Assembly (NCBI RefSeq): GCF_003334765.1
Contig: NZ_QOWT01000010.1
Length of the DNA stretch: 64,000 bases
From: Escherichia coli
GTDB taxonomy: Bacteria; Pseudomonadota; Gammaproteobacteria; Enterobacterales; Enterobacteriaceae
Reading direction: 5' to 3' (one strand)
Shown: positions 1 through 64,000 of the stretch, in pieces
Layout of the letters: each line of letters begins with the position of its first letter
How positions within the stretch are numbered: position 1 is the first letter of the stretch
The notes under the pieces: model-generated
The model's input: the letters and a program-made list of their open reading frames with translations, nothing else
Database searches by the model: none
What the model was told of the DNA's origin: nothing
Translations under genes and position numbers: made by a program

Positions 1-296
1 GGCATTTTCCAGCCGGGGCCGAGGCTCCCCACCGGCGCGGGCGTTTTTGTCCGGTAACTGCTGTAGGTGCGGGAGAGGATGAACGGCAGCGGGCCGGGCA
101 GGGCGATGTCGGTTTCACCGGGAAGGACCTTTGCACCGAGCAGGGGATTGACCGGATGGCCGGACGTCACTCCGCCGGGGCACACCGAACAGGCCACGCC
201 GGTGGGGGCACCAATACGTACCCCGGCTGAACCCTGAACAATGCTACCGCCATACTGCGTCATGTCACCCTGACGCGCCGCCGGTTTTCCGCTCAT
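1..296 (-). CDS. rhsB: Rhs-family protein, N-terminal fragment (gene runs off the left edge)
   Basis: Reverse-complement translation from ATG at 296 gives MSGKPAARQGDMTQYGGSIVQGSAGVRIGAPTGVACSVCPGG...LPFILSRTYSSYRTKTPAPVGSLGPGWKM, the conserved Rhs N-terminus; position next to nikR matches rhsB in K-12. Not in the ORF track because it is truncated. Confidence 0.8.
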   Translation of the reverse strand, partial: MSGKPAARQGDMTQYGGSIVQGSAGVRIGAPTGVACSVCPGGVTSGHPVNPLLGAKVLPGETDIALPGPLPFILSRTYSSYRTKTPAPVGSLGPGWKM

Positions 297-498
297 CGTA
301 AAATCCTTTTCTATTATTTTAATGACAGTATCTTCATACGAAAAAGCGAAGAAAAACTTGTGGTCACAATGAATTGAAGATTTTTAGGAATATATTTAGA
401 ACGTTACAAAAGAGAAGGTTCGGATAGGGTATTTAGAGAGGAATCAGGTGTGCTAGTGGCCCTTTGTTGATCGTTCACCAAAGGACCCAATAATAGAC

Positions 499-3302
<2,804 letters not shown>

Positions 3303-3306
<4 letters not shown>

Positions 3307-4247
3307 GCGTGCGCTCCTTCATGACGACGAATGCGCGGGTCCAGCGCGGCGTTGAGCAAATCGACAATCAAATTACAGACCACAAAAACCACCACCATCA
3401 TCAGCGTAAAGCACTGGATCACCGGATAGTCACGGTTAAAAATCGCCGACACCGCATAGCGCCCGACGCCCGGCCAGGCAAAGATGTTTTCGATAATCAT
3501 CGTCCCGCCAATCAGTTCGCCGATATGCATCCCCACGGCGGTGATCATCGGCAGCGAGGCATTGCGCAGGATGTGGCGACGTTCGGTCTGTTTGTCGTTC
3601 AGGCCGCGCAGACGCGCCCAGGTGACGTGACGCTGACCGGCGACGTCCAGCATACTGGCGCGCAGTAAACGCGCGTTAATCGCCAGCGACATAAAGGCAA
3701 TGGAAACCGCAGGCAAAATGATGTGCTGCCAGCCGCCGTAACCCATCGCGGGTAGCCATTGCAGATACACCGAAAACGCCATCACCAGTAAAAACGCCAG
3801 CCAGAAGTTAGGCATCGACACGCCAAGAAACGCGATGAAACGTACGGCGAAATCCGGCAGACGGTCGCGATGGCGCGCCGCCCAGATACCGAGCGGTACG
3901 GAAGTGAGCAGAATTAATACCAGCGCCGCACCTGCAAGTTCCAGCGTGGCGGGCAGGAAGTTCAGCATATCGTCCAGTACCGGGCGTTGGCTGGCGAATG
4001 AGATACCAAAGTCAAGATGCAGCGCCTTCCACAACCAGGTGCCGTACTGGACGTACAGCGGCTGATCCAGTCCCAGCATGGTGCGGGTAGAGGCCAGCAT
4101 CTCCGGCGTCGGCGGCAGGTTAGACAGACGCAAATAATCGAGCGCCGGGTCGCCGGTACCGAGGCGCAGCATCAGAAAAATGATCACCGAGGCGGCGAGC
4201 ACCATCGGGATCAGCAGCAGAAAGCGGCGTAATACGTAACGCAACAT
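3303..4247 (-). CDS. nikB: Nickel ABC transporter permease
   Basis: 314 aa permease of the DppB/OppB type; 4-bp overlap with nikC. Confidence 0.92.
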
Positions 4248-5821
4248 TAAGGTTTCACCGGTTTAATCTGTTCGAACGGAATTTCGGTGGCGATCGGCGC
4301 GTAGGGGATGTTACCCAGCTCCGGTTTTGATACCACCATCATTGAGATGTAACTGATAGGCAGATAAACCGCCTCGTCATGCAGACGGGTCAGAATGTCG
4401 CGATACAGCGCCTGACGTTGCGTTTCGTCATGGGTCGCCAGCACTTCGCCGATCTCTTTATCAATCAGCGGTTTGTCGGCTAATCCTTGCTGTGCCTGGA
4501 AGTCAGCGTGTGACGGTACGCGCATTGAACTGAGGAAGGCGTGTGGATCATATGGCGCGCCCCAGGTGCGGTGGAAAATCATGCCAAAACGACCGTCGCG
4601 CTGACGAGCATAGATACTGCTCTCTTCTTCGCCAATCAGCGAGACATCTGCGCCAATCTGGCGCATATCAGCCTGAATGATTTCCGCCATCGATTTGCTT
4701 AACGCATCGGTGCCGATGAACGAAAGTTCAATGCGCAGCGGCTGACCATTTTTCTCGCGGATGTCTTTGCCCGCAGGCAGCGTCCAACCGGCTTTTTCCA
4801 GCAACGCTTTCGCTTTTTGCGGATCGTACTGGCTCGGTTTCAGGCCGAGGTTGGCGTAGGGCACAGAAGGGGCAAACAGGGTGTCGGCGACCTGCTGGGT
4901 GCCATACAACGCGTTATCAATCAGCGATTTTTTGTTTACCGCGTAATTAAGAGCTTCACGTACTGCCAGCTCGTTGGTGGGGGCTTTGGCGGTATTGAGC
5001 GCCAGCATCACGGTTTCGATCGGCTGTGACAGTTGGGTGTGGTAAGCCGGATTCTGGCTAAAGCGGGCGAAGGTATCGAGCGGTAATAACCCTTCGTTTC
5101 CGTACAGCAGGTCGATATCGCCAGTTTCAAACGCCACCGCGCGGGTAGTCGGGTCCGGGATGACGTTAAAGGTGATCTTTTTAATCGCTGGCTTTTCGCC
5201 CCAGTAGTTTTCGTTACGGACGAAGACATCGTACTGATTCAGTTTCGATTCCTGCAAAATCCACGGTCCGGTGCCAATCGGCGCTTTAATTCCGTTCATG
5301 GTTTCATGGTTTTTAAACTGCGAGGGAGCGATAAAACGGAAAGGACGGGGCAGGGCCAGTTCTTGCAGGAAAGGATAGTAGGCGCTTTTCAGGGTAATTT
5401 GCAGCTCTGTTTTACTGAGTGCTTTAACATCAACAATCTGGTTTGCCAGCTCCAGCCAGGCGTGACGTTGACGGTTATCGAGCACTGCGCGGAAGTTTTC
5501 TGCCGCCGCCTCGGCATCGAACGGTTCACCGTTGGAGAATTTCACGTCATCACGCAGGGTGAAGGTCCAGGTTTTACCATCTTCTGAATGAGTCCAGCTT
5601 TTTGCCAGCCACGGGATCACCGAACCGTCTGCCTGATATTTCACCAATGGTTCATAAACCATGCTCTGGGCGAACATCTGGTTAGGCGTGTAAAGGTGCG
5701 GGTTTAGTGGCCCGACATTCACCGGCCAGGCGGTGGTGATTTCATCTGGTGCAGCGGCATGGACGATAAAAGACGCACAAGCCAGCAGCGCAAATAGAGT
5801 GCGGCGGAGTGTGGAGAGCAT
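4247..5821 (-). CDS. nikA: Periplasmic nickel-binding protein
   Basis: 524 aa with N-terminal signal peptide ([25 protein letters not shown]); family-5 solute-binding protein; first gene of the operon. Confidence 0.93.
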
Positions 5822-5858
5822 GGTAACCCCAATGGATTAAAATAGATGGCGGAAATAA

Positions 5859-5886
5859 GTATGACGATTTTAAGTATTCGTCATAC
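5859..5886. promoter_or_regulatory. NikR operator dyad in the nikA promoter region
   Basis: Perfect GTATGA-N16-TCATAC dyad seen at 5859-5886, 38-65 bp upstream of the nikA start; matches the known NikR operator architecture. Confidence 0.8.
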
Positions 5887-5931
5887 TGATTACCTGTTCT
5901 GGATCAATAGATGGGCAGTCGGGTGGGCGGA

Positions 5932-6519
5932 TCAGTTAACTGAATCGATCCATTGCACACTGTCGGCGGTGAGCGTAAAGGGAGTAGGGGTGCAGATCGC
6001 AAGGCTTAAATTTTCAAGCTGACAATGGCTGACTGACAGCGAGGAGTGATAGGTGCTGTCTACGCTGACGATTTGCCAGGCGCTGCCGCCACGCTGTTTA
6101 ACGATGGCTTCTTTGCGCGTCCAGATGCGCCAGAACATTTCCAGTTGCTGATCAGGATGCACGGCGTCCATCTCAGCGTGTTCCCCGAGGCTGAATACGG
6201 CGTTCGCCAGCCAGCGCCAGTTGGCGCGCGGGCGAATCACTTCGATATCGCAGCCGACTTCGCCTTCATCACTCAACAGCAGGGCGATATCGTCACCGCT
6301 ATGGCTTAAGTTGAACCATAGCGGCATTTCCGGCGCAAATGCAGGTTTGCCTTGTTCGCCATAGATGATCTCCGGTAGCGGGGAAAGCGTGTGCGAAAGC
6401 AATGCACGCCCCGCCAGCCAGCGTTCGCGTCGTGGACCTTGCGGTGCTTGCTCGCGTAAACCCGGTGGCAGTGGAGCTGCGCTTAAGGTCGAAACTTTCC
6501 CCAGAACTATCCGATACAT
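5932..6519 (-). CDS. acpT: Holo-ACP synthase (4'-phosphopantetheinyl transferase)
   Basis: 195-aa ORF recognised as AcpT; position between nikA and yhhT as in K-12. Confidence 0.85.
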   Translation of the reverse strand: MYRIVLGKVSTLSAAPLPPGLREQAPQGPRRERWLAGRALLSHTLSPLPEIIYGEQGKPAFAPEMPLWFNLSHSGDDIALLLSDEGEVGCDIEVIRPRANWRWLANAVFSLGEHAEMDAVHPDQQLEMFWRIWTRKEAIVKQRGGSAWQIVSVDSTYHSSLSVSHCQLENLSLAICTPTPFTLTADSVQWIDSVN

Positions 6520-6573
6520 ATCAGGGCCAACGTTTAATGGAAAATGAAAGTGCGTATCGTATCACTTGTCGCC

Positions 6574-7623
6574 TCATCCCGGTAACCGACTTTTCGGTCT
6601 GCCCGGCCCCAGTAAAATCGCCAGTTTGCTACCGCCTTTGGTGGTTTCCATCCAGATTTTACACACGCTGGTTAATGGCACCGAAAGTAGCATCCCTACC
6701 GGGCCGAGCAGCCATCCCCAAATTAACAATGAAAGAAATACCACCATGGTGGACATCCCCAGGCGATGGCCCATCATCCGTGGTTCTAAAATATTGCCGA
6801 TGACCATATGGACCACTAAAAACAATGCGCCGACCAGAATACATTCGTAAACACCATTAAACAGCAGCACCTGAATCATTGGCGGTACGGCGGAAATTAC
6901 CGCGCCGATATTGGGCACGTAGTTGAGCAAAAACGCCAGTACTGCCCACATCAGCGCAAACTGCACCCCCATCAGCTCCAGCCCCAGCCAGACGATGACA
7001 CCTGTCCATAAACTGAGTAGCGTCTTCAATGCAAGATAGTGCGAAACGCCTTTAAGTGCGCGGTGTAATCCCGCGATGTGAATCTGTGGATTATTCAGCG
7101 CAAAACGCATTTTGTAAGGGACGTGGCGCACTTCAAACAGCATAAAAACTACGGTCATCACCAGCAAAAGCACGCTCGCCATTGCCCCGGAAAGCCCGGT
7201 CATTAGCGCTGTGGTGAAGGTAACCACTTTTTCCGAGTCCATCCGCTGCAGCATTCGCTCCGGCGACATATGCAAATTAAGAAAAGGCAACATCTCCTGC
7301 AATTTAAAAAGTTTGCGCGTCAGCTCCTTATTAAACTTCGGCAGCATAGAGATAAATTCGTTAAACGATGCCGCCAGTACGCCGACCAGCGCGGTTAGTG
7401 CGATCAGCATCACCACCACTACAATCGTAATGGCAACGGGGCGTTGTACTCCCCGACGAATAAACCAGGTGACGAGCGGGTTGAGGACGATGGCAAAAAA
7501 CAGCGCCAGTAACAGCTGCACAATGATATCTGCCGCTGCGTGAATGCCCGCGAGGATCACTACCAGCGAGGCCAGCTTGAGCAGAATGTGCATGCCCGTT
7601 TTATCGGGTTGAGGGGTTTCCAT
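6574..7623 (-). CDS. yhhT: AI-2E/PerM-family inner-membrane transporter
   Basis: ORF track gives 376 aa; start placed at internal Met (METPQPDKTGMHILL..., 349 aa) to match the recognised YhhT. Confidence 0.85.
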   Translation of the reverse strand: METPQPDKTGMHILLKLASLVVILAGIHAAADIIVQLLLALFFAIVLNPLVTWFIRRGVQRPVAITIVVVVMLIALTALVGVLAASFNEFISMLPKFNKELTRKLFKLQEMLPFLNLHMSPERMLQRMDSEKVVTFTTALMTGLSGAMASVLLLVMTVVFMLFEVRHVPYKMRFALNNPQIHIAGLHRALKGVSHYLALKTLLSLWTGVIVWLGLELMGVQFALMWAVLAFLLNYVPNIGAVISAVPPMIQVLLFNGVYECILVGALFLVVHMVIGNILEPRMMGHRLGMSTMVVFLSLLIWGWLLGPVGMLLSVPLTSVCKIWMETTKGGSKLAILLGPGRPKSRLPG

Positions 7624-7754
7624 TGGGGCTTCCTTGTGACTTTTTGTATTAAGTGTAGCGGGAGTCACGCCAGCAATATTCTGATTCTTACTGCTGATTT
7701 TCACGTCAGCACGTGGTAAAAATGAAACACTGTTGTAAAAATGTGGTGATCCTC

Positions 7755-8972
7755 ATGCCCGAACCCGTAGCCGAACCCGCGCTAAACGGATTGCGCCTGA
7801 ATTTGCGCATTGTCTCTATAGTCATGTTTAACTTCGCCAGCTACCTCACCATCGGGTTGCCGCTCGCTGTATTACCGGGCTATGTCCATGATGTGATGGG
7901 CTTTAGCGCCTTCTGGGCAGGATTGGTTATCAGCCTGCAATATTTCGCCACCTTGCTGAGCCGCCCTCATGCCGGACGTTACGCCGATTCGCTGGGACCC
8001 AAAAAGATTGTCGTCTTCGGTTTATGCGGCTGCTTTTTGAGCGGTCTGGGGTATCTGACGGCAGGATTAACCGCCAGTCTGCCTGTCATCAGCCTGTTAT
8101 TACTTTGCCTGGGGCGCGTCATCCTTGGGATTGGGCAAAGTTTTGCCGGAACGGGATCGACCCTATGGGGCGTTGGCGTGGTTGGCTCGCTGCATATCGG
8201 GCGGGTGATTTCGTGGAACGGCATTGTCACTTACGGGGCGATGGCGATGGGTGCGCCGTTAGGCGTCGTGTTTTATCACTGGGGCGGCTTGCAGGCGTTA
8301 GCGTTAATCATTATGGGCGTGGCGCTGGTGGCCATTTTGTTGGCGATCCCGCGTCCGACGGTAAAAGCCAGTAAAGGCAAACCGCTGCCGTTTCGCGCGG
8401 TGCTTGGGCGCGTCTGGCTGTACGGTATGGCGCTGGCACTGGCTTCCGCCGGATTTGGCGTCATCGCCACCTTTATCACGCTGTTTTATGACGCTAAAGG
8501 TTGGGACGGTGCGGCTTTCGCGCTGACGCTGTTTAGCTGTGCGTTTGTCGGTACGCGTTTGTTATTCCCTAACGGCATTAACCGTATCGGTGGCTTAAAC
8601 GTAGCGATGATTTGCTTTAGCGTTGAGATAATCGGCCTGCTACTGGTTGGCGTGGCGACTATGCCGTGGATGGCGAAAATCGGCGTCTTACTGGCGGGGG
8701 CCGGGTTTTCGCTGGTGTTCCCGGCATTGGGTGTAGTGGCGGTAAAAGCGGTTCCGCAGCAAAATCAGGGGGCGGCGCTGGCAACTTACACCGTATTTAT
8801 GGATTTATCGCTTGGCGTGACTGGACCACTGGCTGGGCTGGTGATGAGCTGGGCGGGCGTACCGGTGATTTATCTGGCGGCGGCGGGACTGGTCGCAATC
8901 GCGTTATTACTGACGTGGCGATTAAAAAAACGGCCTCCGGAACACGTCCCTGAGGCCGCCTCATCATCTTAA
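7755..8972 (+). CDS. yhhS: MFS transporter
   Basis: ORF track gives 419 aa; start placed at MPEPVAEPALNG (405 aa); 12-TM hydrophobic profile. Confidence 0.85.
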   Translation: MPEPVAEPALNGLRLNLRIVSIVMFNFASYLTIGLPLAVLPGYVHDVMGFSAFWAGLVISLQYFATLLSRPHAGRYADSLGPKKIVVFGLCGCFLSGLGYLTAGLTASLPVISLLLLCLGRVILGIGQSFAGTGSTLWGVGVVGSLHIGRVISWNGIVTYGAMAMGAPLGVVFYHWGGLQALALIIMGVALVAILLAIPRPTVKASKGKPLPFRAVLGRVWLYGMALALASAGFGVIATFITLFYDAKGWDGAAFALTLFSCAFVGTRLLFPNGINRIGGLNVAMICFSVEIIGLLLVGVATMPWMAKIGVLLAGAGFSLVFPALGVVAVKAVPQQNQGAALATYTVFMDLSLGVTGPLAGLVMSWAGVPVIYLAAAGLVAIALLLTWRLKKRPPEHVPEAASSS

Positions 8973-8975
8973 AAC

Positions 8976-9533
8976 TTACTGAATAACCAGCGTATTAATG
9001 ATGTTTTCTGCGGTGGTCTGCGCTTTTTGCTGATCGTCAGCGGGCAGCGTAATTTGCATGGTCAGCAGTTGATTACCCACGTTACCCAGAATAACGGAAG
9101 AGTACGCCGTCTGGCCTTTCGCGGAGATAATACTGTCTAACTGCTGCATTTTGTGACCTTTCAGCTCAATGGCTTTATTGGTTACCACTTGCAGCTGCGG
9201 ATCGCGGCTACGTTGCTGATCTTCCAGACGCTTCGCCAGCACCGCCAGATCTTCTTTCGGATCATCGCCCATGATGACGATGACTGCTTTCTGCCCGGTG
9301 GCGTCGGACCAGACATGCATGTTATTGGCCTGCGTTCCCAGCTTACCGCTCTGGTCGGTCATATCCGCTGGCAGCGAGAAACTTAACTTGCCATCAAGCA
9401 GGTTGACGGGATTCCCGGTAGCGTTACTTTCCGCGACCGAACCCTGCGCCGTAGCGTTAGTGTCTTTATCATCACAGGCCGCAAGCCCCATAACCAGCAG
9501 GCCAATTCCGACATATTTAACCAGATTGCGCAT
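8976..9533 (-). CDS. dcrB: Periplasmic lipoprotein DcrB
   Basis: Start placed at [20 protein letters not shown] (lipobox LAAC); 185 aa; ORF-track N-terminal extension judged spurious. Confidence 0.85.
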
Positions 9534-9605
9534 TGACTTCTTCCTTTCGATAAACGGCCATAACGGCTCATTCATCCATCTTATCACAACTCTGATAACG
9601 AACCT

Positions 9606-10271
9606 TTAACTCGCCTGCAAAGCGTTGATTTCGGATTTATCTGCCAGTCTTTTCAACAGCATATTGAGTAATACGCCATACATTGGCAGGAAGAAAACGA
9701 TACTGATTAACACTTTGAAACAGTAATCGACCAGCGCGATTTCCATCCAGTGTTCAGCCATAAAGGCATCCGGGCTACGCCAGAAGGCAATGAAGAAAAA
9801 GGCCAGCGTGTCGCTGACGTTACCGAACAGTGTGGACGCTGTCGGTGCCAGCCACCAGCGGCGACTCTGACGCAGGCGGTTAAAAACGTGCACGTCGAGG
9901 ATTTGCCCCAGCGCGTAGGCCATGAAACTGGCGGTGGCGATACGGGCGACAAACAGGTTGAAGTGGGCGAGTGCGCCGAATCCCTGCCAGGAACCCATAT
10001 AGAATAGCGACGAGATGACGTAGGAGATTAATAACGCAGGGATCATTACCGCGAAGATAATGCGTCGGGCCAGCGGTGCGCCAAAAATACGCACGGTCAG
10101 GTCGGTAGCAAGAAAAATAAACGGAAAGCTAAACGCGCCCCAGGTGGTATGGAAACCCAAAATGGAGACGGGAAGCTGAACCAGATAGTTACTGGAGGTG
10201 ATCACCAGCAGATGAAATAACGATAACCAGAACAACGCCTTATAGCGTTGAGTTTGCGAGAAAACGTTCAT
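9606..10271 (-). CDS. yhhQ: Queuosine-precursor transporter (YhhQ/DUF165)
   Basis: 221-aa polytopic membrane protein recognised as YhhQ. Confidence 0.85.
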   Translation of the reverse strand: MNVFSQTQRYKALFWLSLFHLLVITSSNYLVQLPVSILGFHTTWGAFSFPFIFLATDLTVRIFGAPLARRIIFAVMIPALLISYVISSLFYMGSWQGFGALAHFNLFVARIATASFMAYALGQILDVHVFNRLRQSRRWWLAPTASTLFGNVSDTLAFFFIAFWRSPDAFMAEHWMEIALVDYCFKVLISIVFFLPMYGVLLNMLLKRLADKSEINALQAS

Positions 10272-10491
10272 ATTGTACCTTTTTGATTAACCATTGGGGT
10301 GAGGGAACCCAATACGTACGACACGTCTGTTACCTTAACATAATAACGTGCTTACCCTTTTTTCGAGCCGCCGCATGATACTGCTTTACGTTGACAATGC
10401 AATGGTTAATTTTCACGCAATCGTTAACCTAGTTTGCTTACGGACTCACAGGGCGTAAACTAGCGCCGTTTTTTTAAGTGATGAGAAGAAA

Positions 10492-10737
10492 ATGACCGAT
10501 CTCTTTTCCAGCCCTGACCACACACTCGACGCGCTTGGCCTGCGCTGCCCGGAACCGGTGATGATGGTGCGCAAAACCGTGCGCAATATGCAGCCTGGCG
10601 AAACGTTGCTGATTATCGCCGACGATCCGGCCACTACCCGCGATATTCCTGGGTTTTGTACCTTTATGGAACACGAACTGGTTGCTAAAGAGACGGATGG
10701 ACTGCCTTATCGTTATTTGATTCGTAAAGGCGGTTGA
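10492..10737 (+). CDS. tusA: Sulfur carrier protein TusA
   Basis: 81 aa with the conserved CPxP motif (LRCPEPVM). Confidence 0.93.
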
Positions 10738-10764
10738 TAGGGGCTGATTGGCTTCGATGCCGCC

Positions 10765-10812
10765 TTTTCCCCTCACCCTAACCCTCTCCCCAGAGGGGCG
10801 AGGGGACCGATC
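10765..10812. repeat. boxC-like GC-rich intergenic repeat
   Basis: Sequence ttttcccctcaccctaaccctctccccagaggggcgaggggaccga between convergent tusA and zntA resembles the E. coli boxC family; followed by hairpin CCGATCGC-N10-GCGATCGG (10806-10831). Confidence 0.55.
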
Positions 10813-10838
10813 GCGCTCAATGTTGCGATCGGTTTGCC

Positions 10839-13037
10839 TTATCTCCTGCGCAACAATCTTAACGCATTCGCTGTCACCAGCACCGTCGCCCCCGTATCTG
10901 CCAGCACTGCCAGCCACAACCCGGTCATCCCTAACAGCGTGGTGACGAGGAAGATCCCTTTCAGCCCCAGCGCAATAGTGATGTTCTGGCGGATATTGGC
11001 GTGAGTGGCGCGTGCCAGTTCAATCATTTGCACCAGGCCGCGCAGGTGGTTATGGGTTAATGCTGCGTCGGCGGTTTCCAGCGCCACGTCTGTGCCGCTA
11101 CCCATTGCAATCCCGATGGCGGCAGCTTTCATCGCTGGCGCGTCGTTAATACCGTCACCGACCATCGCCAGCGGCGCATGTTGATTCAGCCCGGTCACCG
11201 CTTTGACTTTATCTTCCGGCAACAGGCCCGCTTTAAACTCCAGCCCCAGCTCCCCGGCAATTGCCGCCGCTGCGCGTGGATTATCGCCGGTGAGGATCAC
11301 CCCTTTGACGCCCAGCGCGTTCAGTTCACTGATGGCAGTTGCAGCATCGGCGCGCAGGGTATCCTGTAACGCAATGACACCAAGCACGTCATCGTTACGT
11401 ACTACCAGCACTACCGTTTGCCCGGCGCTTTCCAGTTCGTTAATTAAACCAGTAAATGCATCAGCGGGATGTTTCCCGGCAGCGCAAATCAATACGCGCT
11501 CACCGTTAACCTGCGCTTCAATGCCAGACCCGACCAGCGCCCGCTGTGATTCGGCGGTGGGAATGGCGAGTTCAGCAACCTGTGCTTCGCGTACGATGGC
11601 TTGCGCCAGTGGATGCGTCGCGCCTTGCTCGACCGCCGCCGCCAGTGTCAGCAGTTCAGATTCACTAATACCCGTTGCCGGATGAATCGCGGTAACGCGC
11701 GGTTTACCGACGGTCAGCGTACCGGTTTTATCAAACGCCACCTGAGTAACACGACCCAGCTGTTCCAGCGCCGCTCCGCCTTTAATCAACGCCCCACGAC
11801 GCGCTGCCGCCGCCAGCCCGGAGGTAATCGCCGCAGGCGTTGAGATAACTAACGCACACGGGCAGCCAATCAGCAGCAGCGTCAGCCCTTTATAAATCCA
11901 CTCCTGCCAGCTGGCGGCAAACAGCAGCGGTGGCACCAGCGTCACCAGCAGAGCGACGGCCATAATCGCGGGCGTATAGATACGGCTGAAACGGTCGATA
12001 AACCGCTCAATGGGAGCGCGACGCTCTTCGGCTTCTTCGATCAGTTTCAGAATCCGGTCAATGGCGCTGGCTCCCGGTTCTGACAGCACTTCCAACGTCA
12101 CCAGACGGTCTACGCTGGTGGCACCAGCAGGGACTTTATCGCCCGTTGCGCGCTCCACCGGAATGGATTCGCCGGTCAGGGCGCTTTCATCAAAACTGGC
12201 AAACGGTGAGAGCAGTTTACCGTCGGCAGGCAAACGCCCACCTGCGGCGACTTCAATCACATCGCCAGGGCGCAGGCTGTTAATCGCCACCTCTTCCCGC
12301 TCACCCTTACGCAGGCGCGTGGCGGTTTCTGGTTTCAGCGCCATTAACGCGCTAACGCCCTGACGCGCGCGGCTGGCGGCCCAGCCTTCCAGTCGTTCAC
12401 CAATCAAAAACAGCAGCAACACCATCGCAGCTTCAGCCGTTGCGCCAATAAACAGTGCACCAATAGCGGCTACGCTCATTAAGGTTTCAATGGCGAAGTA
12501 GCTGCCGGATTTGATCAACCGTAATGCCTGACGAGCAATCGGGTACAGCCCAACCAGCGTGGTCGCGATAAACGCCAGTTGCCCGAACGGATGATTGAAC
12601 TGCTCCAGACCCCAGCTGATTGCCATCATCACGATTAGCGTAATCAGCGGCAGATTCTCTTTCAGGCGTGATGCTTGCGGTTCTTCGGCGGCCTGTTCAT
12701 CGCGCAGGGAATAGCCTGCTTTTTGCAGCGCAGATTCAACTTGTGCACGAATGTCATTGTCGGCATCGACCACCAGTTTTTCGGTGGCGAACAACACCTG
12801 CACCTGATTCACGCCTGCAAGCTGGCGCACGGCATTTTCTACCTTGCGCGCACAGGCGGCGCAGTCCATGCCGCTGACTTTCCAGCTATAGCGGGTGCCG
12901 GAGACGTTTTCAGAGAGAGTTGGCGTGCTGGAACATGCGCCGTCGCAGCAACAGTCGTTGGCGTTCTGTACCGTGGTTAGCGGTTTGAACGCAGCAAATT
13001 GAGGGGCTTTCTTGCCGTGATTGTCAGGAGTCGACAT
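10839..13037 (-). CDS. zntA: Zn/Cd/Pb-exporting P1B-type ATPase
   Basis: 732 aa; N-terminal metal-binding GMDCAAC, CPC in the transmembrane region, DKTGTLT phosphorylation motif. Confidence 0.95.
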   Translation of the reverse strand: MSTPDNHGKKAPQFAAFKPLTTVQNANDCCCDGACSSTPTLSENVSGTRYSWKVSGMDCAACARKVENAVRQLAGVNQVQVLFATEKLVVDADNDIRAQVESALQKAGYSLRDEQAAEEPQASRLKENLPLITLIVMMAISWGLEQFNHPFGQLAFIATTLVGLYPIARQALRLIKSGSYFAIETLMSVAAIGALFIGATAEAAMVLLLFLIGERLEGWAASRARQGVSALMALKPETATRLRKGEREEVAINSLRPGDVIEVAAGGRLPADGKLLSPFASFDESALTGESIPVERATGDKVPAGATSVDRLVTLEVLSEPGASAIDRILKLIEEAEERRAPIERFIDRFSRIYTPAIMAVALLVTLVPPLLFAASWQEWIYKGLTLLLIGCPCALVISTPAAITSGLAAAARRGALIKGGAALEQLGRVTQVAFDKTGTLTVGKPRVTAIHPATGISESELLTLAAAVEQGATHPLAQAIVREAQVAELAIPTAESQRALVGSGIEAQVNGERVLICAAGKHPADAFTGLINELESAGQTVVLVVRNDDVLGVIALQDTLRADAATAISELNALGVKGVILTGDNPRAAAAIAGELGLEFKAGLLPEDKVKAVTGLNQHAPLAMVGDGINDAPAMKAAAIGIAMGSGTDVALETADAALTHNHLRGLVQMIELARATHANIRQNITIALGLKGIFLVTTLLGMTGLWLAVLADTGATVLVTANALRLLRRR

Positions 13038-13079
13038 GGCATCCTCCGGTTAAGTTTTTTCTCATTAACCGAAGGATAC

Positions 13080-13101
13080 ACTCTGGAGTCGACTCCAGAG
13101 T
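13080..13101. promoter_or_regulatory. ZntR (MerR-family) operator dyad in the zntA promoter
   Basis: Perfect 22-bp palindrome ACTCTGGAGTCGACTCCAGAGT seen 43-64 bp upstream of the zntA start. Confidence 0.75.
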
Positions 13102-13110
13102 CAAGTTTTA

Positions 13111-13737
13111 TCAGAGATACAGCGAGCGGACGATCAGGAAGTGACCGGCAAAGTAGCAGGCCGCAGCAATCGCGTTATCCGCACGGAAGCGTCGGCGATA
13201 GTGGCTCCCCAGCCAGACAAAGTTACTGATAAACAGCAACGAAGCGCCAACAAACGCAGAGAGCGCCGGAGCGGTCGGACGGAAGAACCACAGTTCACCT
13301 GCCAGCCACACCATCACCAGCGTCATGCCGATAAACGTGCAGATAGGCCAACGGTACTCTTCCAGGCGCGTCCAGATAATCGCCAGTAACAGCGCACCCA
13401 GAACCAGCAGCACCAGTGGTAGAGGCCAGAAGAAAGAGAGCGTCATCTGACTGGCGAAATAGATGGTGTACAGCAGGTGCGAGAGGAAAAACGCGCCGAT
13501 GGCGTACATCAGACGTTGACGTGGCAACAGGGTTAGCGCATCGCCCAGCAGTGAGGCGCACAGCCCTGCCAGCACCAGATAGCTAATGGCGTCGAACATC
13601 GGCGCTTGCCAGGCCAGTAACAGCAGGAGAAGAAGGGTTAACGGTTTAAACACCCAGCGTTGCCAGGTTGGCCCACGATACGATGCATCCACAGATAGCC
13701 ATGCGGAAAGACAGACAGCGATAAACGACCAAAGCAT
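13111..13737 (-). CDS. yhhN: YhhN-family membrane protein
   Basis: 208-aa hydrophobic ORF recognised as YhhN. Confidence 0.8.
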
Positions 13738-13877
13738 CTTAGTTCCTTGAATTCGTTATTTTTTCGTAAGCGGAATGCCTACGGTCTTGCTTCCAGTTTA
13801 GTGGCGAGGGTGGACGGATGACAACACCATAACTGGCAGGGTATGCTTATTTCCGCATTTTCCGATGAGGGATAAAG

Positions 13878-14237
13878 ATGAGCAAACCACCTCTTTTCTT
13901 TATTGTTATCATTGGCTTAATTGTCGTCGCCGCATCGTTTCGTTTTATGCAACAGCGACGGGAAAAAGCTGATAATGATATGGCTCCGCTCCAGCAAAAG
14001 CTGGTGGTGGTGAGCAACAAGCGGGAAAAACCGATTAACGATCGCCGTTCGCGCCAGCAGGAAGTGACTCCGGCAGGCACCAGTATACGCTATGAGGCAA
14101 GCTTCAAACCGCAAAGCGGAGGAATGGAGCAGACGTTTCGCCTCGACGCCCAGCAGTACCACGCCCTGACAGTGGGCGATAAAGGTACGCTGAGCTATAA
14201 AGGAACGCGCTTTGTCAGCTTTGTAGGCGAACAATAA
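13878..14237 (+). CDS. yhhM: Small membrane-anchored protein (DUF2500)
   Basis: 119 aa with N-terminal TM helix; recognised as YhhM. Confidence 0.8.
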   Translation: MSKPPLFFIVIIGLIVVAASFRFMQQRREKADNDMAPLQQKLVVVSNKREKPINDRRSRQQEVTPAGTSIRYEASFKPQSGGMEQTFRLDAQQYHALTVGDKGTLSYKGTRFVSFVGEQ

Positions 14238-14239
14238 GG

Positions 14240-14509
14240 TTATTTTTTAACTTTAAATTTCTTCTGCCAGGCCAGCAGTTCAAACACGCCGAAAAGGAAA
14301 ATCCGTACCTTTTCGGCGGTGGTCATCTGCGGGCCATCTTTCGGTAAAGTGGATTTCAATAGCGCCAGCTGCATACCATGCATCAGCACGGTAAAAATCA
14401 GCGCCACGTTAACGAAGATATTCAGCGGGCGTGGGAAGGGATGCACCAGGTTGAGGATTAAAAATCCCCAAACGCAGAGCATTAACAAACGACCAATATT
14501 AATCAGCAT
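14240..14509 (-). CDS. yhhL: Small inner-membrane protein (DUF1145)
   Basis: Start placed at MLINIGRLLMLCVWGF (89 aa); overlaps the rsmD 3' end by 11 bp. Confidence 0.75.
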   Translation of the reverse strand: MLINIGRLLMLCVWGFLILNLVHPFPRPLNIFVNVALIFTVLMHGMQLALLKSTLPKDGPQMTTAEKVRIFLFGVFELLAWQKKFKVKK

Positions 14510-15095
14510 CACTTTCTCCTTGTGCTTCGCGTTGATACAGCCGATAAGCCACCTGACCCGCCACTTTTTCCCGATGTAATGACCAGTTTGCTGGAACAGT
14601 GGGCAGACCGTTTTCGACTTCGCTTTCGACATAAATCAGGGCTTCGTCAGCCAGCCAGCCGTTATCTTCCAGTAAATTTATCGTCTCTTCTAACAAGCCA
14701 CGGCGGAACGGTGGATCGACAAACACGATATTATGCGGTGTACCTTTTTGCGCCAGGAATGACATCGCGTTGCTGTTCACCACGCGTGCATTGCCTGCTT
14801 TTAGTGTCGCCAGATTCTTAATTAACTGCTGAGAAACCGCGCGATCCATCTCAATCAACGTTGCCCCCGCAGCGTAGCGCGATAACGCTTCCAGCCCCAG
14901 CGCGCCGCTCCCGGCGAAGCAATCCAGACATTGGGCGTCAACAATGACCGGAGCCAGCCAGTTAAACAACGTTTCGCGTACGCGGTCGGTGGTGGGGCGC
15001 AGACCTGGGCTATCAGGAACCGGGAGTTTACGGCCTCGCCACTGCCCGCCAATAATGCGGATTTGGCCGCTGCCGGAATGATTCGGTTTTTTCAT
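14499..15095 (-). CDS. rsmD: 16S rRNA m2G966 methyltransferase
   Basis: 198 aa with SAM-binding motif (LDCFAGSGALGLEALSR) and DPPF motif. Confidence 0.9.
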   Translation of the reverse strand: MKKPNHSGSGQIRIIGGQWRGRKLPVPDSPGLRPTTDRVRETLFNWLAPVIVDAQCLDCFAGSGALGLEALSRYAAGATLIEMDRAVSQQLIKNLATLKAGNARVVNSNAMSFLAQKGTPHNIVFVDPPFRRGLLEETINLLEDNGWLADEALIYVESEVENGLPTVPANWSLHREKVAGQVAYRLYQREAQGESDAD

Positions 15096-15244
15096 GATAA
15101 ATTGCTCAATCCGCCAGATAACACATACTTGCAGGCGGTGATGTGAATTAAGTTAAGTGATAGACTATTTCATCATTTTTTTAGCTGCTATGTACATAGC
15201 GTTAACGCTGTGCCATGAAGCAACAGCGAGGAGTGTAGTCGCAA

Positions 15245-16738
15245 ATGGCGAAAGAAAAAAAACGTGGCTTTTTTTCCTGGCTGGGCTTTGGTCAAAAAGA
15301 GCAGACCCCGGAAAAAGAGACAGAAGTTCAGAATGAACAACCGGTTGTAGAAGAAATCGTTCAGGCGCAAGAGCCTGTGAAGGCCTCTGAACAAGCCGTT
15401 GAAGAGCAGCCGCAAGCGCATACTGAAGCCGAGGCGGAAACTTTTGCTGCCGACGTTGTGGAAGTCACTGAACAGGTTGCTGAAAGTGAAAAAGCGCAGC
15501 CTGAAGCGGAAGTCGTTGCACAGCCGGAACCGGTCGTAGAAGAAACGCCGGAGCCAGTGGCTATCGAACGTGAAGAGCTGCCGTTGCCGGAAGACGTCAA
15601 CGCCGAAGCGGTTTCGCCAGAAGAGTGGCAGGCTGAAGCGGAAACCGTAGAGATTGTCGAAGCGGCGGAAGAAGAAGCGGCTAAAGAAGAAATTACCGAC
15701 GAAGAGCTGGAAACGGCGCTGGCTGCCGAAGCGGCAGAAGAGGCGGTGATGGTGGTTCCTCCGGCAGAAGAAGAGCAGCCGGTGGAAGAAATCGCTCAGG
15801 AGCAGGAAAAACCGACCAAAGAAGGTTTTTTCGCGCGCCTGAAACGCAGCCTGTTAAAAACCAAAGAAAATCTCGGTTCCGGATTTATCAGCCTGTTCCG
15901 CGGTAAAAAAATCGACGATGATCTGTTTGAGGAGCTGGAAGAGCAGCTTTTGATCGCCGATGTGGGTGTGGAAACCACACGTAAAATTATCACCAATCTG
16001 ACGGAAGGCGCATCCCGCAAGCAGCTTCGTGACGCCGAGGCGCTCTATGGCCAGCTGAAAGAAGAGATGGGCGAGATTCTGGCGAAAGTCGATGAGCCGC
16101 TGAATGTTGAAGGCAAAGCGCCGTTTGTGATCCTGATGGTGGGCGTCAACGGTGTGGGTAAAACCACGACGATTGGTAAGCTGGCGCGTCAGTTTGAGCA
16201 GCAGGGTAAATCGGTGATGCTGGCGGCGGGTGATACTTTCCGTGCAGCTGCGGTTGAACAGCTTCAGGTCTGGGGTCAGCGCAACAATATTCCGGTGATT
16301 GCCCAGCATACCGGGGCGGATTCCGCCTCTGTTATCTTCGACGCCATTCAGGCAGCTAAAGCGCGTAATATCGACGTCCTGATTGCCGATACAGCCGGAC
16401 GCCTGCAGAACAAATCGCACCTGATGGAAGAGTTGAAGAAAATCGTCCGCGTGATGAAGAAACTCGACGTTGAAGCGCCGCATGAAGTTATGCTGACTAT
16501 TGATGCCAGCACCGGGCAGAACGCGGTAAGCCAGGCCAAACTGTTCCATGAAGCCGTTGGCTTAACCGGCATCACGCTAACGAAACTGGACGGCACGGCG
16601 AAAGGCGGGGTAATTTTCTCGGTGGCTGACCAGTTTGGTATCCCTATCCGCTACATTGGTGTCGGCGAACGTATTGAGGATTTGCGTCCGTTTAAGGCGG
16701 ACGACTTTATAGAGGCACTTTTTGCCCGAGAGGATTAA
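15245..16738 (+). CDS. ftsY: Signal recognition particle receptor FtsY
   Basis: 497 aa; acidic low-complexity N-terminal A domain then SRP GTPase NG domain (GVNGVGKTT, DTAGR, TKLD). Confidence 0.95.
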   Translation: MAKEKKRGFFSWLGFGQKEQTPEKETEVQNEQPVVEEIVQAQEPVKASEQAVEEQPQAHTEAEAETFAADVVEVTEQVAESEKAQPEAEVVAQPEPVVEETPEPVAIEREELPLPEDVNAEAVSPEEWQAEAETVEIVEAAEEEAAKEEITDEELETALAAEAAEEAVMVVPPAEEEQPVEEIAQEQEKPTKEGFFARLKRSLLKTKENLGSGFISLFRGKKIDDDLFEELEEQLLIADVGVETTRKIITNLTEGASRKQLRDAEALYGQLKEEMGEILAKVDEPLNVEGKAPFVILMVGVNGVGKTTTIGKLARQFEQQGKSVMLAAGDTFRAAAVEQLQVWGQRNNIPVIAQHTGADSASVIFDAIQAAKARNIDVLIADTAGRLQNKSHLMEELKKIVRVMKKLDVEAPHEVMLTIDASTGQNAVSQAKLFHEAVGLTGITLTKLDGTAKGGVIFSVADQFGIPIRYIGVGERIEDLRPFKADDFIEALFARED

Positions 16739-16740
16739 CA

Positions 16741-17409
16741 ATGATTCGCTTTGAACATGTCAGCAAGGCTTATCTCGGTGGGAGACAGGCGCTGCAGGGC
16801 GTTACGTTCCATATGCAGCCGGGTGAGATGGCGTTTCTGACCGGTCATTCCGGCGCAGGGAAAAGTACCCTCCTGAAGCTGATCTGTGGGATTGAGCGGC
16901 CCAGCGCCGGGAAAATCTGGTTTAGCGGCCATGACATCACGCGTCTGAAAAACCGTGAAGTTCCGTTTCTGCGCCGCCAGATTGGCATGATTTTCCAGGA
17001 TCACCATCTACTGATGGACCGTACTGTCTACGATAACGTGGCGATCCCGCTGATTATCGCCGGTGCCAGCGGTGACGATATTCGTCGCCGGGTGTCGGCG
17101 GCGCTGGATAAAGTCGGGCTACTGGACAAAGCGAAGAACTTCCCTATTCAGCTTTCGGGCGGTGAACAACAGCGTGTTGGCATTGCCCGCGCGGTGGTGA
17201 ACAAGCCCGCGGTACTGCTGGCGGACGAACCGACTGGTAACCTGGACGACGCGCTGTCGGAAGGCATTTTACGTCTGTTTGAAGAGTTTAACCGCGTTGG
17301 GGTAACCGTATTGATGGCAACGCACGACATCAACCTGATCTCGCGGCGTTCCTATCGCATGCTCACCCTGAGCGATGGTCACTTGCATGGAGGCGTGGGC
17401 CATGAATAA
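16741..17409 (+). CDS. ftsE: Cell-division ABC ATPase FtsE
   Basis: 222 aa; Walker [10 protein letters not shown] and LSGGEQQR signature. Confidence 0.95.
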
Positions 17410-18460
17410 GCGCGATGCAATCAATCATATTCGGCAGTTTGGCGGGCGTCTTGATCGCTTCCGTAAATCGGTCGGCGGCTCAGGCGACGGCGGTCGTAAC
17501 GCACCAAAACGCGCGAAATCCTCGCCAAAACCGGTAAATCGCAAAACCAACGTTTTCAACGAACAGGTGCGCTATGCCTTCCACGGCGCATTGCAGGATC
17601 TGAAAAGCAAACCGTTCGCCACGTTTTTAACGGTGATGGTTATCGCCATTTCTCTGACGCTGCCCAGCGTCTGTTATATGGTGTACAAAAACGTTAACCA
17701 GGCGGCGACGCAGTATTATCCGTCACCGCAAATCACTGTTTATCTGCAAAAAACGCTGGACGATGACGCTGCTGCGGGCGTGGTGGCACAGTTGCAGGCC
17801 GAGCAAGGCGTGGAGAAAGTGAACTATCTTTCTCGTGAAGACGCACTGGGTGAGTTCCGTAACTGGTCTGGTTTTGGTGGTGCGCTGGATATGCTGGAAG
17901 AAAACCCGCTTCCGGCAGTGGCGGTGGTGATCCCGAAACTCGATTTCCAGGGGACGGAATCACTGAATACGCTGCGTGATCGTATCACGCAGATTAACGG
18001 CATTGACGAAGTGCGGATGGATGACAGCTGGTTTGCCCGTCTGGCGGCGTTGACCGGGCTGGTCGGGCGCGTTTCGGCGATGATCGGCGTGTTGATGGTG
18101 GCGGCCGTGTTCCTCGTCATCGGTAACAGTGTGCGTCTGAGTATCTTTGCTCGCCGTGACTCCATTAACGTACAGAAACTGATTGGTGCGACAGATGGAT
18201 TCATCCTGCGCCCGTTCCTGTATGGTGGCGCACTGCTGGGATTTTCTGGCGCATTGTTGTCATTAATTTTGTCAGAAATTCTGGTGCTGCGATTGTCATC
18301 GGCGGTTGCGGAAGTGGCACAGGTTTTCGGAACGAAGTTTGATATCAATGGCTTATCATTCGATGAATGCCTGCTATTGCTGCTGGTATGCTCGATGATT
18401 GGCTGGGTGGCAGCGTGGCTTGCCACGGTACAACATTTACGCCACTTTACGCCTGAATAA
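17402..18460 (+). CDS. ftsX: Cell-division ABC permease-like protein FtsX
   Basis: Start placed at [12 protein letters not shown] (352 aa), overlapping the ftsE 3' end; 4 TM segments. Confidence 0.93.
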
Positions 18461-18584
18461 TAAAAGCGTGTTATACTCTTTCCCTGCAATGGGTTCCGTA
18501 GCAGGGAAAGAGACCCCGTTGTCTCTTCCCGGTATTTCATCTCTATGTCACATTTTGTGCGTAATTTATTCACAAGCTTGCATT

Positions 18585-18611
18585 GAACTTGTGGATAAAA
18601 TCACGGTCTGA
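18585..18611 (+). promoter_or_regulatory. SigmaE-type promoter (rpoH P3-like), GAACTT-N16-TCTGA
   Basis: GAACTT at 18585-18590 and TCTGA at 18607-18611 with 16-bp spacer, about 95 bp upstream of rpoH; matches the extracytoplasmic sigma-E consensus. Confidence 0.65.
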
Positions 18612-18704
18612 TAAAACAGTGAATGATAACCTCGTTGCTCTTAAGCTCTGGCACAGTTGTTGCTACCACTGAAGCGCCAGAAGATATCGATTGAGAGGAT
18701 TTGA

Positions 18705-19559
18705 ATGACTGACAAAATGCAAAGTTTAGCTTTAGCCCCAGTTGGCAACCTGGATTCCTACATCCGGGCAGCTAACGCGTGGCCGATGTTGTCGGCTGAC
18801 GAGGAGCGGGCGCTGGCTGAAAAGCTGCATTACCATGGCGATCTGGAAGCAGCTAAAACGCTGATCCTGTCTCACCTGCGGTTTGTTGTTCATATTGCTC
18901 GTAATTATGCGGGCTATGGCCTGCCACAGGCGGATTTGATTCAGGAAGGTAACATCGGCCTGATGAAAGCAGTGCGCCGTTTCAACCCGGAAGTGGGTGT
19001 GCGCCTGGTCTCCTTCGCCGTTCACTGGATCAAAGCAGAGATCCACGAATACGTTCTGCGTAACTGGCGTATCGTCAAAGTTGCGACCACCAAAGCGCAG
19101 CGCAAACTGTTCTTCAACCTGCGTAAAACCAAGCAGCGTCTGGGCTGGTTTAACCAGGATGAAGTCGAAATGGTGGCCCGTGAACTGGGCGTAACCAGCA
19201 AAGACGTACGTGAGATGGAATCACGTATGGCGGCACAGGACATGACCTTTGACCTGTCTTCCGACGACGATTCCGACAGCCAGCCGATGGCTCCGGTGCT
19301 CTATCTGCAGGATAAATCATCTAACTTTGCCGACGGCATTGAAGATGATAACTGGGAAGAGCAGGCGGCAAACCGTCTGACCGACGCGATGCAGGGTCTG
19401 GACGAACGCAGCCAGGACATCATCCGTGCGCGCTGGCTGGACGAAGACAACAAGTCCACGTTGCAGGAACTGGCTGACCGTTACGGCGTTTCCGCTGAGC
19501 GTGTACGCCAGCTGGAAAAGAACGCGATGAAAAAATTGCGTGCTGCCATTGAAGCGTAA
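18705..19559 (+). CDS. rpoH: RNA polymerase sigma-32 (heat-shock sigma factor)
   Basis: 284 aa; sigma-70-family regions 2 and 4 and the RpoH box (QRKLFFNLR). Confidence 0.97.
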
Positions 19560-19580
19560 TTTCCGCTATTAAGCAGAGAA

Positions 19581-19612
19581 CCCTGGATGAGAGTCCGGGG
19601 TTTTTGTTTTTT
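19581..19612 (+). terminator. Rho-independent terminator of rpoH
   Basis: Hairpin CCCTGGA-N6-TCCGGGG followed by TTTTTGTTTTTT. Confidence 0.75.
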
Positions 19613-19829
19613 GGGCCTCTGTAATAATCAATTTCCCCTCCGGCAAAACGCCAATCCCCACGCAGATTGTTAATAAACTGTCAAAATAGCTATTCCAATA
19701 TCATAAAAATCGGGTATGTTTTAGCAGAGTATGCTGCTAAAGCACGGGTAGTCATGCATAAAACGAAACAAAGTGCTGAAAAACAACATCACAACACACG
19801 TAATAACCAGAAGAATGGGGATTCTCAGG

Positions 19830-20933
19830 ATGAACATAAAGGGTAAAGCGTTACTGGCAGGATGTATCGCGCTGGCATTCAGCAATATGGCTCTGGCAGA
19901 AGATATTAAAGTCGCGGTCGTGGGCGCAATGTCCGGTCCGGTTGCGCAGTACGGTGACCAGGAGTTTACCGGCGCAGAGCAGGCGGTTGCGGATATCAAC
20001 GCTAAAGGCGGCATTAAAGGCAACAAACTGCAAATCGTAAAATATGACGATGCCTGTGACCCGAAACAGGCGGTTGCGGTGGCGAACAAAGTCGTTAACG
20101 ACGGCATTAAATATGTGATTGGTCACCTCTGTTCTTCATCAACGCAGCCTGCGTCTGACATCTACGAAGACGAAGGCATTTTAATGATCACCCCAGCGGC
20201 AACCGCGCCGGAGCTGACCGCCCGTGGCTATCAGCTGATCCTGCGCACCACCGGCCTGGACTCCGACCAGGGGCCGACGGCGGCGAAATATATTCTTGAG
20301 AAAGTGAAACCGCAGCGTATTGCTATCGTTCACGACAAACAGCAATACGGCGAAGGTCTGGCGCGAGCGGTGCAGGACGGCCTGAAGAAAGGCAATGCAA
20401 ACGTGGTGTTCTTTGATGGCATCACCGCCGGGGAAAAAGATTTCTCAACGCTGGTGGCGCGTCTGAAAAAAGAGAATATCGACTTCGTTTACTACGGCGG
20501 TTATCACCCGGAAATGGGGCAAATCCTGCGTCAGGCACGCGCGGCAGGGCTGAAAACTCAGTTTATGGGGCCGGAAGGTGTGGCTAACGTTTCGCTGTCT
20601 AACATTGCGGGCGAATCAGCGGAAGGGCTGCTGGTGACCAAGCCGAAGAACTACGATCAGGTTCCGGCGAACAAACCCATTGTTGACGCGATCAAAGCGA
20701 AAAAACAGGACCCAAGTGGCGCATTCGTTTGGACCACCTACGCCGCGCTGCAATCTTTGCAGGCGGGCCTGAATCAGTCTGACGATCCGGCTGAAATCGC
20801 CAAATACCTGAAAGCGAACTCCGTGGATACCGTAATGGGACCGCTGACCTGGGATGAGAAAGGCGATCTGAAAGGCTTTGAGTTCGGCGTATTTGACTGG
20901 CACGCCAACGGCACGGCGACCGATGCGAAGTAA
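19830..20933 (+). CDS. livJ: Leu/Ile/Val-binding periplasmic protein
   Basis: Start placed at [23 protein letters not shown] (signal peptide; 367 aa); about 80% identical to the livK product in this window. Confidence 0.93.
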
Positions 20934-20989
20934 TCATTAATCGGCAACTTTGGGTTGCCGCCAAATTGCTAATATCGAGTACGTTGCTT

Positions 20990-21093
<104 letters not shown>

Positions 21094-21120
21094 TATCACT
21101 TTTGAAATCAAACTTGACGA

Positions 21121-21504
21121 TTAACACTTCTCCCAGCCGCCCTGTTGTGCCGTAAACCCCAGCGCCTGCATAAACGCCGTCATCACACCGCGATCTTCCA
21201 CGCCTGCATCCGCCATCCACCAGCATGAAACGCCAGGATTGTTACGCAAAACCTCTTCCAGCAGATATTGCCCCACACCGCGACGGCGGGTGACTTCCCG
21301 CACGCGCAGGGAATCCAGTGCTCCCTCGGTGCCGCTTAAGGTTACCCGCACGGCAGCGAGCAGGCGCTCGTTAAAACGCGCGGCGTAGATACGGTGGTTA
21401 TCGTCAACCTGTAACGAGGAAGGGGAATACTCCGGCCAGATCTTTTGCAGGTCAATCCGGTCTTGGTCGCTAAATTTTTCTAATCGAATGATGGTCAGCT
21501 TCAT
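21121..21504 (-). CDS. panM: PanD maturation factor (GNAT-fold)
   Basis: 127-aa ORF recognised as PanM/YhhK. Confidence 0.8.
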   Translation of the reverse strand: MKLTIIRLEKFSDQDRIDLQKIWPEYSPSSLQVDDNHRIYAARFNERLLAAVRVTLSGTEGALDSLRVREVTRRRGVGQYLLEEVLRNNPGVSCWWMADAGVEDRGVMTAFMQALGFTAQQGGWEKC

Positions 21505-21927
21505 GGGTAACCCGTGTAAATCACAAAAGTGGAACCAGTGTAGCGAAATAATTTAATCGGAGGCTTTCTCTTTTTTATTTCTTTTGGCAGGTGATTAATT
21601 TTTTAACAGCAATAATTACAAAGTTAAAACATTAGAGAATGAAAAATGTCCAGCATAATCCCCTGAATGATAGTGAATTATTCCGCCCTTTGTGCCGTTA
21701 TTTTATGCTGACAAAGGCACTTTTTTCTGTTTATCTATCAATAAATTCAGAATATTATCTGTTCTTAATCGACTGAAAAATAGGGATTTTAATCGCTATT
21801 ATCACAAAATACTGCGCTAACCCCTTAATCAGACAGGCAAAAACAGTGCAGTATAAAAAAAGAACAGTCTGATTTGTTAACACATAAAAACAAAGCAACA
21901 CAACATCACGAATGGGGATTTTTGACT

Positions 21928-23037
21928 ATGAAACGGAATGCGAAAACTATCATCGCAGGGATGATTGCACTGGCAATTTCACACACCGCTATGGCTGACG
22001 ATATTAAAGTCGCCGTTGTCGGCGCGATGTCCGGCCCGATTGCCCAGTGGGGCGATATGGAATTTAACGGCGCGCGTCAGGCAATTAAAGACATTAATGC
22101 CAAAGGGGGAATTAAGGGCGATAAACTGGTTGGCGTGGAATATGACGACGCATGCGACCCGAAACAAGCCGTTGCGGTCGCCAACAAAATCGTTAATGAC
22201 GGCATTAAATACGTTATTGGTCATCTGTGTTCTTCTTCTACCCAGCCTGCGTCAGATATCTATGAAGACGAAGGTATTCTGATGATCTCGCCGGGAGCGA
22301 CCAACCCGGAGCTGACCCAACGCGGTTATCAACACATTATGCGTACTGCCGGGCTGGACTCTTCCCAGGGGCCAACGGCGGCAAAATACATTCTTGAGAC
22401 GGTGAAGCCCCAGCGCATCGCCATCATTCACGACAAACAACAGTATGGCGAAGGGCTGGCGCGTTCGGTGCAGGACGGGCTGAAAGCGGCTAACGCCAAC
22501 GTCGTCTTCTTCGACGGTATTACCGCCGGGGAGAAAGATTTCTCCGCGCTGATCGCCCGCCTGAAAAAAGAAAACATCGACTTCGTTTACTACGGCGGTT
22601 ACTACCCGGAAATGGGGCAGATGCTGCGCCAGGCCCGTTCCGTTGGCCTGAAAACCCAGTTTATGGGGCCGGAAGGTGTGGGTAATGCGTCGTTGTCGAA
22701 CATTGCCGGTGATGCCGCCGAAGGCATGTTGGTCACTATGCCAAAACGCTATGACCAGGATCCGGCAAACCAGGGCATCGTTGATGCGCTGAAAGCAGAC
22801 AAGAAAGATCCGTCCGGGCCTTATGTCTGGATCACCTACGCGGCGGTGCAATCTCTGGCGACTGCCCTTGAGCGTACCGGCAGCGATGAGCCGCTGGCGC
22901 TGGTGAAAGATTTAAAAGCTAACGGTGCAAACACCGTGATTGGGCCGCTGAACTGGGATGAAAAAGGCGATCTTAAGGGATTTGATTTTGGTGTCTTCCA
23001 GTGGCACGCCGACGGTTCATCCACGGCAGCCAAGTGA
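21928..23037 (+). CDS. livK: Leucine-specific periplasmic binding protein
   Basis: Start placed at [23 protein letters not shown] (369 aa); paralog of livJ. Confidence 0.93.
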
Positions 23038-23084
23038 TCATCCCACCGCCCGTAAAATGCGGGCGGGTTTAGAAAGGTTACCTT

Positions 23085-24011
23085 ATGTCTGAGCAGTTTT
23101 TGTATTTCTTGCAGCAGATGTTTAACGGCGTCACGCTGGGCAGTACCTACGCGCTGATAGCCATCGGCTACACCATGGTTTACGGCATTATCGGCATGAT
23201 CAACTTCGCCCACGGCGAGGTTTATATGATTGGCAGCTACGTCTCATTTATGATCATCGCCGCGCTGATGATGATGGGCATTGATACCGGCTGGCTGCTG
23301 GTAGCTGCGGGATTCGTCGGCGCAATCGTCATTGCCAGCGCCTACGGCTGGAGTATCGAACGGGTGGCTTACCGCCCGGTGCGTAACTCTAAGCGCCTGA
23401 TTGCACTCATCTCTGCAATCGGTATGTCCATCTTCCTGCAAAACTACGTCAGCCTGACCGAAGGTTCGCGCGACGTGGCGCTGCCGAGCCTGTTTAACGG
23501 TCAGTGGGTGGTGGGGCATAGCGAAAACTTCTCTGCCTCTATTACCACCATGCAGGCGGTGATCTGGATTGTTACCTTCCTCGCCATGCTGGCGCTGACG
23601 ATTTTCATTCGCTATTCCCGCATGGGTCGCGCGTGTCGTGCCTGCGCGGAAGATCTGAAAATGGCGAGTCTGCTTGGCATTAACACCGACCGGGTGATTG
23701 CGCTGACCTTTGTGATTGGCGCGGCGATGGCGGCGGTGGCGGGTGTGCTGCTCGGTCAGTTCTACGGCGTCATTAACCCCTACATCGGCTTTATGGCCGG
23801 GATGAAAGCCTTTACCGCGGCGGTGCTCGGTGGGATTGGCAGCATTCCGGGAGCGATGATTGGCGGCCTGATTCTGGGGATTGCGGAGGCGCTCTCTTCT
23901 GCCTATCTGAGTACGGAATATAAAGATGTGGTCTCATTCGCCCTGCTGATTCTGGTGCTGCTGGTGATGCCGACCGGTATTCTGGGTCGCCCGGAGGTAG
24001 AGAAAGTATGA
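23085..24011 (+). CDS. livH: Branched-chain amino acid ABC permease
   Basis: 308-aa hydrophobic permease; operon position after livK. Confidence 0.93.
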
Positions 24012-25285
24012 AACCGATGCATATTGCAATGGCGCTGCTCTCTGCCGCGATGTTCTTTGTGCTGGCGGGCGTCTTTATGGGCGTGCAACTGGAGCTGGAT
24101 GGCACCAAACTGGTGGTCGACACGGCTTCGGATGTCCGTTGGCAGTGGGTGTTTATCGGCACGGCGGTGGTCTTTTTCTTCCAGCTTTTGCGACCGGCTT
24201 TCCAGAAAGGGTTGAAAAGCGTTTCCGGACCGAAGTTTATTCTGCCCGCCATTGATGGCTCCACGGTGAAGCAGAAACTGTTCCTCGTGGCGCTGTTGGT
24301 GCTTGCGGTGGCGTGGCCGTTTATGGTTTCACGCGGGACGGTGGATATTGCCACCCTGACCATGATCTACATTATCCTCGGTCTCGGGCTGAACGTGGTT
24401 GTTGGTCTTTCTGGTCTGCTGGTGCTGGGGTACGGCGGTTTTTACGCCATCGGCGCTTACACTTTTGCGCTGCTCAATCACTATTACGGCTTGGGCTTCT
24501 GGACCTGCCTGCCGATTGCTGGATTAATGGCAGCGGCGGCGGGCTTCCTGCTCGGTTTTCCGGTGCTGCGTTTGCGCGGTGACTATCTGGCGATCGTTAC
24601 CCTCGGTTTCGGCGAAATTGTGCGCATATTGCTGCTCAATAACACCGAAATTACCGGCGGCCCGAACGGAATCAGTCAGATCCCGAAACCGACACTCTTC
24701 GGACTCGAGTTCAGCCGTACCGCTCGTGAAGGCGGCTGGGACACGTTCAGTAATTTCTTTGGCCTGAAATACGATCCCTCCGATCGTGTCATCTTCCTCT
24801 ACCTGGTGGCGTTGCTGCTGGTGGTGCTAAGCCTGTTTGTCATTAACCGCCTGCTGCGGATGCCGCTGGGGCGTGCGTGGGAAGCGTTGCGTGAAGATGA
24901 AATCGCCTGCCGTTCGCTGGGCTTAAGCCCGCGTCGTATCAAGCTGACTGCCTTTACCATAAGTGCCGCGTTTGCCGGTTTTGCCGGAACGCTGTTTGCG
25001 GCGCGTCAGGGCTTTGTCAGCCCGGAATCCTTCACCTTTGCCGAATCGGCGTTTGTGCTGGCGATAGTGGTGCTCGGCGGTATGGGCTCGCAATTTGCGG
25101 TGATTCTGGCGGCAATTTTGCTGGTGGTGTCGCGCGAGTTGATGCGTGATTTCAACGAATACAGCATGTTAATGCTCGGTGGTTTGATGGTGCTGATGAT
25201 GATCTGGCGTCCGCAGGGCTTGCTGCCCATGACGCGCCCGCAACTGAAGCTGAAAAACGGCGCAGCGAAAGGAGAGCAGGCATGA
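24008..25285 (+). CDS. livM: Branched-chain amino acid ABC permease
   Basis: 425-aa permease; 4-bp overlap with livH. Confidence 0.93.
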
Positions 25286-26049
25286 GTCAGCCATTATTAT
25301 CTGTTAACGGCCTGATGATGCGCTTCGGCGGCCTGCTGGCGGTGAACAACGTCAATCTTGAACTGTACCCGCAGGAGATCGTCTCGTTAATCGGCCCTAA
25401 CGGTGCCGGAAAAACCACGGTTTTTAACTGTCTGACCGGATTCTACAAACCCACCGGCGGCACCATTTTACTGCGCGATCAGCACCTGGAAGGTTTACCG
25501 GGGCAGCAAATTGCCCGCATGGGCGTGGTGCGCACCTTCCAGCATGTGCGTCTGTTCCGTGAAATGACGGTAATTGAAAACCTGCTGGTGGCGCAGCATC
25601 AGCAACTGAAAACCGGGCTGTTCTCTGGCCTGTTGAAAACGCCATCCTTCCGTCGCGCCCAGAGCGAAGCGCTCGACCGCGCCGCGACCTGGCTTGAGCG
25701 CATTGGTTTGCTGGAACACGCCAACCGTCAGGCGAGTAACCTGGCCTATGGTGACCAGCGCCGTCTTGAGATTGCCCGCTGCATGGTGACGCAGCCGGAG
25801 ATTTTAATGCTCGACGAACCTGCGGCAGGTCTTAACCCGAAAGAGACGAAAGAGCTGGATGAGCTGATTGCCGAACTGCGCAATCATCACAACACCACTA
25901 TCTTGTTGATTGAACACGATATGAAGCTGGTGATGGGAATTTCGGACCGAATTTACGTGGTCAATCAGGGGACGCCGCTGGCAAACGGTACGCCGGAGCA
26001 GATCCGTAATAACCCGGACGTGATCCGTGCCTATTTAGGTGAGGCATAA
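25282..26049 (+). CDS. livG: Branched-chain amino acid ABC ATPase
   Basis: 255 aa; Walker [10 protein letters not shown]; 4-bp overlap with livM. Confidence 0.93.
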
Positions 26050-26050
26050 G

Positions 26051-35673: not shown

Positions 35674-36848
35674 TTTGTGTGGTCCATAATATTTTTCATG
35701 GGAGGATAAATTGAGCCAGATGGAATGGCCCAGGGAGTGATTTTGCTTTCACCTACTAATATTCCCTTAGCTATTCGTGATTGCATGTTAGTAAAAACTT
35801 TATGATATGGTTCGTTTTCGATTAATACTAAATTTTCGAAATCATTAGTACCACCATCATCTAGAGATAGTTTATGGTGAACATTATAATTTAGAGGAAC
35901 ATTGCCCTTTCTCATTCTTAAAAGGTCTTCGGCGTTGAATCTTCCAGATGCTTCGGAGGTTTTTGCAAGTTTGATAAGAAAATTTTTTCTTACAGTTTTA
36001 TTAAACTCCTTTCGTAAGTTAGCTAAGTCTTTTGAAGGTCTCTTAATGTATATTATTTCTATTATGTCTATACCATCAAGAAGTTTTTGTTGACCTCTAA
36101 GTTTGCCTAAGTAACTATTTATTTCTGTATATGTATCAACATTAGAACGCTTTGTTAAAAGAATAGATGCTGTTGCTATCGCTATGCCCGCTGTTTTTTC
36201 ATTTAGTATTTGATCATAGCCTTTTATTGCATCTCCACCCAGTTTTTCCGCAGTATCTCTGAATCCTTCAATGTTCCCATTGTATACGCCACCAGCAGCA
36301 AGTAGCCTGCCAATAGCTTTGCTGTTTAACGTTTTGAAACGATTATTTGTTTGGTTTTTTGAATTTGGTAAAAACAAACGGTTATAATTTTCAGGGAGTG
36401 CCAAATAGCTGAACTCGGTATTTGCGATAAGATGTTGACAGAGGATAAATTCATAACTAATAGTTATTGTTTCTGTATCCAGTTGGTTTTCAATGATCTG
36501 GTGATGAATAGCCGATAAAAAAGCGCCTCTTAGTTGTATATAATAATACTTTTCCAATCTACCAAATCTATTTATTCGATAGAAGTCAAATCCCATAAAT
36601 AATTGTTCATTATTGTTAATGGAATTAATAAATAATGGAGTGCTTTTATCAATTAATTTACAAAATGTTATACCATGGAACTGTGAACCAAGCCCCGTAT
36701 TATTAATATTATTTAAGAGTGAGAATGTAAATATTTCATCCTCATGCCCGCTCTGCCAACGATTACCTGTAGACTCAGAAGTCCCACAACCTGCGGAGAT
36801 GCTTCCTTGTTGTTCTCCCGTTACTGTCAGGTAAACAATATTACTCAT
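35670..36848 (-). CDS. yhhZ: Hcp-domain protein fused to a C-terminal HNH-type nuclease-like toxin domain
   Basis: 392 aa. N-terminal about 150 aa has Hcp (T6SS tube) family character (MSNIVYLTVTGEQQGSISAG...HEDEIFTFSL...FDFYRI...). C-terminus carries an HNH-like motif NYNVHHKLSLDDGGTNDFENLVLIENEPYH. AT-rich gene. Confidence 0.85.
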   Translation of the reverse strand: MSNIVYLTVTGEQQGSISAGCGTSESTGNRWQSGHEDEIFTFSLLNNINNTGLGSQFHGITFCKLIDKSTPLFINSINNNEQLFMGFDFYRINRFGRLEKYYYIQLRGAFLSAIHHQIIENQLDTETITISYEFILCQHLIANTEFSYLALPENYNRLFLPNSKNQTNNRFKTLNSKAIGRLLAAGGVYNGNIEGFRDTAEKLGGDAIKGYDQILNEKTAGIAIATASILLTKRSNVDTYTEINSYLGKLRGQQKLLDGIDIIEIIYIKRPSKDLANLRKEFNKTVRKNFLIKLAKTSEASGRFNAEDLLRMRKGNVPLNYNVHHKLSLDDGGTNDFENLVLIENEPYHKVFTNMQSRIAKGILVGESKITPWAIPSGSIYPPMKNIMDHTK

Positions 36849-37084
36849 CCCTGAAAAGTCCTTTTATGGCATGCTATTTTATCAATGGCAATATTATGCT
36901 TGTTAATTGTTATTTATTTACTCCAGGAAATTGTAGGCGTATATATTAAAAAATAAAATATTACACTTTAGGAAGTAATTATGAGTTAAATCTCAATATA
37001 TGTATTGGGCAAATAAATACCTTAAAGGAAGGTATGTCGATTTTGAATGACACCCTTTTTCCATCTCAGAAAAAGGGCACTATC

Positions 37085-37573
37085 TTACTTCACCCGCGCC
37101 ATATAATATGCATCGACATATTCACCATTACGCAATGCGTACTTCTTACCAGTCCCTTCAATTTCAAAGCCGTATTTTTTATAGACCTTAATTGCCGGGG
37201 CGTTATCGACAAACACGGTTAGTTCAATGCGATCTACCCGCAACCAGTTGTCGCACATTTCAATCATCTCTCGCATCAGGGCGCTGGCGACGCCGCGGTT
37301 CTTCCAACGAGAGTCGACACAGATACCAAAATCGGCAACATGACTGCGGCGTGGGCGCTGTTGCACGTCAATGGTGAGATGGCCCACGACGTCTCCATCA
37401 ATACAGGCGACGAGTTGCTTGATGCCGGGACGATCGGCGAGTCGCTCCTGCCACATATGATCGGAAGGATGAGGCACCTGTAGTGTGTTGCAATACACCT
37501 CCGGCTGGGCGTGAATCTGCCTGATGGCCTCGTAATCCCGTGTTTCTGCGTGGCGTATTACTATCTCACTCAT
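37085..37573 (-). CDS. yhhY: GNAT-family N-acetyltransferase
   Basis: Start placed at MSEIVIRHAETRDYEAIRQIHAQ (162 aa); acetyl-CoA-binding motif RWKNRGVASALM. Confidence 0.85.
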   Translation of the reverse strand: MSEIVIRHAETRDYEAIRQIHAQPEVYCNTLQVPHPSDHMWQERLADRPGIKQLVACIDGDVVGHLTIDVQQRPRRSHVADFGICVDSRWKNRGVASALMREMIEMCDNWLRVDRIELTVFVDNAPAIKVYKKYGFEIEGTGKKYALRNGEYVDAYYMARVK

Positions 37574-37673
37574 TCCTTTGTCCTCTTTGGGGTAAATGTC
37601 CCTTTCAACATCATTGACTTTCAAATGCGAGTCAAATGCATTTTTTTGCAAAAAGTGTTGGACAAGTGCGAAT

Positions 37674-37692
37674 GAGAATGATTATTATTGTC
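37674..37692. promoter_or_regulatory. Fur box overlapping the ryhB promoter
   Basis: GAGAATGATTATTATTGTC matches the Fur consensus GATAATGATAATCATTATC at about 15 of 19 positions, immediately upstream of the ryhB 5' end. Confidence 0.8.
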
Positions 37693-37694
37693 TC

Positions 37695-37784
37695 GCGATC
37701 AGGAAGACCCTCGCGGAGAACCTGAAAGCACGACATTGCTCACATTGCTTCCAGTATTACTTAGCCAGCCGGGTGCTGGCTTTT
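37695..37784 (+). ncRNA. ryhB: Iron-responsive small RNA RyhB
   Basis: GCGATCAGGAAGACCCTCGCGGAGAACCTGAAAGCACGACATTGCTCACATTGCTTCCAGTATTACTTAGCCAGCCGGGTGCTGGCTTTT matches RyhB as I recall it; ends in intrinsic terminator AGCCAGC-CGGGT-GCTGGCT plus T9; lies between yhhY and yhhX as in K-12. Confidence 0.93.
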
Positions 37785-37905
37785 TTTTTGATCTTTCGTT
37801 CTCAATTTATCCACGGGAGTGCTTGTGTTCGTTATGCGCACTCCAGTAGGAACCACGTCCGCTTTGCGCTAAGGTGTAAATAACCACCTTAAAAAGGACG
37901 AAATC

Positions 37906-38943
37906 ATGGTCATCAACTGCGCCTTTATTGGCTTCGGCAAAAGCACCACCCGTTACCATCTGCCGTATGTACTTAACCGCAAGGATAGCTGGCATGTCGC
38001 GCATATTTTTCGTCGCCATGCGAAGCCGGAAGAACAGGCTCCCATTTATTCCCATATCCATTTCACCAGCGATCTCGACGAAGTACTAAACGATCCCGAT
38101 GTTAAGCTGGTTGTTGTCTGCACCCACGCGGACAGCCATTTCGAGTACGCGAAACGCGCGCTGGAAGCCGGGAAAAATGTGCTGGTCGAAAAACCGTTCA
38201 CTCCGACACTTGCGCAGGCGAAAGAGCTGTTTGCGTTGGCGAAAAGCAAAGGGCTGACCGTCACGCCGTATCAGAATCGTCGCTTTGACTCCTGCTTCCT
38301 GACAGCGAAAAAAGCGATTGAAAGTGGCAAGTTGGGAGAGATTGTTGAAGTGGAAAGCCATTTTGACTATTACCGCCCGGTGGCAGAAACCAAACCTGGG
38401 CTGCCGCAGGATGGCGCGTTTTATGGCCTTGGTGTGCATACGATGGACCAGATTATTTCTCTGTTCGGTCGCCCGGATCACGTCGCTTATGACATCCGCA
38501 GCCTGCGTAATAAAGCCAATCCTGACGACACCTTTGAAGCGCAACTGTTTTATGGCGACCTGAAAGCCATCGTCAAAACCAGCCATCTGGTGAAAATCGA
38601 TTATCCGAAATTTATCGTTCACGGTAAGAAAGGTTCGTTTATTAAATACGGTATCGACCAGCAGGAAACCAGCCTGAAGGCTAATATTATGCCGGGCGAA
38701 CCGGGATTCGCAGCGGATGATTCGGTCGGTGTGCTGGAGTATGTCAATGACGAGGGCGTGACGGTCAGAGAAGAGATGAAGCCGGAGATGGGCGATTACG
38801 GGCGCGTTTATGATGCGTTGTATCAAACCATCACCCACGGTGCGCCAAATTACGTCAAGGAATCTGAAGTTCTTACCAATCTGGAAATCCTTGAACGCGG
38901 ATTTGAGCAAGCCTCTCCCTCCACAGTAACTCTCGCTAAGTAA
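37906..38943 (+). CDS. yhhX: Gfo/Idh/MocA-family NAD(P)-dependent oxidoreductase
   Basis: 345 aa; N-terminal Rossmann motif (INCAFIGFGKS). Confidence 0.88.
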   Translation: MVINCAFIGFGKSTTRYHLPYVLNRKDSWHVAHIFRRHAKPEEQAPIYSHIHFTSDLDEVLNDPDVKLVVVCTHADSHFEYAKRALEAGKNVLVEKPFTPTLAQAKELFALAKSKGLTVTPYQNRRFDSCFLTAKKAIESGKLGEIVEVESHFDYYRPVAETKPGLPQDGAFYGLGVHTMDQIISLFGRPDHVAYDIRSLRNKANPDDTFEAQLFYGDLKAIVKTSHLVKIDYPKFIVHGKKGSFIKYGIDQQETSLKANIMPGEPGFAADDSVGVLEYVNDEGVTVREEMKPEMGDYGRVYDALYQTITHGAPNYVKESEVLTNLEILERGFEQASPSTVTLAK

Positions 38944-39065
38944 GTTTGATGGCCCCTCGAATAGTTCAATTTTTTTGAACAGAGGGGTCAATTTTCACCC
39001 TCTATCATCCCAGACAGATCGGGTCCACACTAAGCCCATCGAAATCATTCAGGGGGCGAATACAA

Positions 39066-39761
39066 ATGATCTACTTACGCAAAGCAAATGAACGTGGTCA
39101 TGCAAATCATGGCTGGCTGGACTCCTGGCATACTTTCTCTTTTGCCAACTATTACGATCCGAACTTTATGGGCTTCTCCGCGCTGCGCGTGATTAACGAC
39201 GACGTGATTGAAGCAGGGCAGGGCTTCGGCACTCACCCGCATAAAGATATGGAAATTTTGACCTACGTGCTGGAAGGTACTGTTGAGCATCAGGACAGCA
39301 TGGGCAATAAAGAGCAGGTTCCGGCGGGTGAGTTCCAGATTATGAGTGCTGGTACGGGTATTCGTCACTCAGAGTACAACCCAAGCAGCACCGAGCGTCT
39401 GCATCTGTATCAGATCTGGATCATGCCTGAAGAAAACGGTATTACGCCGCGTTATGAACAGCGTCGCTTCGATGCCGTACAGGGCAAACAGCTGGTGCTC
39501 TCGCCGGATGCGCGAGATGGTTCATTGAAAGTGCATCAGGATATGGAACTGTACCGCTGGGCGTTGCTGAAAGATGAGCAGTCGGTGCATCAGATTGCCG
39601 CTGAACGCCGCGTCTGGATCCAGGTGGTGAAAGGCAATGTCACCATTAACGGCGTGAAAGCCTCGACCAGCGATGGTCTGGCAATCTGGGATGAGCAGGC
39701 AATCTCCATCCATGCGGATAGCGACAGCGAAGTGTTACTGTTCGATCTGCCGCCGGTTTAA
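39066..39761 (+). CDS. yhhW: Pirin-like quercetin 2,3-dioxygenase
   Basis: 231 aa; cupin metal-binding His residues (HPHKDMEILTYVLEG). Confidence 0.88.
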   Translation: MIYLRKANERGHANHGWLDSWHTFSFANYYDPNFMGFSALRVINDDVIEAGQGFGTHPHKDMEILTYVLEGTVEHQDSMGNKEQVPAGEFQIMSAGTGIRHSEYNPSSTERLHLYQIWIMPEENGITPRYEQRRFDAVQGKQLVLSPDARDGSLKVHQDMELYRWALLKDEQSVHQIAAERRVWIQVVKGNVTINGVKASTSDGLAIWDEQAISIHADSDSEVLLFDLPPV

Positions 39762-39984
39762 AACTCAACGGCATCTTTGAAGCCTGCCTTTTTGCAGGCT
39801 TCCTCGCTCGCTCCGGTCGCGTGCTGATGTACGCTTCCGGGGTTTTGCCGCGTCGTTAGCACAATGCGATGCAATTGATTTAGTGTATATCTAATAATTG
39901 TAAACAAGCACTGTTTTCCCCGGGAAGGTTCTGATGTGTCCGTGTTAAACTAAGAGAATCTATCTCTTTTGTACCTTCAGGACG

Positions 39985-40980
39985 ATGAAAAAGAAAAGAC
40001 CCGTACTTCAGGATGTGGCTGACCGTGTAGGCGTGACCAAAATGACGGTCAGCCGTTTTTTACGCAACCCGGAGCAGGTTTCCGTCGCTCTACGCGGCAA
40101 GATTGCCGCGGCTCTTGATGAACTGGGCTATATTCCCAATCGTGCGCCCGATATCCTCTCTAACGCCACCAGCCGGGCGATTGGCGTCCTGTTACCTTCT
40201 CTCACCAACCAGGTTTTCGCGGAAGTATTACGCGGAATCGAAAGCGTCACCGACGCGCACGGTTATCAGACCATGCTGGCGCACTACGGTTATAAACCGG
40301 AAATGGAGCAAGAACGCCTCGAATCCATGCTCTCCTGGAATATCGACGGCCTGATCCTCACCGAACGTACCCACACGCCGCGCACCTTAAAGATGATTGA
40401 AGTGGCGGGTATTCCCGTGGTGGAACTGATGGACAGCAAGTCGCCATGCCTTGATATCGCCGTCGGTTTTGATAACTTTGAAGCAGCACGCCAGATGACC
40501 ACTGCCATTATTGCTCGCGGGCATCGCCACATTGCCTATCTCGGCGCACGTCTCGACGAACGTACTATCATCAAACAGAAGGGATACGAACAGGCGATGC
40601 TGGATGCAGGCCTGGTGCCATATAGCGTGATGGTTGAGCAATCTTCTTCTTACTCTTCCGGTATTGAACTGATTCGCCAGGCGCGGCGGGAATATCCGCA
40701 GCTGGATGGCGTGTTCTGTACGAATGATGACCTGGCGGTCGGCGCGGCGTTTGAATGTCAGCGTCTGGGGTTAAAAGTTCCTGACGATATGGCGATTGCC
40801 GGTTTCCACGGTCATGACATTGGTCAGGTGATGGAGCCACGACTTGCGAGCGTGCTGACGCCGCGTGAGCGGATGGGCAGTATTGGCGCTGAACGCCTGC
40901 TGGCGCGTATTCGTGGCGAATCTGTGACACCGAAAATGTTAGATTTAGGTTTCACCTTGTCACCGGGCGGATCTATTTAA
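39985..40980 (+). CDS. gntR: LacI-family gluconate repressor
   Basis: 331 aa; N-terminal HTH (VLQDVADRVGVTKMTVSRFL) plus periplasmic-binding-protein-like domain. Confidence 0.93.
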   Translation: MKKKRPVLQDVADRVGVTKMTVSRFLRNPEQVSVALRGKIAAALDELGYIPNRAPDILSNATSRAIGVLLPSLTNQVFAEVLRGIESVTDAHGYQTMLAHYGYKPEMEQERLESMLSWNIDGLILTERTHTPRTLKMIEVAGIPVVELMDSKSPCLDIAVGFDNFEAARQMTTAIIARGHRHIAYLGARLDERTIIKQKGYEQAMLDAGLVPYSVMVEQSSSYSSGIELIRQARREYPQLDGVFCTNDDLAVGAAFECQRLGLKVPDDMAIAGFHGHDIGQVMEPRLASVLTPRERMGSIGAERLLARIRGESVTPKMLDLGFTLSPGGSI

Positions 40981-41057
40981 GCCCACAAATTTGAAGTAGC
41001 TCACACTTATACACTTAAGGCATGGATGGATATTGCTTCTGATATTGTCCGGCTGGA

Positions 41058-41087
41058 CAATGTTACCGATAACAGTTACCCGTAACA
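41058..41087. promoter_or_regulatory. GntR operator-like sites upstream of gntK
   Basis: AATGTTACCGATAACAGTTACCCGTAACAT contains two overlapping ATGTTACC/GTAACAT half-site motifs typical of GntR operators, 30-60 bp upstream of the gntK start. Confidence 0.7.
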
Positions 41088-41118
41088 TTTTTAATTCTTG
41101 TATTGTGGGGGCACCACT

Positions 41119-41646
41119 TTGAGCACGACTAACCATGATCACCACATTTACGTCTTGATGGGCGTATCGGGCAGCGGCAAATCTGCGGTCGCCAGTGAAG
41201 TGGCGCATCAACTTCATGCCGCGTTTCTTGATGGCGATTTCCTCCATCCACGGCGCAATATCGAAAAAATGGCGTCTGGCGAACCACTGAATGACGACGA
41301 TCGCAAACCGTGGTTGCAGGCGCTGAACGACGCCGCGTTTGCTATGCAGCGCACTAATAAAGTGTCGCTGATCGTCTGTTCTGCATTGAAAAAACACTAT
41401 CGCGACTTGCTGCGTGAAGGTAATCCGAATCTCTCTTTCATCTATTTGAAAGGCGATTTTGATGTGATTGAAAGCCGCCTGAAAGCGCGCAAAGGCCATT
41501 TCTTTAAAACCCAAATGTTGGTGACGCAGTTTGAAACGCTGCAGGAGCCGGGTGCGGACGAAACCGATGTACTGGTGGTGGATATCGATCAACCGCTGGA
41601 AGGTGTTGTGGCAAGCACCATTGAGGTTATTAAAAAAGGCAAATAA
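41119..41646 (+). CDS. gntK: Gluconokinase (thermoresistant)
   Basis: Start placed at in-frame TTG giving MSTTNHDHHIYVLMGVSGSGKSAV (175 aa); P-loop GVSGSGKS. Confidence 0.9.
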   Translation: MSTTNHDHHIYVLMGVSGSGKSAVASEVAHQLHAAFLDGDFLHPRRNIEKMASGEPLNDDDRKPWLQALNDAAFAMQRTNKVSLIVCSALKKHYRDLLREGNPNLSFIYLKGDFDVIESRLKARKGHFFKTQMLVTQFETLQEPGADETDVLVVDIDQPLEGVVASTIEVIKKGK

Positions 41647-41649
41647 GTA

Positions 41650-42990
41650 GTGACTACATTAACGCTTGTTTTAACAGCAGTAGGGTCTGTTTTACTGCTG
41701 CTGTTTTTAGTCATGAAGGCGCGTATGCACGCTTTCCTGGCTTTAATGGTGGTGTCCATGGGGGCTGGCCTTTTTTCTGGTATGCCGCTCGATAAAATCG
41801 CAGCGACGATGGAAAAAGGGATGGGAGGCACCCTCGGCTTCCTGGCGGTGGTTGTCGCCCTGGGAGCTATGTTTGGCAAGATCTTACATGAAACCGGCGC
41901 AGTCGATCAGATTGCCGTCAAAATGCTCAAATCCTTCGGTCACAGCCGCGCGCATTATGCCATCGGCCTTGCGGGGCTGGTCTGTGCGCTACCGCTGTTC
42001 TTTGAAGTGGCGATAGTTCTGCTGATTAGCGTTGCTTTCTCAATGGCGCGCCACACCGGTACGAACCTGGTGAAGCTGGTAATCCCATTATTTGCAGGCG
42101 TGGCGGCAGCGGCGGCATTTCTGGTGCCTGGACCAGCGCCGATGCTGCTGGCATCGCAGATGAATGCCGACTTTGGCTGGATGATCCTGATTGGCCTGTG
42201 TGCGGCAATTCCGGGAATGATTATTGCCGGGCCGCTGTGGGGTAACTTCATCAGCCGTTACGTTGAGCTGCATATTCCTGACGACATCAGCGAACCGCAT
42301 CTCGGCGAAGGCAAAATGCCATCTTTCGGATTCAGCCTGTCGCTGATCCTGCTGCCGCTGGTGCTGGTAGGGCTGAAAACCATTGCCGCGCGTTTTGTGC
42401 CGGAAGGATCAACTGCTTACGAATGGTTTGAGTTTATCGGTCATCCGTTTACCGCGATTCTGGTTGCTTGTCTGGTGGCGATTTACGGTCTGGCAATGCG
42501 TCAGGGCATGCCAAAAGACAAAGTGATGGAGATTTGCGGTCACGCGCTGCAACCGGCGGGGATCATTCTGCTGGTGATTGGTGCGGGCGGCGTGTTCAAA
42601 CAGGTGCTGGTTGACTCTGGCGTAGGTCCGGCACTGGGCGAAGCGTTAACCGGCATGGGCCTGCCGATTGCTATCACCTGCTTCGTGCTGGCAGCTGCAG
42701 TGCGCATCATTCAGGGTTCTGCCACCGTAGCCTGTTTAACGGCGGTAGGACTGGTGATGCCGGTTATTGAACAACTGAACTACTCCGGTGCGCAAATGGC
42801 GGCGCTGTCGATTTGTATCGCTGGTGGTTCGATTGTTGTCAGCCACGTTAACGACGCCGGTTTCTGGTTGTTCGGTAAATTTACCGGCGCGACCGAAGCC
42901 GAAACGCTGAAAACCTGGACCATGATGGAAACCATCCTCGGCACTGTCGGTGCCATCGTTGGGATGATTGCGTTCCAGCTGTTGAGTTAA
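41650..42990 (+). CDS. gntU: Low-affinity gluconate transporter
   Basis: 446-aa GntP-family permease; GTG start 3 bp after the gntK stop. Confidence 0.9.
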   Translation: MTTLTLVLTAVGSVLLLLFLVMKARMHAFLALMVVSMGAGLFSGMPLDKIAATMEKGMGGTLGFLAVVVALGAMFGKILHETGAVDQIAVKMLKSFGHSRAHYAIGLAGLVCALPLFFEVAIVLLISVAFSMARHTGTNLVKLVIPLFAGVAAAAAFLVPGPAPMLLASQMNADFGWMILIGLCAAIPGMIIAGPLWGNFISRYVELHIPDDISEPHLGEGKMPSFGFSLSLILLPLVLVGLKTIAARFVPEGSTAYEWFEFIGHPFTAILVACLVAIYGLAMRQGMPKDKVMEICGHALQPAGIILLVIGAGGVFKQVLVDSGVGPALGEALTGMGLPIAITCFVLAAAVRIIQGSATVACLTAVGLVMPVIEQLNYSGAQMAALSICIAGGSIVVSHVNDAGFWLFGKFTGATEAETLKTWTMMETILGTVGAIVGMIAFQLLS

Positions 42991-43046
42991 GTTTGTTCGC
43001 CCGGTAGTTGTGACGCTACCGGGTTCTTTTCGAAAAACTCTCCTCG

Positions 43047-43640
43047 TTACCCCTTCATCCACATTCGAATGCCGTCGAGGAACATCTGGGTTGCCATCAT
43101 CACCAGAATCAATCCCATCAGGCGTTCAAGTGCGTTCACCCCTTTCTCGCCCAGCAGACGTAAAAATAGCGAAGACTGTAGCAGGATGACAAAGGTGCCG
43201 CCCCAGGCCAGCAGCAGAGCAATCACCAGATGCCCCATCTGATTCGGGTACTGATGAGACAACAACATCAGCGTGGCGAGAATAGTCGGCCCGGCGACTA
43301 ACGGAATTGCCAACGGCACGATAAATGGCTCTTCACCTGCCGGAAGCCCGCTGCTATTTCCTGAAGCGCTGGGGAAAATCATTTTAATGGCGATCAGAAA
43401 CAGAATGATGCCGCCAGAAATGGAGACGGTTTCTGCTCGTAGGCTAAGAAATGCCAGAATTTTCTCACCCGCAAACAGGAACACCAGCATCACCAGGAGA
43501 GCAATAAGCAACTCTCGCACCATGATTGCCCGCCGTCTTTTCGGTTCAGTATGTTTCAGTACGGACATGAAAATAGGTAGGTTTCCGAGCGGATCCATAA
43601 TCAGGATCAATAAAACTGCTGCAGAAATGATTTCATTCAT
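43047..43640 (-). CDS. yhgN: MarC-family inner-membrane protein
   Basis: 197-aa hydrophobic ORF recognised as YhgN; hairpin CCCGGTAG-N8-CTACCGGG lies between gntU and yhgN. Confidence 0.85.
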   Translation of the reverse strand: MNEIISAAVLLILIMDPLGNLPIFMSVLKHTEPKRRRAIMVRELLIALLVMLVFLFAGEKILAFLSLRAETVSISGGIILFLIAIKMIFPSASGNSSGLPAGEEPFIVPLAIPLVAGPTILATLMLLSHQYPNQMGHLVIALLLAWGGTFVILLQSSLFLRLLGEKGVNALERLMGLILVMMATQMFLDGIRMWMKG

Positions 43641-43832
43641 AACTCAAATTCCCTGATAATTGCCGCGGACTTTCTGCGTGCTAACAAAGCAGGATAAGTC
43701 GCATTACTGATGGCTTCGCTATCATTGATTAATTTCACTTGCGACTTTGGCTGCTTTTTGTATGGTGAAAGATGTGCCAAGAGGAGACCGGCACATTTAT
43801 ACAGCACACATCTTTGCAGGAAAAAAACGCTT

Positions 43833-44936
43833 ATGAAAAATGTTGGTTTTATCGGCTGGCGCGGTATGGTCGGCTCCGTTCTCATGCAACGCATGGTTGA
43901 AGAGCGCGACTTCGACGCCATTCGCCCTGTCTTCTTTTCTACTTCTCAGCTTGGCCAGGCTGCGCCGTCTTTTGGCGGAACCACTGGCACACTTCAGGAT
44001 GCCTTTGATCTGGAGGCGCTAAAGGCCCTCGATATCATTGTGACCTGTCAGGGCGGCGATTATACCAACGAAATCTATCCAAAGCTTCGTGAAAGCGGAT
44101 GGCAAGGTTACTGGATTGACGCAGCATCGTCTCTGCGCATGAAAGATGACGCCATCATCATTCTTGACCCCGTCAATCAGGACGTCATTACCGACGGATT
44201 AAATAATGGCATCAGGACTTTTGTTGGCGGTAACTGTACCGTAAGCCTGATGTTGATGTCGTTGGGTGGTTTATTCGCCAATGATCTTGTTGATTGGGTG
44301 TCCGTTGCAACCTACCAGGCCGCTTCCGGCGGTGGTGCGCGACATATGCGTGAGTTATTAACCCAGATGGGCCATCTGTATGGCCATGTGGCAGATGAAC
44401 TCGCGACCCCGTCCTCTGCTATTCTCGATATCGAACGCAAAGTCACAACCTTAACCCGTAGCGGTGAGCTGCCGGTGGATAACTTTGGCGTGCCGCTGGC
44501 GGGTAGCCTGATTCCGTGGATCGACAAACAGCTCGATAACGGTCAGAGCCGCGAAGAGTGGAAAGGGCAGGCGGAAACCAACAAGATCCTCAACACATCT
44601 TCCGTAATTCCGGTAGATGGTTTATGTGTGCGTGTCGGGGCATTGCGCTGCCACAGCCAGGCATTCACTATTAAATTGAAAAAAGATGTGTCTATTCCGA
44701 CCGTGGAAGAACTGCTGGCTGCGCACAATCCGTGGGCGAAAGTCGTTCCGAACGATCGGGAAATCACTATGCGTGAGCTAACCCCAGCTGCCGTTACCGG
44801 CACGCTGACCACGCCGGTAGGCCGCCTGCGTAAGCTGAATATGGGACCAGAGTTCCTGTCAGCCTTTACCGTGGGCGACCAGCTGCTGTGGGGGGCCGCG
44901 GAGCCGCTGCGTCGGATGCTTCGTCAACTGGCGTAA
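43833..44936 (+). CDS. asd: Aspartate-semialdehyde dehydrogenase
   Basis: Start placed at [17 protein letters not shown] (367 aa); active-site Cys region GGNCTVS. Confidence 0.95.
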
Positions 44937-45208
44937 TCTTTATTCATTAAATCTGGGGCGCGATGCCGCCCCTGTTAGTGCGTAATACAGGAGTAAGCGC
45001 AGATGTTTCATGATTTACCGGGAGTTAAATAGAGCATTGGCTATTCTTTAAGGGTGGCTGAATACATGAGTATTCACAGCCTTACCTGAAGTGAGGACGA
45101 CGCAGAGAGGATGCACAGAGTGCTGCGCCGTTCAGGTCAAAAAAATGTCACAACCAGAAGTCAAAAATCCAATTGGATGGGGTGACACAATAAAACAGGA
45201 AGACAAGC

Positions 45209-47395
45209 ATGTCCGATCGTATCGATAGAGACGTGATTAACGCGCTAATTGCAGGCCATTTTGCGGATCCTTTTTCCGTACTGGGAATGCATAAAACCAC
45301 CGCGGGACTGGAAGTCCGTGCCCTTTTACCCGACGCTACCGATGTGTGGGTGATTGAACCGAAAACCGGGCGCAAACTCGCAAAACTGGAGTGTCTCGAC
45401 TCACGGGGATTCTTTAGCGGCGTCATTCCGCGACGTAAGAATTTTTTCCGCTATCAGTTGGCTGTTGTCTGGCATGGTCAGCAAAACCTGATTGATGATC
45501 CTTACCGTTTTGGTCCGCTAATCCAGGAAATGGATGCCTGGCTATTATCTGAAGGTACTCACCTGCGCCCGTATGAAACCTTAGGCGCGCATGCAGATAC
45601 TATGGATGGCGTCACAGGTACGCGTTTCTCTGTCTGGGCTCCAAACGCCCGTCGGGTCTCGGTGGTTGGGCAATTCAACTACTGGGACGGTCGCCGTCAC
45701 CCGATGCGCCTGCGTAAAGAGAGCGGCATCTGGGAACTGTTTATCCCTGGGGCGCATAACGGTCAGCTCTATAAATACGAGATGATTGATGCCAATGGCA
45801 ACTTGCGTCTGAAGTCCGACCCTTATGCCTTTGAAGCGCAAATGCGCCCGGAAACCGCGTCTCTTATTTGCGGGCTGCCGGAAAAGGTTGTACAGACTGA
45901 AGAGCGCAAAAAAGCGAATCAGTTTGATGCGCCAATCTCTATTTATGAAGTTCACCTGGGTTCCTGGCGTCGCCACACCGACAACAATTTCTGGTTGAGC
46001 TACCGCGAGCTGGCCGATCAACTGGTGCCTTATGCTAAATGGATGGGCTTTACCCACCTCGAACTACTGCCCATTAACGAGCATCCCTTCGATGGCAGTT
46101 GGGGTTATCAGCCAACCGGCCTGTATGCGCCAACCCGCCGTTTTGGTACTCGCGACGACTTCCGTTATTTCATTGATGCCGCACACGCAGCTGGTCTGAA
46201 CGTGATTCTCGACTGGGTGCCAGGCCACTTCCCGACTGATGACTTTGCGCTTGCCGAATTTGATGGCACGAACTTGTATGAACACAGCGATCCGCGTGAA
46301 GGCTATCATCAGGACTGGAACACGCTGATCTACAACTATGGTCGCCGTGAAGTCAGTAACTTCCTCGTCGGTAACGCGCTTTACTGGATTGAACGTTTTG
46401 GTATTGATGCGCTGCGCGTCGATGCGGTGGCGTCAATGATTTATCGCGACTACAGCCGTAAAGAGGGGGAGTGGATCCCGAACGAATTTGGCGGGCGCGA
46501 GAATCTTGAAGCGATTGAATTCTTGCGTAATACCAACCGTATTCTTGGTGAGCAGGTTTCCGGTGCGGTGACAATGGCTGAGGAGTCTACCGATTTCCCT
46601 GGCGTTTCTCGTCCGCAGGATATGGGCGGTCTGGGCTTCTGGTACAAGTGGAACCTCGGCTGGATGCATGACACCCTGGACTACATGAAGCTCGACCCGG
46701 TTTATCGTCAGTATCATCACGATAAACTGACCTTCGGGATTCTCTACAACTACACTGAAAACTTCGTCCTGCCGTTGTCGCATGATGAAGTGGTCCACGG
46801 TAAAAAATCGATTCTCGACCGCATGCCGGGCGACGCATGGCAGAAATTCGCGAACCTGCGCGCCTACTATGGCTGGATGTGGGCATTCCCGGGCAAGAAA
46901 CTACTGTTCATGGGTAACGAATTTGCCCAGGGCCGCGAGTGGAACCATGACGCCAGCCTCGACTGGCATCTGTTGGAAGGCGGCGATAACTGGCACCACG
47001 GTGTCCAGCGTCTGGTGCGCGATCTGAACCTCACCTACCGCCACCATAAAGCAATGCATGAACTGGATTTTGACCCGTACGGCTTTGAATGGCTGGTGGT
47101 GGATGACAAAGAACGCTCGGTGCTGATCTTTGTGCGTCGCGATAAAGAGGGTAACGAAATCATCGTTGCCAGTAACTTTACGCCGGTACCGCGTCATGAT
47201 TATCGCTTCGGCATAAACCAGCCGGGCAAATGGCGTGAAATCCTCAATACCGATTCCATGCACTATCACGGCAGTAATGCAGGCAATGGCGGCACGGTAC
47301 ACAGCGATGAGATTGCCAGCCACGGTCGTCAGCATTCACTAAGCCTGACGCTACCACCGCTGGCCACTATCTGGCTGGTTCGGGAGGCAGAATGA
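45209..47395 (+). CDS. glgB: 1,4-alpha-glucan branching enzyme
   Basis: 728-aa GH13 enzyme recognised as GlgB. Confidence 0.96.
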
Positions 47396-49365
47396 CACAA
47401 CTCGCCATTGGCAAACCCGCTCCCCTCGGCGCGCATTACGACGGTCAGGGCGTCAACTTCACACTTTTCTCCGCTCATGCCGAGCGGGTAGAACTGTGTG
47501 TCTTTGACGCCAATGGCCAGGAACATCGCTATGACTTGCCAGGGCACAGTGGCGACATTTGGCACGGTTATCTGCCGGATGCGCGCCCGGGTTTGCGTTA
47601 TGGTTATCGCGTTCATGGCCCCTGGCAACCCGCCGAGGGGCATCGCTTTAACCCGGCGAAGTTGTTGATTGATCCTTGCGCGCGGCAAATTGACGGGGAG
47701 TTTAAAGATAACCCGCTGCTGCACGCCGGTCATAATGAACCTGACTATCGCGACAACGCCGCCATTGCGCCGAAATGCGTAGTGGTGGTTGATCACTATG
47801 ACTGGGAAGATGATGCCCCGCCGCGCACGCCGTGGGGCAGCACCATCATTTATGAAGCCCATGTCAAAGGATTAACGTACTTGCACCCGGAGATCCCGGT
47901 CGAGATCCGTGGCACTTATAAAGCCCTCGGGCATCCGGTGATGATCAACTATTTGAAACAATTGGGCATTACCGCGCTGGAACTGCTGCCAGTGGCGCAG
48001 TTTGCCAGTGAACCACGTCTGCAACGCATGGGGCTAAGTAACTACTGGGGTTACAACCCGGTGGCGATGTTTGCGCTGCATCCGGCGTATGCCTGCTCGC
48101 CAGAAACGGCGCTGGATGAGTTTCGCGATGCAATCAAAGCACTGCATAAAGCGGGTATCGAAGTCATTCTTGATATCGTGCTCAACCATAGTGCGGAACT
48201 GGACCTCGACGGCCCGTTATTCTCGCTGCGTGGGATCGATAACCGTAGCTATTATTGGATAAGAGAAGACGGCGATTATCACAACTGGACCGGTTGCGGC
48301 AACACGCTCAATTTGAGTCATCCGGCGGTGGTGGATTATGCCAGCGCCTGCCTGCGTTATTGGGTAGAAACCTGCCACGTCGATGGTTTCCGCTTTGATC
48401 TGGCGGCAGTCATGGGCCGTACGCCAGAGTTCCGTCAGGATGCGCCGTTGTTTACCGCTATCCAGAACTGCCCGGTGCTCTCGCAGGTGAAGTTAATTGC
48501 TGAACCGTGGGATATCGCTCCTGGTGGTTATCAGGTGGGAAATTTCCCGCCGCTGTTTGCCGAGTGGAACGATCATTTCCGCGATGCTGCCCGTCGTTTC
48601 TGGCTACATTATGATTTGCCTCTGGGGGCGTTTGCCGGGCGTTTTGCTGCCTCCAGCGATGTTTTTAAACGTAATGGTCGTCTGCCGAGTGCCGCGATTA
48701 ATCTCGTCACCGCGCATGACGGTTTTACGCTTCGCGACTGCGTTTGCTTCAACCATAAACACAATGAAGCAAACGGAGAAGAAAATCGCGACGGGACCAA
48801 CAACAATTACAGTAACAATCATGGTAAAGAAGGGTTAGGCGGTTCTCTTGACCTGGTTGAACGGCGGCGCGACAGCATTCACGCCCTGTTAACAACGTTG
48901 TTGCTCTCCCAGGGTACGCCGATGTTACTGGCCGGTGACGAACATGGTCACAGCCAGCATGGCAATAACAATGCCTACTGTCAGGATAACCAATTAACCT
49001 GGTTGGACTGGTCGCAGGCAAGCAGTGGTTTAACCGCATTTACCGCCGCGTTAATCCATCTGCGCAAGCGCATTCCCGCTTTGGTGGAGAATCGCTGGTG
49101 GGAAGAAGGCGACGGCAATGTCCGTTGGCTAAATCGATATGCTCAACCTTTAAGCACGGATGAGTGGCAAAACGGGCCGAAACAGCTGCAAATTCTGCTC
49201 TCGGATCGCTTTTTGATCGCAATTAACGCCACGCTTGAGGTAACAGAGATTGTTTTACCTGCTGGGGAGTGGCACGCCATTCCCCCATTCGCTGGAGAGG
49301 ATAACCCAGTGATTACGGCTGTCTGGCAGGGACCTGCACACGGATTGTGTGTGTTCCAGAGATGA
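47392..49365 (+). CDS. glgX: Glycogen debranching enzyme
   Basis: 657 aa; 4-bp overlap with glgB; GH13 isoamylase type. Confidence 0.96.
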
Positions 49366-49382
49366 TAAAAAAGGAGTTAGTC

Positions 49383-50678
49383 ATGGTTAGTTTAGAGAAG
49401 AACGATCACTTAATGTTGGCGCGCCAGCTGCCATTGAAATCTGTTGCCCTGATACTGGCGGGAGGACGTGGTACCCGCCTGAAGGATTTAACCAATAAGC
49501 GAGCAAAACCGGCCGTACACTTCGGCGGTAAGTTCCGCATTATCGACTTTGCGCTGTCTAACTGCATCAACTCCGGGATCCGTCGTATGGGCGTGATCAC
49601 CCAGTACCAGTCCCACACTCTGGTGCAGCACATTCAGCGCGGCTGGTCATTCTTCAATGAAGAAATGAACGAGTTTGTCGATCTGCTGCCAGCACAGCAG
49701 AGAATGAAAGGGGAAAACTGGTATCGCGGCACCGCAGATGCGGTCACCCAAAACCTCGACATTATCCGCCGTTATAAAGCGGAATACGTGGTGATCCTGG
49801 CGGGCGACCATATCTACAAGCAAGACTACTCGCGTATGCTTATCGATCACGTCGAAAAAGGCGCACGTTGCACCGTTGCTTGTATGCCAGTACCGATTGA
49901 AGAAGCCTCCGCATTTGGCGTTATGGCGGTTGATGAGAACGATAAAATTATCGAATTCGTTGAAAAACCTGCTAACCCGCCGTCAATGCCGAACGATCCG
50001 AGCAAATCTCTGGCGAGTATGGGTATCTACGTCTTTGACGCCGACTATCTGTATGAACTGCTGGAAGAAGACGATCGCGATGAGAACTCCAGCCACGACT
50101 TTGGCAAAGATTTGATTCCCAAGATCACCGAAGCCGGTCTGGCCTATGCGCACCCGTTCCCGCTCTCTTGCGTACAATCCGACCCGGATGCCGAGCCGTA
50201 CTGGCGCGATGTGGGTACGCTGGAAGCTTACTGGAAAGCGAACCTCGATCTGGCCTCTGTGGTGCCGGAACTGGATATGTACGATCGCAATTGGCCAATT
50301 CGCACCTACAATGAATCATTACCGCCAGCGAAATTCGTGCAGGATCGCTCCGGTAGCCACGGGATGACCCTTAACTCACTGGTTTCCGGCGGTTGTGTGA
50401 TCTCCGGTTCGGTGGTGGTGCAGTCCGTTCTGTTCTCGCGCGTTCGCGTGAATTCATTCTGCAACATTGATTCCGCCGTATTGTTACCGGAAGTATGGGT
50501 AGGTCGCTCGTGCCGTCTGCGCCGCTGCGTCATCGATCGTGCTTGTGTTATTCCGGAAGGCATGGTGATTGGTGAAAACGCAGAGGAAGATGCACGTCGT
50601 TTCTATCGTTCAGAAGAAGGCATCGTGCTGGTAACGCGCGAAATGCTACGGAAGTTAGGGCATAAACAGGAGCGATAA
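49383..50678 (+). CDS. glgC: Glucose-1-phosphate adenylyltransferase
   Basis: Start placed at [17 protein letters not shown] (431 aa); LAGGRGTRL motif. Confidence 0.96.
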
Positions 50679-52111
50679 TGCAGGTTTTACATGTATGTTC
50701 AGAGATGTTCCCGCTGCTTAAAACCGGCGGTCTGGCTGATGTTATTGGGGCATTACCCGCAGCACAAATCGCAGACGGCGTTGACGCTCGCGTACTGTTG
50801 CCTGCATTTCCCGATATTCGCCGTGGCGTGATCGATGCGCAGGTAGTATCCCGTCGTGATACCTTCGCCGGACATATCACGCTGTTGTTCGGTCATTACA
50901 ACGGGGTTGGCATTTACCTGATTGACGCGCCGCATCTCTATGATCGTCCGGGAAGCCCGTATCACGATACCAACTTATTTGCCTATACCGACAACGTATT
51001 GCGTTTTGCGCTGCTGGGGTGGGTTGGGGCAGAAATGGCCAGCGGGCTTGACCCATTCTGGCGTCCTGATGTGGTGCATGCGCACGACTGGCATGCAGGC
51101 CTTGCGCCTGCGTATCTGGCGGCGCGCGGGCGTCCGGCGAAGTCGGTGTTTACTGTGCACAACCTGGCCTATCAAGGCATGTTTTATGCACATCACATGA
51201 ATGACATCCAATTGCCATGGTCATTCTTTAATATTCATGGGCTGGAATTCAACGGACAAATCTCTTTCCTGAAGGCCGGTCTGTACTATGCCGATCACAT
51301 TACGGCGGTCAGTCCAACCTACGCTCGCGAGATCACCGAACCGCAGTTTGCCTACGGTATGGAAGGTCTGTTGCAACAGCGTCACCGTGAAGGGCGTCTT
51401 TCCGGCGTACTGAACGGCGTGGACGAGAAAATCTGGAGTCCAGAGACGGACTTACTGTTGGCCTCGCGTTACACCCGCGATACGTTGGAAGATAAAGCGG
51501 AAAATAAGCGCCAGTTACAAATCGCAATGGGGCTTAAGGTTGACGATAAAGTGCCGCTTTTTGCAGTGGTGAGCCGTCTGACCAGCCAGAAAGGTCTCGA
51601 CCTGGTGCTGGAAGCCTTACCGGGTCTTCTGGAGCAGGGCGGGCAGCTGGCGCTACTCGGCGCGGGCGATCCGGTGCTGCAGGAAGGTTTCCTTGCGGCG
51701 GCAGCGGAATACCCCGGTCAGGTGGGCGTTCAGATTGGCTATCACGAAGCATTTTCGCATCGCATTATGGGCGGCGCGGACGTCATTCTGGTGCCCAGCC
51801 GTTTTGAACCGTGCGGCTTAACGCAACTTTATGGATTGAAGTACGGTACGCTGCCGTTAGTGCGGCGCACCGGTGGGCTTGCTGATACGGTTTCTGACTG
51901 TTCTCTTGAGAACCTTGCAGATGGCGTCGCCAGTGGGTTTGTCTTTGAAGATAGTAATGCCTGGTCGCTGTTACGGGCTATTCGACGTGCTTTTGTACTG
52001 TGGTCCCGTCCTTCACTGTGGCGGTTTGTGCAACGTCAGGCTATGGCAATGGATTTTAGCTGGCAGGTCGCGGCGAAGTCGTACCGTGAGCTTTACTATC
52101 GCTTGAAATAG
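50678..52111 (+). CDS. glgA: Glycogen synthase
   Basis: 477 aa; N-terminal KTGGL motif ([15 protein letters not shown]); start overlaps the glgC stop. Confidence 0.96.
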
Positions 52112-54577
<2,466 letters not shown>

Positions 54578-54592
54578 GTTCACCAATAAATA

Positions 54593-54620
54593 GAACGGGG
54601 CCAAAGGGTCCCGTTTTTTT
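54593..54620 (+). terminator. Rho-independent terminator after glgP
   Basis: Hairpin AACGGGGCC-AAA-GGGTCCCGTT followed by TTTTTTT. Confidence 0.8.
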
Positions 54621-54693
54621 CCGCCATCATTTCGGAAAAGTGTCCAGAAGGGGCAAGGGGACTCGGGGAGTATAATTTCACCATTCAAAAAGA

Positions 54694-54987
54694 ATGGAAA
54701 GAATAATGCAAAACAGAAAATGGATTTTGACCTCGCTGGTAATGACTTTTTTCGGCATCCCCATACTGGCGCAATTTTTGGCGGTGGTTATTGCCATGCT
54801 GGGTGTCGGACTTGCCGGTATTATTGAAGTTTGTAATATCCTTATCACGCCAACAATTTACCTTCTGCTCAAAATTTTTATGCTGGCGCTGGGCGCATTA
54901 ATGCTATTTTTCTCGGGGCGAGTGGGGAACGTGCCTGAGTTTTGTTACGTTGGGTATGATGGCGTGGGCTTTGCGGTAATTCCCTGA
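54694..54987 (+). CDS. yzgL: Small hydrophobic protein of unknown function
   Basis: 97-aa ORF, two predicted TM helices, AT-rich codon usage; sits where yzgL lies in K-12. It may not be expressed. Confidence 0.4.
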   Translation: MERIMQNRKWILTSLVMTFFGIPILAQFLAVVIAMLGVGLAGIIEVCNILITPTIYLLLKIFMLALGALMLFFSGRVGNVPEFCYVGYDGVGFAVIP

Positions 54988-55027
54988 ATTAAAAAGTAGG
55001 TTAGATTTTTGACAAAGTGCGCTTTGT

Positions 55028-55131
55028 TCATGCCGGATGCGACGTGAACGTCTTATCTGGCCTACAAGACCATGCAAATTCAATATATTGCATAAACCAC
55101 GTAGGCCTGATAAGCGTAGCGCATCAGGCAG
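55028..55131. repeat. REP/BIME cluster
   Basis: ATGCCGGATGCGACGTGAACGTCTTATCTGGCCTACA and GTAGGCCTGATAAGCGTAGCGCATCAGGCA between yzgL and glpD. Confidence 0.85.
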
Positions 55132-55192
55132 TTTTGTGTTTGTCATCAGTCTCAGGCCAGATTGAAATCTGACCTGATCACCTTACGTTAAT

Positions 55193-56698
55193 TTACGACG
55201 CCAGCGATAACCTCTGCTGCGTATACTCCACCAGCCACTGACTCACACGAGATTGTTGATCCGCATTTAGCCACATGCCTTGTTTTGTGCGACGCCACAG
55301 GGCGTCGTCGGCGCGGCGGACCCATTCGTGATCCACCAGGTATTTCAGCTCCGCTTCGTAGAACTCATGACCGAAATCTTCCCCGAGATCGCTTACCGTT
55401 CCCGCATTGCCGAGCAGCAGCTCGCTGTTGCTGCCGTAAGTGCGAGCGTAATGACGCGCCAGCGATTCAGTCAGGAACGGATAGCGGCGGCGCAGGCGAG
55501 CGGCATAATCGTCGCGGTCGCCTTCAATGGCGCCACCCGGTAGCACACTCTCTTTCGTCCATGCCGGGCCAATACCCTGATAATACGGCGTTAGTTTTTC
55601 CAGCGCATGTTCCGCCAGTTTTCGGTAGGTGGTCAGCTTACCGCCGAATACCGACAGCAGCGGTGCTTTGCCATTTTCATCATGAATATCAAGGGTGTAA
55701 TCACGGGTAATAGCCTGCGGCGAGTCGGACTCATCATCACACAGCGGACGCACACCGGAGTAGGTCCAGACGATATCGTCACGGCTTAACTGCTTTTTAA
55801 AGTGCGTGTTATACACATTCAGCAGGTAATTGATTTCACTCTCTTCAATCTTCACCGCTTTCGGATCGCCTTTGTACTCGACATCGGTAGTGCCGATGAT
55901 GGAAAACTCGTCCATCCACGGGATCACGAACACAATACGTTTATCTTCGTTTTGCAGAATGTAGGCTTGCTTCTGGGTATGCACGCGCGGCACCACAATA
56001 TGGCTGCCTTTGATCAGGCGAATGCCATAAGGCGAAGGCAGATGCATCCCGTCGTCGAAGAACTGTTTCACCCACGGGCCGGTGGCGTTAACCAAGCCGC
56101 GCGCTTGCCAGCTATATTTTTTGCCGGTATCGATATCTTCCGCTTCCACAATCCACAGGCCGTTTTCGCGGCGAGCAGAGGTGGCGCGAGTCCGAGTAAG
56201 CACTTCGCCGCCTTTACGCACCACCATCTGGGCGTTGGCGAGTACCAGACGGGCGTCGTCTACCCAACAGTCAGAATATTCGAATCCGCGCTTAATTTCC
56301 GGTTTTAACACTGAATTTGCGCCAAAACGCAAACCAGTTGATCCCGGCAAGCTGGTGCGTTTACCCAGATGATCGTACATAAACAGACCAATGCGAATCA
56401 TCCACGCCGGGCGCAGATGCGGACGATGTGGCAGGCGAAAACGCATCGGGAAGGCGATATGCGGGGCCATTTTCAGCAGCACTTCACGTTCAGCCAGCGC
56501 CTCGCTGACCAGGCGGAATTCATAGTGCTCAAGGTAGCGCAGGCCACCGTGAATGAGTTTTGAACTGGCGGAAGAGGTCGCGCAAGCGAGATCCTGCGCC
56601 TCCAGCATCAGCACGGATAAACCGCGTCCAGCGGCGTCTGCCGCGATACCAGCACCATTGATGCCGCCCCCTATCACAATCAGATCTTTGGTTTCCAT
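55193..56698 (-). CDS. glpD: Aerobic glycerol-3-phosphate dehydrogenase
   Basis: Start placed at METKDLIVIGGGINGAGIA (501 aa); FAD-binding GxGxxG. Confidence 0.95.
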   Translation of the reverse strand: METKDLIVIGGGINGAGIAADAAGRGLSVLMLEAQDLACATSSASSKLIHGGLRYLEHYEFRLVSEALAEREVLLKMAPHIAFPMRFRLPHRPHLRPAWMIRIGLFMYDHLGKRTSLPGSTGLRFGANSVLKPEIKRGFEYSDCWVDDARLVLANAQMVVRKGGEVLTRTRATSARRENGLWIVEAEDIDTGKKYSWQARGLVNATGPWVKQFFDDGMHLPSPYGIRLIKGSHIVVPRVHTQKQAYILQNEDKRIVFVIPWMDEFSIIGTTDVEYKGDPKAVKIEESEINYLLNVYNTHFKKQLSRDDIVWTYSGVRPLCDDESDSPQAITRDYTLDIHDENGKAPLLSVFGGKLTTYRKLAEHALEKLTPYYQGIGPAWTKESVLPGGAIEGDRDDYAARLRRRYPFLTESLARHYARTYGSNSELLLGNAGTVSDLGEDFGHEFYEAELKYLVDHEWVRRADDALWRRTKQGMWLNADQQSRVSQWLVEYTQQRLSLAS

Positions 56699-56729
56699 GC
56701 TGCCCTCATTCACTTTCGTTAAAGCTCAT

Positions 56730-56751
56730 AAATGTTCGTTATCGAACATAT
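56730..56751. promoter_or_regulatory. GlpR operator-like dyad in the glpD/glpE divergent control region
   Basis: ATGTTCGTTATCGAACAT is a near-perfect inverted repeat of the GlpR half-site type, about 35 bp upstream of the glpD start. Confidence 0.7.
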
Positions 56752-56809
56752 TAGCAAAGAATCGCGCTTTAGGTAACATTGAAAAAACATTTTAGAGTGA
56801 TATGTATAA

Positions 56810-57214
<405 letters not shown>

Positions 57215-57246
57215 CGCTTTATACTGTCCCCTTTTGTGTGGAATAA

Positions 57247-58089
<843 letters not shown>

Positions 58090-58105
58090 TTCCAGGGATT
58101 TATAA

Positions 58106-58864
58106 ATGAAACAAACACAACGTCACAACGGTATTATCGAACTGGTTAAACAGCAGGGTTATGTCAGTACCGAAGAGCTGGTAGAGCATTTCTCCGTCAG
58201 CCCGCAGACTATTCGCCGCGACCTCAATGAGCTGGCGGAGCAAAACCTGATCCTGCGCCATCATGGCGGTGCGGCGCTGCCTTCCAGTTCGGTTAACACG
58301 CCGTGGCACGATCGCAAGGCCACCCAGACCGAAGAAAAAGAGCGCATCGCCCGCAAAGTGGCGGAGCAAATCCCCAATGGCTCGACGCTGTTTATCGATA
58401 TCGGCACCACGCCGGAAGCGGTAGCGCACGCACTGCTCAATCACAGCAATTTGCGCATTGTCACCAACAATCTCAACGTTGCTAACACGTTGATGGTAAA
58501 AGAAGATTTTCGCATCATTCTCGCCGGTGGCGAATTACGCAGCCGCGATGGCGGGATCATTGGCGAAGCGACGCTCGATTTTATCTCCCAGTTCCGCCTT
58601 GATTTCGGCATTCTGGGGATAAGCGGCATCGATAGCGACGGCTCGCTGCTGGAGTTCGATTACCACGAAGTTCGCACCAAACGCGCCATTATTGAGAACT
58701 CGCGCCACGTTATGCTGGTTGTCGATCACTCGAAATTTGGCCGTAACGCGATGGTCAATATGGGCAGCATCAGCATGGTAGATGCCGTCTACACCGACGC
58801 CCCGCCGCCAGTAAGCGTGATGCAGGTGCTGACGGACCACCATATTCAACTGGAGCTGTGCTGA
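58106..58864 (+). CDS. glpR: DeoR-family glycerol-3-phosphate regulon repressor
   Basis: 252 aa; N-terminal DeoR HTH region. Confidence 0.93.
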   Translation: MKQTQRHNGIIELVKQQGYVSTEELVEHFSVSPQTIRRDLNELAEQNLILRHHGGAALPSSSVNTPWHDRKATQTEEKERIARKVAEQIPNGSTLFIDIGTTPEAVAHALLNHSNLRIVTNNLNVANTLMVKEDFRIILAGGELRSRDGGIIGEATLDFISQFRLDFGILGISGIDSDGSLLEFDYHEVRTKRAIIENSRHVMLVVDHSKFGRNAMVNMGSISMVDAVYTDAPPPVSVMQVLTDHHIQLELC

Positions 58865-60444
58865 TCCTGCACGGCTTCCCACGTCAGACCAAAACGCGCC
58901 AGGTATTTGCGTAGCCGATCCGCGTCATTGACGCTGGCTTTGCCCTGGCGCGAAACGTCAAAAAGCTGGCGTCCGGCTGCGGAAAGCGACTTTGCCTGGC
59001 GGCAGATAGCGATAACGTGTTCCAGTTGCATACGGTCGAAGAGATCGATGTTTTCTGCCTCTGCGCCCAGCAACGCCGTAAGCGCGGAGGGGCGGCTCTC
59101 CTGCCAGTTATAGCGCAGACGGTTTATCTCATCTTCAACCACGTCCAGAGTGATGCGTCCGCTAGTGGCAAAGGTGGCCATCCGCGTGACGCTGGCAGAA
59201 AGTTCGCGAAAGTTACCGCGCCATGTTGCCTGGGGAGAGGTCGCAAAAGCCAACCAGGCGCGCCGCGCTTCGGTGTTAAAACGCACGCTGTCGCCAGTGA
59301 GTGAGGCGTGGCGCTCCACTTCATAATCCAGGTTCGGTTCAATATCTTCCTGGCGCTGGCGTAGACCCGGCAGGGTGAAGGTCCAGAGATTGATCCGCGC
59401 GTACAGATCTTCGCGAAATTTGCCTTCGGCAACCAGCTGGCGCAAATCGCGCACCGTTCCGGCGATAAGCTGAAAATCACTGCTCACCTGGCGATCGCTG
59501 CCAAACGGGTAAAAGGTTTTCTCTTCAATGGCTTTCAGCAGCATTGCCTGTTCGTCTGCGCCCAGTTCGCCAATCTCATCAAGAAACAACATTCCGCCGT
59601 TGGCGCTGCGTAATAAACCTTCACGAGATTCCCGCGCCCCGGTAAACGCGCCTTTTACATGACCAAACAGCGTCGACATGGCGGTATCGCCGCGCAGGGT
59701 GGCGCAGTTCACTTCCACAAACGCGCCGCTAAACTGATGCCGCGCCTGTTTTAACTCGAAGATGCGTCGCGCCAGAAATGACTTGCCCGCGCCGGTTGGA
59801 CCGTTAAGCAGAATCGGCGCGCGGGATTTGATCGCCACTTTTTCGATCTGCTCAATCATGCGGTTGAAGTGGGGGTTACGCGTGGCAATGCCGGACTTAA
59901 GAAAATCAAGCGTTTGCTGGCGTTCCTCGGCAAAGCGGCTGGCGATGGCGTTATAACGGCTTAAATCGAGATCGATAATCGTTACTTCACCTGGGCCGCG
60001 CGGCTGTTCTTTTTTGCGCGGAGGTGAAGATTGTATCAGCCGGGCGGGCAGGTAACGCGCTTCTGCCAGCAGAAACCAGCAAATCTGCGCGACGTGGGTA
60101 CCGGTGGTGATGTGAATTAAATAGTCTTCTTTTTCTGGCTGAAACTCGTAACCACGGGCGAAATCATGCAGGCAGGCGTAGACCTCTTCGAAATCCCACG
60201 GGTTATGCAGTTCAATCTCAACGCTCACCACTTCTGTTTCTGGCGAAACGCTGGCGATATCGCGTTTAAGCGTTTCAAATAGCGAGCGCGAGCGGGCGTC
60301 GTGCAACAATTCCAGTCGATCGATGACCAACGATTCTTGCTGGCATAAACAGAGTGTCGGACGCCATTTTGACCAGCGCTGACTGCCGCGCCCGGCATAA
60401 TCCAGTACGGTACCGACAAAGCCAAAAGCCACTGTTTTACGCAT
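58846..60444 (-). CDS. rtcR: Sigma-54-dependent activator of the rtcBA operon
   Basis: 532 aa; AAA+ sigma-54 activator motifs ([14 protein letters not shown]) and C-terminal HTH; 3' end overlaps glpR by 19 bp. Confidence 0.93.
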
Positions 60445-60578
60445 CTTAGATATCCTTATAAAAGACGATATTTCATTATCGGTAAATTGGCTTTGCGGGA
60501 AATCTCCGGTTACGGACGTAAAGATATAATCTTTTTTAAAACAATGAATTAAAAAATTAAGCTGCTTATTTAATTTTC

Positions 60579-60594
60579 TGGCACGACGGTTGCA
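60579..60594 (+). promoter_or_regulatory. Sigma-54 (-24/-12) promoter of rtcBA
   Basis: TGGCAC-GACGG-TTGCA matches the sigma-54 consensus exactly, about 40 bp upstream of the rtcB start. Confidence 0.85.
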
Positions 60595-60632
60595 ATTATC
60601 AGGACAGCAAACAACGAAAAGAGAAAAACAAA

Positions 60633-64000: not shown

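Follow-up and report, generated by a model that had tools for sequence, protein, structure and literature searches.

The left end of the window carries the 5' end of rhsB

The window, which is the whole stretch of 64,000 nucleotides of Escherichia coli DNA that was analyzed, opens with an uninterrupted reading frame on the minus strand (positions 1 to 296) that starts with an ATG at positions 296 to 294 and continues for 98 codons and 2 bases of codon 99 up to the left edge. The encoded polypeptide begins with MSGKPAARQGD and ends with GPGWKM (full form, MSGKPAARQGDMTQYGGSIVQGSAGVRIGAPTGVACSVCPGGVTSGHPVNPLLGAKVLPGETDIALPGPLPFILSRTYSSYRTKTPAPVGSLGPGWKM). A TAA stop codon lies in the same frame upstream of the ATG, at positions 386 to 384, and the N terminus therefore cannot extend further upstream. 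The reading frame is followed to the right by an AT-rich spacer and by the core-genome gene nikR; these and the other features discussed below are listed in Table 1.

TABLE 1 Features of the 64-kb window
Feature	Position	Strand	Basis or remark
rhsB 5' end, codons 1-98 and 2 bases of codon 99	1-296	minus	Translation, RHS_core match, DNA identity; gene exits at the left window edge
RhsB residues 48-98(99): start of DUF6531, predicted N-terminal plug of the Rhs shell, from P48 (PVNPLLGAK)	1-155	minus	Pfam; Tse5 alignment
RhsB residues 1-47: one predicted PAAR repeat (residues 1-29, literal PAAR at 5-8) and conserved ACSxCPxG linker	156-296	minus	Corresponds to the 5-kDa Tse5-NT
AT-rich spacer (35% G+C), 202 bp, between nikR and rhsB	297-498		Part of the accessory RhsB element; single copy, nearly invariant
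Shine-Dalgarno-like AAGGA	304-308	minus	7 nt upstream of the rhsB ATG; read from the sequence
RcsAB-box-like candidate, TAAATATATTCCTA	385-398	minus	12 of 14 consensus bases; ~95 bp upstream of the rhsB ATG
Hairpin, 9-bp stem, no U-tract, just downstream of the nikR stop	458-487	minus	RNA fold; inside element-specific DNA
nikR, core-genome gene abutting the element (context)	499-900	minus	NCBIfam nikR equivalogs, E = 2e-70; annotation; nikEDCBA beyond
yhhZ and yrhA, second toxin cassette (context)	35179-36848	minus	TIGR03344, YrhA family, Pfam, RefSeq

Residues 1 to 98 matched profile positions 1 to 98 of the NCBIfam family NF041261 (RHS_core) with an E value of 4.6e-61 and 207 bits, a score that stays below the cut-off for the whole protein because just 98 of the 1,261 profile positions are present, and Pfam DUF6531 matched residues 46 to 97 of the fragment (E = 1.2e-12). 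At the DNA level, positions 1 to 1000 matched E. coli HSP425 with 100% identity and K-12 MG1655 with 99.9% identity, the sole difference from the latter being base 523, within nikR; in both HSP425 and K-12 the matching stretch is annotated as rhsB, nikR, and nikE. Many complete genomes have an annotated rhsB to which the fragment from 1 to 296 is 100% identical, and the complete 64-kb window differs from strain EH09-18-41 by 5 single-nucleotide polymorphisms (SNPs). A chance ORF was considered for this stretch and was excluded by the E values and by the identity to annotated rhsB. The first-pass annotation of this DNA had assigned the first 296 bp to an Rhs N terminus on the minus strand, and both the profile match and the DNA identity bear this out: the fragment represents the start of rhsB of E. 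coli, a long-known gene for a large toxin, predicted to form a shell, that serves in competition between bacteria. Descriptions of rhsB go back to the 1980s; the finding is correct and ordinary.

Near-identical genomes place a predicted toxin tip and immunity gene beyond the window edge

The continuation to the left of position 1 was inferred from the genomes of strains HSP425, EH09-18-41, and NCTC9041, which differ from the window by 0 to 5 SNPs, and from K-12. In all four, rhsB is an ORF of 1,411 codons, and the four proteins differ by 0 to 3 residues, with HSP425 and EH09-18-41 being identical to each other and differing at 1 to 3 residues from NCTC9041 and K-12. The 1,411-amino-acid protein scored 2,646 bits on RHS_core (cut-off, 2,000) and matched YD_repeat_2x (E = 9e-41) and the Rhs-associated core TIGR03696 (Rhs_assc_core; E = 1.4e-23); it contains at least 12 Pfam RHS repeats together with PF03527, as well as 19 YD dipeptides. 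The first-pass annotation had proposed extending the sequence leftward, with an ORF lacking YD repeats or the Rhs core as the outcome that would speak against an Rhs element; since both are present in the near-identical genomes, that outcome did not arise.

Close to its C terminus the protein carries DPIG (residue 1221) and DPLG (residue 1243) separated by 18 residues, which has the form of the DPxG-x18-DPxG aspartyl-protease motif and predicts self-cleavage at this place, and the second of the two lies within PISDIDPLGL (residues 1238 to 1247). After PISDIDPLGL follows a C-terminal tip of 165 residues with the DUF4329 (Tox-JAB-2) domain (E = 1.6e-39), and downstream the gene yhhH overlaps rhsB and encodes a protein of the Imm-NTF2-2 family (E = 3.4e-26). 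DUF4329 was named Tox-JAB-2 and was paired with immunity proteins of Imm-NTF2 family 2 by Zhang et al. in 2012 (PMC3482391). The tip and YhhH are thus a predicted toxin/immunity pair of the kind that characterizes polymorphic toxins. The first-pass annotation had expected a variable C-terminal tip and its immunity gene outside the window, and the proxy genomes have both where they were expected, in the order tip and then immunity ORF. Past yhhH, the gene order is a pseudogene, the ISEc1 (H-rpt) transposase gene yhhI, and then the core gene yhhJ.

The spacer between nikR and rhsB belongs to a 6.6-kb accessory element

The G+C content is 66.2% in positions 1 to 296, 35.1% in the spacer, and 52.7% across the whole window. 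Among 5,426 complete E. coli genomes, the spacer was found in 2,126 (39%), with one copy each and all copies at least 99% identical; rhsB adjoins nikR in 2,115 of the 5,426, and 2,024 show coverage of at least 80% of the whole RhsB element. In genomes without rhsB, homology to the window begins at positions 492 to 501, at the nikR stop codon, and on the yhhJ side homology ends ~87 nt past the yhhJ stop; the element is therefore ~6.6 kb long and includes positions 297 to 498, which by this mapping we assign to the Rhs element rather than to the nik operon. The homology break (491 to 501) falls at the nikR stop codon itself, which reads TGA in the window and TAA in genomes of the PTS type described below. 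No convincing terminal direct or inverted repeats were found for the 6.6-kb element. A spacer common to the upstream regions of rhsA and rhsC was also considered and was rejected, since the sequence is present as a single copy per genome.

The interval between nikR and yhhJ corresponds to rhs locus 9 of E. coli (Jackson et al. 2009; PMC2935791). At least three alternative contents were observed between yhhJ and nikR: the RhsB element; a PTS/aldolase/FGGY-kinase/GntR sugar cluster with or without hicAB; and hicAB alone (loci L003, L004, and L005). In O157, hicB lies upstream of the PTS/aldolase/FGGY-kinase/GntR cluster. Other genomes have an RhsA-type tip or orphan cassettes at this site.

The spacer is more conserved than either of the coding regions that flank it: it showed zero mismatches in ETEC4068 (positions 268 to 496) and 2011C_3361 (positions 220 to 522), whereas in these genomes the rhsB 5' end is 95.6 to 98.0% identical and nikR 95 to 96% identical. 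Along the element, conservation is highest in the AT-rich bins, and the 5' end of rhsB has a median of 3 matching places per genome. Selection on a regulatory spacer would be one cause of such conservation. We prefer, as the likelier reading, that the AT-rich portions unique to the element (spacer, tip, and yhhH) share a single recent origin and that conversion by rhs paralogues accounts for the variation in the GC-rich rhs core.

Searches for further features within the spacer returned little. Rfam gave no match in positions 1 to 1000 even at E values up to 1; the RNA fold of the spacer had a z-score of −0.21, nothing unusual beyond one hairpin after nikR (Table 1); and the two small ORFs found mechanically both overlap nikR out of frame. 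The hairpin may be the end of the nikR transcript in strains that carry rhsB. A stretch of 14 nt around the ribosome-binding site of rhsB (positions 302 to 315; AATCCTTTTCTATT on the plus strand) recurs with 1 mismatch upstream of the yhhH start (positions 8095 to 8108 of locus L001), which may be due to chance.

Possible recombination, and decay, at the nikR-yhhJ site

Several genomes depart from the arrangement described above. In NZ_CP034595.1 (strain WCHEC035053S1G0; locus L009, positions 1 to 9500), next to nikR and the rhsB spacer comes a gene with the annotation RhsA, and then yibA, an RHS fragment, yibG, and yibH/yibI, the last of which are the rhsA-side flank and lie ~140 kb away in K-12. 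The junction is as expected from unequal recombination between rhsB and rhsA, of which it would be the deletion product, or from an assembly error. ETEC4068 (locus L008, positions 2100 to 9300) has a frameshifted Rhs core, then IS1, yibG, an RHS fragment, and damaged genes for Imm57 (broken) and the ISAs1 transposase (truncated), and is a decayed variant of the RhsB element. The pseudogene that follows yhhH (positions 7249 to 7653 of locus L001), annotated as "HEAT repeat" or "lyase," shares 96.8% identity with the 3' end of rhsA and the first 350 nt of yibA; judged by this match, it is a remnant of a displaced RhsA-type tip and immunity gene, as the C-terminal displacement model predicts. In other genomes, the rhsB tip and yhhH stand in front of an intact yibA.

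Events of this kind raise the question of whether rhsB might be broken just outside the window, by an insertion sequence, a frameshift, or a replaced tip, which would make the fragment the head of a pseudogene. ETEC4068, with its frameshifted core and with IS1 and RhsA-type orphan cassettes at the same site, would be a precedent, and some genomes have a DUF4329-only annotation or split matches. However, all genomes within 0 to 5 SNPs per 64 kb of the window carry the intact gene for 1,411 amino acids, and the coverage of at least 80% of the complete element in 2,024 of the 2,126 spacer-bearing genomes likewise argues against such a break, which we regard as very improbable.

Regulation of rhsB

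The first-pass annotation had described positions 297 to 498 as an AT-rich promoter region. The AT richness is as stated; the promoter was not recovered, as a sigma-70 consensus scan of positions 1 to 1000 found no promoter-like site on the rhsB (minus) strand within 297 to 498. Two matches of the sigma-70 and terminator scans in positions 1 to 1000 were dismissed, being on the wrong strand or inside a coding region.

An RcsAB-box-like candidate is present in the spacer (Table 1), scored against the RcsAB-box consensus. It is the only match with 2 or fewer mismatches in the 64-kb window; the chance expectation is 0.2 per window, and at least one match occurred in 20 of 100 shuffles. In K-12, a BglJ-RcsB site has been predicted at rhsB (PMC3950696), and rhsB mRNA rose 6.1- and 9.0-fold upon inhibition of LolCDE, under which the Rcs, Cpx, and RpoS regulons are induced (PMC5105897). 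The promoter and the 5' untranslated region of rhsB presumably lie within the spacer. Because a sigma-70 consensus is missing there and because of the RcsAB-box-like site, the BglJ-RcsB prediction, and the induction upon LolCDE inhibition, it is plausible that this promoter depends on an activator, for instance, RcsB (with BglJ).

The N-terminal head of RhsB contains a single PAAR repeat

The portion of RhsB that is encoded in the window comprises a head and the start of the plug (Table 1); in the full-length protein, DUF6531 spans residues 46 to 123 (Pfam). The match of the head to PAAR proteins is partial: residues 2 to 29 align only with the last PAAR repeat, that is, with residues 67 to 93 of 4jiv and 71 to 98 of SalCis10, and the alignments are weak (E = 0.004 to 0.02). 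Pfam PAAR (PF05488) matched the head with E values of 0.027 and 0.96, and NCBIfam PAAR (NF033420) gave 16.4 bits against a cut-off of 124. The head therefore does not contain the three-repeat PAAR domain, which forms the cone that caps VgrG; it has one repeat and stays below the PF05488 and NF033420 thresholds. By these alignments we regard residues 1 to 29 as a single PAAR repeat, one-third of a PAAR domain, and not as the full three-repeat form.

Relatives were collected by searching residues 1 to 130 of RhsB against 1.84 billion representative proteins (E values up to 0.001), which returned 473 clusters. Among the 56 hits that covered the whole query at less than 92% identity, 48 start with the short head, and the other 8 have additional N-terminal sequence, so that the module starts at residues 29 to 61. 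In those of the 8 whose sequence was inspected, the additional part is made up of more PAAR repeats, and the ACSxCPxG linker and PVNPxLGAKV plug follow them as in the short form; P0108, P0099, and P0063 have three PAAR repeats upstream of this linker and plug, and P0136 also has further repeats. Most Rhs relatives begin at the third repeat, with MSGKPAAR, and both RhsB and Tse5 are counted among those that begin there. As the short head is found in most relatives, it is a conserved form and not an annotation artifact. The H47|P48 pair of RhsB aligns with K47|P48 of Tse5, and P48-V49 is invariant in 38 relatives. An AlphaFold2 model of residues 1 to 130, based on the 38-sequence alignment, had a mean pLDDT of 55, with residues 1 to 57 below 50, and provided no confident fold for the head.

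A second toxin cassette in the window

The pair yhhZ-yrhA forms a second toxin cassette. yhhZ (positions 35670 to 36848, minus strand) has an Hcp/TssD N terminus that matched TIGR03344 (Hcp1) over residues 1 to 147 with an E value of 3.8e-34 and Pfam T6SS_HCP with 2.5e-11, its C terminus is HNH-like with a weak Pfam match (E = 0.013), and RefSeq annotates it as an "Hcp1 family type VI secretion system effector." Directly after it lies yrhA (positions 35179 to 35673, minus strand), an uninterrupted gene of 164 codons that belongs to the YrhA family (E = 1.7e-35); yrhB is located at positions 34445 to 34729. The start codons of rhsB and yhhZ are 36.5 kb apart, in agreement with the earlier statement that two polymorphic-toxin loci lie within about 37 kb. 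The known gene for the RyhB small RNA (Rfam RF00057, 83 bits; positions 37724 to 37788, plus strand) is located between yhhY and yhhX and was the only match at the Rfam gathering level in the 64-kb window.

Proposed function of the RhsB element

We consider it highly probable that positions 1 to 296 are the 5' end of a toxin gene, rhsB, in an accessory RhsB cassette of ~6.6 kb between nikR and yhhJ that would work as a shell, a tip, and an immunity protein. By analogy to Tse5, RhsA, and Rhs1, the YD repeats would enclose the tip in a closed shell, inside which the aspartyl-protease motif would cut it free, and the N-terminal module would attach the shell to the VgrG spike for injection into neighboring bacteria by a type VI secretion system (T6SS). 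As in Tse5, a further cut of the chain may occur at H47|P48, and YhhH would protect the producer and its kin. Transcription would start in the element's own spacer, positions 297 to 498, and would probably depend on an activator (RcsB with BglJ).

With regard to delivery, neither the 64-kb window nor the element contains a gene for VgrG, an Eag chaperone, or T6SS machinery, and the only T6SS-related gene is the Hcp fusion yhhZ. The K-12 and B laboratory strains harbor no T6SS according to a review (PMC6730261), and the RhsA/B/C clade has been termed "orphan," with no known VgrG partner (PMC7216683). These points would fit a cryptic locus, namely, an intact gene in a K-12-like lineage without a T6SS to fire RhsB, in which yhhH would be the useful part, directed against RhsB-armed neighbors, and the cassette would also be a long repeat that promotes chromosomal rearrangement; the genome in which an RhsA-type tip and the rhsA-side flank adjoin nikR, the outcome expected of recombination between rhsB and rhsA, fits as well. 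Yet the ORF of 1,411 codons is intact in most of the 2,024 genomes that hold the element, most of the variation at the rhsB 5' end affects third-codon positions, and envelope stress raises rhsB mRNA 6- to 9-fold in K-12 (PMC5105897). A cryptic locus appears to us a serious possibility, though one that we do not favor, and it concerns the activity of the gene in this strain rather than the identity of the sequence.

It is also conceivable that RhsB acts without a T6SS, as an envelope-stress or stationary-phase factor that works on the producer or is released by lysis, with the single PAAR repeat as a vestige. The head, as described above, has one PAAR repeat and not the cone-forming domain, and Vlazny and Hill are said to have found in 1995 that the RhsA tip together with the downstream ORF causes a stationary-phase viability block in K-12. 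The induction of rhsB together with the Rcs, Cpx, and RpoS stress regulons (PMC5105897) would fit such a role, too. However, Tse5, which of the solved relatives with this 47-residue head is the closest, is a T6SS effector that depends on VgrG, and its head has been described as necessary for secretion (PMC10684867; PMC4436062); furthermore, E. coli Rhs effectors kill through the T6SS, at least as the work of Ma et al. (2017) is summarized in PMC6730261. A role of RhsB apart from the T6SS is therefore, in our view, quite improbable, and injection through the T6SS is the reading that we retain.

A more speculative thought is that the heads of RhsA, RhsB, and RhsC, which have no VgrG neighbor, may load the spike in a manner not described so far, with three heads per cone or by complementing a partial PAAR domain in trans, or may be delivered by a non-T6SS route, and that the invariant 202-bp spacer could be an envelope-stress (Rcs/BglJ) switch; we think this unlikely.

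For the locus as a whole, the analysis shows that a truncated gene was recognized correctly from 98 codons in the first-pass annotation, fixes the true boundary of the element at the nikR stop codon, and records the so-called PAAR head of the Rhs clade of RhsB as a single repeat that aligns with the self-cleaved 5-kDa head of Tse5.

Comparison with known systems

The closest counterpart is the RhsB element of K-12 (rhsB/yhhH/yhhI), described by Hill and co-workers. The rhsB fragment and the spacer in the window are identical to it in sequence, it has the same position between nikR and yhhJ, and its protein length, tip, and immunity gene are those of the near-identical genomes, with 3 residues differing. 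The source strain differs from MG1655 by 1 SNP in nikR within the first 1,000 bases and by its uninterrupted yrhA of 164 codons, whereas yrhA of MG1655 is presumably interrupted by IS1; if it is, the window would stem from a close relative of MG1655 and not from MG1655 itself.

Among proteins of solved structure, Tse5 of Pseudomonas aeruginosa (PA2684; PDB 8cp6 and 9i9y) is the best relative of full-length RhsB (E = 3.9e-127), and further solved relatives include RhsA, Tse15, and Rhs1/Tre23. Tse5 and RhsB have in common a head of ~47 residues, a shell that starts with PVNP(M/L)LG(S/A)K, a DPxG...DPxG protease motif, and a tip, which in Tse5 is encapsulated; the Tse5 shell chain 8cp6_B begins with PVNPMLGSK, aligned to P48 of RhsB (PVNPLLGAK). 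Tse5 cleaves itself between K47 and P48, with Tse5-NT comprising M1 to K47 (PMC10684867). Its head has been described as a cryptic PAAR-like domain that lacks the literal motif (PMC9637101, PMC7376260), whereas the RhsB head has the literal PAAR motif. The tip is a pore former in Tse5 and a DUF4329/Tox-JAB-2 domain in RhsB, the DPxG motifs are separated by 19 residues in Tse5 and 18 in RhsB, and tse5 adjoins its vgrG, whereas rhsB is not linked to a vgrG.

In comparison to canonical PAAR proteins (VCA0105, PDB 4jiv; PF05488), residues 2 to 29 of RhsB align with the third repeat, including the P-A-A-R-x-G-D motif and the G-S-x-x-V-x-I-G strand; the canonical proteins have three repeats, whereas RhsB has one and falls below the family thresholds. 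E. coli RhsA (rhsA/yibA), finally, has a core that is nearly identical to that of RhsB, with 4 differences in the first 1,200 residues, and the two elements differ in tip, immunity gene, chromosomal site, and upstream spacer.

Follow-up and report, generated by a model that had tools for sequence, protein, structure and literature searches.

A canonical ryhB gene with its control elements, and a variable low-GC islet nearby, in an Escherichia coli genome

The ryhB gene and its control elements

The window, by which we mean the whole 64-kb stretch of E. coli DNA analyzed here, carries a small RNA gene between yhhY and yhhX. An Rfam scan of the entire window returned RyhB as its sole gathering-level match: RF00057 aligned at 37724–37788 on the + strand with 83.1 bits (gathering cut-off 55, E 3.6e-14), and the alignment covers model positions 1–67 of 67, that is, the full model. 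The genes and elements of the locus are as follows.

37085..37573, − strand: yhhY, GNAT N-acetyltransferase (NCBIfam NF007527, 373 bits); divergent from ryhB and located between ryhB and the islet
37659..37664, + strand: −35 hexamer TGGACA of the ryhB promoter (consensus scan, 10/12 for the promoter, 18-nt spacer)
37674..37692, no strand assigned: Fur box GACAATAATAATCATTCTC (− strand reading), 16/19 to the consensus; covers the −10 hexamer and ends 3 nt before the transcription start
37683..37688, + strand: −10 hexamer TATTAT of the ryhB promoter (consensus scan), 6 nt before the annotated 5' end (37695)
37695..37789, + strand: RyhB small RNA, 95 nt by the MG1655 annotation (b4451); RF00057 match, 100% identity to MG1655
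37728..37752, + strand: conserved RyhB core GCACGACATTGCTCACATTGCTTCC, RyhB nt 34–58, which holds the sodB-pairing seed (nt 38–46)
37763..37789, + strand: intrinsic terminator and Hfq-binding module, a 7-bp stem (5 GC pairs) with a 5-nt loop followed by a U-run
37906..38943, + strand: yhhX, oxidoreductase (NCBIfam NF007574, 780 bits); follows ryhB and reads in the same direction

Alignment with MG1655 revealed that window positions 37562–37910 match the reference base for base, the whole yhhY–yhhX intergenic region being 100% identical. The 95-nt ncRNA ryhB (b4451) is annotated in MG1655 at the corresponding place and maps to window 37695–37789. An earlier note, made from the letters of the window, had described a well-known RyhB sequence as readable between yhhY and yhhX and had proposed aligning it to a reference; both the Rfam match and the identity to the K-12 gene bear this out, and with 100% identity to MG1655 ryhB the terminator and the seed carry no disrupting differences. 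The span given there, 37669–37790, is essentially right apart from the −35 hexamer, which lies upstream of its start. The gene also occupies the orthologous position, divergent from yhhY and upstream of yhhX and yhhW. A RyhB paralogue or a decayed copy was considered and rejected on the grounds of complete identity to b4451 and of this position. K-12 RyhB (SraI or IS176, b4451, RF00057) and the window gene thus share promoter, Fur box, RNA and terminator sequence as well as the flanking yhhY and yhhX; nothing differs inside the gene, and the differences from MG1655 fall only elsewhere in the 64 kb. Read as it stands, the sequence offers no argument against ryhB identity.

Across the full 64 kb, 14 substitutions and one indel separate the window from MG1655 (99.97–99.98% identical), none of these 15 differences lying between 31450 and 39014. 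The window lacks IS1E as well. By this alignment, the window is a very close K-12 relative, not MG1655 itself. One extra base was noted at position 58256, inside a region annotated as the glpR pseudogene in MG1655, and the glpR frameshift may accordingly be absent from the window. Secondary BLAST matches also picked out three intergenic repeats of about 110–118 bp, roughly 84% alike, at 20988–21104, 26813–26929 and 55024–55130, which in K-12 lie near ugpB/livF, panZ/livJ and glpD/yzgL; they probably belong to a known family of dispersed intergenic repeats.

Upstream of the RNA, the consensus scan found exactly one promoter-like site in 37400–38000, that of ryhB; the K-12 locus, searched for an exact TTGACA-N-TATAAT, gave no match. 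A search of the 64 kb with the Fur consensus GATAATGATAATCATTATC, allowing at most 3 mismatches, likewise returned one match, at 37674–37692, where 0.02 would be expected by chance. The same site in K-12 scores 25.2 bits, has been placed at −15 of ryhB and is gel-shifted by Fur (PMC2189734). The scan therefore agrees with the earlier proposal of a Fur box over the promoter: the overlap is predicted from sequence, with binding known from the identical K-12 site, and the ryhB promoter is, by its consensus elements, of the sigma-70 type with its −10 hexamer covered by the Fur box.

At the 3' end, the predicted Rho-independent terminator comprises a stem at 37763–37781 and a long U tail (T-run to 37789), coincides with the Rfam model's terminal helix and agrees with the terminator described in the earlier note. 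Frequent read-through of the ryhB terminator has been reported (PMC4509938); such read-through would head towards yhhX. A hairpin-like site lies 3' of the terminator in the yhhX leader (37812–37827), and a substitution/indel polymorphism between E. coli lineages falls within it, at 37813/37817.

Folding of the single RyhB sequence was no more stable than that of shuffled sequences (z = −0.67), so thermodynamics alone gives RyhB identity no support. The exact 25-mer of the core was found in at least 120 DNA stretches from Enterobacterales, Vibrionaceae and Aeromonadaceae genomes. The core is complementary to the translation-initiation region of sodB, RyhB nt 38–46 pairing contiguously over 9 bp with positions −4 to +5 of MG1655 sodB, which we take to be the pairing described in the literature. 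The energy of the duplex itself is not distinctive: at −19.3 kcal/mol, it is equalled or bettered by 27% of 62 background start regions. Since sodB, a true target, is unexceptional by this measure, duplex energies are a weak discriminator here.

The iron-sparing mechanism is established for the RyhB family, reportedly by Masse and Gottesman (2002) and by later studies. In iron-replete cells, Fe2+-Fur sits on its box and blocks RNA polymerase at ryhB. When iron is scarce, the RNA of about 90 nt is made and bound by Hfq via the terminator and U-tail; its single-stranded core then pairs with mRNAs for dispensable iron proteins (sodB, sdhCDAB, acnB, ftnA and others) where their translation begins, blocking translation and triggering RNase E-dependent decay, so that iron is spared. 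This outline draws also on PMC2189734 and PMC4509938. For the window, induction by iron starvation, Hfq dependence and RNase E-coupled target decay are carried over by analogy from published work on the identical K-12 gene, and expression, Fur repression and Hfq binding are likewise expected because of the literature on the identical K-12 sequence.

Conservation of ryhB in E. coli and related bacteria

We searched complete E. coli genomes with two queries. A 351-bp segment around RyhB matched 5,425 of 5,426 genomes, every time between annotated yhhY and yhhX, and a 141-bp query comprising promoter and RNA was likewise present in 5,425/5,426, of which 5,367 showed no more than one difference. 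In four fetched genomes whose ggt-yhhY junction is empty, partial or alternative, the segment 37628–37791 (promoter, Fur box, RNA and terminator) is identical to the window, whereas the flanks of the same genomes are only 93.5–98.9% identical. In the RefSeq/PGAP records of most E. coli genomes ryhB carries no feature at all ("none" in the listed genomes); the curated MG1655 record does annotate it.

Among the variants examined, a T-to-C change 3 nt past the U-run occurs in Nissle, in 23AR0151 and in one empty-junction genome, and another is a U-run one base shorter. A 9-bp duplication (ACATTGCTC) inside the core and seed was found in 1 of the 5,426 genomes, the sputum isolate E. coli 23AR0151. 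The RyhB core already forms an imperfect tandem of 9 nt (ACATTGCTC ACATTGCTT), and so the duplication looks like replication slippage; it may also be an assembly error. The Nissle assembly marks yhhY as a pseudogene carrying an internal stop, and the adjacent ryhB is intact there.

Beyond E. coli, the order ggt-yhhY-ryhB-(yhhX)-yhhW is kept in many Enterobacterales. The RyhB RNAs of this order, among them Salmonella RyhB-1 (RfrA), Klebsiella RyhB and Yersinia RyhB1/2, share the exact 25-nt core, and the divergent yhhY-ryhB arrangement recurs in many genera. A published listing puts Salmonella RyhB-1 between yhhX and yhhY (PMC3384567), and for Klebsiella RyhB Fur repression has been demonstrated, with an overall identity of only 72.4% (PMC3423075). 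Unlike in E. coli, the loci of Yersinia, Serratia and Pantoea lack yhhX, and yhhW directly follows ryhB; several genera also differ in having a second RyhB copy elsewhere. We observed the exact core at two or three separate loci in Photorhabdus, Yersinia, Serratia and Pantoea, and two core copies in tandem, about 300 bp apart, in Salinivibrio.

The low-GC islet between ggt and yhhY

On the far side of yhhY, the window carries a short block of genes of atypical composition.

34440..37084, − strand: low-GC variable islet, about 2.6 kb and about 32% GC, flanked by the 3' ends of ggt and yhhY
34445–34729, − strand: yrhB, islet gene
34929–35084, − strand: yrhD, islet gene
35179–35673, − strand: yrhA (family NF038335, 122 bits)
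35670–36848, − strand: yhhZ, 392 aa, Hcp-HNH fusion

The ggt gene is convergent with the islet genes and its stop codon lies at 34407. The islet protein is K-12 YhhZ, of the "evolved Hcp" or Hcp-ET1 type, with an N-terminal Hcp domain, a degenerate C-terminal HNH and an immunity-like gene next to it. The Hcp (TssD) domain is clear: residues 1–147 match TIGR03344 with 118 bits (cut-off 58.9), and PF05638 is matched at 2.5e-11. The HNH match is weak, with PF01844 covering residues 322–343 only (i-E 0.013), which sets the window protein apart from Hcp-ET1, an Hcp fused to an HNH DNase. Published work counts YhhZ among the evolved Hcp proteins and the His-Me finger nucleases (PMC2907695, PMC5714182), its class being His-Me finger group 32 (PMC5714182), and a review describes STEC Hcp-ET1 as a T6SS-delivered DNase (PMC6730261). 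The yrhA gene overlaps the yhhZ stop by 4 bp, as is usual for effector-immunity pairs. "Toxin islet" is a fair label for this segment with its putative toxin. K-12 strains are reported to lack T6SS genes (PMC6730261), and none is annotated in the MG1655 region corresponding to the window; the YhhZ/YrhA module may therefore be an orphan.

The islet is also present in MG1655, with an IS1 in yrhA. In the window there is no IS1E: at 35284–35292 the two blocks of the K-12 alignment share 9 bp, which is the target-site duplication. The yrhA gene is accordingly an unbroken ORF of 164 aa and not a split pseudogene.

Several lines of evidence bear on the origin of the islet. GC content is 0.29–0.35 across about 34600–37000, against 0.47–0.59 in the flanks. 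The full islet, counted as present where at least 80% of the 34300–37750 segment is carried, occurs in about 3,758 of 5,426 complete E. coli genomes (about 69%). The ggt-yhhY junction takes at least four states in E. coli, namely full (yhhZ-yrhA-yrhD-yrhB), empty, yrhB only and an unrelated gene for a 303-aa DUF4225 protein, with rough shares of 68%, 17%, 5% and 5%, respectively, as read from position in an evenly spaced ranking. In two fetched genomes the empty junction is clean, a spacer of about 60 bp between ggt and yhhY. Homology between the window and genomes with islet-free or alternative junctions breaks at 34407–34443 on the left and at 37083–37087 on the right, the latter being the yhhY stop codon. 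At 26 loci of other Enterobacterales, including E. albertii, the islet is absent from the junction, where the gap measures 40–375 bp, and in the loci fetched from other species none of the islet genes has a homologue at E ≤ 1e-3, which argues that the empty state is ancestral. Composition, polymorphism with clean empty sites and absence from sister taxa together indicate that yhhZ-yrhA-yrhD-yrhB was acquired horizontally and forms a polymorphic islet, inserted where the 3' ends of ggt and yhhY converge, in line with the description of the toxin islet as acquired in the earlier note.

Signatures of mobility were sought at the islet and not found: repeats at the flanks amount to AT-rich chance matches, none of the ORFs encodes an integrase, there is no tRNA, and the empty-site spacers have only the ggt terminator hairpin in common with the islet ends, with no att-like repeats. 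This lack of integrase, flanking direct repeats and tRNA would suit a segment already present in the ancestor of E. coli and repeatedly lost since, a history to which the majority status of the full islet (about 69% of complete genomes) and the deletion-like appearance of intermediate states such as yrhB only would also conform. We consider such a history unlikely, given an islet GC of about 32% against about 50–58% in the flanks, and given that all 26 of the other-species loci with ggt and yhhY, E. albertii among them, lack islet homologues. These islet-free loci argue that the segment entered after E. coli diverged from these species, with which later losses are compatible. Either way, the choice affects only the word "acquired" and leaves RyhB identity as it is; acquisition of the islet remains our preferred reading.

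Distance and possible links between the islet and ryhB

The edge of the islet at 37084 lies 611 bp from the RyhB start at 37695, and the entire yhhY gene is placed between them. The distance of about 600 bp proposed at the outset was accurate; to call RyhB "directly beside" the islet overstates the case, as a whole gene intervenes. Transcription of the islet genes runs away from ryhB, which therefore cannot receive read-through from them. RyhB was characterized in K-12 strains, and K-12 carries the islet, so that the juxtaposition is already present in the reference genome. With RyhB and its promoter identical in empty, partial and alternative junctions, and found in 5,425 of the 5,426 genomes, ryhB is unaffected by the islet at the level of sequence, and the claim that the islet sits there without disturbing the RNA holds at that level.

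We weighed whether the neighborhood might nonetheless be functional. The genes yhhY, yhhZ, yrhA, yrhD and yrhB stand in series on the − strand, with the islet immediately downstream of yhhY; yhhY appears in a list of Fur-regulon genes (PMC2710865), and the Fur box lies about 100–120 bp upstream of its start codon. Partial co-transcription of yhhZ/yrhA with yhhY could then place the toxin/immunity module under a Fur-regulated promoter and make it iron-responsive. In the 236-bp yhhY–yhhZ spacer on the − strand we found neither a terminator-like site nor a consensus-level promoter, as this arrangement would suggest, and the scan counts there and across the islet were at the level of shuffled sequence and hence uninformative. 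However, the consensus scan also gave no yhhY promoter on the − strand, so that overlap of such a promoter with the Fur box is unproven, and a hairpin at 37049–37077, just past the yhhY stop, could serve as a terminator. Literature searches, on yhhZ with Hcp and on yhhY with Fur and iron, gave no paper that connects yhhZ with Fur or iron; they yielded only the listing of yhhY under Fur in the regulon table (PMC2710865). The islet is moreover missing from about 30% of E. coli genomes, and the control region is unchanged in them. A functional juxtaposition of this kind therefore strikes us as quite improbable, and its specific form, in which a Fur-repressed yhhY promoter within the divergent control region common to ryhB would be read through into the islet and so render the toxin module responsive to iron starvation, as very improbable.

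Control in the other direction, with RyhB acting post-transcriptionally on the mRNA of yhhZ, yrhA, yrhD or yrhB as a regulator next to its target, we regard as barely credible. RyhB has many targets, and cis-neighboring targets are known for some small RNAs, a general consideration that lends this pairing no specific support. Using ViennaRNA duplexfold, we obtained −14.6, −7.3, −15.8 and −6.4 kcal/mol for the RyhB central region against positions −60 to +30 of yhhZ, yrhA, yrhD and yrhB, respectively, and all four duplexes are at or below the median of the 62 background start regions of the window; the test is a weak one, sodB itself reaching only −19.3 kcal/mol. RyhB also predates the islet and has a far wider distribution.

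We infer instead that the proximity of islet and ryhB is incidental. We put at roughly 97% the probability that positions 37659–37789 are the canonical ryhB of E. coli together with its control elements, unaffected at the sequence level by a nearby islet whose proximity is incidental. The locus is already known, a textbook ryhB in its reference-genome context. Beyond annotation its significance is small: an intact canonical ryhB is confirmed here, and the gene is left unannotated in most E. coli RefSeq/PGAP records. More broadly, the ggt-yhhY junction is a multi-state variable site beside a strictly conserved small RNA gene. One possible link between the two would be read-through into the islet from a Fur-controlled yhhY; this, if true, would make an interbacterial toxin module responsive to iron starvation in the approximately 69% of E. 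coli genomes that carry the islet.

Follow-up and report, generated by a model that had tools for sequence, protein, structure and literature searches.

Sigma-54 promoters such as glnAp2 and nifH, with the activators NtrC and NifA, respectively, have a GG-N10-GC core and an activator bound ~100-150 bp upstream, with DNA looping between them that is IHF-assisted at nifH. At pspF-pspA, the enhancer lies next to or overlaps the promoter of the activator gene, an IHF site is located between the enhancer and the -24/-12 box, and PspF represses its own gene. The rtcR-rtcBA locus of Escherichia coli has the enhancer-dependent plan in common with glnAp2 and nifH, though the family branch of the activator and the signal differ, and its sigma-54 activator gene is divergent, as in pspF/pspABCDE. 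On the other hand, PspF has no regulatory domain and is held off by PspA, while RtcR has a CARF domain that senses RNA-derived signals. The psp and rtc systems have been likened to each other by previous authors, in that effector proteins feed back on the activator (PMC9650030).

Two closer systems have been described. The Salmonella-type operon, rsr-yrlBA-rtcBA with a divergent rtcR (Chen et al. 2013; Hughes et al. 2020, PMC7790460), is under the same activator, and the sigma-54 box, TGGCACGCTGGTTGCAAT in Salmonella LT2, is the same as well. Whereas rtcB directly follows the promoter in E. coli, these relatives have the Ro60 homologue rsr and, according to the literature, Y RNAs too, between the promoter and rtcB. 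The other is rtcR/rtcBA of E. coli K-12 (Genschik et al. 1998; Engl et al. 2016; Kotta-Loizou et al. 2022), which is the very same locus as the one analysed here. The Rtc system is reported to aid recovery from ribosome-targeting antibiotics (PMC12606134).

The rtcR-rtcBA locus and its genes

The window in this work is a 64-kb stretch of the E. coli chromosome. Within it, positions 60445-60632 form a 188-bp spacer that lies exactly between the starts of rtcR (minus strand) and rtcB-rtcA (plus strand). The spacer is base-for-base the same as in K-12 MG1655, in which the genes of the locus are annotated as rtcR, rtcB and rtcA. Bases 58800-62900 show 100% identity to E. coli strain H3, from which the whole window differs at 6 bases, and they are matched, at least partly, in 5,425 of 5,426 complete E. 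coli genomes. A first-pass annotation of this DNA had described an RNA-repair operon of known biology with rtcR divergent from rtcB-rtcA. The identity to K-12, the RefSeq annotation and the literature agree with the former statement, and the open reading frame coordinates, the strands and the profile searches with the latter. It is thus with high confidence that we regard the spacer as the divergent control region of the E. coli RNA-repair operon rtcBA. The promoter, the activator RtcR and the Rtc enzymes are established E. coli biology, already in the literature; our own inferences concern where exactly the enhancer, the IHF sites and the transcription start lie, and what the base composition does.

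The gene rtcR (58846-60444, minus strand, start codon read as CAT at 60442-60444) encodes the sigma-54 enhancer-binding activator. Its product scores 852 bits against the NCBIfam equivalog NF038308 (cut-off 650), and contains an N-terminal CARF-type domain (Pfam PF06956, residues 2-185, 1.4e-85) and an AAA+ sigma-54 interaction domain (Pfam PF00158 Sigma54_activat, residues 187-354, 9e-51), together with a match to AAA_lid_14 and a C-terminal DNA-binding part. The translation also shows the Walker A motif GPTGAGKS and the GAFTGA loop. AAGGA at 60453-60457 (minus strand), 8 nt before the rtcR ATG, is the probable rtcR Shine-Dalgarno element as read from the sequence, and 8 of the 12 alignment columns of 60445-60456 are kept in at least 11 of 13 enterobacterial loci.

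The gene rtcB (60633-61859, plus strand, ATG at 60633) encodes the RNA 3'-phosphate/2',3'-cyclic phosphate to 5'-OH ligase. Its product matches Pfam PF01139 (1.1e-133, residues 29-408) and PDB relatives named RtcB (1e-35 to 1e-29). The NCBIfam RtcB-type models match it as well, yet under their cut-offs, and because of this we have taken the name from the Pfam match, the PDB relatives and the identity to the K-12 gene; RefSeq annotates 60633-61859 as rtcB, too. For rtcA (61863-62879, plus strand), the RNA 3'-terminal phosphate cyclase gene, we have used the K-12 start, and an alternative in-frame ATG at 61860 abuts the rtcB stop (61859). The RtcA product scores 780 bits against NCBIfam NF003247 (cut-off 333) and matches Pfam RTC and RTC_insert. 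With a simple scan, no terminator was found 3' of rtcA.

Compared with the K-12 locus, nothing of substance is different: RtcB and RtcR carry one substitution each (P21L and L229F, respectively), RtcA is identical at the protein level, and glpR is intact. This last gene (58106-58864, plus strand, 252 aa), for which K-12 MG1655 has an annotated pseudogene, converges with rtcR (58846-60444, minus strand), and the two 3' ends overlap by 19 nt.

The sigma-54 promoter and the predicted start of rtcBA transcription

The first-pass annotation had also noted a perfect TGGCAC-N5-TTGCA element upstream of rtcBA and had called the promoter textbook. We have located the element, TGGCACGACGGTTGCA, at 60579-60594 on the plus strand, with the -24 GG at 60580-60581 and the -12 GC at 60592-60593, these two dinucleotides being exactly 10 bp apart. 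Its end is 38 nt from the rtcB ATG (60633), and it adjoins the divergently encoded gene of its cognate AAA+ activator, RtcR. The extended sigma-54 consensus of Barrios et al. 1999 reportedly reads mrNrYTGGCACGrNNNTTGCWNNw; the E. coli sequence fits it throughout the 17-nt core, but the 5' flank, TTTT, departs from it. A standard sigma-70 promoter scan of 60100-60900 gave no match.

This is the sole exact TGGCAC-N5-TTGCA match on either strand of the 64 kb. In shuffled versions of the window, 0.09 matches are expected, and 9 of 100 shuffles contain at least one. That is, the motif count alone is only mildly unlikely, so the case for sigma-54 is carried by the position and the conservation of the box. 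To assess the latter, rtcR loci were gathered by a genome scan, with homologues located on contigs; 13 enterobacterial spacers were aligned (mean pairwise identity 63%), and about 9 distant rtcR loci were also compared. The sigma-54 box is present in all 13 enterobacterial spacers, where 11 of the 19 columns of 60578-60596 are invariant. In a survey of beta-, gamma- and delta-proteobacterial and Calditrichia rtcR loci, 16 of 17 related loci had a TGGCA[CT]-N5-..G[CA] box, at a distance of 128-198 nt from the rtcR start, and in most lineages this distance is ~130-160 nt.

The literature adds evidence for this element. Bonocora et al. 2015 (PMC4591121) list the 17-mer CTGGCACGACGGTTGCA, upstream of rtcB, as OS35, a sigma-54 site from in vivo ChIP-seq, and mark it as confirmed before. 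PMC9650030 and PMC5175333, both citing Genschik et al. 1998, state that the rtcBA promoter needs RtcR and sigma-54. Tests of the dependence on rpoN and rtcR, as suggested in the first-pass annotation, are reported to exist already (Genschik et al. 1998; Engl et al. 2016; for Salmonella, PMC3844500). The Salmonella orthologue is rpoN-dependent (PMC3844500), and a 175-nt fragment, 60458-60632, is enough for RtcR-dependent reporter activity (PMC5175333). It could still be argued that the TGGCAC-N5-TTGCA match arose by chance and has no promoter function, considering that nearly one in ten shuffles contains such a match. However, the published in vivo occupancy falls at exactly CTGGCACGACGGTTGCA, the box is kept at a similar distance from rtcR in the enterobacterial and most of the distant loci, and the gene of a sigma-54 activator adjoins it, so that a chance origin has a practically negligible probability. 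The rtcBA promoter is sigma-54-dependent, the occupancy and the dependence on RtcR and sigma-54 being known from the literature.

As to the description as textbook, it does not imply strength. The motif score of OS35 is mid-range, 11.2 (PMC4591121), and the native promoter has been called 'very weak in vitro'; because of this weakness a hybrid with the nifH core was used in place of the native rtcBA core (PMC9650030).

We predict the transcription start at C60605, counting 12 nt on from the -12 C. This gives a 28-nt leader (60605-60632, plus strand) with a weak purine-rich ribosome site, in agreement with the entry '28' for rtcB in the ChIP-seq table of PMC4591121. In addition, the native promoter has been assayed with the primer ApC plus ATP (PMC9650030), and this fits A60604-C60605-A60606. 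These observations suggest that rtcBA transcription probably begins near C60605. The leader aligns with the rsr leader of the relatives, and its purine-rich stretch is moderately conserved.

Two RNA elements were considered at this locus and rejected. A structured or small RNA in the spacer was dropped, as an Rfam search of 60200-60900 returned no match at E <= 1 and the rtcBA leader is unstructured (folding z = +0.77). The second candidate is a long-range hairpin in the rtcR leader. A 9-nt perfect inverted repeat, CAAAGCCAA / TTGGCTTTG, is found at 60417-60425 (rtcR codons 7-9) and 60487-60495 (in the spacer); in the transcript, its pairing would close a loop containing the rtcR ribosome site and AUG (z = -2.2). 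A double compensatory change in this hairpin occurs in one Escherichia lineage. Nevertheless, ten Escherichia sequences together show all four haplotypes at positions 60421/60491, and two of these strains have an A-C mismatch there, so covariation is unsupported and there is no clear selection for pairing. The left arm of the hairpin is also outside the RtcR-responsive reporter fragment.

Several observations on sigma-54 boxes are worth recording. In strain SJC33 (locus L027), the -24 element at the position of 60582 reads TGGTAC instead of TGGCAC, which is a natural promoter variant, and strain MY732 carries G60585A, still within the sigma-54 consensus. A second sigma-54-type box in the window, TGGCACAGTTGTTGCT at 18649-18664 (plus strand), is 41 nt upstream of the rpoH start (18705), and it corresponds to the known rpoH sigma-54 site OS36 (PMC4591121).

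The palindrome and the AT-rich core as candidate control elements

In the alignment of the 13 enterobacterial spacers, two conserved islands can be observed, i.e., the sigma-54 box and a palindrome on the rtcR side. The latter is contained in a conserved block, TATAAAAGA-CGATATTTCATTATCG at 60457-60481, in which 16 of 25 columns are invariant; in the adjacent segment, 60482-60519, only 2 of 38 are. The palindrome itself, CGATA-N6-TATCG, occupies 60466-60481, its centre being about 131 bp upstream of the predicted start. None of the 13 loci departs from the sequence of either arm, while the 6-nt middle varies. It is the sole exact match of this pattern in the window, where 0.08 are expected, and it is within the RtcR-responsive fragment 60458-60632 of PMC5175333. 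The existence of a UAS for RtcR is stated in the literature (PMC9650030, PMC5175333). A 2016 review gives the RtcR enhancer consensus as 'NK', that is, not known (PMC4987338), and we have found no published sequence or coordinates of the RtcR enhancer in the literature. Judged by its position and conservation, CGATA-N6-TATCG is a candidate for the RtcR enhancer (UAS).

The scope of this proposal is the Enterobacteriaceae, because the distant loci are without the palindrome, except for one from Pseudomonas. In the distant loci, including the delta-proteobacterial ones, GATA/TATC-rich DNA is found near rtcR with a different spacing and without the E. coli palindrome, and a near copy of it is seen only in Pseudomonas sp. 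GD03944 (CGATATAACAGTATCA).

A different explanation of the block 60457-60481 is that it belongs to the sigma-70 promoter and leader of rtcR, or is the operator of another regulator, and that the true RtcR sites lie in 60482-60578. The right arm of the palindrome, read on the minus strand, is GATAAT (60480-60475), the best -10-like hexamer for rtcR. Besides, a distance of only 13-37 nt to the rtcR start codon puts the block in or beside the rtcR leader. On the other hand, the invariance of the two arms is symmetric, which fits a dimeric site better than a lone -10 element. No conserved -35 accompanies the hexamer; a looser sigma-70 scan gave weak candidates only, the best of which for rtcR is TTTCCC-16-GATAAT. 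Elsewhere in the 175-nt fragment, only the sigma-54 box and the IHF zone described below are conserved. A position of about -131 is also typical of the enhancers of sigma-54 promoters, which are expected about 80-150 bp from the start. Taken together, that the block is the rtcR promoter and leader or the operator of another regulator, and not the RtcR enhancer, seems rather unlikely, though it deserves to be kept in mind.

The two roles of the palindrome, enhancer and rtcR promoter, may actually coexist, by analogy with pspF-pspA. RtcR bound at the palindrome would also repress rtcR, because the site is 22-37 nt from the rtcR start and overlaps the -10-like box. If both roles are true, RtcR would repress its own gene like PspF, and rtcR would be autoregulated at the enhancer.

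Between the candidate enhancer and the -24 element, the spacer has an AT-rich core of 15% GC (60520-60578). The GC content is 31.9% for the whole spacer and 48-60% for its 150-bp flanks, which agrees with the earlier remark that the control region is AT-rich compared with its flanks. It is 52.7% for the window and 53.8% for the annotated coding DNA, and the spacer falls in the lowest 2.2% of all 188-bp windows. We have further ranked the window's intergenic spacers by GC, taking those of 40 bp or more (n=34, mean 43% GC). The rtcR-rtcB spacer is the third lowest of the 34, and both spacers with lower GC sit inside the low-GC yhhZ-yrhB island. That is, it is somewhat extreme even among E. coli promoter DNA.

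The AT-richness might have no specific role, being simply the ordinary low GC of intergenic DNA that results from mutational bias and generic promoter needs. Consistent with this explanation, the intergenic average in the window is below the coding value, other spacers are as low or nearly so (panM-livK, 33%; rhsB-nikR, 35%), and only 3 of the 59 core columns are invariant across the enterobacterial loci. However, the core keeps 12-23% GC in all 13 of these loci despite the sequence turnover. In Pseudomonas loci of 64-65% GC, the equivalent segment from rtcR to the box still has 30-34% GC, and overall this segment has 21-34% GC in 15 of 16 loci, Accumulibacter (45%) being the exception. The IHF consensus sites recur at fixed offsets, and the spacer has the lowest GC of the 11 divergent spacers in the window. 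With these observations, a purely generic origin appears improbable to us. Within Escherichia, the polymorphism is mostly at about 60518-60545. Since the composition is kept while the sequence is not, a physical role of the AT-rich core is indicated, and the AT-richness would be best explained by a role in bending or looping, to which the overlapping rtcR promoter and leader probably also contribute.

H-NS usually targets AT-rich DNA, and the spacer might accordingly be horizontally acquired DNA under H-NS silencing; the absence of the region from ~10% of complete E. coli genomes would suit such an origin. Against it, the low GC is limited to the spacer, with the flanking rtc genes at 48-68% GC (150-bp windows). 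The same glpG-glpR context is found in the six enterobacterial loci with neighbours listed, and the one absent allele that was examined is an internal deletion with rtcR and rtcA remnants, not an empty site. We see no indication of foreign DNA in the AT-richness, and consider this explanation very improbable. The AT-richness seems instead to be a conserved compositional feature, as far as can be judged from the aligned loci, and a modest addition to the known biology.

Sigma-54 promoters often, though not always, have an IHF site or an intrinsic bend that separates the enhancer from the core element. The AT-rich core contains two overlapping IHF-consensus-like sites on the plus strand (60539-60559), centred roughly at -52 to -60. 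These are AAACAATGAATTA (60539-60551) and AATTAAAAAATTA (60547-60559), each with 1 mismatch to WATCAANNNNTTR. In E. coli alone they are not distinctive, as the window has 62 WATCAANNNNTTR-like matches versus 49 expected. Other taxa have a perfect IHF consensus: in Iodobacter, Accumulibacter and three Pseudomonas loci it precedes the TGG by 41-42 nt, and in Superficieibacter by 30 nt. The Salmonella-type locus L032 and the locus L036 also have perfect IHF sites, which align with the second of the two E. coli sites. The distant taxa and the enterics indicate different E. coli sites (-40 versus -32). PMC9650030 mentions 'the rtc IHF binding site', placed between the enhancer and the core, without coordinates, and we have found no published coordinates for it in the literature. 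We propose 60539-60559 as the candidate IHF zone, in which either of the two sites may be used.

A 14-nt direct repeat with 12/14 identity, AAAACAATGAATTA / AACAAAATGAATTA, at 60538-60551 and 60627-60640, ties the IHF-like zone to the rtcB start region, and it is probably a chance match in AT-rich DNA.

The mechanism that we propose for this control region is as follows. The sigma-54 RNA polymerase would sit as a closed complex on TGGCACGACGGTTGCA (60579-60594). RtcR, encoded divergently, would be kept inactive by its N-terminal CARF domain until RNA-damage signals appear, as the CARF domain is described to hold RtcR off pending such signals (PMC9650030). It would then bind an enhancer ~130 bp upstream of the start, for which CGATA-N6-TATCG (60466-60481) is the candidate. 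The AT-rich DNA at 60520-60578, with the IHF-type sites at 60539-60559, would bend, so that the AAA+ ring of RtcR could contact sigma-54 and open the promoter with ATP, and the rtcB-rtcA mRNA would start near C60605 with its 28-nt leader. The combined proposal, i.e., that the palindrome is the RtcR enhancer, that bound RtcR activates rtcBA and represses rtcR, and that the AT-richness of the 59 bp has been selected for bendability rather than for a particular site, is put forward tentatively, as we hold it at slightly under an even chance. The coordinates of the candidate enhancer and the IHF zone may be of use for designing reporters and for dissecting the promoter that is weak in vitro.

Layouts in relatives, the yhhZ island and a deletion allele

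The relatives that carry rsr share the palindrome, the AT-rich core and the leader with E. coli. We have compared the layouts in L005, L006, L018 and L031-L036 with the window at 60595-60640. Behind the common promoter and leader, two layouts are observed, with either rtcB first (Escherichia, the Salmonella-type locus L032, and also L036) or rsr first. As the leaders align up to the start codon, the difference in rsr appears to come from an insertion or deletion that starts at the ATG. In K. oxytoca, apparently only the first rsr codons are left (ATGGCTAATCTACTT...), and rtcB follows ~130 nt later.

In the non-Escherichia enterobacterial spacers L005, L006 and L031-L035, at the position of about 60495-60515, a short GC-rich hairpin (often ...GCAGCG...) is followed by 5-7 T on the rtcB-sense strand. 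It is placed between the palindrome and the IHF zone, and E. coli is without the T run. This element resembles a small intrinsic terminator, or it may be a mere T-tract.

The lowest-GC stretch of the window is at 34637-37149 (minimum 24.5%), with yhhZ, yrhA, yrhD and yrhB. Of these, yhhZ (35670-36848, minus strand) is annotated as a tssD/Hcp1-family effector; an Hcp domain forms the N-terminal part of its product, whose C-terminal part gives weak matches of HNH or colicin-DNase type (E = 0.013 and 1.9). The first-pass annotation had suggested that the yhhZ nuclease might be linked to rtcBA induction. We find this link unsupported, as the weak matches hint at a DNase, not an RNase.

Among the 5,426 complete E. 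coli genomes, the rtcR-rtcB spacer is unmatched in about 570. The one example that we examined, strain S4, has a ~3.2-kb deletion corresponding to about 59230-62462 of the window, with ~14 nt of overlap at the junction. Most of rtcR and rtcA is lost together with the promoter and rtcB, and the 3' remnants of rtcR and rtcA are joined to each other.
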